DNA of 64,000 nt from a bacterium (GCA_014803525.1 JAAVBP010000004.1:54918-118917), one strand, 5' to 3'. Shown: positions 1 to 64,000, counted from the first letter of the stretch. Made by a program: numbers and translations. Notes: generated by a model not told the origin, from the sequence alone.

Positions 1-341
1 CGGCCGCGACCCACGGCAAACGCGCACTGTGATGATCCAAATCAGACACCGCCACACGTAAATCACGACGCAACGTCCCACAAATAATCCGCTGCGCGCG
101 GTTCAGCCCATCTGTCGCACCGGACGTAAAAACGATTTGTTCTGACGCGGCATTTATAAAATCCGCAACCGCGCGACGCGATGCGCAAACCATGTCATCC
201 ACCGCGGCCGCACGCGCACAAATACCACGCCCGGCATTGGCATAATGATACCGCAAAAAATCCGTTTCCGCATCAATCACCGCATCCGATTTCAAGCTTG
301 AGGCCGCCGCGTCTAAGTATATGATTTTATTCATTTTATGA
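1..341 (-). CDS. cysteine desulfurase / class V aminotransferase, partial (window edge)
   Basis: Minus-strand translation from the ATG at 341 reads MNKIIYLDAAASSLKSDAVIDAETDFLRYHYANAGRG..., like a NifS/SufS/CsdA N-terminus; truncated by the window start. Confidence 0.5.
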
Positions 342-407
342 TTTCTCTTGCTTTTTATAACGATTATAATACACTTAATGCAAATATCAACAAAGAAGGA
401 GAAAAAG

Positions 408-728
408 ATGGCCATTCAACACGCAAATGATGCGAATTTCGCTGATTTAATATCAAATGGGATAACACTGGTGGATTTCTGGGCGTCTTGGTGCGGCCCA
501 TGTCGCATGTTCGGCCCGATTTTTGAACAGGTATCAAATCAAATCCCGGATGTAAATTTTGTGAAATTTGAAATTGATGAAACAAACCGCCGCACACCGG
601 CCAAATACGGCATCCGCAGTATTCCGTCCGTATTGGCATTCAAGAACGGCGAATTGGTCGAGGCGCGCACCGGCCTGATGGATCCGGAAACACTGACCGA
701 TTGGATAATGGAATTAAAAGGAGCCTGA
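408..728 (+). CDS. trxA: thioredoxin
   Basis: WCGPC active site; AAGGAG Shine-Dalgarno upstream of the ATG at 408 (the ORF-track start at 348 is an over-extension). Confidence 0.9.
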   Translation: MAIQHANDANFADLISNGITLVDFWASWCGPCRMFGPIFEQVSNQIPDVNFVKFEIDETNRRTPAKYGIRSIPSVLAFKNGELVEARTGLMDPETLTDWIMELKGA

Positions 729-732
729 ACAC

Positions 733-1161
733 ATGGCCAAACAAGATTTTAAGAAAATAGAATTGCCACCGAAATATGTCCCAAAAAAATCGGAACCATA
801 TATGTGTCCGAATCATTTGGCGTATTTCTATCAATTATTAAACGCACAAAAAGAAGAATTGGTCCAGGACAGTGATTCTGTGCTAAGTGCGGTTCGCATG
901 GCCGAAAAGTCCGAAAGTGCAGGCGTCGGCGACGATTCCGACAACGCAACATACGAACAGGAAATCACAATGAACCTGCGTATGGCGGGCCGTGATAACA
1001 ACCTGTTGCGCAAAATAAATGCGGCGTTGGATCGCCTGGAAAACGGGACGTTTGGATACAGTGTTGTTTCCGGCGAAGAAATCGGCCTGAACCGCATGTT
1101 GGCGCGACCACTGGCCACAATGACCACCGAAGAACAAGAAGAATACGAAAGTCGCAGATAA
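733..1161 (+). CDS. dksA: RNA polymerase-binding transcription factor, DksA/TraR family
   Basis: DksA-like coiled-coil with acidic tip (VGDDSDNATYEQE); no C4 zinc finger; immediately downstream of trxA. Confidence 0.75.
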   Translation: MAKQDFKKIELPPKYVPKKSEPYMCPNHLAYFYQLLNAQKEELVQDSDSVLSAVRMAEKSESAGVGDDSDNATYEQEITMNLRMAGRDNNLLRKINAALDRLENGTFGYSVVSGEEIGLNRMLARPLATMTTEEQEEYESRR

Positions 1162-1192
1162 AAAAAACACCGGGAAATCCCGGTGTTTTTTT
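1161..1192. terminator. bidirectional intrinsic terminator (A-run, caccgggaaatcccggtg hairpin, T-run)
   Basis: Hairpin flanked by A and T runs, seen in the sequence. Confidence 0.7.
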
Positions 1193-1207
1193 GTGATCCG
1201 TAATCCA

Positions 1208-1507
1208 TCATTCGTTATCCGATTCGGATTTGTTTGCTTGTTTTATTTTTGCCATCATTTTGCGCAGTTTGATGTATCGACGATCAAAACGACGTGCCTG
1301 CATCATTTTGTACCCCATTACGGTTATTCGTTGCATGATATCCGCCGGGATTTGGGCGGTGCCGGCCTCAAACTCGGCCAAATCCATCGGCAATACACGC
1401 AACAGTACCGCCGCTGCATCAATTGATAGCTGACAATTCTCGCGCGCAAGTCTGATTGCGCGCCCCAGACGCACGGCCGTGTCATCGATTGGTGTTTTGT
1501 TTTGCAT
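1208..1507 (-). CDS. small XRE-family helix-turn-helix transcriptional regulator (paralog family member)
   Basis: HTH pattern LGRAIRLARENCQLSIDAAAVLL...EFEAG; AAGGAGG Shine-Dalgarno before the ATG; paralogous to 47554..47844. Confidence 0.7.
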   Translation of the reverse strand: MQNKTPIDDTAVRLGRAIRLARENCQLSIDAAAVLLRVLPMDLAEFEAGTAQIPADIMQRITVMGYKMMQARRFDRRYIKLRKMMAKIKQANKSESDNE

Positions 1508-1720
1508 TTTTTCCTCCTTTATCTTTTTTGCAAATAAAAAGTCCGCTTTGATGAGAAGCGGTTGGAGGTTAAGAACTACTGCAATGGTAGTGCTGTTTAT
1601 TCATATATATCACAGCCCTCCAACCAAGGTTGGAGCTTATTGCATGAGGTTCTTATACCCCGCATCGGTCATCACCCGATGCACGACCATTATAGCGGAT
1701 TGTTTTCAGTTTTGCAAATT
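1508..1720 (-). promoter_or_regulatory. conserved structured leader element, copy L1: sigma70 promoter + multi-helix RNA + terminator hairpin + Shine-Dalgarno
   Basis: Minus strand has TTGCAA at 1712-1717, a 17-nt spacer and TATAAT at 1689-1694. The leader contains the GGTTGGAGG...CCTCCAACC helix, an alternative CTCCAACC/GGTTGGAG pairing, and the ccgcttctcatcaaagcgg + T-run terminator just before the Shine-Dalgarno. Confidence 0.6.
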
Positions 1721-1734
1721 ATAAAAGACCACAC

Positions 1735-2030
1735 CGCCCCGTTGGGGCACCCCTCCACAGGAGGGGAACCAGTACGTTATCATACACGAACTAATTGCCA
1801 CCGCCTGGGCGGGGGCTGGCACCTCGGCGAAGCGATAGCAGAGACAGGTGACTGGGGGTGGTTATTACGTACCCCGCAATATTTGCCACCCCCCGGTGCT
1901 GAGCACCACCCCCCGCAATCCACCCACAAAAACATCCGTTTTTGTGGGACCCAGAAACGGCGGTGGGCATTTAGCACTGACCCCAGCACGAATAACTTTT
2001 TCACCCTTTCTCTTTTTAATTTTTTCACTA
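1735..2030. repeat. cluster of GC-rich palindromic repeat modules (REP/BIME-like)
   Basis: Modules cccctccacaggagggg, cccccgcctgggcgggggctggc, gactgggggtgg, gccaccccccggtgctgagcaccaccccccgc and cccacaaaaacatccgtttttgtggg recur at 34290-34740 and 48076-48560. Confidence 0.65.
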
Positions 2031-2059
2031 AAAAAACGGGCGAATGCCCGTTTTTTTTA
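2030..2059. terminator. bidirectional intrinsic terminator (aaaaaaacgggcgaatgcccgtttttttt)
   Basis: GC hairpin with flanking A and T runs, downstream of tatA. Confidence 0.7.
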
Positions 2060-2305
2060 TTTCTTTTTCGGTGCGGATTTTTTTACCGCTTTTTTCGGTG
2101 CAACCTTTTTGGTCGCCGCCTTCTTGGTCGCGGCTTGTTTTGCCGCCGCATCCTTTTTGGACGCCTTGCCGTCATCCTTTAATTCTTTTTTAAAGGCATT
2201 TATTCCGCCCGCCAGATTTTTCATCAAATCCGGAATCTTGCCATGACCGAACAGAATCAGAACAAGTACAACAATTAACAGAATTTCCCAAAATCCAGCT
2301 CTCAT
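2057..2305 (-). CDS. tatA: twin-arginine translocase subunit TatA/E with a long Lys/Ala-rich C-terminal tail
   Basis: N-terminal transmembrane segment plus amphipathic helix (WEILLIVVLVLILFGHGKIPDLMKNLAGGINAFKK) typical of TatA. Confidence 0.8.
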   Translation of the reverse strand: MRAGFWEILLIVVLVLILFGHGKIPDLMKNLAGGINAFKKELKDDGKASKKDAAAKQAATKKAATKKVAPKKAVKKSAPKKK

Positions 2306-2317
2306 AATAAATACTCC

Positions 2318-3118
2318 TTATTTCGCGACGTAACAATCCAAACCATCTGATTTGGCATTGCGACAGAAACTGTTGGCATCCGCGGATGTTGCAAACGGAA
2401 CGCGCAGACGATATACCGTGCCCCCATCGTTCAGGACGGCCGCCAAAACAACAAACTGGCGTCCATTGAACAATGATCCGTGTGATTTTTTCAGATTGTT
2501 ACCCGCAGCCTCGGCCATGGCACGTGTACTGTATGATCCAAACTGAACATACCACGAACCGTTTGCCGCCGCGACCTGCTTTTTCGGGGCGGGTTTTGCG
2601 GCCGGCTTTGGTTTCGCGGCCGGTTTCGGTTTTGCCGCCGGCTTTACCACTGGGGCCGGTGCCGCGGCCGGGGCCGCATCCGGATTAAATGTCACAGGCT
2701 TTCTATCTTCTATTACGCGAACAGGACTGCCCACGGGTTCCGGCATGGCATTCGGTACCGCATTTGCATTCTGCCCAGGCTGTACCACCGGCGACGGCGC
2801 AACCACCGGAACAACGGGCCCCGGCTGTTCCTGGGGTACGGGCTGTGGCTGGGGCAGCGGTGGAACATCCAACGCATCACCCGGCGCATCAACAACAACC
2901 GCCGGCGCATCCAAATCAACATCCATCGAAGTGGACGAATCGGATGCAATCGTGCGAACAATTATATATGTCGCCAATATTATAACGACAACCCCAATTC
3001 CCAATAACAGCCACGGCTTTTTCGGCCGCGGCGCGGCAAACGGCGCCGCATCCGGTAACACGTCCACAGACGTACCATCATCTAAATCCAACAAATCCAA
3101 GTTATCGTCGTTATTCAT
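2318..3118 (-). CDS. SPOR-domain cell-division protein (single transmembrane segment, Pro-rich linker with PAAKPK repeats)
   Basis: C-terminal SPOR domain (GSWYVQFGSYSTRAMAEAAG...YRLRVPFATSADANSFCRNAKSDGLDCYV). Confidence 0.75.
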   Translation of the reverse strand: MNNDDNLDLLDLDDGTSVDVLPDAAPFAAPRPKKPWLLLGIGVVVIILATYIIVRTIASDSSTSMDVDLDAPAVVVDAPGDALDVPPLPQPQPVPQEQPGPVVPVVAPSPVVQPGQNANAVPNAMPEPVGSPVRVIEDRKPVTFNPDAAPAAAPAPVVKPAAKPKPAAKPKPAAKPAPKKQVAAANGSWYVQFGSYSTRAMAEAAGNNLKKSHGSLFNGRQFVVLAAVLNDGGTVYRLRVPFATSADANSFCRNAKSDGLDCYVAK

Positions 3119-3209
3119 TTATGAAATCCCCCATACATTTTTATACACCCATTATATCATAAAAAAATTCCCATAACAAAGATTATCTGTGTCATGGGAA
3201 TATTTATCT

Positions 3210-3350
3210 TTATTTCGGCATTTGGCCAAAATTCGGTGGCACAATCAGTTTATGATTTTCTGCGACAATGGGTTCACTCTCGCATTTACCGGCGCCGCAC
3301 GCCGCCAGCAACGGCATCGCAACAACCAATAATAGAATCGCTTTTTTCAT
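3210..3350 (-). CDS. small lipoprotein (lipobox LLAAC)
   Basis: MKKAILLLVVAMPLLAACGAG signal/lipobox; start is the internal Met of the ORF-track entry. Confidence 0.4.
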   Translation of the reverse strand: MKKAILLLVVAMPLLAACGAGKCESEPIVAENHKLIVPPNFGQMPK

Positions 3351-3366
3351 TCTTTTTCTCCTTAAT

Positions 3367-5100
3367 TTATAATGGCATTTTGACGGCCGCGGCCATGTCA
3401 TTCACAAACGCATCCAACGCCACAGTTTCCTGTTTATCTTGGCCCAAACGACGCAGCGTTACAGTTTGGTCTGCCGCCTCTTTTTCACCAACGACCGCAA
3501 TAATCGGCGTCTTGGCCAAAGATAATTCGCGGATTTTATAATTTACCTTTTCGTCACGCAGATCCGCGCGGGCATATACGCCGGACGCACGCAGACGTGC
3601 AACAACGTCGTTTGCATAATCCGCATATTTTTCAGAAATCGGCGTTACAACAACCGGTTCTGGCGACAACCACAGTGGTAAATTTCCACCCGTCGATTCC
3701 AGCAATACACCCATAAAGCGTTCAATAGAACCCAATATTGCACGATGCAACATAATCGGACGATGTTTTTCACCATCTTCGCCAACATAAGACAAATCAA
3801 AGCGTTCCGGCAAATTCATATCCAATTGGATCGTACCACACTGCCACGTACGACCAATAGAGTCTTTTAAATAAATATCAATTTTCGGGCCGTAAAATGC
3901 GGCATCACCTGTCGCCACTTCGAATTCGATACCATTCGCCTCCAGCGCATGACGCAGCCCATCCTCTGCCTTGTCCCAGATTTCATCCGATCCAATGCGG
4001 AATTCAGATTCTTTGCGCGTGGCCAGTTTCATCCAAACCTGATCAAAGCCAAATTTGTAATAAATATCTTTTACAAAGGACAAGATTTTAACAATTTCTG
4101 CCTCAAACTGATCTTCGGTACAGAATATATGTGCATCATCCTGGGTAAATTCACGCACACGCATCAGGCCTGCCAGGCCCCCCGCGGCCTCGTACCGATT
4201 AACCTTGCCAAATTCGGCCAGATACATCGGCAGGTCTTTGTACGACTTAATCCCCTGGCCAAACACCAGCATACCGCCCGGGCATGACATCGGCTTTACA
4301 CAGAATGTTTTACCGTCCTGGGTTTTACCGGAATAATTATGTTCACCATATTTGGCCCAGTGACCGGATTTTTCCCACAGACACCGATCCATAACAGACG
4401 GTGTAGAAATTTCCATGTATCCGCTGCGTTCCTGGCGTGCACGCATATATTCGATTAACTTGCGATAAATCTTATAACCCTTGTCATGCCAGAACACCGC
4501 ACCCGGCGCATATTCCGGTTCAAAATGGAACAGATCCATGTCGCGCCCCAGTTTACGGTTATCACGGGCGGCGGCCTCTTCCATCATCTTTAAATGCGCA
4601 TCCAAGTCTTCTTTTGTTGCGAACGCATCAACATAAATACGCTGCAGCATTTTGTTTTTTGCGTCACCTTTCCAGTATGCACCGGCGACACTGCGAATTT
4701 TAAACGCATCACGTGGCAGGTCTTTGGATGATTCCACATGCGGTCCGCGGCACAGATCCGTAAAATCACGGAAAGTATAAATTGATAATTTTTCGCCCGC
4801 GGCATCGTATTCATTCAACCATTCCATCTTATATGGCTGATTTGCAAATAAATCTTTGGCTTCGTCCAATGTGACATCACGCTGTTCGAATCGGCCGTTT
4901 GATTTAATCAGTGCACGCATTTCGCGTTCAATTGCGTCAAAGTCTTCTTCGGAAAATCTGTGTTCTGTATCAAAATCGTAATAAAAACCGTTTTCGATGG
5001 CGGGCCCACCCGCAAATTTAACATCCGGATACAATTTTTTTACCGCCGCGGCCATCACATGGGCCAACGAATGACGTACTGTTTCAATAGGATATGACAT
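3367..5100 (-). CDS. thrS: threonine--tRNA ligase (lacks the N-terminal TGS domain)
   Basis: RHSLAHVMAAAV...GFYYDFD editing-domain motif, class II aaRS core, anticodon-binding C-terminus; 577 aa versus about 640 typical. Confidence 0.9.
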   Translation of the reverse strand: MSYPIETVRHSLAHVMAAAVKKLYPDVKFAGGPAIENGFYYDFDTEHRFSEEDFDAIEREMRALIKSNGRFEQRDVTLDEAKDLFANQPYKMEWLNEYDAAGEKLSIYTFRDFTDLCRGPHVESSKDLPRDAFKIRSVAGAYWKGDAKNKMLQRIYVDAFATKEDLDAHLKMMEEAAARDNRKLGRDMDLFHFEPEYAPGAVFWHDKGYKIYRKLIEYMRARQERSGYMEISTPSVMDRCLWEKSGHWAKYGEHNYSGKTQDGKTFCVKPMSCPGGMLVFGQGIKSYKDLPMYLAEFGKVNRYEAAGGLAGLMRVREFTQDDAHIFCTEDQFEAEIVKILSFVKDIYYKFGFDQVWMKLATRKESEFRIGSDEIWDKAEDGLRHALEANGIEFEVATGDAAFYGPKIDIYLKDSIGRTWQCGTIQLDMNLPERFDLSYVGEDGEKHRPIMLHRAILGSIERFMGVLLESTGGNLPLWLSPEPVVVTPISEKYADYANDVVARLRASGVYARADLRDEKVNYKIRELSLAKTPIIAVVGEKEAADQTVTLRRLGQDKQETVALDAFVNDMAAAVKMPL

Positions 5101-5266
5101 AACTAAAAACCCTTTGTATTTTTATAAAAATTAAAATTATTTGTTTGATTATATCGCACGCGAGCAACTTCGCAAATAGAATTCACACCCCCGCAGGGGT
5201 TGTAGTTGTTGTAGTGAAAATAAACAACATTTCTAACATTTCGTGCTAATTATATACCATCTGTTT

Positions 5267-6013
5267 TTAAAAATCAATAATGCATCCGAACAGTACCGCG
5301 AAAAAGAAGCATACCGTTCCGCCAATTACAAACAGATGCCATACCGCGTGTGAAAAACGCATCTTCCGCCACAGGTAAAATATCACCCCCAATGAATATG
5401 ACAATCCACCCGCCAAAATAAACCACATTCCACGTGCCGATATACTGCGCAGCATCGCCGGCAATATAAAGATCAGCGTCCATCCCATAATCAGGTATAA
5501 TAACACCATCCATTTTGGCTGCTCTTTTGGACGCGCGATTTTCATAACGGCCCCAAATATCGTTATCGCCCACAGTATTCCAAATACCGTCCAACCAATC
5601 CACCCACGCAGATTTACCAAACAAAACGGGGTATATGTTCCGGCAATCAATGCATAAATTGCAACGGTGTCCCAAACCTCAAAAAAACATTCTGATTTCT
5701 GGCCAATCATTGCGTGACACATGGTGGAACCAAAATACAGCGTAAACATGGTCAAGCCAAATATCGCGCATGACACCATCGCCCACACGTTGCCCGCCAA
5801 AACGGCAAATACCTCAAGCAATACCAACCCCGCCATCGCGAGTCCTATACCGATGCCATGGGTTAAAATGTTTAAAACCTCTTCCGACTTTGTACTTGGG
5901 CGTTCCCAACGAAACAATCCCGCCGCACGCAGCGCGCGCAACAAATGCGACGCATGCGAATCGCGTTTAACCTCTTTTAATCTTTTGCGAACAACTTTTT
6001 TGATTTTTGTCAT
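5267..6013 (-). CDS. hemolysin III / PAQR family channel protein
   Basis: 7-transmembrane protein with the NILTHGIGIGL motif typical of HlyIII. Confidence 0.8.
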   Translation of the reverse strand: MTKIKKVVRKRLKEVKRDSHASHLLRALRAAGLFRWERPSTKSEEVLNILTHGIGIGLAMAGLVLLEVFAVLAGNVWAMVSCAIFGLTMFTLYFGSTMCHAMIGQKSECFFEVWDTVAIYALIAGTYTPFCLVNLRGWIGWTVFGILWAITIFGAVMKIARPKEQPKWMVLLYLIMGWTLIFILPAMLRSISARGMWFILAGGLSYSLGVIFYLWRKMRFSHAVWHLFVIGGTVCFFFAVLFGCIIDF

Positions 6014-7587
6014 TTTAACAGCTCCCCTATTCTGCTGCGAACGCGTGCCTCGCCCATAACAGTGATTATGGAATACAAATCCGGTGTAAATGCGCGGCCC
6101 GACAATGCCACGCGCAAATTCATTGCAACATCGCCGTTTTTAACGCCCAACTTCTCTGCAATTGCAACAATTTTATTCCACCAAGTGTCTTTGTCATCAG
6201 CCGGATTATAAACCGCCAAAAATTCACGCAAAGCATCACGGTTATATTCAAATTCGGTATTCGCCTGATACAACGCATCCCAGAAAAACGCAACCGTTTC
6301 CAATGTCTGGCGCCATGTGATAAAGTCCTTGCGAATACGCTTTGGATTATCGCGTTCAATGCCCAGCACCGCGGTCAAATAATCCACATCCGCCACCTGC
6401 ATTTTTTCGGTGTCCGTACCATATTCGGCCGCCCACGCGGCAACACGCGCGCTCAGATCAGATACCGGCAATGTCGCAATAAACTCTTTCGCCCACCATT
6501 CCAATTTTTTCATATCAAACAGCGCACCCGACATCGGGATCTTTTTAGGACGCATTTCATAATCCCAAATGGATTTCACCGCGCCTTTGGCCTTGGCCTC
6601 TTCATAGCCCGACGCCGCAATATTGCCGAGATACTCCAACACAGCCTCTACCGGCCAACCGTCGGCGATAAAATATTCAACATTGGCCTCTGGATCTTTG
6701 CGTTTGGACAGCTTGCGTTGCTTGCCCGTCTCACTATCGATTTTATCAATGGTCGATGTATGGATATACATCGGCGGCGTCCACCCCATCTTGCGGAACA
6801 ATGCCACATGCAGCGGGAATGACGGCAACCATTCTTCGCCACGAACAACGTGCGTTGTGCGCATAAAGTGATCATCAACCAAGTGCGCAAAATGATACGT
6901 CGGCAGACCGTCATTGGATTTTATAAGAACCAAATCTTCGTTATTTTCCGGAAACCCGATTGAGCCACGAACCGCATCCTTGCAGAATATACGACGTTCC
7001 GGATTACCATCGGAATACAGACGAATGGTCGGCTTTTCCCCGGCATCCAGATGCGCGATAATTTCTTCTTCGGTCAAATCGCGATCACGCGCAAATTCAC
7101 CATAAATACCCGTGGCAAATCCGGCCGCCTTTTGATTTTCACGGATACTCTCCATATCGTCCGCATTCATAAAGCATGGATATGCAAAGCCCCGCGCCAT
7201 CAAATCCGCCACAACACTGTGATAAATATCACGGCGATCGGACTGATGATATGGGCCATATGCCGGATCATTATTATATTTCAAACCGAATCGATCCAAA
7301 GATTTGACAATGATGTCAACGGCGGATGCGACCTCGCGCTTGGTGTCTGTATCCTCGATACGCAGCATGAATACACCACCCGACTGCTGTGCTAATTTAC
7401 AGTCAATCAGCGCGCCGTACAGCCCACCCAGATGCATAAAGCCCGTGGGACTGGGCGCGAAACGCGTGACAAATGCCCCGTCCGGCAATGTGCGCGGCGG
7501 AAACAGCGCCTCTAATTCATCCATTGTATATTTCGGTGCGCCGCCCAATATGCGCGCGATCAAATCTGCGGATAATCCCTGTCTCAT
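6010..7587 (-). CDS. gltX: glutamate--tRNA ligase
   Basis: FAPSPTGFMHLGG (HIGH-type) motif and KLSKRK (KMSKS-type) motif; possible short N-terminal over-extension. Confidence 0.9.
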   Translation of the reverse strand: MRQGLSADLIARILGGAPKYTMDELEALFPPRTLPDGAFVTRFAPSPTGFMHLGGLYGALIDCKLAQQSGGVFMLRIEDTDTKREVASAVDIIVKSLDRFGLKYNNDPAYGPYHQSDRRDIYHSVVADLMARGFAYPCFMNADDMESIRENQKAAGFATGIYGEFARDRDLTEEEIIAHLDAGEKPTIRLYSDGNPERRIFCKDAVRGSIGFPENNEDLVLIKSNDGLPTYHFAHLVDDHFMRTTHVVRGEEWLPSFPLHVALFRKMGWTPPMYIHTSTIDKIDSETGKQRKLSKRKDPEANVEYFIADGWPVEAVLEYLGNIAASGYEEAKAKGAVKSIWDYEMRPKKIPMSGALFDMKKLEWWAKEFIATLPVSDLSARVAAWAAEYGTDTEKMQVADVDYLTAVLGIERDNPKRIRKDFITWRQTLETVAFFWDALYQANTEFEYNRDALREFLAVYNPADDKDTWWNKIVAIAEKLGVKNGDVAMNLRVALSGRAFTPDLYSIITVMGEARVRSRIGELLK

Positions 7588-7635
7588 GTTTATTTAACCT
7601 TGTTTTCTTGATCTTGGGATTTTATACTATCGTTT

Positions 7636-8262
7636 ATGGAAAAACAAGAAATAAGAACTTTTGGGCGCCGGCACGGAAAAAAGCTGTCCGCGCGCCAAAC
7701 ATGGCTAACCCAAAACGCCATCCCACACCCGACGGATGTGCCCGCGACCGGCGCAATCCTTGAAATCGGGTTTGGTGCGGGTGAACACGTACGCGAATTG
7801 GCATTGGCCAACCCTGATAAAATTATCATTGGCGCGGAACCATTTATGAACGGCGTGGCATCGCTGATGTCTGCGATAACCGACGAAAAAACGAACGAAA
7901 TTTTACCGGAATATAAAAACATAAGAATCTGGCCGGATGATGTGCGCGATTTCCTGCGCGGCACAGACGCCAAATTTGCCCAGATTTGGATCCTGCACCC
8001 CGACCCATGGCCAAAGGCGCGACATGAAAAACGCCGCCTGTTGCAAACCGAATTCATAAAATTGCTATCGAATTATTTGGAACCGCATGGCGAAATAATT
8101 ATCGGCACCGACCATTGGGGATACTTTGACTGGATTTTGGAACGCGCGACCGAATCGGGCCAGTCCTTTGAAACGCCGGAATTGGATATTATTCAGACCC
8201 GGTACCAGGCAAAAAACATGGCTGACACCGACGCACCGAAATATATTATCATAAAAAAATAG
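7636..8262 (+). CDS. trmB: tRNA (guanine-N7)-methyltransferase
   Basis: SAM-binding motif EIGFGAGEH; TrmB-like length. Confidence 0.85.
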   Translation: MEKQEIRTFGRRHGKKLSARQTWLTQNAIPHPTDVPATGAILEIGFGAGEHVRELALANPDKIIIGAEPFMNGVASLMSAITDEKTNEILPEYKNIRIWPDDVRDFLRGTDAKFAQIWILHPDPWPKARHEKRRLLQTEFIKLLSNYLEPHGEIIIGTDHWGYFDWILERATESGQSFETPELDIIQTRYQAKNMADTDAPKYIIIKK

Positions 8263-8287
8263 CCGGCATATACCGGCCTTTTTTTAT
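8262..8287. terminator. intrinsic terminator (gccggcatataccggc + T-run)
   Basis: Hairpin plus T-run after trmB. Confidence 0.6.
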
Positions 8288-8829
8288 CTATCAACACAGC
8301 ACATTAAATCGGGGCGACCTGGCATTAATACATATCCATCTGGCACGCGATTTGGACGGTGACCACGACGAACACAAAACGATTCGACCGTCGGCGCCAT
8401 TTCTGTTACCGCAATACCGGCAATTGCAACCGCCAATGCATCCGGCATCGGCGCCGGCTTGGCCCGGACAATCGGACGCGCAACAACCCGGCGCGGTGGA
8501 ACAACAATAACATCTGGCATTGGTGCGGCGACCGTCGCTTTGACCGGCACTGCAACCTTGGCGGTGGCTTTGTTTTTTGCCGGCTTTTTCTTGTTCAACT
8601 TTTTCTTGGGCGCAACCTTTTTGGGTTTTACCGGCATTTTTGCCGCCATGTTTTTTGCACCTGCGCCATACAGTGCGGCCGCACGCGAAACATCGGCGAC
8701 ATCTGTTTCATATTCGCCATATAATGTTGGGCGACCATATACCGGCGGCGTACCATCCGCCATGGCAAATGCCGCACATGGAATAAAAAACAATATGAAA
8801 AATATCCGTATCATAATATATACCCCCAT
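8284..8829 (-). CDS. secreted Lys/Ala/Pro-rich protein of unknown function
   Basis: Signal peptide (IFFILFFIPCAAFA); central KKVAPKKKLNKKKPAKNKATAK low-complexity region. Confidence 0.5.
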   Translation of the reverse strand: MGVYIMIRIFFILFFIPCAAFAMADGTPPVYGRPTLYGEYETDVADVSRAAALYGAGAKNMAAKMPVKPKKVAPKKKLNKKKPAKNKATAKVAVPVKATVAAPMPDVIVVPPRRVVARPIVRAKPAPMPDALAVAIAGIAVTEMAPTVESFCVRRGHRPNRVPDGYVLMPGRPDLMCCVDR

Positions 8830-8835
8830 ACCATT

Positions 8836-9507
8836 TTAGACCGTTGGAACAAACATCCGAACACCGCCCGCCATATCCGGACGCAAAGACCGCACCAGTC
8901 GCATAGCCTGTTCCATCCGAATGGGCGAATTACCCAATACGAAATGCAAATCGCACGCGCCATCTGTATTTTTTAATGCCGCATACACACGCCCGACAAA
9001 ATCCGACTTGTTTCCTGCGTCGCGCGGCAGTACCAAGACCAATGCACGCGCCCGCAACGTACGCAGTGCCGCGTATACATTATCCCAATCGGCCGCCCCG
9101 ATTTCCGTGATATCAATCCCGATGGATAAATCACGATTAAAGAATAAATCATCGCGAACGCCCGATACCTCGGCTACAAAGGATGGCAAATCCGCCATAC
9201 GCAAGAAAACCTGGGCACCGTGTGCACCCTGTTTAAATGCAGCGTTTATTTGTGCCGCCATATCGGAAATAACCGCGATATTACCACCATGCGCCGGCAA
9301 ATAAAACCGCGCATTAATCCGCACAGGTGTTTTTTCCAACCACGCCCACAGCATTTCAATATCCGATGCCGCGGCCGATACCAGTGTCATACCATGTTCG
9401 ACAATATATTCCGCCGTTTTGGCCAAATCCCCCGTATCCGATGACGCGGCACACCACACAGCCACATTCCCAGACATTTCATCAAAAAAAACATCCATAT
9501 CCATCAT
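8836..9507 (-). CDS. hypothetical protein
   Basis: Long ORF with coding character. I moved the start to the internal Met (MMDMDVFFDE) to avoid overlap with the divergent gene at 9551. Confidence 0.45.
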   Translation of the reverse strand: MMDMDVFFDEMSGNVAVWCAASSDTGDLAKTAEYIVEHGMTLVSAAASDIEMLWAWLEKTPVRINARFYLPAHGGNIAVISDMAAQINAAFKQGAHGAQVFLRMADLPSFVAEVSGVRDDLFFNRDLSIGIDITEIGAADWDNVYAALRTLRARALVLVLPRDAGNKSDFVGRVYAALKNTDGACDLHFVLGNSPIRMEQAMRLVRSLRPDMAGGVRMFVPTV

Positions 9508-9550
9508 TGTACTTTTTACTTTACCATAAATATGATACAATAAAAGACAA

Positions 9551-10456
9551 ATGAGCAAACAAATCGAACGTATTTTTATTTGTCTGTTATGGCTGCTGGC
9601 GACCAGTCTTGGGGCATGCTTTTGGCTGAATACATTTTTTGGATTTAATATCTTTTCCACCCAGCATTGGCAATACCTGGCGTATCTGCAGGCATCCCAG
9701 ACACCTGTGCGCGGCGGTTTTTACATATCGATTATCATTTTGGCCTTGATTACTGTGATTGGGCTGTATGTATTGATGCGTCCGACGGACGCGCTAAGAC
9801 GCCTGCGCCGCGGACGGCGATCACAAAATGCGCCCGCACAAACCACAACAACACAAACAATGACACAGCCCGCACAACAAATCGAAACGGCCGTGCCACA
9901 ACCTGTGCCGGATATCCAACCCACCGCCACACCAAACGTTAACAGACCGCCCCGCCCTATAAACGCACTGCGCGGCGCACAAACACCGGGCACAACGACA
10001 AATGCCGCACCCGCACCATCTGTGATGCCGAACGCGGCACCAAATAATTTCGAAGAAATAAAAAGCATTTTCACCGACGCCGGATATTTGGTAAAACGCA
10101 GCCCGCAAATCGGAAACTTTAAACCGGCCCTGTTTGCAATTGGGACGAACGAACAATTGTGGATGGGCGGCATTGGCATCAGTCAAAAACCAATAATGGA
10201 TGCAGCCGAACGTATGGCAGGAATATTTTCTGACACACTGGATGACATAGAAATAAGTATAAATACTTTTGTCATTGCGCCAACCGAACCGATTGCGAAC
10301 CCGGATATACTGACATTTGATACGGTTAATCAGTTACGTGAATATATTGATGAAAATAAAAATATTCCGCCCACGGATACAGATGGCGGCCAGGAAAACT
10401 TTGACGCATATTCAGAATACATAGACACAGTCATAACATATATGGATAAAACATAA
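9551..10456 (+). CDS. membrane protein with Pro/Thr/Gln-rich linker, unknown function
   Basis: Two N-terminal transmembrane segments, a disordered P/T/Q-rich region, and a C-terminal globular part; first of four co-directional genes. Confidence 0.5.
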   Translation: MSKQIERIFICLLWLLATSLGACFWLNTFFGFNIFSTQHWQYLAYLQASQTPVRGGFYISIIILALITVIGLYVLMRPTDALRRLRRGRRSQNAPAQTTTTQTMTQPAQQIETAVPQPVPDIQPTATPNVNRPPRPINALRGAQTPGTTTNAAPAPSVMPNAAPNNFEEIKSIFTDAGYLVKRSPQIGNFKPALFAIGTNEQLWMGGIGISQKPIMDAAERMAGIFSDTLDDIEISINTFVIAPTEPIANPDILTFDTVNQLREYIDENKNIPPTDTDGGQENFDAYSEYIDTVITYMDKT

Positions 10457-10962
10457 TGCAACTAAGTCAGAATTCTGCAGAAAAAATTATGGCGGATATG
10501 AATATGGACGATATGCCGCTGACACTGTTGCGGCCAACCACGGCCAATTTGCCCGCCGACTGGTTTGCGAAATATAAAATCGCATGTCATAAATTTATGC
10601 AATCACTGACTGATTCCGTCGAAGAATTAGCATTTATAAATCTGAACCAGCAAGAATTTATGGATTTGTTAACCGGCCAGGCAATACCGACGAATATGTC
10701 AATTCGCATGCGTGTTCCAATTTTCTGGGGTGGCGAAATCAGTCCAGAAAATATGTTCATGTGTTCAACATTTCCGCATTCACAAAATATTGACCGTTTT
10801 ATAATCGGACAATCCGGATATGATGCCGTATGGGTTCCAAACCCCGCAAAAAAAATATATGTTTCCGCGCATACCGGTGGCGGCGGTGCCGGCGGAAACG
10901 CAACCGAAGACAGATTGGCCCAAATGGCCGCACAAATCGCGGCCAGTCACGGCATGGAATAA
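10456..10962 (+). CDS. hypothetical protein
   Basis: Stop/start adjacent to the upstream gene (operon); no recognisable motif. Confidence 0.45.
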   Translation: MQLSQNSAEKIMADMNMDDMPLTLLRPTTANLPADWFAKYKIACHKFMQSLTDSVEELAFINLNQQEFMDLLTGQAIPTNMSIRMRVPIFWGGEISPENMFMCSTFPHSQNIDRFIIGQSGYDAVWVPNPAKKIYVSAHTGGGGAGGNATEDRLAQMAAQIAASHGME

Positions 10963-10982
10963 CACGGGGGACATAACAACAC

Positions 10983-11417
10983 ATGACACGCGACGAATTT
11001 TTATCATCTGTGCGCAGCCGCGGTGCATTCACCGCAAATTCTGCAACGCCGCGCGACATCGCAACAACCAATGCGTTACTGCAGGGAATGCGGGCCGCAA
11101 TGTTACCGCCGGCATTAATAGAACTGTATAACGCAACAACCGCCATATCACGCGGCAGTGCATATATCTTTGGTCCGACCGAGGTCCCACGCCCCAACCA
11201 TCACCCCATACCATCCATTATTGATATTAACCGTGACATGGCACACATTCAATCACTGCGTGGAAAAACAATTTTTGCACGAAACGATTTGTTCTTGTTT
11301 ACGTTTGACGCATTCGGTGTATTTTTCATGATGGATCCGTTGAACCTGCGGTGTCTGCGCAAATATGATGACGCATATCGCGCAATGACAGATTGTCTGG
11401 CGGTGGGGAAAATATAG
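10983..11417 (+). CDS. hypothetical protein
   Basis: ORF in the same operon; no recognisable motif. Confidence 0.45.
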   Translation: MTRDEFLSSVRSRGAFTANSATPRDIATTNALLQGMRAAMLPPALIELYNATTAISRGSAYIFGPTEVPRPNHHPIPSIIDINRDMAHIQSLRGKTIFARNDLFLFTFDAFGVFFMMDPLNLRCLRKYDDAYRAMTDCLAVGKI

Positions 11418-11419
11418 TC

Positions 11420-11614
11420 ATGAAAAAAATTTCCGTTTCTTTATCTGGACATCATACCAGTATTTCTATCGAACCTGAATTTATCACAGAACTGAATCAA
11501 ATTGCGGCGCGCCGTGGCGTATCCGTCGCATCAATCATATCGGACATTGATAATTCACGCGATAGACGCAATTTATCATCCGCCGTGCGGGTATGGATTC
11601 TGAAAAACAAGTAA
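11420..11614 (+). CDS. ribbon-helix-helix DNA-binding protein (COG4321-like)
   Basis: KISVSLSGHHTSISIEPEF...NLSSAVRVWIL matches the conserved RHH-family pattern. Confidence 0.5.
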   Translation: MKKISVSLSGHHTSISIEPEFITELNQIAARRGVSVASIISDIDNSRDRRNLSSAVRVWILKNK

Positions 11615-11647
11615 AAAAAAGACCGGTAACTACCGGCTTTTTTTATA
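11613..11647. terminator. bidirectional intrinsic terminator (aaaaaaaagaccggtaactaccggcttttttt)
   Basis: Hairpin flanked by A and T runs. Confidence 0.65.
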
Positions 11648-11652
11648 ATATT

Positions 11653-13608
11653 TTAATCGTCAATCCGGCGACCAAAAATTACCACACCCAACACAGACAC
11701 CAATAAAACAATTATCGTCCACACATCGCGACCAATGCGACGATATGGCGTCATATGCGCGTCACCTGCGCGCCCGTCCAGCCACCCTGTCACACCAATT
11801 GGAATCTGTGAAATAATTTTACCGTCCGGTGCAACAAATGCACTGATACCAGAATAATTTGCACGAATAACCGGCAACCCTGATTCGATCGCATAGCGCC
11901 GCACCATATCCAAATGCTGGTACGTTCCAGGCGTACGCCCAAACCATGTATCATTGGTAATATTGATTATTGCGCTGGGCAATTCACCACGCGGGATCAA
12001 AGAATCAGAAAAAATAATTTCATAACAAATCGCCGGCACAAAAACAAATTCGCGACCATTTATATCGATACTTAATAACCGCGGCCCATCGCCCGACGTC
12101 AGGTCTGCTGGCGACGGCATTATTCCCATTGGACTGTATTCGCCAAACGGTACCAGATGCGATTTTGCATAAATATCGGAAACACGCCCCACAGGTGTGG
12201 CCAACACCATTGAATTATACATATGACCATCCATATACGCCGTTGCCCCCATCACAACAGGCACACCCAATATTTTTGAAAACGGCATATCATCGTCTGT
12301 TATAACAAACGGATACGACGTTTCTGGATAGACAATCAAATCAGGCCGCGCCGACATATCTCCATCGGCCCCCAACGCCAATAACATGCGAACATTACGT
12401 TCGGCACGCGCAATCACATCGGCATGGGAATACGACATCTTTTCATCCTGGGGCGCGGCCGGCTGCACAATACGAACAAGCGGAGAATCCGTATCCGGCA
12501 TTTGATTTGAAATATAAATATTATGACGCCCATACCATACACCACACACCAACATAAAAACGAATACAAGCCACGGAATCATGTACATAGCGCGTTTTTT
12601 CGCACGTAAAAATTCAACCGTCGCCGCGATAATTCCGACTATAATAAACGTCAGCCCAACCGCCCCAAACAATGCCATAGAATTTGCAACCATCGGCATC
12701 GGCATCATAATATTTGCCAAGGGATTCCATGGAAATCCGGTCAACACCCATTCACGCGCCCACAGCACCGCGACCCACGCGCCCGCAAAAACGAATGGTC
12801 TGGCCAAGGGCCGTGCGCGCGCTGCTGCAACAAACGGAAATGAAAAGATAATCGCACCCGCCAACGCCAGCCCCAGTATTCCCGGCACCGTCCATATGGC
12901 AAATTGTTGCGCCAGTTCAGGCACAACATATATTGAATGCAGTGCCCACCAAAACATAGCAACCGAATATGCTGCACCAAATGGTGCCACACATAAAAAC
13001 GTGCGCCATACAGATGTACGCGGTGCACCGGTTATCAACCAATATGCCCCCCCTATCCCCAGCAATGTTATCGGCCACATATAAAACGGTGCAAAACCCA
13101 AGGCCGCCGCCACACCACACGCAATCAACGCAACCGTGCGCCAAAATCCGCCACAACGCTGCGGCATCACACTATCAGATTCATATGGATTTTTTATCCC
13201 CAATTTTTCCAATATTTTTATTTCCTTGGCCTCCATTATTTCAGCCTCGTCATCCTGGATATGATCATATCCCTGCAGATGCAGCATTCCATGCACAACC
13301 ATATGCGCAGTGTGTTCGGCAATCGATATTCCGGCGTCACGCGCCTGGCGCGCAACGGTATCCAGCGATATATAAATATCACCTAATAACAGGTCATCAC
13401 CCAGTTCAAATGATAAAACATTTGTCGGTTTGTCTATCCCGCGATATTCTTTGTTTAATTGATGAATTTCCGTATCATCGGTCAGTATAATAGAAACCTC
13501 AACCCCGGCGCGGCGCGGCCCGGCGGCGGTTGCGATTTTCTTAAAATCTATCTTGTACTTTTTCCAGCGCGGATCGTTATAATTAACAAAAACTTGCATA
13601 TCCATCAC
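11653..13608 (-). CDS. lnt: in-frame fusion: endoribonuclease YbeY domain (about aa 1-145) + apolipoprotein N-acyltransferase Lnt (about aa 148-651)
   Basis: HGMLHLQGYDH zinc motif of YbeY; Lnt transmembrane region plus CN-hydrolase motifs (VYPETSYPF, PAICYEIIF); no stop codon between the two domains. Confidence 0.8.
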   Translation of the reverse strand: MMDMQVFVNYNDPRWKKYKIDFKKIATAAGPRRAGVEVSIILTDDTEIHQLNKEYRGIDKPTNVLSFELGDDLLLGDIYISLDTVARQARDAGISIAEHTAHMVVHGMLHLQGYDHIQDDEAEIMEAKEIKILEKLGIKNPYESDSVMPQRCGGFWRTVALIACGVAAALGFAPFYMWPITLLGIGGAYWLITGAPRTSVWRTFLCVAPFGAAYSVAMFWWALHSIYVVPELAQQFAIWTVPGILGLALAGAIIFSFPFVAAARARPLARPFVFAGAWVAVLWAREWVLTGFPWNPLANIMMPMPMVANSMALFGAVGLTFIIVGIIAATVEFLRAKKRAMYMIPWLVFVFMLVCGVWYGRHNIYISNQMPDTDSPLVRIVQPAAPQDEKMSYSHADVIARAERNVRMLLALGADGDMSARPDLIVYPETSYPFVITDDDMPFSKILGVPVVMGATAYMDGHMYNSMVLATPVGRVSDIYAKSHLVPFGEYSPMGIMPSPADLTSGDGPRLLSIDINGREFVFVPAICYEIIFSDSLIPRGELPSAIINITNDTWFGRTPGTYQHLDMVRRYAIESGLPVIRANYSGISAFVAPDGKIISQIPIGVTGWLDGRAGDAHMTPYRRIGRDVWTIIVLLVSVLGVVIFGRRIDD

Positions 13609-13617
13609 CTCTATACA

Positions 13618-15123
13618 CTATGCCATACCATGCCCATTGAACGTCAAATCTGACAGATCAAAATCCGCGCTATGTGCATTGTTTCCAAGCTTTTTTACCC
13701 CATTATTAAACACCGTCTTTTTATTACCAGTTATATTTATATCACACTGGCCACTGCGACATGCGTCAACAACATCCGCCGGCAATACATCGCGAACTTT
13801 CTGTTTGCCCGCCATTGAATTTCCATTTTTATCCACAGGATTTTTTAACCATTCGTGAAATTTTTTATACGTTGCACGATTAATTTTTCTGTAATTTTTT
13901 GTTTCCTTTGTGAAAAAAGCCTTCTTTTTATCGCCGCCAACCTGGGCACACATTATCTTATAAAATTCAGGCAAGCCATCAACTGGCACATCCAAAATAT
14001 CAACCGGATTTATATCACCGGACAATAATCCTGCCTCTATCCATCTACGATATATCAATCCAGGTGCCGGCTGACCACGCGCGACAATATACAATCCCAC
14101 AACATCCGTCAGCTTTTCTGTTTTATCTAATTCCAACAGCACACGCCCAAAACTTGTTGGATTTTTTACCGGATATTTTTTAAATAATTCGCGAATAGTT
14201 TCATCGGAAATATTTGCACCCTCTTTCTTGTAAATTTTTCGCAACTGGGCAAAACGCTCTCTATGATTCCGGTCATTTTTATCCTCTATTGCACCCGTGC
14301 CCATATTATAAACCATAGAGGCCACCATCAATGCCTTTTTCGTGGAATCAAATATTGATTTTCCCAACCCAACTTCATAGCAATACAATTCAAAGTATGT
14401 TTGTTCATCCAAGTGATTACAAGCCAATTCATATGCCTCGGCCGGTGTGATTGGGGGCGTTTCTGGCGTAACAGATTTCCCATTTAACAACATTGTTGAA
14501 CCAAAACCAATTGTGGGTTTTCCCTTGGCCTGTTGCCCGGGTTTTAATGGTTGCCCGGTCGCATCATCATATACGACGTGCATACCATCCCGCATACGCA
14601 CCCCTTCCACAGATACCAAATGCGCCATCAACAGCGGCGACATTGGGCGTAATTTTTCCCGATATGCCCCATATGTATTTTCTGCATAATGTGACGCATT
14701 CCCAAATGGCGTTATTGACTGCTCTGTCTGGGCAATTTGTTTACCTGCATCTTTGCTGTCTGTAATTTTTTCATATGCCTTGCCCCCGCCAAATGTCATG
14801 GCCGCCGCCAGATAATAAATCAAATGCGCAGATATATTCGGGTTCTTTTTTATGTACGCGGGCAGTACCTTGGGCTGGCCCTGTTTGTTTTTCCCGACAC
14901 GTATTTTGGACAATCCGCGTCCACCCGCACGCAACAAGTGATTATCCAATGCCACATATTTCGTTACCCACAGCAAAAACCGAAATGCATCCGCCTCTAC
15001 CCGCTCTATCTCTTGTTCAAGCATGCCGCCAATTGTGGTTGGTTGGCGGTCCTCTATCTCGCGACTGATACGCGCCATGGTGCGGTGTGGCGTATTTACA
15101 GCGTTTCTAAATTTCTCAGACAT
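13618..15123 (-). CDS. multidomain protein with a central GH24 (phage-type) lysozyme domain; no signal peptide
   Basis: EGVRMRDGMHVVYDDATGQP..TIGFGST...ITPAEAYEL...KKALMVASMVYNMGTGA matches the GH24 lysozyme core; unknown N-terminal (about 180 aa) and C-terminal (about 150 aa) regions. Confidence 0.7.
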   Translation of the reverse strand: MSEKFRNAVNTPHRTMARISREIEDRQPTTIGGMLEQEIERVEADAFRFLLWVTKYVALDNHLLRAGGRGLSKIRVGKNKQGQPKVLPAYIKKNPNISAHLIYYLAAAMTFGGGKAYEKITDSKDAGKQIAQTEQSITPFGNASHYAENTYGAYREKLRPMSPLLMAHLVSVEGVRMRDGMHVVYDDATGQPLKPGQQAKGKPTIGFGSTMLLNGKSVTPETPPITPAEAYELACNHLDEQTYFELYCYEVGLGKSIFDSTKKALMVASMVYNMGTGAIEDKNDRNHRERFAQLRKIYKKEGANISDETIRELFKKYPVKNPTSFGRVLLELDKTEKLTDVVGLYIVARGQPAPGLIYRRWIEAGLLSGDINPVDILDVPVDGLPEFYKIMCAQVGGDKKKAFFTKETKNYRKINRATYKKFHEWLKNPVDKNGNSMAGKQKVRDVLPADVVDACRSGQCDINITGNKKTVFNNGVKKLGNNAHSADFDLSDLTFNGHGMA

Positions 15124-15191
15124 TAAAACTAATCCCTTGTTTATTTAATAAAATAATTATACCATAAAAAGGTAACAAAAACCTAACCAAA

Positions 15192-16457
15192 ATGACTGAT
15201 ATACAACGCCCGCTTGCCGATTTAATGCGCCCCACAGACATAGACAGTGTCGTGGGCCAGACGGCATTACTGGGGGAAAATGGACTGGTGCGCCGCATGG
15301 TTGATGCGGGGAAATTATCAAACCTGATTTTGTGGGGGCCGCCCGGATGCGGCAAGACGACGATTGCCCGCGCATTGGCCGCATCGGTTGATATGGATTT
15401 CGTACCGATGTCCGCCGTATTTTCCGGCACACCCGATATTAAAAAGGCCATGGACGCCGCGCGTCTGCGTCGTGATATCGGTCGCCAAACATTACTGTTT
15501 ATCGACGAAATCCACCGCTTTAATAAAACACAACAGGATACCCTGTTGCCATATCTGGAAGATGGCACAGTTATCTTTATCGGTGCGACAACAGAAAACC
15601 CCAGCTTTAATTTAAATAACGCATTGCTGTCGCGGTGTCATGTTGGTGTACTGACGGCACTGGGGACCGAAGATTTATTGACATTGATGTCACGTGCCGA
15701 AGAATTTATGGACAAGAAACTGCCACTTAGCCCTGATGCGCGCACACATTTGGCCCAGATTGCGGACGGCGACGCACGTTTTATGTTGAACACCGTTGAA
15801 TATTTGTTGACCGCGAAATTCAAACAGGAATTAGATGCAGACGCGTTGGATAACGCCGTCCAGAAACGCGCCCCCATGTCTGATAAATCCGGCGATGAAC
15901 ATTATAATTTAATATCCGCGGTGCATAAATCACTGCGCGCGTCGGATACGGATGCGGCGCTGTATTGGGTGGCACGCATGATGACATCGGGCCAGGATCC
16001 GAAATATATATTCCGCCGCCTGTCGCAATTCGCAATGGAAGATATTGGCCTGGCCGATCCAAATGCGATGCAGATGGCCCTCGCCGCGTGGCAAATATAC
16101 GAACGAATGGGCAGTCCTGATGGCGACCTGGCATTAACGGAATTGGTAATATATCTGGGTACGGCCCCAAAAAGCACCGGAAATTACAAGGCGATGAATG
16201 CCGCATATGCCGCCGCCAAAAAGTATGGCAGCCTGCCACCACCAAAAAACATTTTAAATGCGCCAACAAAAATGATGCGCGAAATGGGATACGGCGCAGG
16301 ATATATTTATGACCCAGACACCGCATCCGGATGCAGTGGCCAAAACTGTTTCCCGGAACAAATGGGACGCCAAAAATTCTATCACCCAATTGAACGTGGG
16401 TTCGAACGCGAAATAAAAAAACGCCTGGAATACTGGGACAGCTTTCGCAAGAAATAA
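15192..16457 (+). CDS. rarA: replication-associated recombination protein A (AAA+ ATPase)
   Basis: Walker A motif GPPGCGKTT; MgsA/RarA C-terminal domain. Confidence 0.9.
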   Translation: MTDIQRPLADLMRPTDIDSVVGQTALLGENGLVRRMVDAGKLSNLILWGPPGCGKTTIARALAASVDMDFVPMSAVFSGTPDIKKAMDAARLRRDIGRQTLLFIDEIHRFNKTQQDTLLPYLEDGTVIFIGATTENPSFNLNNALLSRCHVGVLTALGTEDLLTLMSRAEEFMDKKLPLSPDARTHLAQIADGDARFMLNTVEYLLTAKFKQELDADALDNAVQKRAPMSDKSGDEHYNLISAVHKSLRASDTDAALYWVARMMTSGQDPKYIFRRLSQFAMEDIGLADPNAMQMALAAWQIYERMGSPDGDLALTELVIYLGTAPKSTGNYKAMNAAYAAAKKYGSLPPPKNILNAPTKMMREMGYGAGYIYDPDTASGCSGQNCFPEQMGRQKFYHPIERGFEREIKKRLEYWDSFRKK

Positions 16458-16959
16458 GAATCAAAATCCACATGAATATATTCTTGTAAACCCGGCAAAT
16501 CTATTATATAATAATACATGAATCCAGATGGGAATTTGGGTTCGGGGCCTTAGAAAAGCTCGTCAAGTACGGTGCAAATTGCATCTGTCTGAAATCCATA
16601 TACGGCTGCATCCTTGCACCGTTACACTCTGGCAACAATATATGGTCGGGGTGCCGTTGGTTATAAGATTTGTCAAAGGCTAACGGGGGCACTTACTTGA
16701 TGCTTTTTCTAACACCCCGGCCTTCCACTCTCTGGCGGGTTTATTTTTTTACAGGGCGGTAGTTTGGCAATTGTGCACCTTCTCATCAACAGTGCCGCCG
16801 CCCAACTGTTTTATTCTTTCAGAATTCATATGCGTTATGCACGCATCCGTGACCCGTGCGTGTCATGACCAGAAAATCCCACGCGAACCCACCACGGGAA
16901 TTATATTTCCGCGGGCCCCGGTATGGGCGGAGGCAAATAGATTAAGCCCAAAACGAACT

Positions 16960-17203
16960 ATTTGCATTCAAAAAAACAATCCGTTATAACATGCGGGCAT
17001 CGGGTGACGCCCGGCGCGAGGCTTCAAAACCTCTGTGCAAGAATCCTCCAGCATTGGTTGGAGGGTCGTGATATAAATGAATAAACGACGCTACATCTTG
17101 CAGTAGTTTTGAACCTCCAACCGTCTTTCGTCAGGACGGTGTTTTTTATTAATAAAAACCACGGAGGAAAAAATATAAACCAATTGACAAGACGGCCCAT
17201 CGC
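16960..17203 (+). promoter_or_regulatory. conserved structured leader element, copy L2 (plus orientation)
   Basis: TTGCAT at 16962-16967, 17-nt spacer, TATAAC at 16985-16990; same helices as L1/L3/L4; terminator ccgtctttcgtcaggacgg + T-run. Confidence 0.55.
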
Positions 17204-17467
17204 ATGGGCGCAATGCTACGTCGGGCACGCCAGATGTGCCACATGTCGACAGATGATGCATCGATGCTGCTGCATATTATGCCAAACGAACTTGCACAAT
17301 ATGAACGTGGTGTATGCGAAATACCAATAAATATACTAGAGCACATTTTTATAATGGCATACAAAATGATACAGGTTCGTAAACAAGAAAAAAGATACCA
17401 GCACCAGCGTGTATTGTTTTACAAACTAAAAAAAGGAACAGATAAAGCACGAGTGACAGATTACTGA
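17109..17467 (+). pseudogene. XRE-type HTH regulator paralog, apparently degraded (start codon lost, frameshift)
   Basis: The N-terminus (KNINQLTRRPIAW) is in a different frame from the body (MGAMLRRARQ...EIPINILE), compared with the intact paralog 47554..47844. Confidence 0.45.
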
Positions 17468-17471
17468 TCAC

Positions 17472-17499
17472 AAAAAAACGGGGCGATGCCCCATTTTTT
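17472..17499. terminator. bidirectional intrinsic terminator (aaaaaaacggggcgatgccccatttttt)
   Basis: Hairpin flanked by A and T runs. Confidence 0.65.
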
Positions 17500-18205
17500 A
17501 TAATTCTACCTTGCCATTTGTGGCGACCAGATCCGCCATCATTTCTATTTGACCACCAGCCTCGCACACGATCAAATCACCCGCCGCGATTTCAGCAAAA
17601 TCCAATGCATCTGATACAAACGCATCAAAACGGCCCGCCGCAACCCATGCCAGATCCAATGCCGGACATCCCGTGCGACGCGGATTGGCGCAACGCGGCG
17701 CACGAATATCCGACGTATTATATGCAATCGTTAAATCCGCCGGATCATCCAGGTTTGATACCTTTAACCGCGCAGAATGAAATGCAGAAAACGCGTATGC
17801 ACCACTGCCCTGCTCTGCATAAAACAGATTTTCATCAATCGGGGAATAAACCAGCGCAATTTTCGTTTCATCATTTGTACGCAATGCCAATGATATCGCA
17901 AAACGCGGATTGGCACGAACAAAGTTCGACGCACCAGATATGGCCAAAACAAATTCATCACGCCCATCACCGGGACGACTGATATTCGGGGTCAACAACC
18001 CTGCCGCCGGTCGCACCAACAACAAATCGCGCAGTATACTTTCTTCGATACGTGCCGATGCCTTTTGCACAAAGTCACGTGCCCCGCGCAGGGATTGCTG
18101 TAATTGTTCAACCTCGCCAAAATCGCGACGCAGACCATCGGCCGTACGTTGCAGTGCGTTGAACATTTTATTTAGTTCTGTTGAACCTTTTAACAGCAAA
18201 TCCAT
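17498..18205 (-). CDS. suhB: inositol monophosphatase family protein
   Basis: IMPase motifs (ALDLAWVAAGRFDAF); start trimmed to avoid overlap with rpmE. Confidence 0.7.
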   Translation of the reverse strand: MDLLLKGSTELNKMFNALQRTADGLRRDFGEVEQLQQSLRGARDFVQKASARIEESILRDLLLVRPAAGLLTPNISRPGDGRDEFVLAISGASNFVRANPRFAISLALRTNDETKIALVYSPIDENLFYAEQGSGAYAFSAFHSARLKVSNLDDPADLTIAYNTSDIRAPRCANPRRTGCPALDLAWVAAGRFDAFVSDALDFAEIAAGDLIVCEAGGQIEMMADLVATNGKVEL

Positions 18206-18233
18206 TTTGCGCCCCCGTTCCCCCACTGTTAAA

Positions 18234-18446
18234 TTAGAAATTAAAGCCTGCAAACTTTTTCTTAAATTCACTGGCACGCTGACCCTTGTCACCGGCGTTT
18301 GTACGCTGACCGGTCCATGCGGAATGATTCAAGTTATCGGTCGACAGGATCAAATCCTTTTTAACCGAAGAATACATTTTAACCGTGTTACCATCCGTCA
18401 TTGTGACGTTGATTTCATGATAATCGGGATGAATACCTTTTTTCAT
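18234..18446 (-). CDS. rpmE: 50S ribosomal protein L31
   Basis: MKKGIHPDYHEI N-terminus. Confidence 0.9.
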   Translation of the reverse strand: MKKGIHPDYHEINVTMTDGNTVKMYSSVKKDLILSTDNLNHSAWTGQRTNAGDKGQRASEFKKKFAGFNF

Positions 18447-18515
18447 TATAATACCCTTTTTACGTTATATTAGCCTGTGGATTATACAAGCATTTTTGCG
18501 AAAATCAAGCGTTAG

Positions 18516-19025
18516 TTAATACCGCCCGATACAGCCCAAATACGAATTGCCCGTTGATTCCAGTATATTTATAAACGGCGCGGGACTTTTCCCAGAAAAC
18601 AGTGCCAGGATCGTACCACTGTCGGTCGCCAACATATCGGAAACCGTGGCAATACCAGAATTCATCTTTTTAAAAAAACCGCTGGCCGGGTAAATTTCAG
18701 CCGCGAACAAATGTGTACCCCCGCGTGCACGGGCATGGTGCACACCTTCGATCACCATTAACTGACATTCCGGGGAAATAATTAATTTATCGGTTACAAC
18801 CGCCGTCCCCCCCAGTAATTCGCCCCACCATCCGGTCGATTCGCAAAACACGGGATAGTATACGCGTGCATCCGGATTTTCGGCAAATATACCCGCCAAA
18901 TCCAAATCACCCGCCGCCAAACGTGGCATAACGCCGGTAGTACTGCTTACCACTTTGCGCGCCAGATGATATTCTGCATCACCCTTGGTATTACGTGGCC
19001 AGTAAAGAATCGGAAACGTCTTCAT
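18516..19025 (-). CDS. hypothetical protein (downstream of membrane paralog P0)
   Basis: ORF co-directional with and adjacent to 19094..20389. Confidence 0.45.
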   Translation of the reverse strand: MKTFPILYWPRNTKGDAEYHLARKVVSSTTGVMPRLAAGDLDLAGIFAENPDARVYYPVFCESTGWWGELLGGTAVVTDKLIISPECQLMVIEGVHHARARGGTHLFAAEIYPASGFFKKMNSGIATVSDMLATDSGTILALFSGKSPAPFINILESTGNSYLGCIGRY

Positions 19026-19093
19026 TGCTATGAATTATATCAGATTCGGATGCATCAAAAAAGTACCACACGTTAAATAAAGCACTTGATTTT

Positions 19094-20389
19094 TTATTTT
19101 TTTATCGCCTCGTACCACTTTTTCGCACTATTCCACATGATATTTATGTTGTTTTTCGCCGTCTGATAGAACTTGTCCGATATCTGAATATTAAATAACG
19201 TCTTGACCAGTGCTGGAATCATCGTCATAAACATTGAAATAAATATACCCATCATCAGGATTGTTATCACACTGTCGTTGCGCATCATCAGTCCATCCAT
19301 CAAAATTCGCGAATCGTTTTGCGCCAATGCCATTCCTAATCGCGATGCCCCACCCCATTTGCCGAACACCGCATTTAAAAACATTATCGCAAACGTCAGG
19401 AATACACCCGTCATTGCAATACCGACGGTGCCCTTTATAACATCGTCAATCATCTGTTTTATGGTGCGGCCACCCTGGGGAAAAATCTGCCATCCAGAAA
19501 ACAACCACCCCATCAGCATCAATGGCAACATAATTAAATCCATCGCCAACGTTATAAATATTTCCAGGAAATACACCGGGATCGGCAACAACGCCATAAT
19601 AAACAACACCAATATGGTCAGACCCGCAAAAAATATCGGCACATTTGGAAAAATCGGAATTCCCCACATTATCTTGTGCATATATTCCGAATCAAACGCC
19701 ATGTTCAACATCGCCCACCCTATCGTCATCCCCAGGCCGGTTATCTGGTGAACATTTCCAACCTCGCACGCCAGGTTATATCGCAGCATTGGCGAAAACG
19801 CCCCGGCATCCGCCGACGCCGATGTGGAAATCGCCGGATCTGCCATTGCGGTGGCAACAACGCATTCTGTAAAATTACCATCACCGCCGATATTTGCGGC
19901 AATATGATTCACAGACAGACCGACTGTAAATATCGGTTGGATAACAATTGAACTGATCATACGGGGCAACGGCATCACCAGAACCGCACACACCAATCCC
20001 AATTTTATCAAATGCACCCCGAAATCAGACGTAATCGACCACGGCTGATCTATTTTTGCATTTATGAATCCGGAAAAAATCTTCCATCCAAACCACACAC
20101 ATGACAAAATTACAACAAATGGAATTATCACAGTGCCCAGCGCACTGTACGCCTTGGGCAACAAATCAGACATAGTGGCCATAACACCACTGAACATGTC
20201 ACACGACCAACAGGTTGAAAAAAACGACAGCGCATCCGACATATCAAACGGTACCGCATTACGATATACTGAAAATCCAACTATTCCGACCGCACCCGCA
20301 ATTCCACCGACAATAAATGGCGCGACCGCCCCGGCAGACAACGGCAAGAACGACAAAAATACAATCCAAAATTTTTTTAATGCGCTCAT
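19094..20389 (-). CDS. polytopic membrane protein, paralog P0 of a 5-member family (VirB6/TrbL-like hypothesis)
   Basis: Start at the internal Met (MSALKKFWIVFLSFLPLSAGAVAP, signal-like); many transmembrane helices; CWSC motif shared with paralogs; hydrophilic C-terminus. Confidence 0.6.
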   Translation of the reverse strand: MSALKKFWIVFLSFLPLSAGAVAPFIVGGIAGAVGIVGFSVYRNAVPFDMSDALSFFSTCWSCDMFSGVMATMSDLLPKAYSALGTVIIPFVVILSCVWFGWKIFSGFINAKIDQPWSITSDFGVHLIKLGLVCAVLVMPLPRMISSIVIQPIFTVGLSVNHIAANIGGDGNFTECVVATAMADPAISTSASADAGAFSPMLRYNLACEVGNVHQITGLGMTIGWAMLNMAFDSEYMHKIMWGIPIFPNVPIFFAGLTILVLFIMALLPIPVYFLEIFITLAMDLIMLPLMLMGWLFSGWQIFPQGGRTIKQMIDDVIKGTVGIAMTGVFLTFAIMFLNAVFGKWGGASRLGMALAQNDSRILMDGLMMRNDSVITILMMGIFISMFMTMIPALVKTLFNIQISDKFYQTAKNNINIMWNSAKKWYEAIKK

Positions 20390-20399
20390 TGCTTTTAAG

Positions 20400-20429
20400 T
20401 ATATCACATTTTGTCCCAAATGTGATATA
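20400..20429. promoter_or_regulatory. perfect 12-6-12 inverted repeat (TATATCACATTT-tgtccc-AAATGTGATATA) in the divergent promoter region
   Basis: Seen directly in the sequence; lies between the start codons at 20389 (minus) and 20451 (plus). Confidence 0.65.
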
Positions 20430-20450
20430 ATTGAAAAAAATATATTATAA

Positions 20451-21743
20451 ATGAAAACGTTGCACAGAATCTTATCCGGAACATTGTTGGCATGTATTAT
20501 GCTGTGCCCGTGCGCCGCGCATGCCGAATGGGGCATCGTGGACAGCCTGAATCTGGCGCCGTTTGTTCCACTGGTTTTGGATGCGTTTATGACGGTTGCA
20601 ACCGGCGGATATGAATTCTTGGTTCGTGACACAAATGGCCACATGGGAATTATATACGTTCTGATATGGGGATTTTTAGCCATATCTATGGGGTTGTATC
20701 TGGTAAAGATGTACTTTCCATCAAAATGGCTGGGCGTGTTTGGATTTTCCGGCGGCGGTGAAATGATTTCCGGCAAAGCAACCGGTATGACCATCGCACA
20801 AAACATGCTAAAGCCTGCCATGCGCGCAATTATCGCGGCGGTTGTTTTACTGCAGATAAAGCCGATATATGTAACAGAATGGCTGGTAAATCCATTTATG
20901 GAATTCGGCGCAATTTATACAGATGCCATCACCAGCGGGATTAACACCGGCGGCATTACGGGTGGCACCACAGAACCGGTCGAATGTCCGCAGGATATAC
21001 TGTCCCAGGGATGGATTTCCGCGCGCAGTTGCACATTCATAACCCAACCCGTTGCCGACATCAGTCACGTAAACAATCAAATGATAAAGCGCGGCCTGGA
21101 CTTTGTGCACCGTGGGCTGCGGGGATTAATCACACTGATCCCGCATGGCGGTACAGATTTCATGAATCTGGTATCAGGTATATTGTTGGTCGTGACATTT
21201 GTCGGATGCAATCTGTTTATGGCCCTGCTGATTATCCAGGCGATATTTGATTTCGGCATGTCGTTGATTCTGTATCCGTTCCAGGTTTTGACATGGGTCG
21301 CAAAACCAAAAAATCCAGACAAATGGTTTGATGTATGGCCGGCATTTTCTGGAATTATCAAGGCACTGCAGAGTATGGTTATAACCATGATTGCATGCGC
21401 GTTTATATTAACAATCAATATCGCAATTATACGCGCATTGTTTAATTGGAACAATTCTGTGTTTGTCGTGGCCGCTGGCGGCAGCGCGTCCAGCAACGTT
21501 CCCACCCCCGCGGGCACCGCCATGGGATTTGGCGAACATTCCATTTTATGGCTGTCTGCGATACTGACGTTTTATTTGATGTTGCGCATATTTAATTTAA
21601 CACGCGAAAGATTAAGTATGTACGCACCCGCCAAAGACACCATGTACAAAAAGGTAACCGGCGATACAAAACGTCTGTTGGGCGATGCCAAGAATTGGGG
21701 CAAAACAATCGGCCGGGCCGCTGGATGGATAAAGAAAAAATAA
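20451..21743 (+). CDS. polytopic membrane protein, paralog P1
   Basis: Signal peptide, at least 6 transmembrane helices, Lys-rich C-terminus. Confidence 0.65.
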   Translation: MKTLHRILSGTLLACIMLCPCAAHAEWGIVDSLNLAPFVPLVLDAFMTVATGGYEFLVRDTNGHMGIIYVLIWGFLAISMGLYLVKMYFPSKWLGVFGFSGGGEMISGKATGMTIAQNMLKPAMRAIIAAVVLLQIKPIYVTEWLVNPFMEFGAIYTDAITSGINTGGITGGTTEPVECPQDILSQGWISARSCTFITQPVADISHVNNQMIKRGLDFVHRGLRGLITLIPHGGTDFMNLVSGILLVVTFVGCNLFMALLIIQAIFDFGMSLILYPFQVLTWVAKPKNPDKWFDVWPAFSGIIKALQSMVITMIACAFILTINIAIIRALFNWNNSVFVVAAGGSASSNVPTPAGTAMGFGEHSILWLSAILTFYLMLRIFNLTRERLSMYAPAKDTMYKKVTGDTKRLLGDAKNWGKTIGRAAGWIKKK

Positions 21744-22919
21744 ATGAACAATGTGCTGAACCCTTTGATTGATGAAACGGTGCAATGTTGGGGTTGCCCG
21801 GTATTTGACCGCCTGTTTGGCGTGATATCCACCGCGGCGGCGGCCGTGTACGACCGGTTTGTGGTTATATGCGCCGTTTTGTTCTGTATATTGTTTGCAT
21901 TCTTTGCATTAAATGCGGTATGGAAAAACATTCGCGGCGGCGGCACTGATCCGTTTTATCAAAAATCACTGCGCCCGGTTATTATAAATTCAATTGTTGC
22001 ATTTTCATTGCTGGGACTTGGGGTGGCATTGCCCCGTTTTGTGTCGCAAATCACATTTGAACCGGTTGCCGATATAACAACAATTTATACACAAAGCATT
22101 TTGCAAACAGATGCGGACACCGTAAACGAACGCGTCACGTATCAACCCATGCCAATGCCGGATGATGGTTTCTATCGGCCCCAATTGCGTGATAAAATAA
22201 TACTGATTATGAAGACAACAATCACCCAGTTTCAATCATATATGAAACTGGGGCTGGCGGTGATAGATCGCGCATTCGAATGGGATGCCATGTTGGGGAT
22301 CGGGGCGTTTTTAAAACATATAATCATTCTGTTTTTAGGGATATATTTGTTTTATGGATTTTTCAAATTATTTATAAAGTTCTGTTTTTATTTTGCAGAT
22401 GTAATTATCGCAATGACATTTTTTGCATTCTTTTTCCCATTTTCTATAACCATGGTGGCATTCCGTGGCGCAGACGGACCAAAGTGGATGTCAGGGCTGG
22501 CCAAAAACGTTGGCACAGACCAATTTAAAAAAGTTGTTGGTGCCATAATCGGCCTGGCGGCAACAGTGTTAACATACACTGTGATGATGGTAATAATTGC
22601 AAAATATTTTTCCGCACCGGGCCAATCACCAACGGAATTAATGACACTTATCCAAGACGGCAATGTGTTTTCCGCCGACCTGAACGAAGACAACATTGCC
22701 CAGATTACGTTATTCAGTGCAATCGTTTTGGTTTATGTTCTGAACTTTATATATGAACAAATCCCCAAGGCAACACAAATGGTGCTTAGCGCGTTTGACG
22801 TCAGCACGGAAACCGCCCTTAGCGAGCAATTGGCCAATGACGCAATGCGGCTGACATCTGTGGCGGCCAGTTATATAAAAAACATTGGCGGCAAAATAAC
22901 AAACGGCGGTAATAAATGA
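21744..22919 (+). CDS. polytopic membrane protein, paralog P2
   Basis: Starts immediately after the P1 stop; CWGC motif; multiple transmembrane helices. Confidence 0.65.
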   Translation: MNNVLNPLIDETVQCWGCPVFDRLFGVISTAAAAVYDRFVVICAVLFCILFAFFALNAVWKNIRGGGTDPFYQKSLRPVIINSIVAFSLLGLGVALPRFVSQITFEPVADITTIYTQSILQTDADTVNERVTYQPMPMPDDGFYRPQLRDKIILIMKTTITQFQSYMKLGLAVIDRAFEWDAMLGIGAFLKHIIILFLGIYLFYGFFKLFIKFCFYFADVIIAMTFFAFFFPFSITMVAFRGADGPKWMSGLAKNVGTDQFKKVVGAIIGLAATVLTYTVMMVIIAKYFSAPGQSPTELMTLIQDGNVFSADLNEDNIAQITLFSAIVLVYVLNFIYEQIPKATQMVLSAFDVSTETALSEQLANDAMRLTSVAASYIKNIGGKITNGGNK

Positions 22920-24355
22920 AAGCGCAACTGATCATGATTGGCATACGACTGGTAATGGGTGCAATTGCGCTGGGGGTTGGTATATGGTATTTGTCATCAT
23001 CGATCGGCGGCGCGGCAATTACATATACCAGCATGGATAATTTCATGTCCGCCATCGGTGCATCCAATGATATTGCCGGCGCCAATGGATGCTTTATGTG
23101 CGGATATGTATCGGAACTGTTCGGTGTAATCGGACGTGCAACCGAAATGTTTTGGACAGCGATATTGGATTGGCTGTGGGTGCTGATGGCCCTGGGGTTT
23201 GGCGTATTTTTATTTATCAGTGCCATCCAGCATATATTCGCCGCCGCCAAAGACACCGCAAAAGTGGATGCCAACGAAAAAAAATTGGAATTCAAATCCT
23301 GGTTTGACAAGGTCTGGCGCCAAGGCGCGCGCATAATGATTGTTGGCGCGATGATTGGGGCACTGGGCATGGGCGGAACAACCGCACTGAGAAGTGTTGC
23401 AAGCGTAACAATTACACCCGTAATGTTTGTGGGCGCTGAATTATCCATGGCGGCGACCGGCACAGGATCCGCTGCACAATGTAATGCCATTCGCACATCA
23501 GCCAATGATGCAGGCGATATTCTAAACCCGATAATGGGCCCGTTTATGTGCGTCGTCGGAAATTTAAACAGTGTAATGTTGGCGGGCGCGGCCGGCGGAT
23601 TTGCATTGATGAACTATGCGTGGATGGGAATGGGCGGCGGAATATTTACGTGGGTCGCGGGATTGGCACTGGTTCTGATGTTTTTGGTGATTGGATTTAA
23701 TTTATTTTTCCAGGTTCTGTCGGTCGTATTTAAACTGGTGTTTTTGATAATATTCCTGCCGTTCTTTTTGGCGGCCGCCGCATTTGAAAAGACATGGAAG
23801 ATGGCATCGGGCCTGACCAGTAATGCGATAAACATGCTGGTAAAATCCGCAGTGCAAATTGTCGGTATCACATTAAAAGTATTAATTATTTACGCAACCG
23901 TGTCATATGCCGCCGATGAATTTTTCCCCGGCCCCGCCGATGGATACAGTGCGATTTTTCCACCAATCCTTAGTGCAACACCACAAAACCCAGACGCACA
24001 AACAATGTCCGTGATACAGGTATTTTCAGAATGCGAACGCGTGGCAACGATCGGCGGCGAAATGGATGCGGATGCATTCAAAAACTGTTTTGTCACCCGC
24101 AAAGCATCGGTTGAACAACAATACCCCGGCGCATTTGATTTCATGTCCGATGGGTGGGATTTCCTGATGTTGATGATTGGATTATTCCTGTTGTATTTCT
24201 ATGTTGTTGAACCGCGTGTGAACAAGATACTGGCCGCCCCCGGCAAGGATGAATTTGACTTTGGCACATGGACCAAAGATTTAGGCAAAAAGATATGGTC
24301 GGCACCCACACAAATATTTGGCGCCGTGTCCAAGGCAATGGGCAAAAAGGACTGA
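22916..24355 (+). CDS. polytopic membrane protein, paralog P3
   Basis: ATGA overlap with P2 (translational coupling); CFMC motif; multiple transmembrane helices. Confidence 0.65.
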   Translation: MKAQLIMIGIRLVMGAIALGVGIWYLSSSIGGAAITYTSMDNFMSAIGASNDIAGANGCFMCGYVSELFGVIGRATEMFWTAILDWLWVLMALGFGVFLFISAIQHIFAAAKDTAKVDANEKKLEFKSWFDKVWRQGARIMIVGAMIGALGMGGTTALRSVASVTITPVMFVGAELSMAATGTGSAAQCNAIRTSANDAGDILNPIMGPFMCVVGNLNSVMLAGAAGGFALMNYAWMGMGGGIFTWVAGLALVLMFLVIGFNLFFQVLSVVFKLVFLIIFLPFFLAAAAFEKTWKMASGLTSNAINMLVKSAVQIVGITLKVLIIYATVSYAADEFFPGPADGYSAIFPPILSATPQNPDAQTMSVIQVFSECERVATIGGEMDADAFKNCFVTRKASVEQQYPGAFDFMSDGWDFLMLMIGLFLLYFYVVEPRVNKILAAPGKDEFDFGTWTKDLGKKIWSAPTQIFGAVSKAMGKKD

Positions 24356-24359
24356 CGCG

Positions 24360-25670
24360 ATGAAATGGCCAAATAAATTTTTAAAGAAAATTATCACGTG
24401 CCTGGTCGTGGCAACATTGGTTTTTTCCGCGGCGCACGCGGCCGGAAACCTGCCCGGCGCCGCAGGTGGCGACATTGGCGATTATGGCGCATGGACAACA
24501 CCAAACAATCGCGAACAAATCACAGGCGCCATGTCACGCGACCTGGATGCATTTCAATCTGAATTTCAAACCCAGGTTATAGATAATTATGTCCCGATCG
24601 AGGCCAAAGTCGGCATCGCATTTATAAACGGCATGGCGTATATAGGCCGCGTTTTGGACGGTTCACTGGTGCGTTTTATGACAATATTCATATTGATAAT
24701 GTTCATATTCTGGGTCAGTTTTGAGGCATACCAGATTATAACCGGCACCACAGAAATTAAAAAGTCAATCGAAGGCATCGTCAAAAAAGGCGGCATGATT
24801 GCAATATGGTTAATCGTACTGCAATTTGGTGCCGCACAAATTTTCATGTGGGTGATGGGCCCGATTATAACCATCGGCACATATACATCGGATTTAATTT
24901 TGAATGCGGTAACATCAACCGCGGGCGCATCCCTGCCGGACACATGTGGCGCGATACGCGAATACGCCGCCACGCACGTATCAAACGCCGCCATTGTCGA
25001 TGCAAATGCGGCGGCAGATTTGATATGTTTGCCAACGCGACTGTCCGGATTTTTCTATACCGCCGTGGCGGTTGGATTTAAATGGATGTTGCTTGGGATC
25101 GGGTTCAGTGCCCTGACCTTTATGGCGGGTGCGATATTTGTAGTGGTGTTTTTAATTTTGATTTGGAAATTTGCATTGCTGGCACTTGGCGTGATTGCAG
25201 ATCTATTTTTAGCCGTATTCATGTTGCCGTTCACCGCGGTCGCGGAAACAATTGGTCAAACATCGTACAAGGGAATCGCCGGCAACATATTCAACGGATT
25301 TTTAAAAATATTTAATGCAGAATCATTATCAACACAAATCGGACGCTTTATTAACGCGGCATTGTTCTTTGTGTCTTATTCAATTGTGATCGCGGTATGC
25401 GCGGCATTGATGACCGGTATAATTGATGTTAAATTATCGGCCGTCACACCATTGATAAACACCGATCAATGGATTATCGTTATACTGATCGGGGCACTGG
25501 TATGGTATCTGGCGGACAAGGCATCGAAAATCGCAAAAGATCTGGGCGGCAATATCGACGACAACATCGGCCAGCAATTTGGCAAAGATATCGTAACCTG
25601 GGCCAAGGATATTCAGAAAACATATCAGAAATATCGCAAATTATACCAAGACAGCAAAAAATCATCTTAG
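24360..25670 (+). CDS. polytopic membrane protein, paralog P4
   Basis: Start MKWPNKFLKK... with signal peptide, 5 nt after the P3 stop. Confidence 0.65.
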   Translation: MKWPNKFLKKIITCLVVATLVFSAAHAAGNLPGAAGGDIGDYGAWTTPNNREQITGAMSRDLDAFQSEFQTQVIDNYVPIEAKVGIAFINGMAYIGRVLDGSLVRFMTIFILIMFIFWVSFEAYQIITGTTEIKKSIEGIVKKGGMIAIWLIVLQFGAAQIFMWVMGPIITIGTYTSDLILNAVTSTAGASLPDTCGAIREYAATHVSNAAIVDANAAADLICLPTRLSGFFYTAVAVGFKWMLLGIGFSALTFMAGAIFVVVFLILIWKFALLALGVIADLFLAVFMLPFTAVAETIGQTSYKGIAGNIFNGFLKIFNAESLSTQIGRFINAALFFVSYSIVIAVCAALMTGIIDVKLSAVTPLINTDQWIIVILIGALVWYLADKASKIAKDLGGNIDDNIGQQFGKDIVTWAKDIQKTYQKYRKLYQDSKKSS

Positions 25671-27748
25671 GATTCAAAGGTTAAAAATTCGCGTGCAACC
25701 TTTTTTATCCCACGGGATGAAAATGCAACCGTTATGATGTTACCACTGTCTTCTATAACAACGCCGCGGCCCATCTGGGCATGCGAAACCAATCGCCCGA
25801 CACTGTTTGCGCTGGCGCGTGGCGCCGGCCGACGATATTTGTTTGCATATGTGTTTGGCGTATATGACGATGCCGCGCGGCGCGGCGTGCCACCCTGGAA
25901 ATCCAAAAATCGGCCGTCAATTTCCGCGATAAAGCGACTGGGGGAATTATACTTTTGTTCACCAAACAACCGCCGCGCCATCGTGTTTATAATAATTGCA
26001 CGCCGGCGGCCGCGCGTTATCGCAACATATGCCAGACGTCGTTCTTCTTCCAGTGCGCCCTCCTCCACGGTTTTGTCGTTGGGGAATAATCCCTCTTCCC
26101 AGGCGGGCAAAAAAACCGTATCGAACTCTAACCCCTTGGCCGCGTGAATTGTCATAATTGAAACAGTACCAATATTACCCGCCGCCGAATCCGCATCATC
26201 ATCGGTCATCATTAGGGCGGCCTGCTCTAAAAATTCGGCCAATGTTTCATACTTTGCAATAACGTTTGTAATCAATTCGCGCAGGTTATCTAAACGCTCC
26301 GCCGCGTCTGCATCTTTGGATTCGCGCCACATTTGCATATATCCCACGCGTTCCAGCAACGTTTGCGCCGCCGCGTCTGGTGTCATCCCCGCCCAGTCAA
26401 AATTATACGCATCTAAAAAGCTATCTGCCGCAGCGCGTTGTTTCGGCGAAAGTGTCGCAGACCGCAATCCCGCCATCATGTTTGGCCCCGCCGTACGCAG
26501 TTTGTCCAATGCCGCCGCGCCAAACCCGCGTCGCGGCTTTGCGATGATACGCTGAAAAGAAATGTCATCAAACGGATAGACCAGCAATCGGATATACGCA
26601 ATCGCATCCCGGATTTCCGCACGATCATAAAACTTCGTCGCACCGACCAAACGATACGGAATTCCGCGACGCGAAAATTCTTCTTCGAACAAGCGTGACA
26701 GTGCGCCCGCACGAATTAAAACCGCAAATTTGCCAAATTCCGTGCCATCACGTAAAATGGCGTCGGCGACAACACGCGCCTCGTCCCAATCGGATGGTAC
26801 GGTCAAAACATAAACCGGTTCGCCCGCGCCCACACCCGGCGCGGCACACAAATCTTTGCCCAAACGTCCCCGATTTCGCCGTATTAATGAATTCGCCGCC
26901 CCCAAGATATTTCCCGTACTGCGATAATTTGTTTCCAATCGAATGATTTGCACATTATCAAACGTCTTGTCAAAATTCAGGATATGTTTTATTTCCGCCC
27001 CACGCCAAGAATAAATCGATTGATCATCATCACCGACACAGCAAATATTTGGTGACGTCGTCCCACGTGTTAACATTTCCAAAAACTCCATCTGGGCGTG
27101 ATTGGTATCCTGGAATTCGTCGACCAAAATATATTTAAACTGATTTTGATACCGCGCCAGTATTTCAGGATTTGAATCAAATAGTTTCAATACCAATAAA
27201 ATAATATCGCCAAAATCAACCGCATTCAAACGGCGCAATTCCGCATTATACGCCTGATACATTTTATCGGAATTTTCCAGCGCTGACAACCCCTTGTCCT
27301 TGATCGAAGAAAAACGTTCAATATAGTCGCCGGGCGTTTTGGCGGATAACCCCATCGTTGTCAAAATATTTTTTACCACCGCCTTTTGGTCATCATCGCC
27401 AAAGATTACAAAGTCACGATCCAATCCCGCCGCCGCATAATTTGCCCGCAAAATTCGCAATGCCACCGAATGAAACGTCCCACACCACAAATCGCGCGCC
27501 GAAAACACATCACCGTCACCGGCAAATTCTGCAATTCGGGCCTTCATTTCATTTGCGGCCTTGTTAGTAAATGTCAGGGCCAACACCTGCCACGGGGCGG
27601 CAAGATTCTGATCCAAAATATATGCAACGCGCGTGGTCAACACCCGCGTCTTGCCCGTCCCCGCCCCCGACAGCACCAACAACGGTCCATCGGTTGTGGT
27701 GACCGCCGCGCGTTGCGCATCATTAAGATTTTCTAGCATTAAATTCAT
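25667..27748 (-). CDS. uvrD: ATP-dependent DNA helicase, UvrD/Rep family
   Basis: Walker A motif GAGTGKTRVL; UvrD helicase motifs throughout. Confidence 0.85.
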   Translation of the reverse strand: MNLMLENLNDAQRAAVTTTDGPLLVLSGAGTGKTRVLTTRVAYILDQNLAAPWQVLALTFTNKAANEMKARIAEFAGDGDVFSARDLWCGTFHSVALRILRANYAAAGLDRDFVIFGDDDQKAVVKNILTTMGLSAKTPGDYIERFSSIKDKGLSALENSDKMYQAYNAELRRLNAVDFGDIILLVLKLFDSNPEILARYQNQFKYILVDEFQDTNHAQMEFLEMLTRGTTSPNICCVGDDDQSIYSWRGAEIKHILNFDKTFDNVQIIRLETNYRSTGNILGAANSLIRRNRGRLGKDLCAAPGVGAGEPVYVLTVPSDWDEARVVADAILRDGTEFGKFAVLIRAGALSRLFEEEFSRRGIPYRLVGATKFYDRAEIRDAIAYIRLLVYPFDDISFQRIIAKPRRGFGAAALDKLRTAGPNMMAGLRSATLSPKQRAAADSFLDAYNFDWAGMTPDAAAQTLLERVGYMQMWRESKDADAAERLDNLRELITNVIAKYETLAEFLEQAALMMTDDDADSAAGNIGTVSIMTIHAAKGLEFDTVFLPAWEEGLFPNDKTVEEGALEEERRLAYVAITRGRRRAIIINTMARRLFGEQKYNSPSRFIAEIDGRFLDFQGGTPRRAASSYTPNTYANKYRRPAPRASANSVGRLVSHAQMGRGVVIEDSGNIITVAFSSRGIKKVAREFLTFES

Positions 27749-27801
27749 GATGTTATTATAATGCATCCGGCACAGCATATCAAAGGGGAAATAAAAAAAA
27801 C

Positions 27802-28479
27802 ATGAAACGCATTATTTGCTTTGACATTGAAACAACCGGATTTGAATACATGCGCGGCGACCGATGCATTGAAATCGGCGCGGTAGAGGTGATTGACGGC
27901 CACATTACCGACAAAACGTTTCATGAATATATTAACCCCGAAGGTAAAATCATCCCCCCTGAAACATACATGGTTCACAAAATTTCCAACGCATTTTTGG
28001 AAGACAAACCAAAAATGAAGGATGTTGCGCCACGATTTTTAGAATTCATTGCCGATTCCCCGATTGTTGCGCACAACGGTCTGGACTTTGACTTTCCATT
28101 TGTAAATTTTGAATTGGCAAAATTAAACCTGCCCCAAATTCCGCGCAGCCAACAGGTGGATTCATTGGTACTGGCACGCAATCGCGTGTTTGGCCCCAAA
28201 AGTTATACTTTGGACGCATTGGCAAAATGGTATGGAATTTCACTGACCGCGCGTGCGGACGCGCACGGGGCGTTAATCGACTCGGAAATTCTGGCCAAGG
28301 TTTATTTGGAATTGGAAAACACGGCGCCGGCACCCGATGTTGCGGACGTAATCGCCGAACAACACGCGGCATTTTTGGCGCATCCGAAAATTGGTGCCAA
28401 TTTTCCGCGACGCACATTCCCCGCACCCGCCGATGACGTTGCCGCACATGATGAATTCATCGCAAAAATCACCGCATAA
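27802..28479 (+). CDS. dnaQ: DNA polymerase III epsilon subunit (3'-5' exonuclease)
   Basis: FDIETTG Exo I motif, HNGLDFDFPF Exo II motif. Confidence 0.85.
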   Translation: MKRIICFDIETTGFEYMRGDRCIEIGAVEVIDGHITDKTFHEYINPEGKIIPPETYMVHKISNAFLEDKPKMKDVAPRFLEFIADSPIVAHNGLDFDFPFVNFELAKLNLPQIPRSQQVDSLVLARNRVFGPKSYTLDALAKWYGISLTARADAHGALIDSEILAKVYLELENTAPAPDVADVIAEQHAAFLAHPKIGANFPRRTFPAPADDVAAHDEFIAKITA

Positions 28480-28603
28480 CAGCTGGAAAATTCCGTTTTT
28501 TTGGCCGACGGCCTGCTCTGTTTGGATACACCACTTGTAAACAAAGGCAACGTTGGTACGTTCCAAGATCGGACTAATTACCCCGCCCCGATGGCTGGCC
28601 CCA

Positions 28604-31033
28604 TCATTCCCCGCTTGGGCTGCATACGCCATTTTTCAAACTATATCCCGACTTACAAACACAAATACCGGTTGTCGGATTACGTTCCATATTTTTACCA
28701 CCGCACTTTTGCACACATGAACTACCAAATACCTCGTATCCAACTTTACATCTGCAATACTCATTGACATATGCGCTATAGACATCAGTCGATGTTATTA
28801 TTCTGTCGCCAGAATAAATAGTCGACCAAAACAGATCCTTGGACCAGCCCGTTATACCAACACCCGTTAAGTGGATTGGGGTACACGTCATATCATTGCT
28901 TCGCGCCCTTTCAGGGGAACAAGTACTACCGTCGTTTTCTATAAGTTCCAATACCTCTGTACGTGATTTTGATACATATTCCGAATTTTCTGGGCACAGC
29001 ATAGATTGATAGAATATCTTGGACACTTCTTCGATATAACATTGTGGTGAATCATCAGTATATCCATCCATTTCACAACTGTTGTTATCATATATCGCCA
29101 TACCACAGGTCAGTGCCACATTCCGGCATGCACCATTCATTACGTTTTTAATACTGGATGCCGCGGCCGACGTGGTCCATGTATTAATCTGGGTAACCTG
29201 TTGGTTATAACATGCGGCCACATCCAACATACAATTGGACGCATAATCAGAAATAATTTTTTCCTGGCCCGATTTGATATTAACCATTGCACGCTGGATA
29301 TAATTTACAACAATGTCATTATATTTATTATAGTTACCGTTGCTGTCATACGTGTAACGCTGACACTTGTCCAAAACGGCACGGCACAATCCCCCGTCGG
29401 TGGATTTGGCGCCGGTTCCGATTTTTTGTAACAAATATGCAACCGTGCACGATCCGTTTCCAACATTTTTTACATACGTTCCTTTATCATTTTCAGAGGA
29501 ACCAACAGTACCATCTGTATATGCTGTCAGAGTATTACCATTCTGGTATACAGGATATGGCTTGCAAGTGTTATCCGATATCAACAGCCCAGCAGCATCG
29601 GTTAAGAATTTTGTATTTATTTGTGAATTATCATACGCGTACATCAAATCACGGATATTGGTTACGTCCATCCCCAGAACAACTTCGCCATTTTCGTCGA
29701 TATACTTTTTGGTCGGATCCAGACACTTTTCATAATTTTCACCACAAACCATTTCGTCGGTCATGCACGCATCCAATGCGGCAATACAACCCTTGGCATC
29801 ATATTCGTTTTTATTTTGCAACACGGCCAGTCGCGCCTTTTGCAGCATTAAATTCGCACTGCGTACATTCGACACCAATGTTTCATTCATTTTGTTCAAA
29901 CCGGCCTCGTACGCGATACAATCGCGATCAATCGCCAGGTCGTAATTTGATGTAATCTGATCCTTGGTCGCGCCGGCGTCTTTGCATTGTGTCAGAATTG
30001 AATTGCAACGCTTTTTCGCCGCGTTATATAATTCGGTCCCACGCAGGTTTGAAATACTGCTGCTGTTGTTATTTAAAAAATCCAAACTAAACAAATCCGA
30101 CGAATCAGAAAAATCCAGATTCATATCCATCAAGGATATTCCATCCGTACCGGCAACACTGCTGGTGGAACTGGATGGATCTTTGATTAATGCCGCAATA
30201 TCGTCCAGCATGCTGCGTGTTTCCGATGTATCACGCGAACCAGACAGTGCCTCTTCTGCCTCGGTCGCGGACATGATCGCACTGATTTCATCCGCAGACA
30301 GGCCAACATAACGAATACGCTGGGCCACGTCATTTAATTGCGAATTCGCATCCTTGACCGCGGTTTCAACCTTGGTATAACGGGATAAATTGGCACTGCA
30401 TGAACAGCGCTTTTGATTTGAATCAACAACGGCACAAAATTGATCCATGCAATCGTTATACTGTTCTTGGCAAGACTTGTTCAATTCGGCTGTTTGTTCA
30501 AGACGCTCTTTGGCCTCTGAAATTGTTTCGCGTTGATTTTTTGCGGTACCCGCGCGCGACTGTAATGCACGCACAGAATTCCCGACATTTGATCCCGTCT
30601 GAACACCGGTATTACCAATTGTGGCGCGACCGCCAACCTCGGCCGTGGATGGGCGCAGTGTCAATCCCGCACGCCGCACCGGCGCCGTATTATTAATCGA
30701 TGATGCCGCACGCGTGGAATTACGGCCAACTGTATTCGTCGCCGCATCCAAACCGGTACGCGAGGATGATACATTTGCGGTCGTGCCACGGGCCGCGGTT
30801 GCGCGTGATGACACGGTTCCGGTGCCTGATGTTGACGTGGCGGTTGCATTGGAACGCGTTGCACGCGACACCGCGCTGCGCGATGCATCGCCGTCCCCAC
30901 GCGTCGATGTTGATGTGGCGGTGGTATCCGCGGTGGCGTTTGAATTTCCCGACGGTAACGCACGCGACGCCGTGGCGCCACTGGCACCAGACATAACAAA
31001 AACTGATAAAATATATGCAATCAGCCTTTTCAT
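28604..31033 (-). CDS. large secreted Cys-rich protein with an S/T/A/R-rich low-complexity N-terminal region
   Basis: Signal peptide MKRLIAYILSVFVMSGASGA; about 170 aa of low complexity; then a Cys-rich globular region of about 600 aa. Confidence 0.6.
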   Translation of the reverse strand: MKRLIAYILSVFVMSGASGATASRALPSGNSNATADTTATSTSTRGDGDASRSAVSRATRSNATATSTSGTGTVSSRATAARGTTANVSSSRTGLDAATNTVGRNSTRAASSINNTAPVRRAGLTLRPSTAEVGGRATIGNTGVQTGSNVGNSVRALQSRAGTAKNQRETISEAKERLEQTAELNKSCQEQYNDCMDQFCAVVDSNQKRCSCSANLSRYTKVETAVKDANSQLNDVAQRIRYVGLSADEISAIMSATEAEEALSGSRDTSETRSMLDDIAALIKDPSSSTSSVAGTDGISLMDMNLDFSDSSDLFSLDFLNNNSSSISNLRGTELYNAAKKRCNSILTQCKDAGATKDQITSNYDLAIDRDCIAYEAGLNKMNETLVSNVRSANLMLQKARLAVLQNKNEYDAKGCIAALDACMTDEMVCGENYEKCLDPTKKYIDENGEVVLGMDVTNIRDLMYAYDNSQINTKFLTDAAGLLISDNTCKPYPVYQNGNTLTAYTDGTVGSSENDKGTYVKNVGNGSCTVAYLLQKIGTGAKSTDGGLCRAVLDKCQRYTYDSNGNYNKYNDIVVNYIQRAMVNIKSGQEKIISDYASNCMLDVAACYNQQVTQINTWTTSAAASSIKNVMNGACRNVALTCGMAIYDNNSCEMDGYTDDSPQCYIEEVSKIFYQSMLCPENSEYVSKSRTEVLELIENDGSTCSPERARSNDMTCTPIHLTGVGITGWSKDLFWSTIYSGDRIITSTDVYSAYVNEYCRCKVGYEVFGSSCVQKCGGKNMERNPTTGICVCKSGYSLKNGVCSPSGE

Positions 31034-31118
31034 TCCTGATATTTATTATACCACAACGTAACAGCACAAAAAAGGCCAAAATAAACACCGCCCCGTTTTT
31101 ATTCGGGGCGGCGCATAA

Positions 31119-31847
31119 TCAGAACAATATATTTAATTTCAAACCAACCTGAAATTCGCTGTCTTCGAATTCATAATCGACATGCCCGATATATTGCGTG
31201 CGACCATATTGGCGAATAATCTGTCCGTTTATCCATTCCTGGTCAAAGTCCGGATTGGTGGACTTTCGCAAATCCGCCCCCAGCCCCAGACGCCACGCGG
31301 CACGCAATCTAAAATAAACCTCTGGTATGAAATCAATGTATGACATGCCACGGTCATCATCGAAAATCCAACTGGACTTTACCGTACCGGCCAATGTCAT
31401 TGTATCATATTCGCGCCCGAAACGCAGACCCGCATAATATGTTGAATCTGCAAACCATGGGGTGCGCACACGTGATGAACCGCCAAACTTAAAACCAAAC
31501 AAAACATCGGATATGATACGCACATCATTGTCCGCCGCGGTCATCATGCGATATTTTCCGCCCAAATCAAAGCTTGAGAAACCGTCTTCACCACCCGCAA
31601 AATCATTTTGATAATGCAGCGAAATTCCCATATTAAACCGATCGGTAAACCCGTACGACAATGCCTGGCCCAGGCGCAAAATACTGTCGTAATATGCAAC
31701 GTTTGATGTCGATAAAATATCACCCCGCCCGTTCATATATAACGGATCCGATGTATCATATTCTGCAACATTTGCGTGCGCCGACACCACCGCACCAGAC
31801 ATGACAACCGCCGCCGCGGCCGCCATAAATATTTTTTTGAACCACAT
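31119..31847 (-). CDS. outer-membrane beta-barrel protein (OMP1)
   Basis: Signal peptide; alternating hydrophobic pattern; C-terminal ...NILF. Confidence 0.6.
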   Translation of the reverse strand: MWFKKIFMAAAAAVVMSGAVVSAHANVAEYDTSDPLYMNGRGDILSTSNVAYYDSILRLGQALSYGFTDRFNMGISLHYQNDFAGGEDGFSSFDLGGKYRMMTAADNDVRIISDVLFGFKFGGSSRVRTPWFADSTYYAGLRFGREYDTMTLAGTVKSSWIFDDDRGMSYIDFIPEVYFRLRAAWRLGLGADLRKSTNPDFDQEWINGQIIRQYGRTQYIGHVDYEFEDSEFQVGLKLNILF

Positions 31848-31874
31848 TTTTATTTACCCCCGCATTATAAACAC

Positions 31875-31907
31875 GCGCCACACCCCGGATTAATCCGGGG
31901 GGCGCGC
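31875..31907 (-). terminator. GC-rich hairpin between OMP2 and OMP1
   Basis: cgcgccacaccccggattaatccggggggcgcg nested stem. Confidence 0.45.
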
Positions 31908-31919
31908 ACATGACCAACT

Positions 31920-33188
31920 TTAGAACTGGAATATTGCCTGCAGACCAATGGTCGTTTCCTTGTAATCGGATAATTTGGCATCACCCTGCTTCATCCATCC
32001 GTTTACATAGGCCGCATCCTCTTCGGACCAATAACCATATGCCCAGTATCCCAATTTTTTATCATCCGCACTGTCATAGAACGCGGTCTTGGCATACAGG
32101 TTCAATGCAAACCAATCATTGGGCTGCCAACCGATGGCACCCTTGATCGACGCCTGGTTGTGCCAGTCATAATCGCCAAACACCGCCTCCAGATTCAATG
32201 TCCAATCTTCGTCCAGAACAGTGAACGCACCGATACCACCTTCGACATAGAACACATTGTCGACATCCGTATCATACGCGATAAAGATAGATGCCTCGTT
32301 TCCTTCTTCGGTCGTTCCGGTTATACCATTACCATATGAATTACCGTCAAAGTCAACATACCACCCGCGCAGTACGCCATATATTGTGCTGCGTGAAACT
32401 TTGTATCCCCCCTTTAGATCCAGGATATAACTGTTGGCAATATCTTTTTGATGTTGGAAATATCCGGACAATGTTCCAATCCATTTTGCATCGTCGATAA
32501 AGCGCCACTGGGCACCCAACCCCCACAGGTTCAGACCATTGTCATCCATTTTATCATCCGGCGCGGTCGACCAATCGAATTTGTATTTTGTTGAATCATA
32601 CTTTGCCATCGCAATAACTGCCAAACGATCTGTGATACCATAGCTGAAATCTTCTTTGATCGAAAACGCCTTGGCATCCCATTTGGCACGTGTATCGGAA
32701 ATCGTTATACCTTCGGCCGGGGTTAATGCAATGTCATACGAATTCATGTCATAAGATAAATCGGTGACCGAACCGAACTTGCCCTTTAACGGTTGAAAGA
32801 ACGGATGCGCCAAATAATATTTACGTTTCAGTTCGCTGCGTACGGTTTCGGCACGGGTTGTGCGAACATTGCGTGAAGTTGTGGTTGTCGTCGCCGAAGT
32901 ATACGCCGAAGTCCCCAGACGGGTATTGCTGTCGTACTGTTTGTACATGGCGCTGCGCGAACTTGGCTGTGAATAATACAAATCACCCGCATCACGTGAC
33001 TGATATGTCGTGGTTGTGCTGCGCGTCTGATACTTTTGATAATTGACATTATCGCGACTGCGCATGGCCGGCGCACCAGTTAAATCCGCACTGGATGCCG
33101 CGCGCGGACGAACATTTGTTGCGGCCCAAACCGGGCTTAACCCCAATACAGCCGCCGCCCATACAAATAAAGACATCTGCTTTTTCAT
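31920..33188 (-). CDS. outer-membrane beta-barrel protein / porin-like (OMP2)
   Basis: Start at the internal Met (MKKQMSLFVWAAAVLGLSPVWA); Tyr/Gln/Thr-rich N-terminal region; C-terminal ...LQAIFQF. Confidence 0.6.
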   Translation of the reverse strand: MKKQMSLFVWAAAVLGLSPVWAATNVRPRAASSADLTGAPAMRSRDNVNYQKYQTRSTTTTYQSRDAGDLYYSQPSSRSAMYKQYDSNTRLGTSAYTSATTTTTSRNVRTTRAETVRSELKRKYYLAHPFFQPLKGKFGSVTDLSYDMNSYDIALTPAEGITISDTRAKWDAKAFSIKEDFSYGITDRLAVIAMAKYDSTKYKFDWSTAPDDKMDDNGLNLWGLGAQWRFIDDAKWIGTLSGYFQHQKDIANSYILDLKGGYKVSRSTIYGVLRGWYVDFDGNSYGNGITGTTEEGNEASIFIAYDTDVDNVFYVEGGIGAFTVLDEDWTLNLEAVFGDYDWHNQASIKGAIGWQPNDWFALNLYAKTAFYDSADDKKLGYWAYGYWSEEDAAYVNGWMKQGDAKLSDYKETTIGLQAIFQF

Positions 33189-33262
33189 GATTTTATTTCT
33201 CCTTTTGGCTTGGATTATATCACAAAAAGGTAACCCAAAAAAGCATAAAGTAATTCGTACAT

Positions 33263-33850
33263 CTAAAACAGATATCCGATCGCGACCCCGGCGCGACTGT
33301 GACGCGCAGATATTTTTACCGGCACGTCCGATATACTGTAACGCAGGCGCGCACGCGACCATATCTCATATATTTTTATAAACGTATTGGCCGATATGTT
33401 TATCCGCATGCCAATGCCGCCACCATATATAAACCCGCGGTCATGAAAATGCGCGTCATCAAACTTTACGTCCGTAATGCCAATTTCCCCGATTGCATAC
33501 GGTGTGATGGCAAACGGTAAAATCGGCATTTCCAAGATGGACGTAATATTGCGCATACGCATTCCATCCACATCACGCCAAGACACATTTGCACCAACAG
33601 CAACACCATAAACATCAATTCCGGCAGTGATATTCGGCGCATCAAATTTGTATTTTTGTGTTTCGTTAAATTTATATCCCATTACATCTATTTTTGCGTG
33701 CGTTTTGGCACGAATATCAAATCCGGTGGATATGTAAAAGTAATTATCCTTATGCTCTGTTATACAATCTGAATATATTTCGATTATTTCATCCGCATAT
33801 GCCATGCCACTTATCAGCCCCAGCGTTAATGCGATTGCTGCCTTACGCAT
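33263..33850 (-). CDS. small outer-membrane beta-barrel protein (OMP3)
   Basis: Start MRKAAIALTLGLISGMAYA; C-terminal ...AIGYLF. Confidence 0.55.
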   Translation of the reverse strand: MRKAAIALTLGLISGMAYADEIIEIYSDCITEHKDNYFYISTGFDIRAKTHAKIDVMGYKFNETQKYKFDAPNITAGIDVYGVAVGANVSWRDVDGMRMRNITSILEMPILPFAITPYAIGEIGITDVKFDDAHFHDRGFIYGGGIGMRINISANTFIKIYEIWSRARLRYSISDVPVKISARHSRAGVAIGYLF

Positions 33851-34035
33851 ATTTGCCCCCATTGTTACAATCAAACAAAAAACCACTGGAAACAAATTTC
33901 AAGTGGTTGGAGGTTAAGAACAACCTAGGGATTGCCCACCTTATTCAGATATATCGGTGGCCTCCAACCGTGGTTGGAAAAAATGCGCCTGCGTCCGTAC
34001 CAGACGCACCCTAGGATATCGAGGTTCTTAAGCCC
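33851..34035 (-). promoter_or_regulatory. structured leader element, variant copy B1, upstream of OMP3
   Basis: GGTTGGAGG...CCTCCAACC helix, outer helix TAAGAAC/GTTCTTA, inserted tgcgtc...gacgca hairpin, ccact...agtgg + T-run terminator, then Shine-Dalgarno. Confidence 0.5.
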
Positions 34036-34057
34036 CTTTTACCTTTGTAACAAGGAT

Positions 34058-34273
34058 TCAAATATACCTTGCATTATATAATGTTGTTTGAATAAATTCA
34101 AACGCAAAAATACAACGCCCGTCCAAAATTTGAACGGGACTGGAGTCAGCTATTGCACGGTAAGATGCAAGCGATTTATTGTTATTATTCATCACCATCC
34201 AGTCCCATTTGGGATGGATGTATGAATTTCGCACATACGGGCGCTTACCGGGCCTGGATAGCTGATCCAGCAT
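34058..34273 (-). CDS. small hypothetical protein (71 aa) with its own promoter and a strong Shine-Dalgarno
   Basis: Upstream on the minus strand: TTGCAA, 17-nt spacer, TACTAT, then AAGGAG 6 nt before the ATG. Confidence 0.35.
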   Translation of the reverse strand: MLDQLSRPGKRPYVRNSYIHPKWDWMVMNNNNKSLASYRAIADSSPVQILDGRCIFAFEFIQTTLYNARYI

Positions 34274-34289
34274 AATAAGTCTCCTTACT

Positions 34290-34740
34290 ACAAAGGTAAT
34301 AGTATCCTAAAAAAATCCAAATTGCAAATATTAACTGGATTGCCCCGCCTGCGTTCCTTTTGTCACTCCCGCGGCGGCGGGAGTGGGTCTATTAAATTTT
34401 AATGGTTTTATCTGCACAATTTAACGCAATCGTTTTGTAATAACTTTATAGACCCTATTCCCGTTCTTTGAAAAACAATTATCAATTGTTTTTCAAATTC
34501 AGTGCGGGAATGACAAATTTGCCACCCCCCGATGGCTGGCGCCATCACCCCCCGCCCACGGCGGTGGGAATTAATACATTCCACACTCGGACGAATTGCC
34601 CCCGCCTGGGCGGGGGCTGGCAGTCGATAGACTGACTGGGGGTGGCCTGTTACGTACCCCGCGACACTTGCCACCCCCCGGTGCTACGCACCACCCCCCG
34701 CCCGCGGCGGTGGGCATTAGTATATTGCAAGCACAAATAA
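34290..34740. repeat. cluster of GC-rich palindromic repeat modules
   Basis: Same module set as 1735-2030 and 48076-48560, plus modules tttgtcactcccgcggcggcgggagtgggtctatt and tttatagaccctattcccgttctttgaaaaacaattatcaattgtttttcaaattcagtgcgggaatgacaa (the latter also at 54365-54440). Confidence 0.65.
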
Positions 34741-34799
34741 CTTTTTCACTATATCGCTGCCCCTGCCTGTACTAGGCTCAGATTAAAGTTCTCCTCCGG

Positions 34800-35095
34800 C
34801 GGAGGAGAACTTGGACCGTTCGCCGGACTCCTGAAAATTTATTAGAATGATACAGATGCACGAAAAATGGGTTGCAAAAAAACAAAGCTCGTTTACCGGG
34901 CTCTCGTAAAATAATTAGAATGATGTAGATATGTGAAATTCCGGCAACGTAGTGTACAAGACGTACATGAGTTACAAAAATAAAGCCCGTTCGCTAGACT
35001 CCTGAAAATTTATTAGAATGATACAGATGCACGAAAAATGGGTTGCGTAGTGTATTGGACATACATGAGCAACCCATTTTACGCGCAGATGCGTT
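34800..35095. repeat. tandem direct repeat, unit about 90 bp in three diverged copies with an about 180 bp period, ending in a 12-bp-stem hairpin
   Basis: gactcctgaaaatttattagaatgatacagatgcacgaaaaatgggttgc occurs at about 34817 and about 34997 with a diverged copy between; terminal hairpin aaaatgggttgc...gcaacccatttt. Confidence 0.6.
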
Positions 35096-35096
35096 A

Positions 35097-37358
35097 TTAT
35101 AATAAATTTCTTTTGTTGTTTGCGTCCGGCGCCGACACAATCCCATCCGCCTCCATCCGTTCGATAAAGGTCGCGGCCTTGTTATAACCAATGCCAAGGC
35201 GCCGCTGCAGATATGAAATTGTCGGCTTTTTATCACGGATAACGATTTCTTTGGCCTGTTCATACAGGTCGGCATTTTTATCCGCGCGAATTTCGGCGGC
35301 CGATGGCGCGGGCGCTGCGGTGGCGGGTTCTTCTTCGCCCTCGGTCACGCCGGCGGCATATTCGGGCGCACCCTGGGCGCGCAGGAAATCGCCAATCGTA
35401 TTTAATTCGGCGTCTGATATAAATGCGCCGTGGATACGCACGGGAACGCGTCCGGCCTCGCTAAACAACATGTCACCACAGGCCAGCAGGTTTTCCGCCC
35501 CACCCTCGCCCAATGTTGTGCGGGAATCGATATTGCTGCGCGCCTGGAATGAAATACGTGTCGGGAAATTCGCCTTGATAACGCCGGTGATTGTTGTCGC
35601 GTCCGGACGCTGGGTCGCCATAACCAGGTGAATACCCGCCGCGCGCGCCTTTTGCGCGATACGCTGGACACAGGCTTCGACCTCTTTACGGGCCAGTGCC
35701 ATCAGGTCGGCAACCTCGTCAATAATAATGACGATATACGGCATGTCGTTAATCTCAACCTCTTGCGTTTCGAATAATAACTCACCGGTAACCTCGTCCG
35801 TACCGACGGCAACCTGGCGCGTTATTTTTTCGCCCGACGCGCGTTTGGCAGCGGCCGCCTCGTTATAACTTTCGATATTGCGCGCATCCAAAACCTGTAA
35901 TTGTTTATAACGCTCTTCCATTTCGCGCACCGCCCATTTCAGTGCATTTACCGCCGCCGCCGGATCCAGTTTTACAATCGGCGTAATCAGATGCGGCACA
36001 TCATCCCAGAATCCAAAGTCAACACCCTTAGGATCAATAATAATCAGTTTACACTTATCCGGTGTAAAGTGATAAACGATGGATGTAATAATTGATTGAA
36101 CAAATACAGACTTACCCGAACCCGTACGCCCCGCAACCAACATGTGCGGCATTTTCGCCAAATCGAAATACATCGGATTTCCGCCAATATCCACACCCAA
36201 TGCCAATGGAATTTTATACTTAGAATTTACAAACGTCGGGTTTTCAACCAATTCGCGATAACGCACGGTTTGCGTTGTTAAATTCACCATTTCCACACCG
36301 ATAAAGTTCGTGCGTGGAATATGCGCAATACGCATGTTTTCGGTCGCCATGGCGCGGGTCATATCCTTGACCGTTTCGGTGATTTTCGCAATGCGCATAC
36401 CGGTATCAGGCTCAAATTCATACAACGTCACAATCGGTCCCGGTTTAATACCAACAACCTTGCCGTATACACCAAATTCTTCAAAGTGATCTTCCAATGA
36501 CGCGGCATTACGCTTTAATTCGGGCGTAATAACATTTTTACCAAATCCCGATTTTTCCAAAAATGCCGGATCCGGCAACTCATACGCACCAGTTGCGATT
36601 GCAACACTGCGACTGCGCGGGGCGCGGGCCTCTTTGGCGGGTGCCGGTACACTGGGTTCGGCGGCCACACGGCGACGGGACGTACGAATGCGCGATACAA
36701 CGGATTTTTCGCCCTTATCTTCTGTACCAACCACGACCACATCTTCTGTATCAGATGCCGGCATCGCGCCGCGGGTTAAATGGAACGCCGCCATCAGCCA
36801 ACGCAGCGCGCGCCACGCCCGCGCCAGGGCACTTTTCACATGCGACCATTTGATATGCAAAACAATGCCGCCCATAACAATAAACACGCACAAAAACAAA
36901 ATACCAAACAGAACTGTCCATCCGCCGACCAATGCGCTGATATCCGTCGCCACACATGCCCCAGCCAGCCCCCCAAACGTCGAAGACGGCACCAATAATC
37001 CAAAACCCGCCGCCCCCGCACATACGGCAATAAATCCTTTTAATAAATTATATTCGGGCGCACTATCATCCGACATATTCAGCATTAAAACAAAACCACG
37101 CCGCGCCACACACAGAAAAACAAATAACGCCGGCATAAATCCAATCAAGTAACGAACCACGCCAACAACATTTCCAATAATGCTTTGTGTTCCCATATTG
37201 CCGGCGGCCGCAAACCCGGTTAAATACGGATTATGAAACATTAATGCGAACGTCAACCATGCCCCCAGTCCCAATGTCACCGCACCAGCAACGCGCCACG
37301 CCAGTTTTTTCAGTGCCCCGGCAACACTGTCTGGTAAAAATTTTGATTGTTCGCTCAT
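35097..37358 (-). CDS. ftsK: DNA translocase FtsK
   Basis: N-terminal transmembrane region; Walker A motif GRTGSGKS; C-terminal gamma winged-helix (TISYLQRRLGIGYNKAA); start at the internal Met (MSEQSKF...). Confidence 0.9.
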   Translation of the reverse strand: MSEQSKFLPDSVAGALKKLAWRVAGAVTLGLGAWLTFALMFHNPYLTGFAAAGNMGTQSIIGNVVGVVRYLIGFMPALFVFLCVARRGFVLMLNMSDDSAPEYNLLKGFIAVCAGAAGFGLLVPSSTFGGLAGACVATDISALVGGWTVLFGILFLCVFIVMGGIVLHIKWSHVKSALARAWRALRWLMAAFHLTRGAMPASDTEDVVVVGTEDKGEKSVVSRIRTSRRRVAAEPSVPAPAKEARAPRSRSVAIATGAYELPDPAFLEKSGFGKNVITPELKRNAASLEDHFEEFGVYGKVVGIKPGPIVTLYEFEPDTGMRIAKITETVKDMTRAMATENMRIAHIPRTNFIGVEMVNLTTQTVRYRELVENPTFVNSKYKIPLALGVDIGGNPMYFDLAKMPHMLVAGRTGSGKSVFVQSIITSIVYHFTPDKCKLIIIDPKGVDFGFWDDVPHLITPIVKLDPAAAVNALKWAVREMEERYKQLQVLDARNIESYNEAAAAKRASGEKITRQVAVGTDEVTGELLFETQEVEINDMPYIVIIIDEVADLMALARKEVEACVQRIAQKARAAGIHLVMATQRPDATTITGVIKANFPTRISFQARSNIDSRTTLGEGGAENLLACGDMLFSEAGRVPVRIHGAFISDAELNTIGDFLRAQGAPEYAAGVTEGEEEPATAAPAPSAAEIRADKNADLYEQAKEIVIRDKKPTISYLQRRLGIGYNKAATFIERMEADGIVSAPDANNKRNLL

Positions 37359-37407
37359 ATGGCCCAGTATATCACAAAAATGCGTCCGAATGTATATAAA
37401 AACGGAA

Positions 37408-38103
37408 TTATTTCTGACACAGCGACATACGTGCCAATCCCCACTTGGTAATATCCGCCATGACCATACCGATAAACGCCCCCAGCAATACATCCGTCGG
37501 CCAATGATCACCAACACACACGCGCGCCACACCGATCAAAATAGCCAGTCCCCATGCAGGAACCTTAAACCGGGGGGCCAACATCCCCATCATAACCAAC
37601 GCCGCAAACGATATCGCGGTATGTCCAGACGGCATTGAATTAAACACCCATTCAAACGATGGTGGAAAAAATCCGGTCAGCCCAACCATCTCAAACAATA
37701 TTGGACGCGCGCGGCCAAGTGCGATCTTTAACACCTCTATTACCACACCCGTGGCCAAGATAGAGCAAAATATAAAAAACACATTACTATTCTTTGTTTT
37801 TTGCCAAAAATCACAAAAAAACGACCGAAGGCTAAACCCGTTTCTACATTCTCGACATCGAAAGTCTGATTTTACTGTTTTTTTAATATAAAGCCCCAGT
37901 ATTGCCAACGCAAATGCACCGGCCCAGATCTTATCGTCAAAAATCACACTTAAAACACGCCAAAATCTGCAATCAAATTGTCGCATAAACATCAAAACAG
38001 GCACGTCAAACCACAACAGCCCCGCCCCAATAACGGCCGCCATCACAACCGCGCCCACCAATAATCGCAACCATCTCATTTTATTATCAGACGTTAAAAA
38101 CAT
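37408..38103 (-). CDS. PAP2-family membrane phosphatase
   Basis: PSGH and GDHWPTDV acid-phosphatase motifs. Confidence 0.75.
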   Translation of the reverse strand: MFLTSDNKMRWLRLLVGAVVMAAVIGAGLLWFDVPVLMFMRQFDCRFWRVLSVIFDDKIWAGAFALAILGLYIKKTVKSDFRCRECRNGFSLRSFFCDFWQKTKNSNVFFIFCSILATGVVIEVLKIALGRARPILFEMVGLTGFFPPSFEWVFNSMPSGHTAISFAALVMMGMLAPRFKVPAWGLAILIGVARVCVGDHWPTDVLLGAFIGMVMADITKWGLARMSLCQK

Positions 38104-38123
38104 GTTACATCCCTATGTTAAAA

Positions 38124-39623
38124 TTATTTATCCATCAACCTGTGATAAACGTTGTTATCAGTCAAGATTTTTACCGCAACCGCTGACGCCAACGCATCTT
38201 CGTCGGCACCACTGGTTATCACCGGACATCCACGTCGAATGGCATCCGCCGGAACGTCTGTTTTTGCATTAAAGTCAGATTTATTAAAATCGCCGTTCAA
38301 CACGTTTAAGAAAAACGCATCCTGTTGTGACGCCGAACGAATATTTGACAGACACACAACCGGGAACACACCGCGTCCATCAATCAAACGCCCCGCCCCA
38401 GTTTTTATCGATTTGTTTAATAATTCCAATGCCCCACCATCTGCCAGGTCAATTGTTGTCGCAATGCGCGCCGCGCCCGCCGTGGGTGTTCCAACCAATA
38501 CGCCACGCTCGGCATCATAAAACGCGGCGGCGATAGCTTCGGCCGTGCCACGCGTCTGATCAGATATTAAAACAACAACCGGCACATCTGTGACCGCAGC
38601 ACCACCGGGCACAACCTCTAATTCGTCACGGGCGGTTTCGACAATTCGCATGATGGGGCGCGCCCCCAGGAATAATCCCGCCAATTTTGCGGCCGCGCGT
38701 TCATCATCACCCGTTGTCGAACGCAGATCCAATATTATCGCGCCAATATCCGGATATTTGGCCAATGCCTCGTTCACAATGGCCGCCGCATTATCAGATG
38801 CATGATGTACAATTATCTCTAACACGCCACCATCGGTCCCAACGCCACGACGATGCACAACATCCGCATCCGCAATCACAACCGTCGCCCGACGCAAAAC
38901 CACGCGACGAGTGCCCGACGGGGTCGCCAAAGTAATTTTCGCCGTGCCGGAATTAAATCCGGACATCACGGCATCCAGTTCTGCATCCGACATTTCGGCC
39001 ACAGCCTGTCCATTTATATCTGTTATTAAATCATCCGCACTGATTCCGGCCAAATCAGCACCGGATCCCTTGTACACACCGGTGACGCGCAGATTTCCGC
39101 GCATATCACGTGCCCCGGTCAGGCCCGCACTGGTCAGCAATCGGCCGTCCTCGGTTAATTCGGCCTCGCGCGAATATATATATCGACCATTTTCATCAAT
39201 CCCGCGCATCAGTGCATCTACAACCGTTTGATACAGTTCACTGATGGATTTTTGGCGCAGCGTCGCATCACGTTCACGAATTTTTAAGACCAATGCCGTC
39301 GTGATTTCACCAAAGCTCTTCCAGTCACCGGCGGCGGGCCGTGGATAATTTGCAATAATATCGTCGCCCCAGACCAACACCACACGATTATCTGTTGCGG
39401 CGATATGGGCATTTTTATTCAGATTTTCCAAACTTTCAATCGCGATATTTACGTTTTTTCCGCCCCACTTTACACCATCCAGCTTTTCATAAATATCGGC
39501 AAAAGTCGCGGACGCATCCACGACATTTATGCCCTGCTGAACTGTTTCGCCTTCAAAGAATAAACTTTCTGCACGCAGCGGCGCCACAATGAATAAGGCC
39601 AACAAAGATAAAAATATCATTCT
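38124..39623 (-). CDS. S41-family (C-terminal processing) peptidase homolog with a PDZ domain; catalytic dyad apparently substituted
   Basis: Signal peptide, PDZ domain, IILDLRSTTGDD motif; the expected SASE...GKG positions read GTAE...GAAR. Confidence 0.7.
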   Translation of the reverse strand, partial: RMIFLSLLALFIVAPLRAESLFFEGETVQQGINVVDASATFADIYEKLDGVKWGGKNVNIAIESLENLNKNAHIAATDNRVVLVWGDDIIANYPRPAAGDWKSFGEITTALVLKIRERDATLRQKSISELYQTVVDALMRGIDENGRYIYSREAELTEDGRLLTSAGLTGARDMRGNLRVTGVYKGSGADLAGISADDLITDINGQAVAEMSDAELDAVMSGFNSGTAKITLATPSGTRRVVLRRATVVIADADVVHRRGVGTDGGVLEIIVHHASDNAAAIVNEALAKYPDIGAIILDLRSTTGDDERAAAKLAGLFLGARPIMRIVETARDELEVVPGGAAVTDVPVVVLISDQTRGTAEAIAAAFYDAERGVLVGTPTAGAARIATTIDLADGGALELLNKSIKTGAGRLIDGRGVFPVVCLSNIRSASQQDAFFLNVLNGDFNKSDFNAKTDVPADAIRRGCPVITSGADEDALASAVAVKILTDNNVYHRLMDK

Positions 39624-39664
39624 CATGCCAATCCCCCCATATAATTGCGGCGCCACAATATGCA

Positions 39665-40528
39665 TTAATATTTCGTCTCGCGCAGGTTAAAATGATACAG
39701 GATCACGTTCGAGATATAGATACTGGTAAGTGTTCCCATCACAATCGCAAATGTCATTGCGACCGCAAAATCCTTCAGCATCAAACCGCCAAAGAAATAC
39801 AACCCAACCATGGCCAGAATCGTAGACAAACTGGTCATAACGGTACGGTGCAACATTTCATTAATAGACAGATCAATCAATTCCGTCATCGGCATTTTAT
39901 GGTATTTCTTGATATTTTCATCAATGCGGTCATAGTTCACAACCTTGTCATTAATGGAATATCCGATACCCATCAGGATCACCGCAATGGATGTCTGGTT
40001 GAATTCCAATCCCACCACAGAAAAGAACCCAAACATCAAAATAAAGTCCAGAACCAGCGACACAAATGAACCCACAGCATATCCGCCACGATAACGAATC
40101 CAGATATACACACTCATTAATACAAACGATACCAATATAGCCAAGATACCGCCGCGAACCAATTCACCGCCGATTTTCGGGCCCACGATTTGCACCTGGG
40201 AATATTTAACCTTGTTGCCCAGAATTTCTTTGATTTCACGCACGCGCGCATTCTGCTGGGCGTCCGTCGCACCCTTGGGCAGGCCAACACGCAACAGAAC
40301 GGAACCACCGTCAACAGATTGCAATTCCGGACTGAACGCGGCCAGCGACTCGCGCATTTTATCAATGGTGTAATCTGCCGCAACCGGTGTCACCTCCATC
40401 GATATACCACCGGCAAAGTCAATGCCATAATTCAATCCGCGCGTTGCCAGTGACAATATGGAAACCGCCACCAAAATACCGGAAATCCAATATGACAACT
40501 TGCGATATTTCATAAAGTGAAATTTCAT
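39665..40528 (-). CDS. secF: protein translocase subunit SecF
   Basis: SecF 6-transmembrane topology and conserved motifs; immediately downstream of secD. Confidence 0.85.
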   Translation of the reverse strand: MKFHFMKYRKLSYWISGILVAVSILSLATRGLNYGIDFAGGISMEVTPVAADYTIDKMRESLAAFSPELQSVDGGSVLLRVGLPKGATDAQQNARVREIKEILGNKVKYSQVQIVGPKIGGELVRGGILAILVSFVLMSVYIWIRYRGGYAVGSFVSLVLDFILMFGFFSVVGLEFNQTSIAVILMGIGYSINDKVVNYDRIDENIKKYHKMPMTELIDLSINEMLHRTVMTSLSTILAMVGLYFFGGLMLKDFAVAMTFAIVMGTLTSIYISNVILYHFNLRETKY

Positions 40529-40550
40529 AACAATAACCCCTTGTCTACCT

Positions 40551-42113
40551 TTATTTAATATATCCGATCTTTTTGTTTTTACCATTCATGTACCAGTCGA
40601 TCATAACCTTGCTCAGTGCCAGGCATGTGAACAATGTCGTAATCACACCAATCGACAGTGTCACCGCAAACCCGCGAATTGGACCAGCACCAAATTGGAA
40701 TAAAATCAACGAACAGATCAAGTTGGTTAAATTACCGTCCATAACCGTCTTCATTGAACGATGGAAACCGGTATCGACCGCACGCAGGGTCGGAACGCCG
40801 GCGCGCACCTCGTCCCGGATACGTTCAAACGGCAAGATATTCGCGTCCACCGCCATACCCAATGTCAACACGATACCCGCAATACCCGGCAGTGTTAATG
40901 TCGCACCAAACAGCGCAGATATTCCGATTATCATGGCCAGATTTACCAACAATACAATGTCTGCAATCACACCAAAACCACGATAAAAGAATACCATGAA
41001 TATCAAAACAAACAGCACACCAACCGCCGAACCGATTTTACCCTGGGCAATTGTATCCGCCCCCAGTCCCGCACCAACCGTGCGTTCTTCGACAACAGAC
41101 AATGGCGCCGGCAACGCACCACTGCGCAGCAATACCGCCAGGTCTTTTGCCTGTTGCAGTGTAAATCCACCGGAAATCTGGCCGCGACCACCCGGTATCG
41201 GTTCACGAATAACCGGGGCCGACAAAACTTTGCCGTCCAAGACGATCGCAAAGCGTTCACCCACATGTTCAGTTGTCAGTTTTGCAAACCGGCGCGCGCC
41301 CGTGCTGTCGAACACTGTGGACACAACCGGCATATTATTCTGGTCAAAGTCCGCCTGGGAATCTTTCAATGATTCACCCGATACCTCTACACGTGAATAG
41401 ACCGGAACCATACGTTCGCCCATATCTTCATCGTCCATGTATGGCAAAAACTCCGTTCCCGCCGGGGCGCGTCCCAACGCCATCTGTTCATTCGTTACAT
41501 TTTCATTTACCAGATGGAACGTCATCTTGGCCGTCTGACCAATCAGCTCTTTGATATGTTCCGGATTGTCGACACCCGGCAACTGGATCAAAATGTATTT
41601 ACCACCCTGGGTTTGGATTGACGGTTCCTTGGTCCCCAGCGCATCAATACGACGACGAACGATTTCAATACTGCGCGCCAATGCGTCCGCAACCAGTTCT
41701 TCGCGTTGTTTATCCGAATAAGATAATTTGATCGTATTTCCATCCGATGCAATATCAACAGATGTCCCCAGAACACTTTTCAGACGTCCCTTGGCCTTTG
41801 ACACATCTGCCCCATCACGCACGACAAAAGACACCGTTCCATCAACATTACGCAGATTTGAAAAACGGATTACACCCTTGTCCCGGTCAATTAATGATGC
41901 GCGCACATCTTCGTACAACTGGGCCGACTTTTCACGCATCATTGTATCGGTATCAACCTCTAACAACAATTGCGCACCACCCTTTAAATCCAACCCCAGT
42001 GGTATTGGACGAATCCACGAAGGAAAATATTTGGCCGCATTGGGGCTCATTGTCGGCACCGCCAGCAATACACAAAACACTGCAACAAATACTATCGCCA
42101 GTTTTTTAAACAT
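40551..42113 (-). CDS. secD: protein translocase subunit SecD
   Basis: Large periplasmic domain plus C-terminal transmembrane bundle typical of SecD. Confidence 0.85.
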   Translation of the reverse strand: MFKKLAIVFVAVFCVLLAVPTMSPNAAKYFPSWIRPIPLGLDLKGGAQLLLEVDTDTMMREKSAQLYEDVRASLIDRDKGVIRFSNLRNVDGTVSFVVRDGADVSKAKGRLKSVLGTSVDIASDGNTIKLSYSDKQREELVADALARSIEIVRRRIDALGTKEPSIQTQGGKYILIQLPGVDNPEHIKELIGQTAKMTFHLVNENVTNEQMALGRAPAGTEFLPYMDDEDMGERMVPVYSRVEVSGESLKDSQADFDQNNMPVVSTVFDSTGARRFAKLTTEHVGERFAIVLDGKVLSAPVIREPIPGGRGQISGGFTLQQAKDLAVLLRSGALPAPLSVVEERTVGAGLGADTIAQGKIGSAVGVLFVLIFMVFFYRGFGVIADIVLLVNLAMIIGISALFGATLTLPGIAGIVLTLGMAVDANILPFERIRDEVRAGVPTLRAVDTGFHRSMKTVMDGNLTNLICSLILFQFGAGPIRGFAVTLSIGVITTLFTCLALSKVMIDWYMNGKNKKIGYIK

Positions 42114-42135
42114 TCGCTTTACCCTTACCTAATTA

Positions 42136-42444
42136 TTATTCAACACTTGCGACGGCGTTCTTGTTAACTTCAATCACGACGCCCTTTGCAATCTCTAACT
42201 CCAGCGTTTTGTCCCCCACCTTTTTAACCGTGCCGTAAATTCCGGCGGCCATCACACGATTGCCAACCTTGATAGAATCCAGCATTTTTTTATATTCGGC
42301 CATGCGACGCTTGTTCGGGCGCACCATAAACAGATAGATAATTGCAAACACAATCGCCAGATAAATCAGCATCCCCCAGATATCATTTTTCGGGGCCGCC
42401 GCGGCCGCATTATTTGTGGCAACAACGATATTTTCAGCTTCCAT
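42136..42444 (-). CDS. yajC: preprotein translocase subunit YajC
   Basis: Single transmembrane segment followed by the YajC-type beta domain; upstream of secD. Confidence 0.8.
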   Translation of the reverse strand: MEAENIVVATNNAAAAAPKNDIWGMLIYLAIVFAIIYLFMVRPNKRRMAEYKKMLDSIKVGNRVMAAGIYGTVKKVGDKTLELEIAKGVVIEVNKNAVASVE

Positions 42445-42525
42445 TTCAATTTCTCCTTGATCTTTTTATAATCATCAGAATAGACAAAATCACAACATCT
42501 GTAAAGGAAATAGTTACGTCCCACC

Positions 42526-44331
42526 CTAGCCCCGCTCGAACCATCCGTCGATTTCATGCATCGGTATAATTTTATAGACCGGGCGGCCATGATTACATTG
42601 TCCCGCACGCGCGGTATTTTCAATATCACGCATCAATGCGATCATTTGTTCGGTATCCAAACGTTGCCCCGCGCGCACACTGTGATGGCATGCAAAATTC
42701 GCCAATTTTAGATGTAATTTTTCCTGTAATTTCGATGATGCGCCGTTTGCCCGCACCTCGTCCGCGACGGCATGCAAAACACTTGCCCAATCCAAATCCC
42801 AGTCGGCAGGCTTTTCAGAAATCGCGATCGCATCCATGCCGAATTCTTCGACCTTTAGACCACATGCCGCCAATTCATCCGCCACATCGATCACCGCCGC
42901 CACATCTTCGGCGCGCAGTGTCACAACAATCGGTGTTAACAACGGCTGGACCTTGATCTGGTGCGTGCGCAGACGTTCATATGTAATGCGTTCATGTGCG
43001 GCATGCTGATCAATAATAATCAAATCGTCACCGCGTGCGGCGATAATATATTTATTTGCAAATTGACCAATCGGCCGCCCCAATGGAAATTTATCAAATA
43101 TATCAGACGGCGCTGTTTCCGGATGCGAATGCACCGGTACAGATGCGGGCCGCGCAGCAAAATCAGACGCAAACATGCCGCCACTGGATATGTTTTTTAC
43201 AGGCTGGCACACACGCATTGCGGCCGGTGCCGCAGGCGACGACGATGGCATTGGGGTTAAATGAAAATCGGTATACGGCCGCAATGTCTGCTGTACCGGT
43301 GCGGGCGAAATGTTTGGCGGTATCGGCGATGCCGGCGCGACGATTTCGGCCGCCACATCCATCGTTTCGGCCAACTTTGCACGCAGTGTTTTTATAATAA
43401 ACGCGCGCACATGTGCAGGTTCCAGAAAATGCACCTCTGTCTTGGCGGGCGACACATTCACATCAACATTTCGCGGATCCAGTGTCAAATACAATGCGCA
43501 CAGCGGAAATTCACGCGCATGCATCACATCCATATAGGCAGCCCTCAGGGCGCCGACCAAAACCTTGTCCTTGACCGGGCGACCATTTACAAACAAATAC
43601 TGATCAATTGACGATGCACGCCGCAATGTCGGCTTGGAAATAAAACCCGTCAGTTTCATTGACGCATCCGACCCAGATGCGGCATCCACGCGCAGCATAT
43701 TACCACGCACATCCGCGCCCATAACGTCCGCAATACGATGCTCTAATTCATCGCCCTTTGGAAAGCGCCACCGATCATTTAACATAAACCCAACATCAGG
43801 CCGCGCCATGGCCAGACGCTTTACAACCTCTAACACACTGGCCAATTCCGCCCGATCCGCCCGCAGGAATTTTAACCGTGCCGGTGTTTTTCCAAACAGA
43901 TTTTTTACCCGTACGCGCGTGCCGGCGTCCCAGGAACTGGGGCGAACTTCACCAGTCGTGGCATCAATCTGCCATCCGGTGTCATCCGCCCCACGTCGCG
44001 TATCAATCGTCATGTCGGCGACCGACGCGATTGATGGCAATGCCTCGCCCCGGAAACCCATAAAGTTTATATTTAGCAAATCATCATCGGGTAATTTCGA
44101 TGTCGCATGACGTGTTATTGCGGTTTGCAAATCATCGCGCGTCATCCCTGCGCCATTATCAATAACAGATATCAGTGTGCGTCCACCATCGGCGACATCA
44201 ACAACAATCTGGTCTGCACCCGCATCCAGCGCATTTTCCACCAATTCTTTGACGACCGACGCGGGACGCTCGACCACCTCGCCTGCGGCGATTTGGTTGA
44301 TTAAATAATCCGGTAAAACGCGTACAACCAT
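42526..44331 (-). CDS. mutL: DNA mismatch repair protein MutL
   Basis: GHKL ATPase N-terminus (INQIAAGEVVERPASVVKELVENALDAGA); MutL C-terminal dimerisation domain. Confidence 0.9.
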   Translation of the reverse strand: MVVRVLPDYLINQIAAGEVVERPASVVKELVENALDAGADQIVVDVADGGRTLISVIDNGAGMTRDDLQTAITRHATSKLPDDDLLNINFMGFRGEALPSIASVADMTIDTRRGADDTGWQIDATTGEVRPSSWDAGTRVRVKNLFGKTPARLKFLRADRAELASVLEVVKRLAMARPDVGFMLNDRWRFPKGDELEHRIADVMGADVRGNMLRVDAASGSDASMKLTGFISKPTLRRASSIDQYLFVNGRPVKDKVLVGALRAAYMDVMHAREFPLCALYLTLDPRNVDVNVSPAKTEVHFLEPAHVRAFIIKTLRAKLAETMDVAAEIVAPASPIPPNISPAPVQQTLRPYTDFHLTPMPSSSPAAPAAMRVCQPVKNISSGGMFASDFAARPASVPVHSHPETAPSDIFDKFPLGRPIGQFANKYIIAARGDDLIIIDQHAAHERITYERLRTHQIKVQPLLTPIVVTLRAEDVAAVIDVADELAACGLKVEEFGMDAIAISEKPADWDLDWASVLHAVADEVRANGASSKLQEKLHLKLANFACHHSVRAGQRLDTEQMIALMRDIENTARAGQCNHGRPVYKIIPMHEIDGWFERG

Positions 44332-44339
44332 TTTGTGAA

Positions 44340-44810
44340 TTAATCCTTGAACGTGACGGATAGTATTTCATATTCACGTTCACCCGACGGCAGACGCACC
44401 ACACACGTATCACCCACGCACCGCCCGATAAGGGCCCGTCCCATCGGTGACGTACATGAAATAACGCTGCGCCCGTCGGATTCGATATCGGACAAAATGC
44501 GGCATTGCATACGGTTACCATCATCGTCTTCGGCAACAACCTTGGCACCGAACACGACGCGATCCCCAGACAGCGATTCCACATCAATCACCTCGGCATT
44601 TCCGATAAAGTTTTCAATAAACTGGATCCGCTTGTCAATTTGGCGCTGTTTTTCCTTGGCCGCACTGTAATCTGCGTTTTCAGACAAATCGCCCAAGCTT
44701 CGCGCCCACTGAACCGTTTTCAAGATCTCTGGGCGTTGAACCTCTTTTAAATCCTTTAATTCTTTGATCAGCGCATCAAATCCTGCACGTGAAATTGGTT
44801 TCTTTTCCAT
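44340..44810 (-). CDS. greA: transcription elongation factor GreA
   Basis: GreA coiled-coil plus FKBP-like C-terminal domain; DLSENADY motif. Confidence 0.9.
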   Translation of the reverse strand: MEKKPISRAGFDALIKELKDLKEVQRPEILKTVQWARSLGDLSENADYSAAKEKQRQIDKRIQFIENFIGNAEVIDVESLSGDRVVFGAKVVAEDDDGNRMQCRILSDIESDGRSVISCTSPMGRALIGRCVGDTCVVRLPSGEREYEILSVTFKD

Positions 44811-44893
44811 TTTGCTTTCCTGTATTTTATTGGGGAATTATAAGCATTCATTTTAATTTTGCAATTATCAATTCAAGGATATATACTAAAAAG

Positions 44894-45955
44894 ACTATGT
44901 TTAAGTTCAATATTCTAAACCGATTTTTAATGCGGCGTTTTTTCTCGGGCTTTGGCCTGGTGATGTTAATTGTTGGCGGGATAATATTGGCGGTTACATT
45001 TGTGGAACGCCTGCCGGCGAATCCGGATGTACCGGCGGCAATGTTTGACGCATGGATGCGATTGCTGGAATACGTACCAATGTTTTTGCCAATGGCGGTG
45101 TTTATGGGGACACTCTTGGCATCGTATAATTTAACCAAGTCCACCGAAAGCATTATTGTATCCAGTGCGGGCCTGTCCCCGTATCAGGCGGCGCGGCCAT
45201 TACTGCTGGGGGCGGCAATTATCGGCATCGTTGCAACAACGGCGGTCAATCCATATTCGGTTTCATTGGCAACACGTAATATATCCGCATCACAACTGCG
45301 TCTGGTTGATGACACAATATGGCTGCGCGATGCATCAGATTCCGGATTTATCACGATGCAGGCAATCGGCATGCACACCACCCCCGACAGTTTGGTTTTC
45401 GAAAATGCCAGTCTGTATGTGCAAAACGAAAAATTTAAAATAACCCAGCGTATTGTGGCCGATGAAATAACACTGACAAACGATGGATTCAGCACAACAT
45501 CTGCCAATATATGGGATGATATGGGCCGCATGCACACGGGCGCCTGGCACAGCCCCAGTTTACTAAACCCGCAAAACGTATTGGACCGATATCTGCAACC
45601 GGACCAAATATCATTTTGGCAGTTACCCGGATTTATCCACAAAATGTCAACCATCGGCGTGCCGGTGCGCGGCCATTTGATTCAGTTCTGGACATTATTG
45701 TTTTTACCATTGAACATGATTGCGATGGCATCACTTGGGGTGGCGTTTTCCCAAACGCGCCAACGTCGTAATTATTCATTCAGTGTGAAATTCAGCCTGG
45801 GGATAATCACGTGCTTTGCATTATATTTCATATTGAATATGTTTAATGCACTGGGGGCGACAGGCACATTGCCGCCGCTGCTGGCGGTGGTGGCGCCACC
45901 CATTATCATCATTGCAGGCGCCGGCGCATTTATCGCCAGTTTTGATACAATATAA
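44894..45955 (+). CDS. LPS export ABC permease, LptF/LptG (YjgP/YjgQ) family
   Basis: MFKFNILNRFLMRRF N-terminus; 6-transmembrane permease with a periplasmic beta-jellyroll. Confidence 0.75.
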   Translation, partial: TMFKFNILNRFLMRRFFSGFGLVMLIVGGIILAVTFVERLPANPDVPAAMFDAWMRLLEYVPMFLPMAVFMGTLLASYNLTKSTESIIVSSAGLSPYQAARPLLLGAAIIGIVATTAVNPYSVSLATRNISASQLRLVDDTIWLRDASDSGFITMQAIGMHTTPDSLVFENASLYVQNEKFKITQRIVADEITLTNDGFSTTSANIWDDMGRMHTGAWHSPSLLNPQNVLDRYLQPDQISFWQLPGFIHKMSTIGVPVRGHLIQFWTLLFLPLNMIAMASLGVAFSQTRQRRNYSFSVKFSLGIITCFALYFILNMFNALGATGTLPPLLAVVAPPIIIIAGAGAFIASFDTI

Positions 45956-45978
45956 CAAAATAAACGCAGGGAAAACAC

Positions 45979-46116
45979 TATGCCGTTAAAGAAAAAACAT
46001 AATACAAAACTTCGCAATCGCATAATTATCGGCGCCGTTGTTATTGCACTGGTTGCGCTGATGATAATATCGTTCCCACCGGCCCAGAATGTCACGGAAA
46101 TCGTGCTGTACCCATG
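45979..46116 (+). CDS. possible small membrane protein (45 aa)
   Basis: Short ORF MPLKKKHNTKLRNRIIIGAVVIALVALMIISF... between lptF/G and xer; not in the ORF track. Confidence 0.25.
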
Positions 46117-46983
46117 AAGTATATAGAATTATATATCGAAGCCATCGCCGCCGAACGTGGACGCAGCGAAAACACCCTGGCCGCGTATTCATCTGATTTA
46201 ATTGCGGCGAACATGGGCATATCCGGCGGACTGATGACCGCATCGGCGGCTGATTTGATGGAATATCTGGCGGCCCTGCCCGACAAATCATCATCCATCG
46301 CGCGCAAGGCCAGCGCCCTGCGCGGGTTTTACAAATTTTTAATGCTGGAAAAAATAATCTCTGAAAACCCAGCCGCGGATTTAGAGGTGCCAAAGCGTGA
46401 AAAGTTATTACCAAAACTATTAACGCTGGATGAAATCGAATTGCTGATATCATCGGCGGGCGACACACGACATTCAACGCGTCTGCGTGCGATGATTGAA
46501 TTGCTGTATGCATCGGGCCTGCGCGTGTCGGAATTATGTACATTGCCGACAACGGCGGTGCTTGGCGATCGATTATTAATTCATGGCAAAGGCGCCAAGG
46601 AACGCATGGTCCCGATGCACGCTGGTGCGGCGGCGGCGCTCGCCAAATGGATGGAAATTCGTGGTGATACAGATTCTAAATATGTATTCCCGTCAAACGG
46701 TGCATCAGGCCATATAACACGCGACGGATTTTTCAAGATTTTGAAAAAATGCGCAACTCTTGCCGGCATATCGCCCGCACGCGTGTCACCGCACGTACTG
46801 CGCCATTCGTTTGCGTCGCATTTGCTGGCGGGGGGTGCAAACCTGCGCGCGATCCAGACAATGCTGGGGCACGAAGATATTGCAACAACACAAATCTATA
46901 CGCACGTAATGCCGGACAGATTAATTCAGACGATGGAAAATTGCCATCCGTTGGGGCATAAAAATACAGGAACAAAAGAATGA
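46114..46983 (+). CDS. tyrosine site-specific recombinase XerC/XerD
   Basis: R..HxxR..Y catalytic motifs (HVLRHSFASHLL...TQIYTHV). Confidence 0.85.
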   Translation: MKYIELYIEAIAAERGRSENTLAAYSSDLIAANMGISGGLMTASAADLMEYLAALPDKSSSIARKASALRGFYKFLMLEKIISENPAADLEVPKREKLLPKLLTLDEIELLISSAGDTRHSTRLRAMIELLYASGLRVSELCTLPTTAVLGDRLLIHGKGAKERMVPMHAGAAAALAKWMEIRGDTDSKYVFPSNGASGHITRDGFFKILKKCATLAGISPARVSPHVLRHSFASHLLAGGANLRAIQTMLGHEDIATTQIYTHVMPDRLIQTMENCHPLGHKNTGTKE

Positions 46984-47483
46984 TAAAAAAATGTGAACAT
47001 GCGGGCTGTACCAAGGCCGGAACATGCCGTGCACCAAAAACGCGCGACTTAAAAGAATACTGGTATTTCTGCCAGGAACACGCGGCCGAATATAACAAGA
47101 ATTGGAATTTCTATGCCGACATGACCCCAGACGAAATCGAAGAAGACTGGGAACGCCAGGTATTTGGCGCACCCCTGCGAGACAAGGCGGCCGCCAATCG
47201 CGACGCCGACGATTACGTAAAATTTATCAACGATTTCATCACAGGCCGCAGCAGCTTTGACCACCGCGCAACCCCATCAAAAACATCCGGGCCCGTCACA
47301 TCTGCGTTACAGACATTGGGCTTGGCGCCGACGGCATCGTGGCGCGATGTGGGTGCGCGTTATCGAATGCTAGCCAAAAAATATCACCCGGATACGGCGG
47401 CAGATAAAGAAAACGCCGCGGCCGAATTTACCAAGATTTCCGCCGCATACGAACTGCTGAAAAAGCATTTCGGGAAAAAGTAA
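46980..47483 (+). CDS. J-domain protein with a Cys-rich N-terminus
   Basis: C-terminal J domain (YRMLAKKYHPDT, HPD motif); overlaps the xer stop codon. Confidence 0.65.
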   Translation: MIKKCEHAGCTKAGTCRAPKTRDLKEYWYFCQEHAAEYNKNWNFYADMTPDEIEEDWERQVFGAPLRDKAAANRDADDYVKFINDFITGRSSFDHRATPSKTSGPVTSALQTLGLAPTASWRDVGARYRMLAKKYHPDTAADKENAAAEFTKISAAYELLKKHFGKK

Positions 47484-47513
47484 TACCAACCGGCCACAGA
47501 TGTCTGATAACAG

Positions 47514-47548
47514 GTAAAAAACACCGGGAAACCCCGGCGTTTTTTTAT
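47514..47548. terminator. bidirectional intrinsic terminator (caccgggaaaccccggcg + T-run)
   Basis: Hairpin with flanking A and T runs. Confidence 0.65.
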
Positions 47549-47553
47549 TTATT

Positions 47554-47844
47554 TTACAATACGGCATCCACAGCCTGTTTTGTCATTCGCAAAAAATCTC
47601 GTTTTTTTATATATCGTTTTTCCAGTACGCGAACCTGTTTCATCTTGTATCCCATTATAAACATGTTTTCCAGTATCTCTATCGGGATTTCTGTTATGCC
47701 GTGTTCGTATTCAAACATCTCGTGCGGGGTTACGCGTAATAATTCCGCCGCATCATCGGTTGGCATACCGCAAACGCGTCGGGCGCGACGCAGCATTGCG
47801 CCCATACGACCGGCTGTTTCATTGATTTGTTTATATTTTGCCAT
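47554..47844 (-). CDS. small XRE-family HTH transcriptional regulator (paralog family member)
   Basis: HTH pattern GAMLRRARRVCGMPTDDAAELLRV...; AAGGAG Shine-Dalgarno. Confidence 0.7.
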   Translation of the reverse strand: MAKYKQINETAGRMGAMLRRARRVCGMPTDDAAELLRVTPHEMFEYEHGITEIPIEILENMFIMGYKMKQVRVLEKRYIKKRDFLRMTKQAVDAVL

Positions 47845-48075
47845 GTGTTTTCTCCTTACTTTTTGTTAATAAAAAAAGCCCGCTTTGACGAGAAGCGGTT
47901 GGAGGTTCAAAACTATTCGATCGATAGCGCTGTTTATTTATGTATATCACAGCCCTCCAACCGAGTTGGAGTTTTGACCGATGAGGTTTTGAAGCCTCGC
48001 GCCGGGCGTCACCCGATGCATACATATTATATCGGATTGTTTTCAGATTTGCAAATTATTATAGCCACCCCCCGG
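47845..48075 (-). promoter_or_regulatory. conserved structured leader element, copy L3
   Basis: TTGCAA at 48069-48074, 17-nt spacer, TATAAT at 48046-48051 (minus strand); conserved helices; ccgcttctcgtcaaagcgg + T-run terminator; Shine-Dalgarno. Confidence 0.6.
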
Positions 48076-48560
48076 TGCTACGCACCACCCCCCCGCCAAC
48101 GGCGGTGGGCATTATACCGAGCCTAGCACCAAGCTAATGGCCCCCGCCCGGGCGGGGGCTGGCGTGTGAAACACGACTGGGGGTGGCCAATATTTTCTGG
48201 ATTGCGACGGCTGCACTCCTTTTGTCACTCCCGCGCAGGCGGGAGTGGGTCTATTAAATTAATACTTCTTTGTTCTGATGTATGCACGAATGCAAAAATA
48301 GGAAAAAACTAAACAACTTTATAGACCCTATTCCTGCCTTCGCAGGAATGACAAATTTGCCACCCCCGGTGCTACGCACCACCCCCCGCAATACACCCAA
48401 AAAAACATCCGTTTTTGCGGGGCCCAGAAACGGCGGTGGGCATTGGTATGTCACAAGCATGAATAACTTTTGCACTCTTTCGCTATTCTCTTTTTCACTA
48501 AAAAAACGCCGGCAACTGCCGGGCCCCGCGGAAATATAATTTCCGTGGGTGGATTTCCGG
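48076..48560. repeat. cluster of GC-rich palindromic repeat modules, including an about 170-bp segment nearly identical to 1890-2060
   Basis: Direct comparison: gccaccccc(c)ggtgctacgcaccaccccccgcaat(a/c)cacccaaaaaaacatccgtttttg..cccagaaacggcggtgggcat...tttttcactaaaaaaacg + terminator hairpin. Confidence 0.65.
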
Positions 48561-48567
48561 CGTTTTT

Positions 48568-49845
48568 TTAGTGTTTCCCACCAATCTTGGTGCGCCCACC
48601 CATAAGCGGTTGCAGGCATTTCGGAATATTTACCGACCCGTCTGCATTCTGGTGATTTTCCAAAACCGGCACCAGCGCACGCGGCATCGCAATACCCGTA
48701 TTGTTAAGTGTTGCACAGAATTGCAACGTGCCATCCGCCGCGCGGTAACGCGTGTTTGTACGGCGCGCCTGGAATTGGCCAATGGATGAACAGCTGCCCA
48801 GCTCGCGATAGTTATTTTCACTGGGGAACCAGGCCTCGACATCATTCATTTTAACCTTGTTGAAACCCATGTCGCCGGTGCATGCCGCGATAACGCGATA
48901 TGGTAATTCCAAATCCTCCATAACCTCACACAAATTATTCAGCAAGAATTCATGCATTTTGTCACTTTGTTCCGGTGTACAGTAAATGTATTGTTCCACC
49001 TTGTTAAACTGGTGCACGCGTATCAGACCGCGTGTATCGCGACCGGCGGCACCGGCCTCTTTACGAAAGCATGCAGAAAATCCCGCATACATCAGCGGCA
49101 GGTCGGATTCATTCAGAACCTCGCCCGAATGCAGGGAATTCATTATAATTTCCGATGTCCCGGCCAGACAACGATCTGTACCCGATAACATAAACACATC
49201 GTCATTCATCACCGACATATCCGCGCCCATAAAGTGTCCGGCATTAAATATTGTTTGCGGACGCGTAATCGACGGACATTCGATAAAGCGAAATCCCTTG
49301 GCGATTAATTTCTGGATCACATACGTTTCAATGGCCAGTTGTAATTCTGCGGCCTCGCCCATTAATGCATACGTGCGCGCGCCACAAATATTTGAAATCT
49401 TTTCCGGCGCCCACCATCCGTTCATATCCAGCAAATCCCACTGTGCCCGCGGGGTAAAATCAAATTTGCGCGGCGTGCCAACGCGGCGAATCTCAACATT
49501 TTCCGTATCGTCCGCGCCAATTGGTGTATCACTTGACGGGATCTGGGGTACGCGATGCATCAGGTCAGACAGCTGCGCCTCTTTTTCTTCCAACTCTGCG
49601 ATTTCATTTGCAATCTCGGCCGCAATTTTCTTGGATGCCGCGATCAACGGCGCACGGTCGGTGGCCGTCGGTATTTCGCGTGTAATTTTATTCTTTTCCG
49701 CCGTCTTGGTCTGGGTCAGTGTTTTCAGTTCACGCACACGCACGTCCAGTGCCAGAATATCATCGACTACGTCAGGCAGATTTTTGACATTGCATGCGTT
49801 TTTTACAACATCCGGGTTTTCACGTATAAATTTAATATCCAGCAT
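48568..49845 (-). CDS. serS: serine--tRNA ligase
   Basis: N-terminal coiled-coil plus class II catalytic core; start at the internal Met (MLDIKFIRENP); the ORF-track start is over-extended. Confidence 0.9.
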   Translation of the reverse strand: MLDIKFIRENPDVVKNACNVKNLPDVVDDILALDVRVRELKTLTQTKTAEKNKITREIPTATDRAPLIAASKKIAAEIANEIAELEEKEAQLSDLMHRVPQIPSSDTPIGADDTENVEIRRVGTPRKFDFTPRAQWDLLDMNGWWAPEKISNICGARTYALMGEAAELQLAIETYVIQKLIAKGFRFIECPSITRPQTIFNAGHFMGADMSVMNDDVFMLSGTDRCLAGTSEIIMNSLHSGEVLNESDLPLMYAGFSACFRKEAGAAGRDTRGLIRVHQFNKVEQYIYCTPEQSDKMHEFLLNNLCEVMEDLELPYRVIAACTGDMGFNKVKMNDVEAWFPSENNYRELGSCSSIGQFQARRTNTRYRAADGTLQFCATLNNTGIAMPRALVPVLENHQNADGSVNIPKCLQPLMGGRTKIGGKH

Positions 49846-49978
49846 TTTTATTCCTCTTTTGCCCTTAAATATAATATCGCGCGCACGGATAAGCAAATAT
49901 AAAATACATTTGCGAATTGGACGCGCATATGCTAGCCTTGCATTGACAATATCTGTAACAAGGAAAGGAAAAATTAAA

Positions 49979-50887
49979 ATGAACGACATCATAATGCATG
50001 ACGTAATCATATTGGGTTCAGGCCCGGCGGGTCTGACGGCGGCGCTGTATTGCGCACGCGCAAATAAAAAGACATTGGTACTGGGGGGGGCGACCCTGGG
50101 TGGCCAGACGGCCGGCATTGCAAAGCTGGAAAATTATCCGGGGTTTATGGGATCCGGCACGGAACTGTCCGAATTTATGAAGAAACAGGCCGAAACGTTT
50201 GGCGCCGAGATAGTATTCGAAACCGCGACCAATATTTCCGGCGACGCCGAGGGTGGATTTAACATCACATGCACAAATGGCCGCCACTATGTTGGTCGCA
50301 CGGTAATTATCGCGACCGGCGCATCCCCGCGAAAACTGGAAATCCAGGGCGCACGCGAGTTAATGGGCAAAGGCGTCTCTTACTGTGCCACATGTGACGG
50401 ATTTTTCTATTATGGCAAAGATGTCATCGTCATGGGCGGTGGGAACAGCGCACTGAATGACGCACTGTATCTGGCGGACGTTGCAAAAAGCGTGAAAATC
50501 GTTTATCGCAAGGGCGCATTCACCCGGGCCGAGGCTGTTTTGCGCAACCGCGTTGCAGAACGTGAAAATATCGAATGCCTGTTTAATACGGATCTGGCAA
50601 AAATCATGGCCGGGCCGGATGATCGCCTGACCGTTACAACAACGGCCGGCGACGAAATCATAACCGACGGTCTGTTCGTTGCCATCGGGCACGAGGCGAA
50701 TACGGATTACCTGTCCGAGGAAATCGCGCGTGATAACATGGGCCGCCTGGCCCCCGATGCATTACCGACCGGCATGTATGTTGCGGGCGACGTGGAATCG
50801 GGGATCAAGATGCAGATCGCAACCGCGGTCGGCACGGGATGCACCGCCGCAATGGATGCGATTGCATACCTGAACTCAAAACAATAA
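49979..50887 (+). CDS. trxB: thioredoxin-disulfide reductase
   Basis: FAD motif GSGPAG; redox-active CATC; NADPH motif; start taken at MNDIIMHD. Confidence 0.9.
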   Translation: MNDIIMHDVIILGSGPAGLTAALYCARANKKTLVLGGATLGGQTAGIAKLENYPGFMGSGTELSEFMKKQAETFGAEIVFETATNISGDAEGGFNITCTNGRHYVGRTVIIATGASPRKLEIQGARELMGKGVSYCATCDGFFYYGKDVIVMGGGNSALNDALYLADVAKSVKIVYRKGAFTRAEAVLRNRVAERENIECLFNTDLAKIMAGPDDRLTVTTTAGDEIITDGLFVAIGHEANTDYLSEEIARDNMGRLAPDALPTGMYVAGDVESGIKMQIATAVGTGCTAAMDAIAYLNSKQ

Positions 50888-50889
50888 AT

Positions 50890-50930
50890 AAAAGAAAAAC
50901 GCCCGGGAAATCCCGGGCGTTTTTCTTTTA
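50890..50930. terminator. bidirectional intrinsic terminator (cgcccgggaaatcccgggcg + T-run)
   Basis: Hairpin flanked by A and T runs. Confidence 0.65.
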
Positions 50931-51119
50931 TATCTGATACTGATCCTTTTGCATTGCGACCGCAAAATGCGACGGCGACTTAAACGAAAAAGTAAAGTCT
51001 TTTAGTAAACTGGTGGAATTTCTATATTTAATCCCTTTTAACGCGTTCAACAGTTTGGTTTCCGCATCTTTGCGTTGCCATTTAAACTCACTCTTTAAAT
51101 CACCCATTGAATTCAACAC
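50928..51119 (-). CDS. small hypothetical protein (63 aa)
   Basis: ORF overlapping the upstream gene by 7 nt (coupled pair). Confidence 0.3.
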   Translation of the reverse strand: MLNSMGDLKSEFKWQRKDAETKLLNALKGIKYRNSTSLLKDFTFSFKSPSHFAVAMQKDQYQI

Positions 51120-51388
51120 TGCAAAAAAGCCAATGTTGCACTATTATTATTTGAACCCGCTGGGATAAAAGCCTCTGCCAGCTGGCCGTTTTCCATCCCT
51201 TCTTTTACGCGCACGCGATAATCTGCAAACTTTTGCGGATTGGCTATAATACGCCCAACCATGTCGATGGCGGTGGTAATTCTGTCGGCCGCCTTTTTAT
51301 CTTTTGTCTTGGCGCGCAGTTTTTCCAGATAAATTATATTCTCCATAAAAAACATTTTTAATGTCGCATCAAAATCAATATTTCTCAT
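51113..51388 (-). CDS. small hypothetical protein (91 aa)
   Basis: ORF in a three-gene minus-strand cluster. Confidence 0.35.
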   Translation of the reverse strand: MRNIDFDATLKMFFMENIIYLEKLRAKTKDKKAADRITTAIDMVGRIIANPQKFADYRVRVKEGMENGQLAEAFIPAGSNNNSATLAFLQC

Positions 51389-51411
51389 TGTTCTTCCCCT
51401 TTGTTTATTGC

Positions 51412-51810
51412 TTATAAGTAATAATCGGCGCGTTCGTATTCACAAATCTCTACGGCATAGAAACCATCGCGCCGCACATCCTTTTCCGTGATAAAGCGAT
51501 AACAGATCTGATCACTGTATCGTGTATCTGGCGAATTACGCACAACATTTACATAAATATAATCCGCATTTTCCGGAATTGAATCCAGAAACGTTCCCCG
51601 CGCATCGCCGTCATTATCCGCCCGAAAAAATTGTGGTGTGCCACCATCTATCGTTGCCAAAATCTTGTCATCCGGGGCGCATTTCAAGATATAATTGTCT
51701 GTGTTTGTGACAATTACCCCTTCGCATCGGCGCAGCATATTTGCCGTATCATTCATGGCAAATGCCGACGTCCCCCACATCACCATAATCATAACGATAT
51801 ATTTTTTCAT
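51412..51810 (-). CDS. small secreted protein (132 aa)
   Basis: Signal peptide MKKYIVMIMVMWGTSAFA; Cys-containing. Confidence 0.45.
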   Translation of the reverse strand: MKKYIVMIMVMWGTSAFAMNDTANMLRRCEGVIVTNTDNYILKCAPDDKILATIDGGTPQFFRADNDGDARGTFLDSIPENADYIYVNVVRNSPDTRYSDQICYRFITEKDVRRDGFYAVEICEYERADYYL

Positions 51811-51919
51811 CCGCGTTTCCTTTTACCATAATAAAATATTTTATCATAAAAATACGCTTATTTCTTGAATTTTTTTATTTATGTTATAACCTGTGCCCGA
51901 TAAGACAATGGGGATACAC

Positions 51920-53752
51920 ATGAAAATTCGCAATATTGCAATCATTGCACACGTTGACCATGGTAAAACAACACTGGTTGACAACATGTTAAAACAGGCG
52001 GGTACATTCCGCGAAAACGAAAAAGTTGAAGACCGCGTCATGGACAGTGGCGATATCGAACGCGAACGCGGAATTACAATATCTGCAAAGCCGACATCCA
52101 TTCAATGGCGCGACTATAAAATCAATATCGTTGACACTCCGGGCCACGCAGATTTCGGGGGCGAGGTAGAACGTATTTTATCCATGGTTGATGGTGTTGT
52201 ATTGCTGGTGGACAGTGCCGAAGGCCCACTGCCCCAAACCAAGTTCGTGTTGTCCAAGGCATTGAAACTGGGCCTGCGTCCCATCGTTTGCATTAACAAG
52301 GTTGACCGCGCAGATGCCCGCCCGGATGAAGTTTTAACCGAAACATTCGACCTGTTCGACAAACTGGGCGCGAATGACGCGCAATTGGATTTCCCATACC
52401 TGTATTCCGTTGGTCGCGACGGTTGGGCGGTGCGCGATTTGAACGACGAACACAAAGACCTGACCCCGTTGTTCCAATTGATTGTTGATCACGTGCCGGC
52501 GCCGGACTGCAATGGCGACCGCTGCCAGATTGATGCACCGTTCCGCATGCTGGCAACAACGCTGGAGGCGGATCCATACGTTGGCCGAATCCTGACCGGT
52601 AAAATCGAATCTGGTACCGTTCGCGTGGGCCAATCGGTCAAGGCCATCAATATGAACGGTGAATTTGTAGAAAATGCAAAAATCACAAAAATTATTGAAC
52701 ATCGCGGCGTTGAAAAGGTTTCCCGCGAAGAAGCATCTGCCGGCGACATTGTTGTCGTTGCCGGATTTTCCAAGGCAACGGTGGCCGATACCCTGTGCGC
52801 GCCGGATGTGACCGAACCGATCCCGGCGATTCCGATTGATCCACCGACGCTGACCATGACATTCTTTGTAAACACTTCGCCATTGGCCGGTAAATCTGGT
52901 AAGAAATTGACATCACGTATGATTGGCGAACGCCTGTTCAAAGAGGCCGAAACAAACATCGCATTAAAGGTCGCACAAAGCGAAAACAACGAAGCGTTTG
53001 AGGTTTCCGGCCGCGGTGAACTGCAACTGGGGATCTTGATCGAAACAATGCGCCGCGAAGGATTTGAATTGTCGGTATCCCGCCCGCGCGTTGTTATGCA
53101 TGACGGCCCGAATGGCGAAAAATTGGAACCAATCGAAGACGTTGTTATCGACGTTGACGATGAATTTTCCGGCGTCGTTATTGAAAAGATGACCAAGCGC
53201 AAGGCAACAATCACCGAAATGAAACCATCAGGAATTGGCAAGACACGTATTGTATTTTCGGCACCGTCACGTGGGTTGATCGGATACCTGTCTGAATTCC
53301 GCACAGACACACGCGGCACCGGTATTATGAACCGCGTCTTTGCAGAATACGGCGAATACCGTGGCCCGATTGTACAGTATCGTCCGGGCGTGCTGGTATC
53401 AATGGAGAAAGGCAGTGCCGCCACATATGCGCTGTTTAACCTGCAGCCGCGTGGTACACTGTTCATCACCCCCCAGACCGAGGTTTATTCCGGCATGATT
53501 ATCGGCGAACATACCAAGGAAAATGACCTGGAGGTAAATCCGATCAAGGGCAAGGAATTAACCAACATGCGATCTGTGACCGCGGATGAAAAACTGTTTC
53601 TGGCCCCGCCGCGCAGGATTACACTGGAAGAAGCGCTGTCATACATCCAGGACGACGAATTGGTAGAGGTAACACCCGAAACAATTCGCCTGCGCAAAAA
53701 AGAACTGGACAGCAATATGCGTAAGAAAGCGCGCAGAAATACAGAAATGTAA
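51920..53752 (+). CDS. typA: translational GTPase TypA/BipA
   Basis: AHVDHGKTT, DTPGH and NKVD G-motifs; EF-G-like domains; start at MKIRNIAIIA. Confidence 0.9.
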   Translation: MKIRNIAIIAHVDHGKTTLVDNMLKQAGTFRENEKVEDRVMDSGDIERERGITISAKPTSIQWRDYKINIVDTPGHADFGGEVERILSMVDGVVLLVDSAEGPLPQTKFVLSKALKLGLRPIVCINKVDRADARPDEVLTETFDLFDKLGANDAQLDFPYLYSVGRDGWAVRDLNDEHKDLTPLFQLIVDHVPAPDCNGDRCQIDAPFRMLATTLEADPYVGRILTGKIESGTVRVGQSVKAINMNGEFVENAKITKIIEHRGVEKVSREEASAGDIVVVAGFSKATVADTLCAPDVTEPIPAIPIDPPTLTMTFFVNTSPLAGKSGKKLTSRMIGERLFKEAETNIALKVAQSENNEAFEVSGRGELQLGILIETMRREGFELSVSRPRVVMHDGPNGEKLEPIEDVVIDVDDEFSGVVIEKMTKRKATITEMKPSGIGKTRIVFSAPSRGLIGYLSEFRTDTRGTGIMNRVFAEYGEYRGPIVQYRPGVLVSMEKGSAATYALFNLQPRGTLFITPQTEVYSGMIIGEHTKENDLEVNPIKGKELTNMRSVTADEKLFLAPPRRITLEEALSYIQDDELVEVTPETIRLRKKELDSNMRKKARRNTEM

Positions 53753-53754
53753 TT

Positions 53755-53782
53755 CACGGGGCATCTGCCCCGTGTTTTTATT
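53755..53782. terminator. bidirectional intrinsic terminator (cacggggcatctgccccgtg + T-run)
   Basis: Hairpin plus T-run. Confidence 0.65.
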
Positions 53783-53996
53783 CTTTATCCAACGCCATAT
53801 CCATTTTGACGGCGTATTTAATTATGCGTTTCAACGTGTCGCGTGGGATTAAATCCTTGCCTTGTTCATATCGGTGCAGTTGCTTGCCACCGCACCCCAA
53901 CAAGTGTTGCAATTGCTGTGATGTTATCTTGCCTTTTTCTCGGATTGATTGTATCACATGACCGAAATAATCGGCGCTGACTATTATTGTTGACAT
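53778..53996 (-). CDS. small XRE-type HTH protein (72 aa)
   Basis: ITSQQLQHLLGCGGKQLHRYEQG HTH; AAGGAG Shine-Dalgarno 8 nt before the internal ATG (the ORF-track start at 54041 lies inside the leader terminator). Confidence 0.6.
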   Translation of the reverse strand: MSTIIVSADYFGHVIQSIREKGKITSQQLQHLLGCGGKQLHRYEQGKDLIPRDTLKRIIKYAVKMDMALDKE

Positions 53997-54212
53997 TTTT
54001 TCACTCCTTAATTTTTTATTGTATAATAAAAAAGCCCGCATTGATGAGATGCGGTTGGAGGTTCAAAACTATAAGAGTATAGCGCTGTTTATTTATATAT
54101 ATCACAGCCCTCCAACCAATGTTGGAGTATTCTCTTAGAGGTTTTGAAGCCCCGCATCGGCCATCACCCGATGCATATTCATTATAGCGGATTGTTTTCA
54201 GATTTGCAAATT
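53997..54212 (-). promoter_or_regulatory. conserved structured leader element, copy L4
   Basis: TTGCAA at 54205-54210, 17-nt spacer, TATAAT at 54182-54187 (minus strand); helix 54053-54117; ccgcatctcatcaatgcgg + T-run terminator. Confidence 0.6.
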
Positions 54213-54229
54213 ATTATAGCCATTCAAAA

Positions 54230-54450
54230 TTAATCCGGGTTTCTCCCTGTCACGTTCGCCCCCCGCAAGAATCCCCTTTTGTCACTCCTGCGCAGGCAGG
54301 AGTGGGTCTATAAAATATTTGTTCATACAGGACGTTTTGTGTTGCAACAGACTTATCATTTACTATGGTTTATAGACCCTATTCCCGTTCTTTGAAAAAC
54401 AATTATCAATTGTTTTTCAAATTCAGTGCGAGAATGACAACATACAAGCG
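54230..54450. repeat. palindromic repeat modules (cactcctgcgcaggcaggagtg; tttatagaccctattcccg...gaatgacaa)
   Basis: Same modules as 34350-34510 and 48210-48360. Confidence 0.6.
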
Positions 54451-54565
54451 GTAAGCCAATCCAGAAAAAGCCTGAGACAAGTGCAAATGACGACTGTTTT
54501 TTATTGCAAATGGGGCCCAAACCACATAACATGGAATATATACCTACAGCCCAAGGATACAATAA

Positions 54566-55498
54566 ATGTCATTGCCGGTTATTTCAAAAAACAAAAAACG
54601 CATATCATCATTACTGACCTTTTGGATACCATTGCCGTCATATCGTCGTGCCCTGCGCGGCATATTGCAATTGGGCGTTCGGAAATACTTTCGTGTTTTG
54701 AAATCTGACCGCACAACACACTTTGAACACGAACTGGCCATTGGTGCAATCATGAAAGACGAAGGACCGTATTTAAAAGAATGGCTGGACTTTCACATAT
54801 TGGTTGGGGTGACTAAATTTTATTTATACGACAACGAGTCCGGTGATAATACACACAAGATACTGGAACCATATATCGATCGTGGCATTGTTGAATATAC
54901 GTGGTTCCCGGGCAAACAGATGCAGGCGCCTGCATACAAAGACATTCTTAACAAACATGCAAATGACGCACGGTGGATGGCACTGATTGATTTGGATGAA
55001 TTCTTGGTGCCGGTGGAACATAAAACTATTCCGGAATTTTTACACAGCCTGCCCGGCGGATGGGCCCAATTAATTGTCACATGGGTTATGTATGGGTCAT
55101 CGGGACATAAAAAGAAACCAGAGGGCATGGTTATGGAAAACTATAAATATCACGCAAACGACAAACGCAACAGTGGAATTAAGCCAATTATAAACCCGCG
55201 CCTGTTCTTGGAATATCGCAGTCCGCATATGAATCTGATTGGCGGATTTACAATCGATAATAACGGTAAAAAGCTGGGGCATATTGATCAAACAAATAAT
55301 CCGCCGGCCTTCAATAAACTGCGTTGCAATCATTATTACACAAAATCTTTCGAAGACTATATGGAAAAATACAGACGTGGCGCATCCGGATGCGCAAATA
55401 CCGAATACCGCAATGCGGAAAGATTTAAAATCTATGACCGGAACGAGGTTTATGATACAATAATGGATAAATACGTAAATATATTAAAAAAGAAATGA
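54566..55498 (+). CDS. glycosyltransferase, GT92 (DUF23)-like
   Basis: KEWLDFHILVGVTKFYLYDNESGDNT...YTWFPG matches the GT92 signature as recalled. Confidence 0.55.
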   Translation: MSLPVISKNKKRISSLLTFWIPLPSYRRALRGILQLGVRKYFRVLKSDRTTHFEHELAIGAIMKDEGPYLKEWLDFHILVGVTKFYLYDNESGDNTHKILEPYIDRGIVEYTWFPGKQMQAPAYKDILNKHANDARWMALIDLDEFLVPVEHKTIPEFLHSLPGGWAQLIVTWVMYGSSGHKKKPEGMVMENYKYHANDKRNSGIKPIINPRLFLEYRSPHMNLIGGFTIDNNGKKLGHIDQTNNPPAFNKLRCNHYYTKSFEDYMEKYRRGASGCANTEYRNAERFKIYDRNEVYDTIMDKYVNILKKK

Positions 55499-56340
55499 CC
55501 AAACGATTGTTTTTATTTGCAGGATATGATGCGCGCGGTCACGTGGATGCGTCGTTGATATATTTGGTTCGCGCACTGGCGGTTTTTGGTGACGTTGTGC
55601 TGCATATGGATAATGACTGTACAGATGGTTCAATCAATAACTTGGCGCCATATACGCTGCATGCTGACGCTGTGCGCCATGGTGAATATGATTTCGGGTC
55701 ATACAAACGCGCATATATTTGGGCGCATGATAATTTAAACCTGGCCGATTATGATTTTGTATATTTGATAAATGATTCTGTATACGGCCCGCTGTATGAT
55801 TTGGGACCGATTCTGGGTGATATGGAATCACGCGGATGGGATGCATTCGGCCTGGTATTAAATCCAAAGACATCACATCCACATATCCAATCATGGTTTA
55901 TTGGTATGCGGCCGGTGGCGTTTACCGCACCATGGTTTGACACGTTTATGCGATCCGTCACACGCCAGCGGGACAAAGGCGCAGTCACAAAATTATACGA
56001 ACAAGGATTCACCGCCGCGGTTTCCGCGCATGGATTATCGTGGGGATGCATATATACCGTGGCCGGTCGCGGCGTATATAACAAAATAAAAAGCCTGTAT
56101 AAACATGGCATGCCATTTATGAAAAAGGTTGCTTTTACACGACACAATGGTCGTCTGGGGCGGCAAATATTATATGTATTAAATCATATATCGCCGGATG
56201 CGCGCACAGGCATCTTGGAAAACGCACGCCGCACATGGGGTGATGAATATATACAATGGATGTTGACACGAAACCCGTTTAAAATAATGTGGCGTGGTAT
56301 CACATACGGCATAAACAAAGCACGCAAGGGGAATCTATGA
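55495..56340 (+). CDS. hypothetical protein in the glycosyltransferase cluster (possibly a polysaccharide-synthesis protein)
   Basis: ATGA overlap with the upstream GT gene; no firm motif. Confidence 0.4.
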   Translation: MTKRLFLFAGYDARGHVDASLIYLVRALAVFGDVVLHMDNDCTDGSINNLAPYTLHADAVRHGEYDFGSYKRAYIWAHDNLNLADYDFVYLINDSVYGPLYDLGPILGDMESRGWDAFGLVLNPKTSHPHIQSWFIGMRPVAFTAPWFDTFMRSVTRQRDKGAVTKLYEQGFTAAVSAHGLSWGCIYTVAGRGVYNKIKSLYKHGMPFMKKVAFTRHNGRLGRQILYVLNHISPDARTGILENARRTWGDEYIQWMLTRNPFKIMWRGITYGINKARKGNL

Positions 56341-57176
56341 AACCGCATGGCACAAAACGTATCGCGGCAATTACAATGGCCCGCAATGATGAATTTTTCC
56401 TTAATCGATGGATATCATATTACGGGGCGCAATTTGGCGAAGAAAACCTGTACATATACCTGGATGGGTTGGATCAGAAGATCCCGGCCCGCGCGGGGCA
56501 CGCAAACATAAAAAAAATGCCGCATCGTGAACAAGCGGTACAAAAAGGTGACAAGACGCGCATATTAATGCTGTCTGAATTGGCACGCAAATTATTTGCC
56601 GATGGATACGACATTGTTGTTGGATGCGATTGCGATGAATTTCTGATCGTTGATCCTGATGTAAACATGACACTGGCCGAATACTTGTCTGCTGTACATA
56701 TAAAAACATCACTGTCGGGACTGGGCCTGGATGTCGGAATGGATTTAAAAACGGAAAGCGCCCTGGATCCCACAATGCCATTTCTGGCCCAGCGTCGATA
56801 TGCCCTGATGTCAACGCGTTATACCAAGCCTGTTGTGCTAAGTCGGCCCGCCACATGGGGCAGCGGCTTTCACAGTGTCAAAGGTCACAATTTCCATATC
56901 GATGGAAATCTGTACCTGCTACATTTTGGCGGCGTCGATTTAGATATGATAAAAAATAAAATCGGTGATCGTAACCCATCATGGGCGCGGCATTTACGCA
57001 AACGTGCACGCACAATCGATATCATCACACGCGCAAAATTAAAAAACATGCCGATGCGCGCGGCGCGCATATTGCAACGCATCCTGCGCCCGATATATGA
57101 TTTGAACAAGCCTGCGATGCTGGGTCTGAAATGGGTGACAACCATCCCAATGCGATTTGAAAAAACCGGAATTTAA
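56337..57176 (+). CDS. glycosyltransferase (GT-A fold, GT92/GT2-like)
   Basis: IAAITMARNDEFFLNRWISYY...LYIYLDG pattern; DCDEF motif. Confidence 0.5.
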   Translation: MKPHGTKRIAAITMARNDEFFLNRWISYYGAQFGEENLYIYLDGLDQKIPARAGHANIKKMPHREQAVQKGDKTRILMLSELARKLFADGYDIVVGCDCDEFLIVDPDVNMTLAEYLSAVHIKTSLSGLGLDVGMDLKTESALDPTMPFLAQRRYALMSTRYTKPVVLSRPATWGSGFHSVKGHNFHIDGNLYLLHFGGVDLDMIKNKIGDRNPSWARHLRKRARTIDIITRAKLKNMPMRAARILQRILRPIYDLNKPAMLGLKWVTTIPMRFEKTGI

Positions 57177-57183
57177 CCGACAA

Positions 57184-58176
57184 TTATTCGGACAAAAATT
57201 TATAAATTATACGGCGATATTTACATGCACGCATACCGACGGGATTATCAAAGCATCCCGCATGCTGCATTTCATGCAAACGAGATTTTATAAATTTTAT
57301 ATCCGCATCAGACGTGCACCCACGCACCGCACGCATACATGTAAAAATAAACGGCCATAAAAATTCACGACGCCAACGTCGCAATTCACATGGTCGCCCC
57401 GCCCGACACGCAATATCATATGAACGAATTATCGCCCGACTGACATTATCAAACAGACGCATTGATTGTACACTGTTCAGCGCACTGGCCCCATTGGGGA
57501 TATAATAATACAACGGCAATCGCGTTACCGCCGCACGCGGATGCGCAAATATAATACGTGTCCACCATGGAAAATCTTCTGCGATACGAATATCGGTATC
57601 AAATCTCATATTTGCAATCAAATCCCTGCGATACAGATGCATCACCGGATAACAATGCCGAATTCGCCACCACCCCATCGAATGATTGCGTTCGGTCGTA
57701 TATTTGGCCAGACAATCTGTCCGCACGTACGTTACATGCGCCGGATTATAACACCGTATATGTGGATCAACATACGCCCCACGCCCCGAACACATCGCAT
57801 TCAAAATGCGGTTATACAAACGCGCATCATGACGAAAAGATACGATATCCACACCCGCATCACACGCGATACGATGCGTTATTTCCAGCGTCTGGGGATG
57901 AATAAAATCATCTGCGTCCAAGAACAACACATAATTCCCGCGCGCCATGGCCAACCCATCATTACGTGCGGCCGACACACCGGCATTTTCTTTCGTAATA
58001 ACACGCACGCGCGCATCACGTGACGCATATTCATCCAATATATCGCCAGAATTATCCGTACTGCCATCATTTATACAAATCAGTTCCCAATCATCATATG
58101 TCTGCGCACGCACACTGTTGATGCACCGACGCAAATATTTCTCGGCATTATAAACAGGAACAATTATCGAAATCAT
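57184..58176 (-). CDS. family 2 glycosyltransferase
   Basis: SIIVPVYNAEKYL, DGSTD and DADD GT2 motifs. Confidence 0.85.
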   Translation of the reverse strand: MISIIVPVYNAEKYLRRCINSVRAQTYDDWELICINDGSTDNSGDILDEYASRDARVRVITKENAGVSAARNDGLAMARGNYVLFLDADDFIHPQTLEITHRIACDAGVDIVSFRHDARLYNRILNAMCSGRGAYVDPHIRCYNPAHVTYVRTDCLAKYTTERNHSMGWWRIRHCYPVMHLYRRDLIANMRFDTDIRIAEDFPWWTRIIFAHPRAAVTRLPLYYYIPNGASALNSVQSMRLFDNVSRAIIRSYDIACRAGRPCELRRWRREFLWPFIFTCMRAVRGCTSDADIKFIKSRLHEMQHAGCFDNPVGMRACKYRRIIYKFLSE

Positions 58177-59201
58177 ACCGCGGTCCCGGATTTGATAAAA
58201 TCATAAATATCACGGCGCATACGCCGGGCGCGGCGCGTTGGCGGATTGCATAATACGCCCGCCTTTTTCAGGCGACAAAAACATTCGCGTGCCACCGCAA
58301 TATCCGCCGCATTGTCCAGATATCGCACCTTGCGCCAGGCCCATTTGATAAACGGCCACAAAAAATTGCGCGACCACATCGCCATCTGATAATCCGTTGC
58401 GCGCGCTGAATATAACGCATGCGCGTTTTCAATGCCGGCACACAAACTCTGCAGTATGCGCAACTGTTTCGCAGACAACACAATTCCGCCAAAATTCGGC
58501 ACATAGAAATATAACGGCAATGCGGTTATCGTAACGCGCGGACGTTGGAGCATAATTGCCGACCACCACGGAAAGTCTTCGAATAAAATCCCCTTGATAA
58601 ACGGTGTGTCGGCAATTAAATCGCGACGATATAAATTCTTCCATACCTGGCAATGTTTAATCAGCCATTTGCGCCGCGGATTAAATGCATTATGCGCATA
58701 TTCTGTTGCATAAATATACACATCATCGGTCACACGCGTTTTTATCTTATTCACATTGTATTTTTTATGCATACGTGCGGGCACCACAGAATCCGTATCC
58801 AACCCCAGTTTATGTCGCACCATTAATTGCGGACGATAAATTCTATCATATGTAAACGACACAATATCAGACCGATCACGCTTGGCCAATGCATATGTAA
58901 TTTCTAACGTTTGGGGGTGGATAAAATCATCACTGTCCAGATATAAAATATATTCGCCGGTGGCATGCGGCAAGCCGGCATTACGCGCATCCGACAATCC
59001 ACCGTTTTCTTTTGTAACAACAACAAAACGTTTGTCGCGCGCCGCATATTCGTCCAATATGGCCGCGCTGCCGTCGGGACTGCCATCATTTACACATATT
59101 GCCTGCCAATCGGCAAAAGTCTGATTTAAAACGCTGTCCAGACATCTGCGCAGATATTTTTCCACATTGTACACGGGAATGATTATTGATACCGCTGGCA
59201 T
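58173..59201 (-). CDS. family 2 glycosyltransferase (tandem paralog of 57184..58176)
   Basis: SIIIPVYNVEKYL, DGSPD and DSDD motifs; ATGA overlap with the downstream paralog. Confidence 0.85.
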   Translation of the reverse strand: MPAVSIIIPVYNVEKYLRRCLDSVLNQTFADWQAICVNDGSPDGSAAILDEYAARDKRFVVVTKENGGLSDARNAGLPHATGEYILYLDSDDFIHPQTLEITYALAKRDRSDIVSFTYDRIYRPQLMVRHKLGLDTDSVVPARMHKKYNVNKIKTRVTDDVYIYATEYAHNAFNPRRKWLIKHCQVWKNLYRRDLIADTPFIKGILFEDFPWWSAIMLQRPRVTITALPLYFYVPNFGGIVLSAKQLRILQSLCAGIENAHALYSARATDYQMAMWSRNFLWPFIKWAWRKVRYLDNAADIAVARECFCRLKKAGVLCNPPTRRARRMRRDIYDFIKSGTAV

Positions 59202-59219
59202 ATGCGCCCCCTTTTGCTT

Positions 59220-60128
59220 TTATTTATACATTTTGTTTATCATAACGTCAGCAAAGCTGCCCGGGATTGGATTTTCCGCACCGCGATAGGTCAACTTTTG
59301 AAAGAACGCACCCGACGTAATTTCATCAAACAGACGTTGATCAAACGCCGCATCACGCACATCCCACCACAACGCATGCGTTGGATCTTGATCAACCTGG
59401 GGCATTTTTGCAAAATACTTTGCGGCGGTTTTATCGTTTTGTACCAACGCCTTGAACATCAACTGATGCATGAAATAGTCAAATTCGCGTGGTTCCGCCA
59501 TCCAGAAATTCAATATCATTTGACGCCACGCGCCAATCAGATACGCGCCGCGCCGTGCATGAATAAAACAGTTTTGGATAAAGCTGTACGGACTGCCAAC
59601 CTTGTCACCGGCCATGTATACAAAAAAGTCTGTATCTGCAATCCAGTCTGGGATTGGGGCGGTTGCAAACCCGGTTGAATCCAACCAGAAACCACCATAT
59701 TGATACAACAATTCCACGCGACAAATATCTGCAAAATGCGCATTTGATATTTGTCCACGGCGACGTTTTTCCATTATAACATCCGGCAGCGTTATATAAT
59801 CCCACAGTGTTTTTTCATCCAAGATAACTAAATCCTGGTCTGTGCAATTTTTACGCACACTGCGCCAGCATGCCTTGACCAACGCCGGCGCATTTTCTTC
59901 ACCTTGGAACCAAATGGTGAATATTTTCTCGCGCCCGGCGGGCTTTTGGGCGGGCGTCTCGGCCACTGTACCGGGCGCTGGGATATAGCGTTTTAAATAC
60001 CGGGGTATGGCAACCGTTGCCACATTACAGCGATGCGCACGCCGCGCATCACGCGACCGCCACAATGGATTTAATATATGCGCCCGTAATACAATATCCG
60101 CCAACGCAAATGTCCGGCTAAGTTTCAT
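59220..60128 (-). CDS. glycosyltransferase, sugar-binding DXD type (Gly_transf_sug/Caps_synth-like)
   Basis: KIFTIWFQGEE start of domain and a DXD-like motif, as recalled. Confidence 0.5.
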   Translation of the reverse strand: MKLSRTFALADIVLRAHILNPLWRSRDARRAHRCNVATVAIPRYLKRYIPAPGTVAETPAQKPAGREKIFTIWFQGEENAPALVKACWRSVRKNCTDQDLVILDEKTLWDYITLPDVIMEKRRRGQISNAHFADICRVELLYQYGGFWLDSTGFATAPIPDWIADTDFFVYMAGDKVGSPYSFIQNCFIHARRGAYLIGAWRQMILNFWMAEPREFDYFMHQLMFKALVQNDKTAAKYFAKMPQVDQDPTHALWWDVRDAAFDQRLFDEITSGAFFQKLTYRGAENPIPGSFADVMINKMYK

Positions 60129-60148
60129 ACCATACCCCCTGTTTTACC

Positions 60149-61219
60149 TTATTCTCCATCAACCCCGACGTCATCTTCGTCCGACGGGCCAGTTGTCATT
60201 TCTTCGGCAATACCGCCAGCGCGCGCCATGATTTTATCCAGCAGTTCCTTTTGTGCATCCGTATGATCACGCAGCCATGCACGCGCATTTGCCTCGCCCT
60301 GGCCCATACGTTCGTTATTGTATGAATAGAAACTGCCCGCTTTTTCAATCAGGTCATACTTTACGCCCATATCCAAGATTTCGCTGATGCGGCTTATACC
60401 TTCGCCATACATGATTTTAAAGTCAACGGTACGGAATGGTGGTGCAACCTTGTTTTTCACAACCTTGACCCGCGTTTCATTACCAACGACGTTTTCTTTA
60501 TCCTTGATCTGGCCGGTGCGGCGAATATCCAGACGCACAGACGCATAGAACTTTAACGCATTACCGCCGGATGTTGTTTCGGGATTACCAAACATAACAC
60601 CGATTTTCATGCGAATCTGGTTGATAAAGATCAAAAGAGTATTACTGCGCGCAACCGATCCCGCCAGCTTTTTCAACGATTGCGACATCAAACGCGCGGT
60701 TGTACCAACGAACGAGTCACCGATATTACCCTCCAGTTCCGCCTTGGGCACCAGGGCCGCAACACTGTCAATAACCACAACATCAACCGCACCGGATTTA
60801 ACCAGTGTATCAGTGATTTCCAATGCCTGTTCACCGGAATCGGGCTGGGATATAATCAATTCAGAAACATTTACCCCCAGCTTTTTTGCATAACTTGGAT
60901 CCAATGCATTTTCCGCATCGATATACGCGCATGTGCCGCCTTTCTTTTGCGCCTCGGCCACAGCATGCAGGGCCAACGTTGTTTTACCGGAACTTTCCGG
61001 GCCATAAATTTCAATAATACGACCACGCGGATAACCGCCAATGCCCAGTGCGATATCCAACCCCAGCGAGCCTGATGAAATCGCCTCTATATTCTGTTGG
61101 GATCCATCGCCCATTTTCATGATCGCTTCTTTACCAAACTGCTTCTGAATTTGTGCCAATGCAGATTCCAGCGCCGGATTTTTTCCAGATGTCGCCGCTA
61201 CTTCTTTCTTTGCCATCAT
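60149..61219 (-). CDS. recA: recombinase RecA
   Basis: GPESSGKTT Walker A motif; full-length RecA conservation. Confidence 0.95.
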
Positions 61220-61374
61220 TTCCCCTTTTATTTCTTAATGGAAATCATACAAGGAAAAAAGCCACTGCGCAATGAAATAGTTATCAAATGTTTTTATTTG
61301 AAATTTACTGTTTTTCGTGTAATATTATACACGTGACGACATGCGTCGTCCAACATTGGGGCTTCATATCCCCG

Positions 61375-61568
61375 CACAGTTGTTTCTGCGTGGCTGTGAA
61401 AAAGTGCAGAAATATAAAAACTAAGCAGCCCTTCAACGACTTACCGTGGTTGGAGGGCGCTGAATAGGGCCCACGGGTCTAATAAGGCGCGCTATACTGT
61501 GTGTAGATATGAACCTCCAACCATCTGAATTTTTTCCGATGGTTTTATTTTTTGCAAAGGGGGAAAAT
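61375..61568 (+). promoter_or_regulatory. structured leader element, variant copy L5
   Basis: GGTTGGAGG...CCTCCAACC helix at 61448-61520, then a T-run and AGGGGGA Shine-Dalgarno before the ATG at 61569. Confidence 0.45.
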
Positions 61569-61919
61569 ATGTCGGGAAAGCCATATCGCACAACGTTATT
61601 TGACATTAAACTGGGTGAATTAATTGCCATGCATCGCCGCATGCTGGGCATGTCACAGAAAGATTTAGCAGAAAAACTTGGTGTATCATTTCAGCAAATA
61701 CAAAAATACGAAACCGCCAAGAACAATCTATCTGCATCGCGCCTTTTTGAAATTGCAACCGTATTTGAAATGTCGGTTGGTCAACTGGTCGACGGCACAG
61801 AACAAAAATATATACTGGATTCAACAGGCACGGCAATACTGAAAATCATGTATAAAAAAATGAACTTTCAACAGCGGCTTGCACTGCTGCAAGTTGCACG
61901 CACAATGATTTCTGTTTAG
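61569..61919 (+). CDS. XRE-family HTH transcriptional regulator with a C-terminal extension
   Basis: LGMSQKDLAEKLGVSFQQIQKYETAKN HTH. Confidence 0.75.
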   Translation: MSGKPYRTTLFDIKLGELIAMHRRMLGMSQKDLAEKLGVSFQQIQKYETAKNNLSASRLFEIATVFEMSVGQLVDGTEQKYILDSTGTAILKIMYKKMNFQQRLALLQVARTMISV

Positions 61920-61921
61920 AT

Positions 61922-63109
61922 TTACTTCTTTTTTGTCAGCAAGATTCCAACCGATATCGCCCCGATCGCGGCACTGACACCCCAAACGGCCGCTGTTACG
62001 CCATAGATTGCAATGCATGCCGCACCCAAAATCGGTGCAACAACATTGGGCAAATTTACGCTGGTGCGAAATACGCCATAGAAACGTGTCTGCTCTGACT
62101 TTTTCGTGTTATCAAAGAACATCAAATCATGCACCGATTCCATTAATGCGCCCGATACCTGCCACAGGACAAATATCGCCAACAACGGAAATCCCGTCAT
62201 AATTGTTGCCGCGGCCGAAAATATTGCAAACGACCCAAACCCCAGCCCCAGCCAAATGGACTTGCCATATTTACGCACGGCACGACCCATAAATTCACTA
62301 AGTATCAAATAAGGCACAATCCCCAACGTCAATACCCAACCCAGCGTATCCTTGGAAAAACCGTTTTCGATAACAACAATCGGAACATACAAATAACGCA
62401 TTGCGCGCAATGAATAGTATCCGAAATTTATCGCATATGCACGCGTCATGCCGGGTGTTCTGAAAAACAACCGCGTATTTCGCCACAGCGCGCGCATCGT
62501 ACGCCGCGGATTTACCGGGCGGGCCCGTTTATCTTCTTGGACAATGCCAAAAAACCGAAAGAACAGCACCGCCGCCATATATATCGCCGCCGATGCAAAG
62601 AACGCCGCGCGATTATCAAAACGCGACGCAATTGCCACCGCAATCATCGGCGCAAACAGTGCACCAACATTCAACCACAAATGATACCGCGCATTTAATC
62701 GCGCCATACCGACGTCACGCGAAAAATCAGACATAAACAGCGGTATTAACATACTGCTTAGCGTGATCGCAAAACCGGTTGTGAAATCCAGTGCGATAAA
62801 CGTCCCCGGCCGGATAGAAAATCCCATCATCGCATAACACACAGCCAACATTAATAACGAAAAATAAAATAATTTTGCCTTGGAAAACTGGCGCAACAAT
62901 TCATTTGCGAATAATCCCACAAACATACAGAATGCCGCATATGCCGCAACATACACACCGACAATGGCCGACGAACGAAAAATTTCCAGTATAACCAGGG
63001 AATATACCGCATTATAAATACCATCGGCAAAACCGGTGAATAAACCAAAGTTCGCAAACGAAAACCCACTGACGAATTTGCGCATTGAAATATATCTGTC
63101 TTTGGCCAT
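61922..63109 (-). CDS. MFS transporter
   Basis: 12 predicted transmembrane segments, MFS-like 6+6 organisation. Confidence 0.7.
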   Translation of the reverse strand: MAKDRYISMRKFVSGFSFANFGLFTGFADGIYNAVYSLVILEIFRSSAIVGVYVAAYAAFCMFVGLFANELLRQFSKAKLFYFSLLMLAVCYAMMGFSIRPGTFIALDFTTGFAITLSSMLIPLFMSDFSRDVGMARLNARYHLWLNVGALFAPMIAVAIASRFDNRAAFFASAAIYMAAVLFFRFFGIVQEDKRARPVNPRRTMRALWRNTRLFFRTPGMTRAYAINFGYYSLRAMRYLYVPIVVIENGFSKDTLGWVLTLGIVPYLILSEFMGRAVRKYGKSIWLGLGFGSFAIFSAAATIMTGFPLLAIFVLWQVSGALMESVHDLMFFDNTKKSEQTRFYGVFRTSVNLPNVVAPILGAACIAIYGVTAAVWGVSAAIGAISVGILLTKKK

Positions 63110-63201
63110 GTAAAAAATCCCCCCACTGTTACGGGACGATTGTATCATAAAAATGCCCCCCGCGCAAACCTGTTCGCGTTGGATGAAGCCTGGGGGAATT
63201 T

Positions 63202-63519
63202 TTATTTTTTCTTTTGTTTCGCCGTTTTATCTTTTTTCCATGTGCACATACCCATGGTATGCAGTGGCAATGGCGGATCTGGCAGATTTACCGTACATAT
63301 ATTACGCATCTTATCTTCTAACACTGCCGGATGCCCGTTTAACTGGGTTGCCAATATCTTCGTTAATAATAATATCCGCTGCATGGGCAGCTTTTTGTTC
63401 GGATTTTCTGTAAAAAAAAGATATAAATCAATAATTATCTTTTCAACATCCGTTTCTTCCAATATCATGTTCACATCCGCATTATCTAATAATTGATGCA
63501 GTTGGCGCATCGCCGTCAA
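63202..63519 (-). CDS. hypothetical protein
   Basis: ORF overlapping 63482..63712 in another frame; possibly one frameshifted gene. Confidence 0.3.
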   Translation of the reverse strand: MTAMRQLHQLLDNADVNMILEETDVEKIIIDLYLFFTENPNKKLPMQRILLLTKILATQLNGHPAVLEDKMRNICTVNLPDPPLPLHTMGMCTWKKDKTAKQKKK

Positions 63520-63712
63520 AATATATTTTGGTAACCTGGGTATGTGGGCGACGCACGAATTTATCCATTTCCTGGTGCGCCATGCGCATTAATAAACTTA
63601 TATTCGTGACCGACGTTTCATAATCAGGATTTTTGTTATAGAAATCATTTAGTCTATAAATTAAATCAGCTGGATTATCCGGCATGGATGTTATTTGCTG
63701 TTTTTTGGTCAT
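63482..63712 (-). CDS. small hypothetical protein preceded by a leader element
   Basis: Start MTKKQQITSM with a GGGGG Shine-Dalgarno; leader copy B2 upstream. Confidence 0.35.
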   Translation of the reverse strand: MTKKQQITSMPDNPADLIYRLNDFYNKNPDYETSVTNISLLMRMAHQEMDKFVRRPHTQVTKIYFDGDAPTASIIR

Positions 63713-63900
63713 ATTCGCCCCCTGTTGTTTTTTATTAAAAAACCACCAGAAAAATTTCAAGTGGTTGGAGGTTCACTACTATATTCAACTACAGCGCTGC
63801 TTATTCAACATATTCACAGCCCTCCAACCGAGGTTGGAGATTTTCTGCATAAACAGGTTGAATGGAGTAGTGAGCTCCGCCCACGGGGTTACCCGCCGGC
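63713..63900 (-). promoter_or_regulatory. structured leader element, variant copy B2, with promoter
   Basis: Minus strand has TTGCAA, a 17-nt spacer and TATAAT about 63925-63897; helices CACTACT/AGTAGTG and ATTCAAC/GTTGAAT; GGTTGGAGG/CCTCCAACC; hairpin + T-run; Shine-Dalgarno. Confidence 0.5.
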
Positions 63901-64000
63901 GGAATAATTATATACCAACAAAATCCCAATTGCAAATATTAACTGGATTGCCGCGGCCGGGCTCGGACCAATGGCCCCCGACGGTTGCCACAAGCAGTCA
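63900..64000. repeat. repeat module ccaattgcaaatattaactggattgcc (promoter-bearing module, also at 34316) plus GC-rich modules
   Basis: Direct sequence identity with 34316-34343. Confidence 0.55.

Follow-up and report, generated by a model that had tools for sequence, protein, structure and literature searches.

Comparative sequence evidence points to a real, clade-wide and multi-copy RNA leader, so far uncatalogued, that precedes small XRE-type regulator genes and, in a sister subtype, genes for surface proteins. Seven copies of this leader occur in the window, the whole 64,000-nt stretch of DNA analyzed here, and five of the seven sit upstream of HTH genes. HTH genes and leaders go together far more than chance would allow. 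The leader is a genuine structured RNA without a match among the Rfam families, and the best model of its function, which we favor with moderate confidence, is that of a default-off transcription attenuator.

Small HTH genes and their leaders in the window

An earlier note on this DNA had listed five small XRE-type HTH genes in the 64 kb, and open reading frames were found at all five positions. A family HMM, built from leader-adjacent HTH proteins and run against all six-frame ORFs of the window, matched exactly these five and no sixth. The genes and a hairpin beside the focal gene are as follows.

47554..47844, minus strand: focal XRE-type HTH gene, small (96 aa) and monocistronic (ORF, AF2, Foldseek)
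1208..1507, minus strand: paralogous HTH gene (99 aa; 41% identity to the focal protein)
17165..17467, plus strand: paralogous HTH reading frame, start-less (54% identity to the focal protein)
53778..53996, minus strand: HTH gene of another XRE subtype (72 aa, MSxIxVxAxYFG type)
61569..61919, plus strand: XRE HTH gene with a Trp-like HTH domain, LGVSFQQIQKYE (116 aa; Pfam HTH_3)
47524..47537, no strand assigned: hairpin with flanking T and A runs, 3' of the focal HTH gene

The first three are clear paralogs that share the protein core quoted in the earlier note (...GAMLRRAR..C.M.TDDA..LL...P.E...YE.G..EIP..ILE..FIMGYKM.Q), and the proteins of 53778-53996 and 61569-61919 represent other XRE subtypes with 21-22% identity. 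The MSxIxVxAxYFG type is common behind the leader in other MAGs. The hairpin at 47524..47537 is common to the focal gene and a convergent DnaJ-domain gene and, from its sequence, is likely a bidirectional terminator.

The Pfam search that the earlier note had proposed gave uneven support. The protein of 61569-61919 matched HTH_3 at 50.8 bits, above the cut-off of 23, that of 53778-53996 fell marginally under the cut-offs of both HTH_3 (22.9 vs 23) and HTH_31 (26.6 vs 27), and the paralog trio had sub-threshold matches to HTH_31 and HTH_19 (16-19 bits, E ~1e-3). The fold of the focal protein was therefore checked directly with AlphaFold, and the AF2 model (pLDDT 83.1) has an XRE/Cro-type fold with helices at residues 9-24, 29-35 and 40-47 and a long helix at 55-95. 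The top Foldseek matches of this model in the PDB are ClgR, HipB, C.BclI, C.AhdI, Aca2, and lambda cI (probability 0.95-1.00, rmsd 0.8-1.4 A, 45-52 columns). The N-terminal helices adopt the same fold as solved XRE/Cro-C1 proteins to within ~1 A over ~50 residues (probability 1.00), and the long C-terminal helix is also present in ClgR, whereas sequence identity of the focal protein to ClgR, HipB, the C-proteins, and Aca2 is only 17-33%. Unlike HipB, the C-proteins, and Aca2, the window genes have no partner toxin, restriction-modification or anti-CRISPR gene nearby. On the basis of these models and profiles the five small window proteins are HTH proteins, so the lack of an HTH fold that the earlier note had named as a refutation does not apply, and we propose that they bind DNA as dimers of the XRE/Cro type. 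The HTH protein Aca2 reportedly binds its own mRNA leader as well as its promoter DNA, so that RNA binding by XRE proteins is conceivable. The focal paralog family is small: its profile, searched against 1.84 billion representative proteins, gave 177 matches at E ≤ 1e-3, of which only ~20-35 are full-length relatives (90-108 aa) and the remainder match the HTH part alone.

The reading frame at 17165-17467 had been described in the earlier note as decaying, with a lost start codon and a frameshift, and the family as turning over. The loss of the start codon stands. From the stop at 17153 to the internal ATG at 17204, no ATG, GTG or TTG occurs in frame, and in comparison with the copy ending at 47844 about 9 nt, including ATG-GCA, are gone after the Shine-Dalgarno (SD) sequence, which resembles an in-frame deletion. 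The ATG at 17204 is the earliest canonical start and lacks an SD sequence. The frameshift, on the other hand, was ruled out by in-frame translation and alignment, in which 17165-17467 is a single open frame (RKKYKPIDKTAHRMGAML... / RKKYKPIDKTAHRMGAMLRRARQ...), free of internal stops and colinear with MAKYKQINETAGRMGAML... / MAKYKQINETAGRMGAMLRRARR.... As the start codon is lost but there is neither a frameshift nor a stop, this copy appears to be at most recently disabled, or is possibly translated inefficiently as a protein shorter by 13 residues, and the turnover of the family proposed in the earlier note is partly supported.

The leader copies, with bit scores from the covariance model R1 described below, and the promoter and terminator of the focal copy are as follows.

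47867..48020, minus strand: leader of the focal gene (R1 147 bits, E 1.5e-41)
1530..1683, minus strand: leader of 1208-1507 (R1 159 bits)
16996..17152, plus strand: leader of the start-less paralog, fully intact (R1 152 bits)
54023..54175, minus strand: leader of 53778-53996 (R1 160 bits)
61354..61555, plus strand: leader of 61569-61919, divergent (R1 43 bits, E 4e-11)
33870..34041, minus strand: leader of another subtype, with a hairpin inserted before P3; fronts a 195-aa signal-peptide protein at 33266-33850
63730..63900, minus strand: leader; fronts a 76-aa ORF at 63485-63712
48026..48054, minus strand: putative sigma-70-type promoter of the focal leader (TTGCAA-17-TATAAT; -10 box ~7 nt upstream of P0)
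47871..47898, minus strand: putative intrinsic terminator in the focal leader (CCGCUU...AAGCGG plus U run, ~22 nt before the ATG)

All five HTH genes lie directly downstream of a leader, as the earlier note had stated, with 13-26 nt between the leader and the start codon. The 195-aa protein has no Pfam match, and the 76-aa ORF has neither a Pfam nor an NCBIfam match. The leader copies account for a strong excess of the nonamer core GGTTGGAGG, which occurs 14 times in the window (0.36 expected) in the form of seven GGTTGGAGG ... CCTCCAACC pairs, 47-57 nt apart. GC-rich REP-like repeats cluster directly upstream of several cassettes.

Each leader copy follows the same order, namely the TTGCAA-17-TATAAT promoter, a 5' hairpin (P0), the outer helices P1 and P2 enclosing P3 and P4, the segment CCUCCAACC, a GC-rich hairpin with a U run, the SD sequence, and the start codon. 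P3 is the hairpin CUCCAAC-N3-4-GUUGGAG. The minimum free energy (MFE) of the focal leader is -57.6 kcal/mol (z = -4.19). The promoter and terminator were assigned by a scan of the focal copy and are pattern-level calls. The TATAAT box keeps its position 7-9 nt ahead of P0 across species, and the promoter spacer is conserved among four window copies but not across species, which argues against a conserved operator in the spacer.

A known RNA family was rejected as an identity for the leader. Rfam 15 (4227 families) had no match anywhere in the window at the gathering score, and by E-value the focal leader gave chance-level matches only (E ≥ 0.18). Among the top-ranked matches of a literature search with the core motifs of the leader were only unrelated papers. 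A leader peptide was likewise rejected, as the sole ORF of the focal leader begins in or beside the -10 box, the copy at 1530-1683 has just a short, unrelated ORF there, and the leader varies by compensatory base-pairing.

Conserved RNA structure and distribution of the leader

A scan with the core pattern over one genome per GTDB species identified at least 119 loci, and most of the loci listed come from MAGs of uncultured gut Alphaproteobacteria (rumen, chicken, and human gut), labeled Candidatus Enterousia in many cases and otherwise “Rickettsiales bacterium” or “Alphaproteobacteria bacterium”. The genome of the window itself is absent among the loci listed, the nearest of which has 80% identity over 1.1 kb. 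Bartonella is also absent among these loci.

In a MAFFT alignment of the seven window leaders, the divergent copies were out of structural register; 18 HTH-type leaders were therefore used, followed by a model-based alignment. In the MAFFT alignment of the 18 leaders, 91.4% of the cells at the predicted pairs are paired, compared to 37-50% in slid controls, and 19 pairs are changed on both sides. Individual folding recovered the full architecture in 16 of the 18 leaders, the P2 helix being missing from the MFE structures of L052 and L003. The covariance model R1, built from this alignment, recovers all seven window copies and 101 instances in all. Across the 101 instances, 94.6% of cells are paired (≤ 48% in slid controls), compensatory changes occur in 36 of 42 pairs, and the covariation score is 0.57 (≤ 0.076 in controls). 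This alignment was fitted to the R1 model itself, and the independent MAFFT result agrees with it.

The covarying elements are P0, P1, P2, P4, and the terminator helix. P3 is essentially invariant, as none of its pairs is changed on both sides in the 18 leaders, and in the 101 instances such changes occur in few sequences per pair. The case for P3 as an RNA helix rests on this invariance, since there is nearly no compensatory change. Conserved unpaired nucleotides include GA...AAUAA in the P4 loop and GCUA and UAG in the junctions.

HTH genes are not the only ones that the leader precedes. Among the loci listed, 86 leader-adjacent ORFs were classified, and Pfam assigned an HTH domain to about a quarter of them (HTH_31 21, HTH_19 18, HTH_3 16); the rest include proteins with Listeria-Bacteroides repeat, ephrin-receptor-like, and outer-membrane beta-barrel domains. 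By our own classification, 27 of the same ORFs encode small HTH proteins (median 78 aa), 44 encode proteins whose N terminus resembles a signal peptide, and 15 fall in neither class. Leader subtype and gene class go together, as the P0-bearing subtype fronts an HTH gene in 21 of 24 cases and the other subtypes, which carry an inserted hairpin ahead of P3, front signal-peptide proteins in 43 of 62. The dispersed regulator-plus-leader cassette suggested in the earlier note thus recurs across many MAGs; it is real and conserved, yet the leader family is larger and the cassette makes up one of its branches. That note had overlooked the many secreted and surface-protein genes fronted by the leader family, as well as the parallel to the Brt/Trp system of Bartonella discussed below.

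Within the focal paralog family, every member with upstream DNA has a leader (the three window copies, L069, and L127). The last of these lies on an independent metagenome contig and encodes a 66%-identical relative 20 nt behind a 146-bit leader. Of three further sequences, P0001 and P0002 returned no contig in an exact-sequence look-up, and the contig of P0003 ends without upstream DNA.

Proposed attenuation and comparison with Brt/Trp

As a default-off attenuator, the leader would carry each small HTH gene as the payload of a unit consisting of a strong sigma-70 promoter, a ~155-nt leader, an intrinsic terminator, an SD sequence, and the gene. By default, the nascent leader would fold into P0 and a four-helix domain (P1, P2, P3, and P4), with P3 forming first, and closure of the domain would be followed by formation of the terminator hairpin and a stop ~20 nt ahead of the start codon. 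Termination would free a stable ~155-nt RNA and leave the regulator off. Expression would occur only once the invariant GGUUGGAGG leaves CUCCAAC, its local partner in P3, and pairs with the downstream CCUCCAACC as an antiterminator helix, which would overlap the base of the terminator stem and allow read-through. Read-through would require something that prevents P1/P3 formation, and the trigger may be recognition of the conserved unpaired nucleotides of P4 and the junctions by a small ligand, a protein or another RNA.

The anatomy of the leader is consistent with this model. The 13-26 nt from the U run to the start codon leave no space for a second promoter, so the gene would be transcribed only by read-through. 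The leader contains three mutually complementary segments, CUCCAAC, GUUGGAGG, and CCUCCAACC, which are invariant in the sample, although the search pattern itself prescribed the 3' arm and the downstream copy. Single-sequence folding pairs CUCCAAC with GUUGGAGG as P3 and holds part of CCUCCAACC in P1; RNAalifold on the alignment predicts the GGUUGGAGG:CCUCCAACC helix instead, with P4 enclosed. In four HTH-type leaders, forcing GGUUGGAGG:CCUCCAACC cost 7-13 kcal/mol and removed or weakened the terminator hairpin. As the antiterminator and the terminator stem overlap by just 2-4 nt and P1 holds part of CCUCCAACC, the proposed switch is not the sole possible geometry. In some folds CCUCC is paired with the SD sequence, and these models make an additional layer of translational control possible.

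The features expected of a structured attenuator, namely a covarying structure, a terminator, and a competing helix, are present in the leader. In these respects, and in having conserved unpaired nucleotides within a multi-helix domain, it resembles classical terminator/antiterminator leaders. In contrast to classical attenuators, the genes downstream encode regulators and surface proteins and provide no metabolic pathway that would indicate a ligand.

The closest known parallel in layout is the Brt/Trp system. Tu et al. (2016) reported that B. henselae has nine Brt RNAs 194-203 nt in length, each immediately upstream of a poorly transcribed small XRE gene (trp), one of which is a pseudogene, and reported the Brt RNAs to be genus-specific (PMC5387305). 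The trp genes have no discernible promoter, trp1 is transcribed more strongly once the 3' stem-loop of Brt1 is deleted in B. henselae, and sites bound by Trp1 and Trp3 lie upstream of badA, an adhesin gene, as summarized in a review (PMC8070961). We compared the leader with the Brt/trp loci of B. grahamii pBGR3, B. henselae (trp1 and trp6/7), B. tribocorum, Bartonella sp. WD12.1, and B. harrusi.

Both systems consist of a multi-copy, promoter-proximal structured RNA immediately upstream of a small XRE gene without its own promoter, and each includes one copy with a disabled regulator gene. The 3' stem-loop attenuates in Brt1 and is predicted to do so in the gut leader, and both systems are tied to surface-protein genes (BadA in Bartonella and leader-fronted, presumably secreted proteins here). 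The predicted order of helices is also the same, as Brt folds into a 5' hairpin, outer helices around small hairpins, and a terminal hairpin, followed by the SD sequence and the start codon. The three-segment logic recurs as well. The 5' arm of the Brt hairpin CCCGGAA/UUCCGGG is repeated as CUCCCGGAA just past the outer helix, and RNAalifold on Brt likewise prefers the long-range alternative helix. In the Brt of B. harrusi all three segments are altered jointly, to CCCAG.../...CUGGG and CUCCCAGAA, which supports both pairings in Brt.

The two RNAs nevertheless differ. The gut leader is ~155 nt long and ends in a canonical U-run terminator, whereas Brt is 194-203 nt long with a terminal hairpin that lacks a U run. 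The motifs are GGUUGGAGG/CCUCCAACC in the gut leader and UUCCGGGAG/CUCCCGGAA in Brt, the gut leader also fronts non-HTH genes, and its host in the window is an uncultured gut alphaproteobacterium with 47% GC rather than a Bartonella. RNA homology was not detectable in either search direction. With filters off, R1 had no Brt-strand match in the B. grahamii pBGR3 and B. henselae Brt1, Brt6, and Brt7 loci, where its best E-values (0.08-0.11) fell elsewhere or on the wrong strand. In reverse, R2, a covariance model of nine Brt copies from five Bartonella taxa, found the window leaders only at E ~9. Brt itself is not in Rfam.

At the protein level, the original paper defined the Trp family by at least 50% similarity of the HTH-XRE domain (PMC5387305). 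The HTH domain of the 61569-61919 protein is 46-48% identical to Trp proteins, with 48% identity and 69% positives over 61 aa to Trp of pBGR3, and hhalign aligned it with the Trp family at 99.4% probability over the HTH domain only, the C-terminal halves being unaligned. The focal paralog family is Trp-like only at a generic HTH level, as BLASTP gave no alignment between the focal protein and Trp, and hhalign of the two families gave 77% probability with 23% identity over 48 columns. The identity of the leader with Brt/Trp itself was rejected given the absence of Bartonella among the loci listed, the negative reciprocal covariance-model searches, and the lack of BLASTP similarity between the focal protein and Trp. 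By layout and logic the gut leader appears to work like Brt/Trp, but these comparisons do not show it to be a member of the Brt family.

The Trp analogy, together with the leader family fronting surface-protein genes, suggests that the HTH proteins probably regulate cell-surface genes. If the attenuator model holds, one uncatalogued multi-copy RNA element would control small transcription factors and many surface proteins in gut Alphaproteobacteria that are uncultured but widespread and occur in samples from humans, chickens, and ruminants. It would then offer a direct handle on surface remodeling in these bacteria and a well-supported entry for RNA catalogues, backed by strong covariation and over 100 instances. 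We also put forward, as a tentative broader reading, that the leader may be an undescribed, high-copy, riboswitch-like class of uncultured gut Alphaproteobacteria that gates a one-signal regulon of XRE regulators and surface or secreted proteins. Brt would then belong to the same ancient class of alphaproteobacterial RNAs as a branch that has diverged, and the hallmark of the class would be three mutually complementary segments whose pairing decides whether the fold permits the terminator or allows read-through. The Brt/Trp virulence circuit would in that case be one instance of a general design and not a genus-specific oddity, and a second independent family with Brt logic would provide a comparative route to the trigger of Brt.

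Alternative roles of the leader and genomic context

The leader could instead be a gene for a trans-acting sRNA, in which the anti-SD-like CCUCC/CCUCCAACC segment targets the ribosome-binding sites of other mRNAs, the RNA is the main regulator, and the downstream gene receives incidental read-through. We consider this unlikely, while noting that cis and trans roles are compatible. With its strong promoter, its hairpin at the 5' end, and its canonical terminator, the element would be suited to making a stable ~155-nt RNA, and the leader at 16996-17152 is intact despite its start-less ORF, which is paralleled in B. henselae by Brt8 and its trp8 pseudogene (PMC5387305). Brt1 ranks with the most abundant transcripts, and a trans role has been proposed for it as well (PMC5387305, PMC8070961). 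A cis role is indicated, however, by the tight, conserved spacing to the SD sequence and start codon of a gene that lacks an independent promoter and by the strict match between leader subtype and gene class, and the anti-SD segment is mostly base-paired in the predicted fold.

A second alternative concerns the one helix that does not covary. The palindrome CTCCAAC-N3-4-GTTGGAG and its downstream repeat may be DNA operators for HTH dimers, acting by autorepression or as a roadblock in the transcribed leader, with RNA folding being secondary. XRE dimers typically bind short palindromes, P3 is conserved as sequence with nearly no compensatory change, and the fold of the focal protein matches those of C-proteins, HipB, and cI. 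Operators of this kind would also suit the autoregulation considered in the earlier note. However, the flanking helices and the terminator (P0, P1, P2, P4, and the terminator helix) covary strongly, for which only selection on RNA pairing accounts. The same palindrome also stands ahead of secreted-protein genes and in many species, and one shared operator is unlikely for HTH proteins that differ as widely as those of this one window (21-54% identity). In Bartonella the three segments change together, which fits RNA pairing. Overall, an operator function as the primary role of these segments appears improbable.

The cassettes of the window are located among housekeeping genes, their neighbors being dksA, a DnaJ-domain gene, an inositol monophosphatase gene, typA, recA, and an MFS transporter gene. 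The HTH genes are monocistronic and lie between terminators, and no toxin or phage genes are adjacent to the HTH genes of the window. The paralog trio has no PHROG match and no curated NCBIfam match, and the protein of 61569-61919 matched phage regulator PHROGs and RstR under the cut-off. Among 2.9 million viral contigs, the core pattern matched 19 times, only 4 of which are true leaders, and none of the four is followed by an HTH gene. A prophage or toxin-antitoxin origin was rejected given this housekeeping context, the lack of a toxin, and the great rarity of the element in viral contigs, and the single degraded prophage repressor region that the earlier note had raised as a possible explanation of the copies is not what these loci represent.

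It is accordingly very improbable that the small HTH genes were left behind by mobile elements, as former prophage repressors, Cro-like proteins or antitoxins, downstream of a MITE- or REP-like repeat that carries a promoter by chance; XRE proteins of such size are frequent in phages and toxin-antitoxin modules, and the sub-cut-off phage matches of one protein, the REP-like repeats upstream of several cassettes, and the four leaders on predicted viral contigs would fit such an origin, but the context described above does not, and the compensatory changes reflect selection on RNA structure and not recent repeat copying.

Leader subtype upstream of surface proteins

A subtype of the leader RNA carries an extra hairpin before P3 (the CUCCAAC/GUUGGAG hairpin) and mostly precedes genes for signal-peptide, cysteine-rich, or repeat-containing proteins, with HTH genes being far rarer. 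Across window leaders 33870-34041 and 63730-63900 (both minus strand) and the leader loci L004-L118 from other genomes, such proteins account for 44 of the 86 ORFs downstream of a leader among the matches listed. The frequency of these proteins behind the subtype therefore seems to indicate a surface-protein regulon in gut MAGs, apparently defined by the leader with the additional hairpin.

Further leader copies and the Brt RNAs

Directly upstream of leader 33870-34041, window 34106-34272 (minus strand) gave a weak covariance-model match (12.8 bits, E 0.038) and may represent a degenerate eighth copy. No Rfam family, tRNA included, reached the gathering score in window 1-64000, which is nonetheless gene-dense and contains housekeeping genes.

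A true leader copy also occurs on four predicted viral contigs of IMG/VR:

L131, 12021-12201: leader copy
L137, 769-949: leader copy
L132, 9516-9702: leader copy
L136, 8442-8621: leader copy

The genes behind these leaders encode a membrane or secreted protein, an unknown 171-aa protein, and an ABC transporter. The contigs might be host DNA wrongly assigned to viruses, or prophage cargo.

Among the Brt RNAs, found upstream of trp (XRE) genes in Bartonella, one copy (L149 415-593, Bartonella harrusi) has the hairpin arms CCCAG/CUGGG in place of CCCGG/CCGGG (as compared with L122 and L124), and its downstream repeat is changed together with the arms, from CUCCCGGAA to CUCCCAGAA. This triple covariation lends support to two alternative pairings for Brt RNAs, a point absent from the Brt papers cited here.

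Repeats and palindromes around the leaders

Families of GC-rich, palindromic REP-like repeats (e.g., GCCACCCCCCGGTGCTACGCACCACCCCCCGC and CCCGCCTGGGCGGGGGC) are clustered just upstream of several leader promoters, where they might act as insulators or terminators or be mobile repeats:

window 1780-1975: REP-like cluster
window 16860-16930: REP-like cluster
window 34300-34760: REP-like cluster
window 48060-48620: REP-like cluster
window 54275-54440: REP-like cluster

In the intergenic stretch 34816-35109, upstream of leader 33870, a 60-nt unit is repeated three times in direct orientation (at 34816, 34889, and 34987), and an inverted copy is present at 35069-35109.

The -35 region of several leaders is a palindrome, TTTGCAAA or a close variant. 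In some copies this palindrome is seen again after the terminator U run, ahead of the SD; it could be a protein site or just a by-product of A/T runs:

window 1520-1545: palindrome or close variant
window 61555-61568: palindrome or close variant
leader loci L009, L006, and L082 (other genomes): palindrome or close variant
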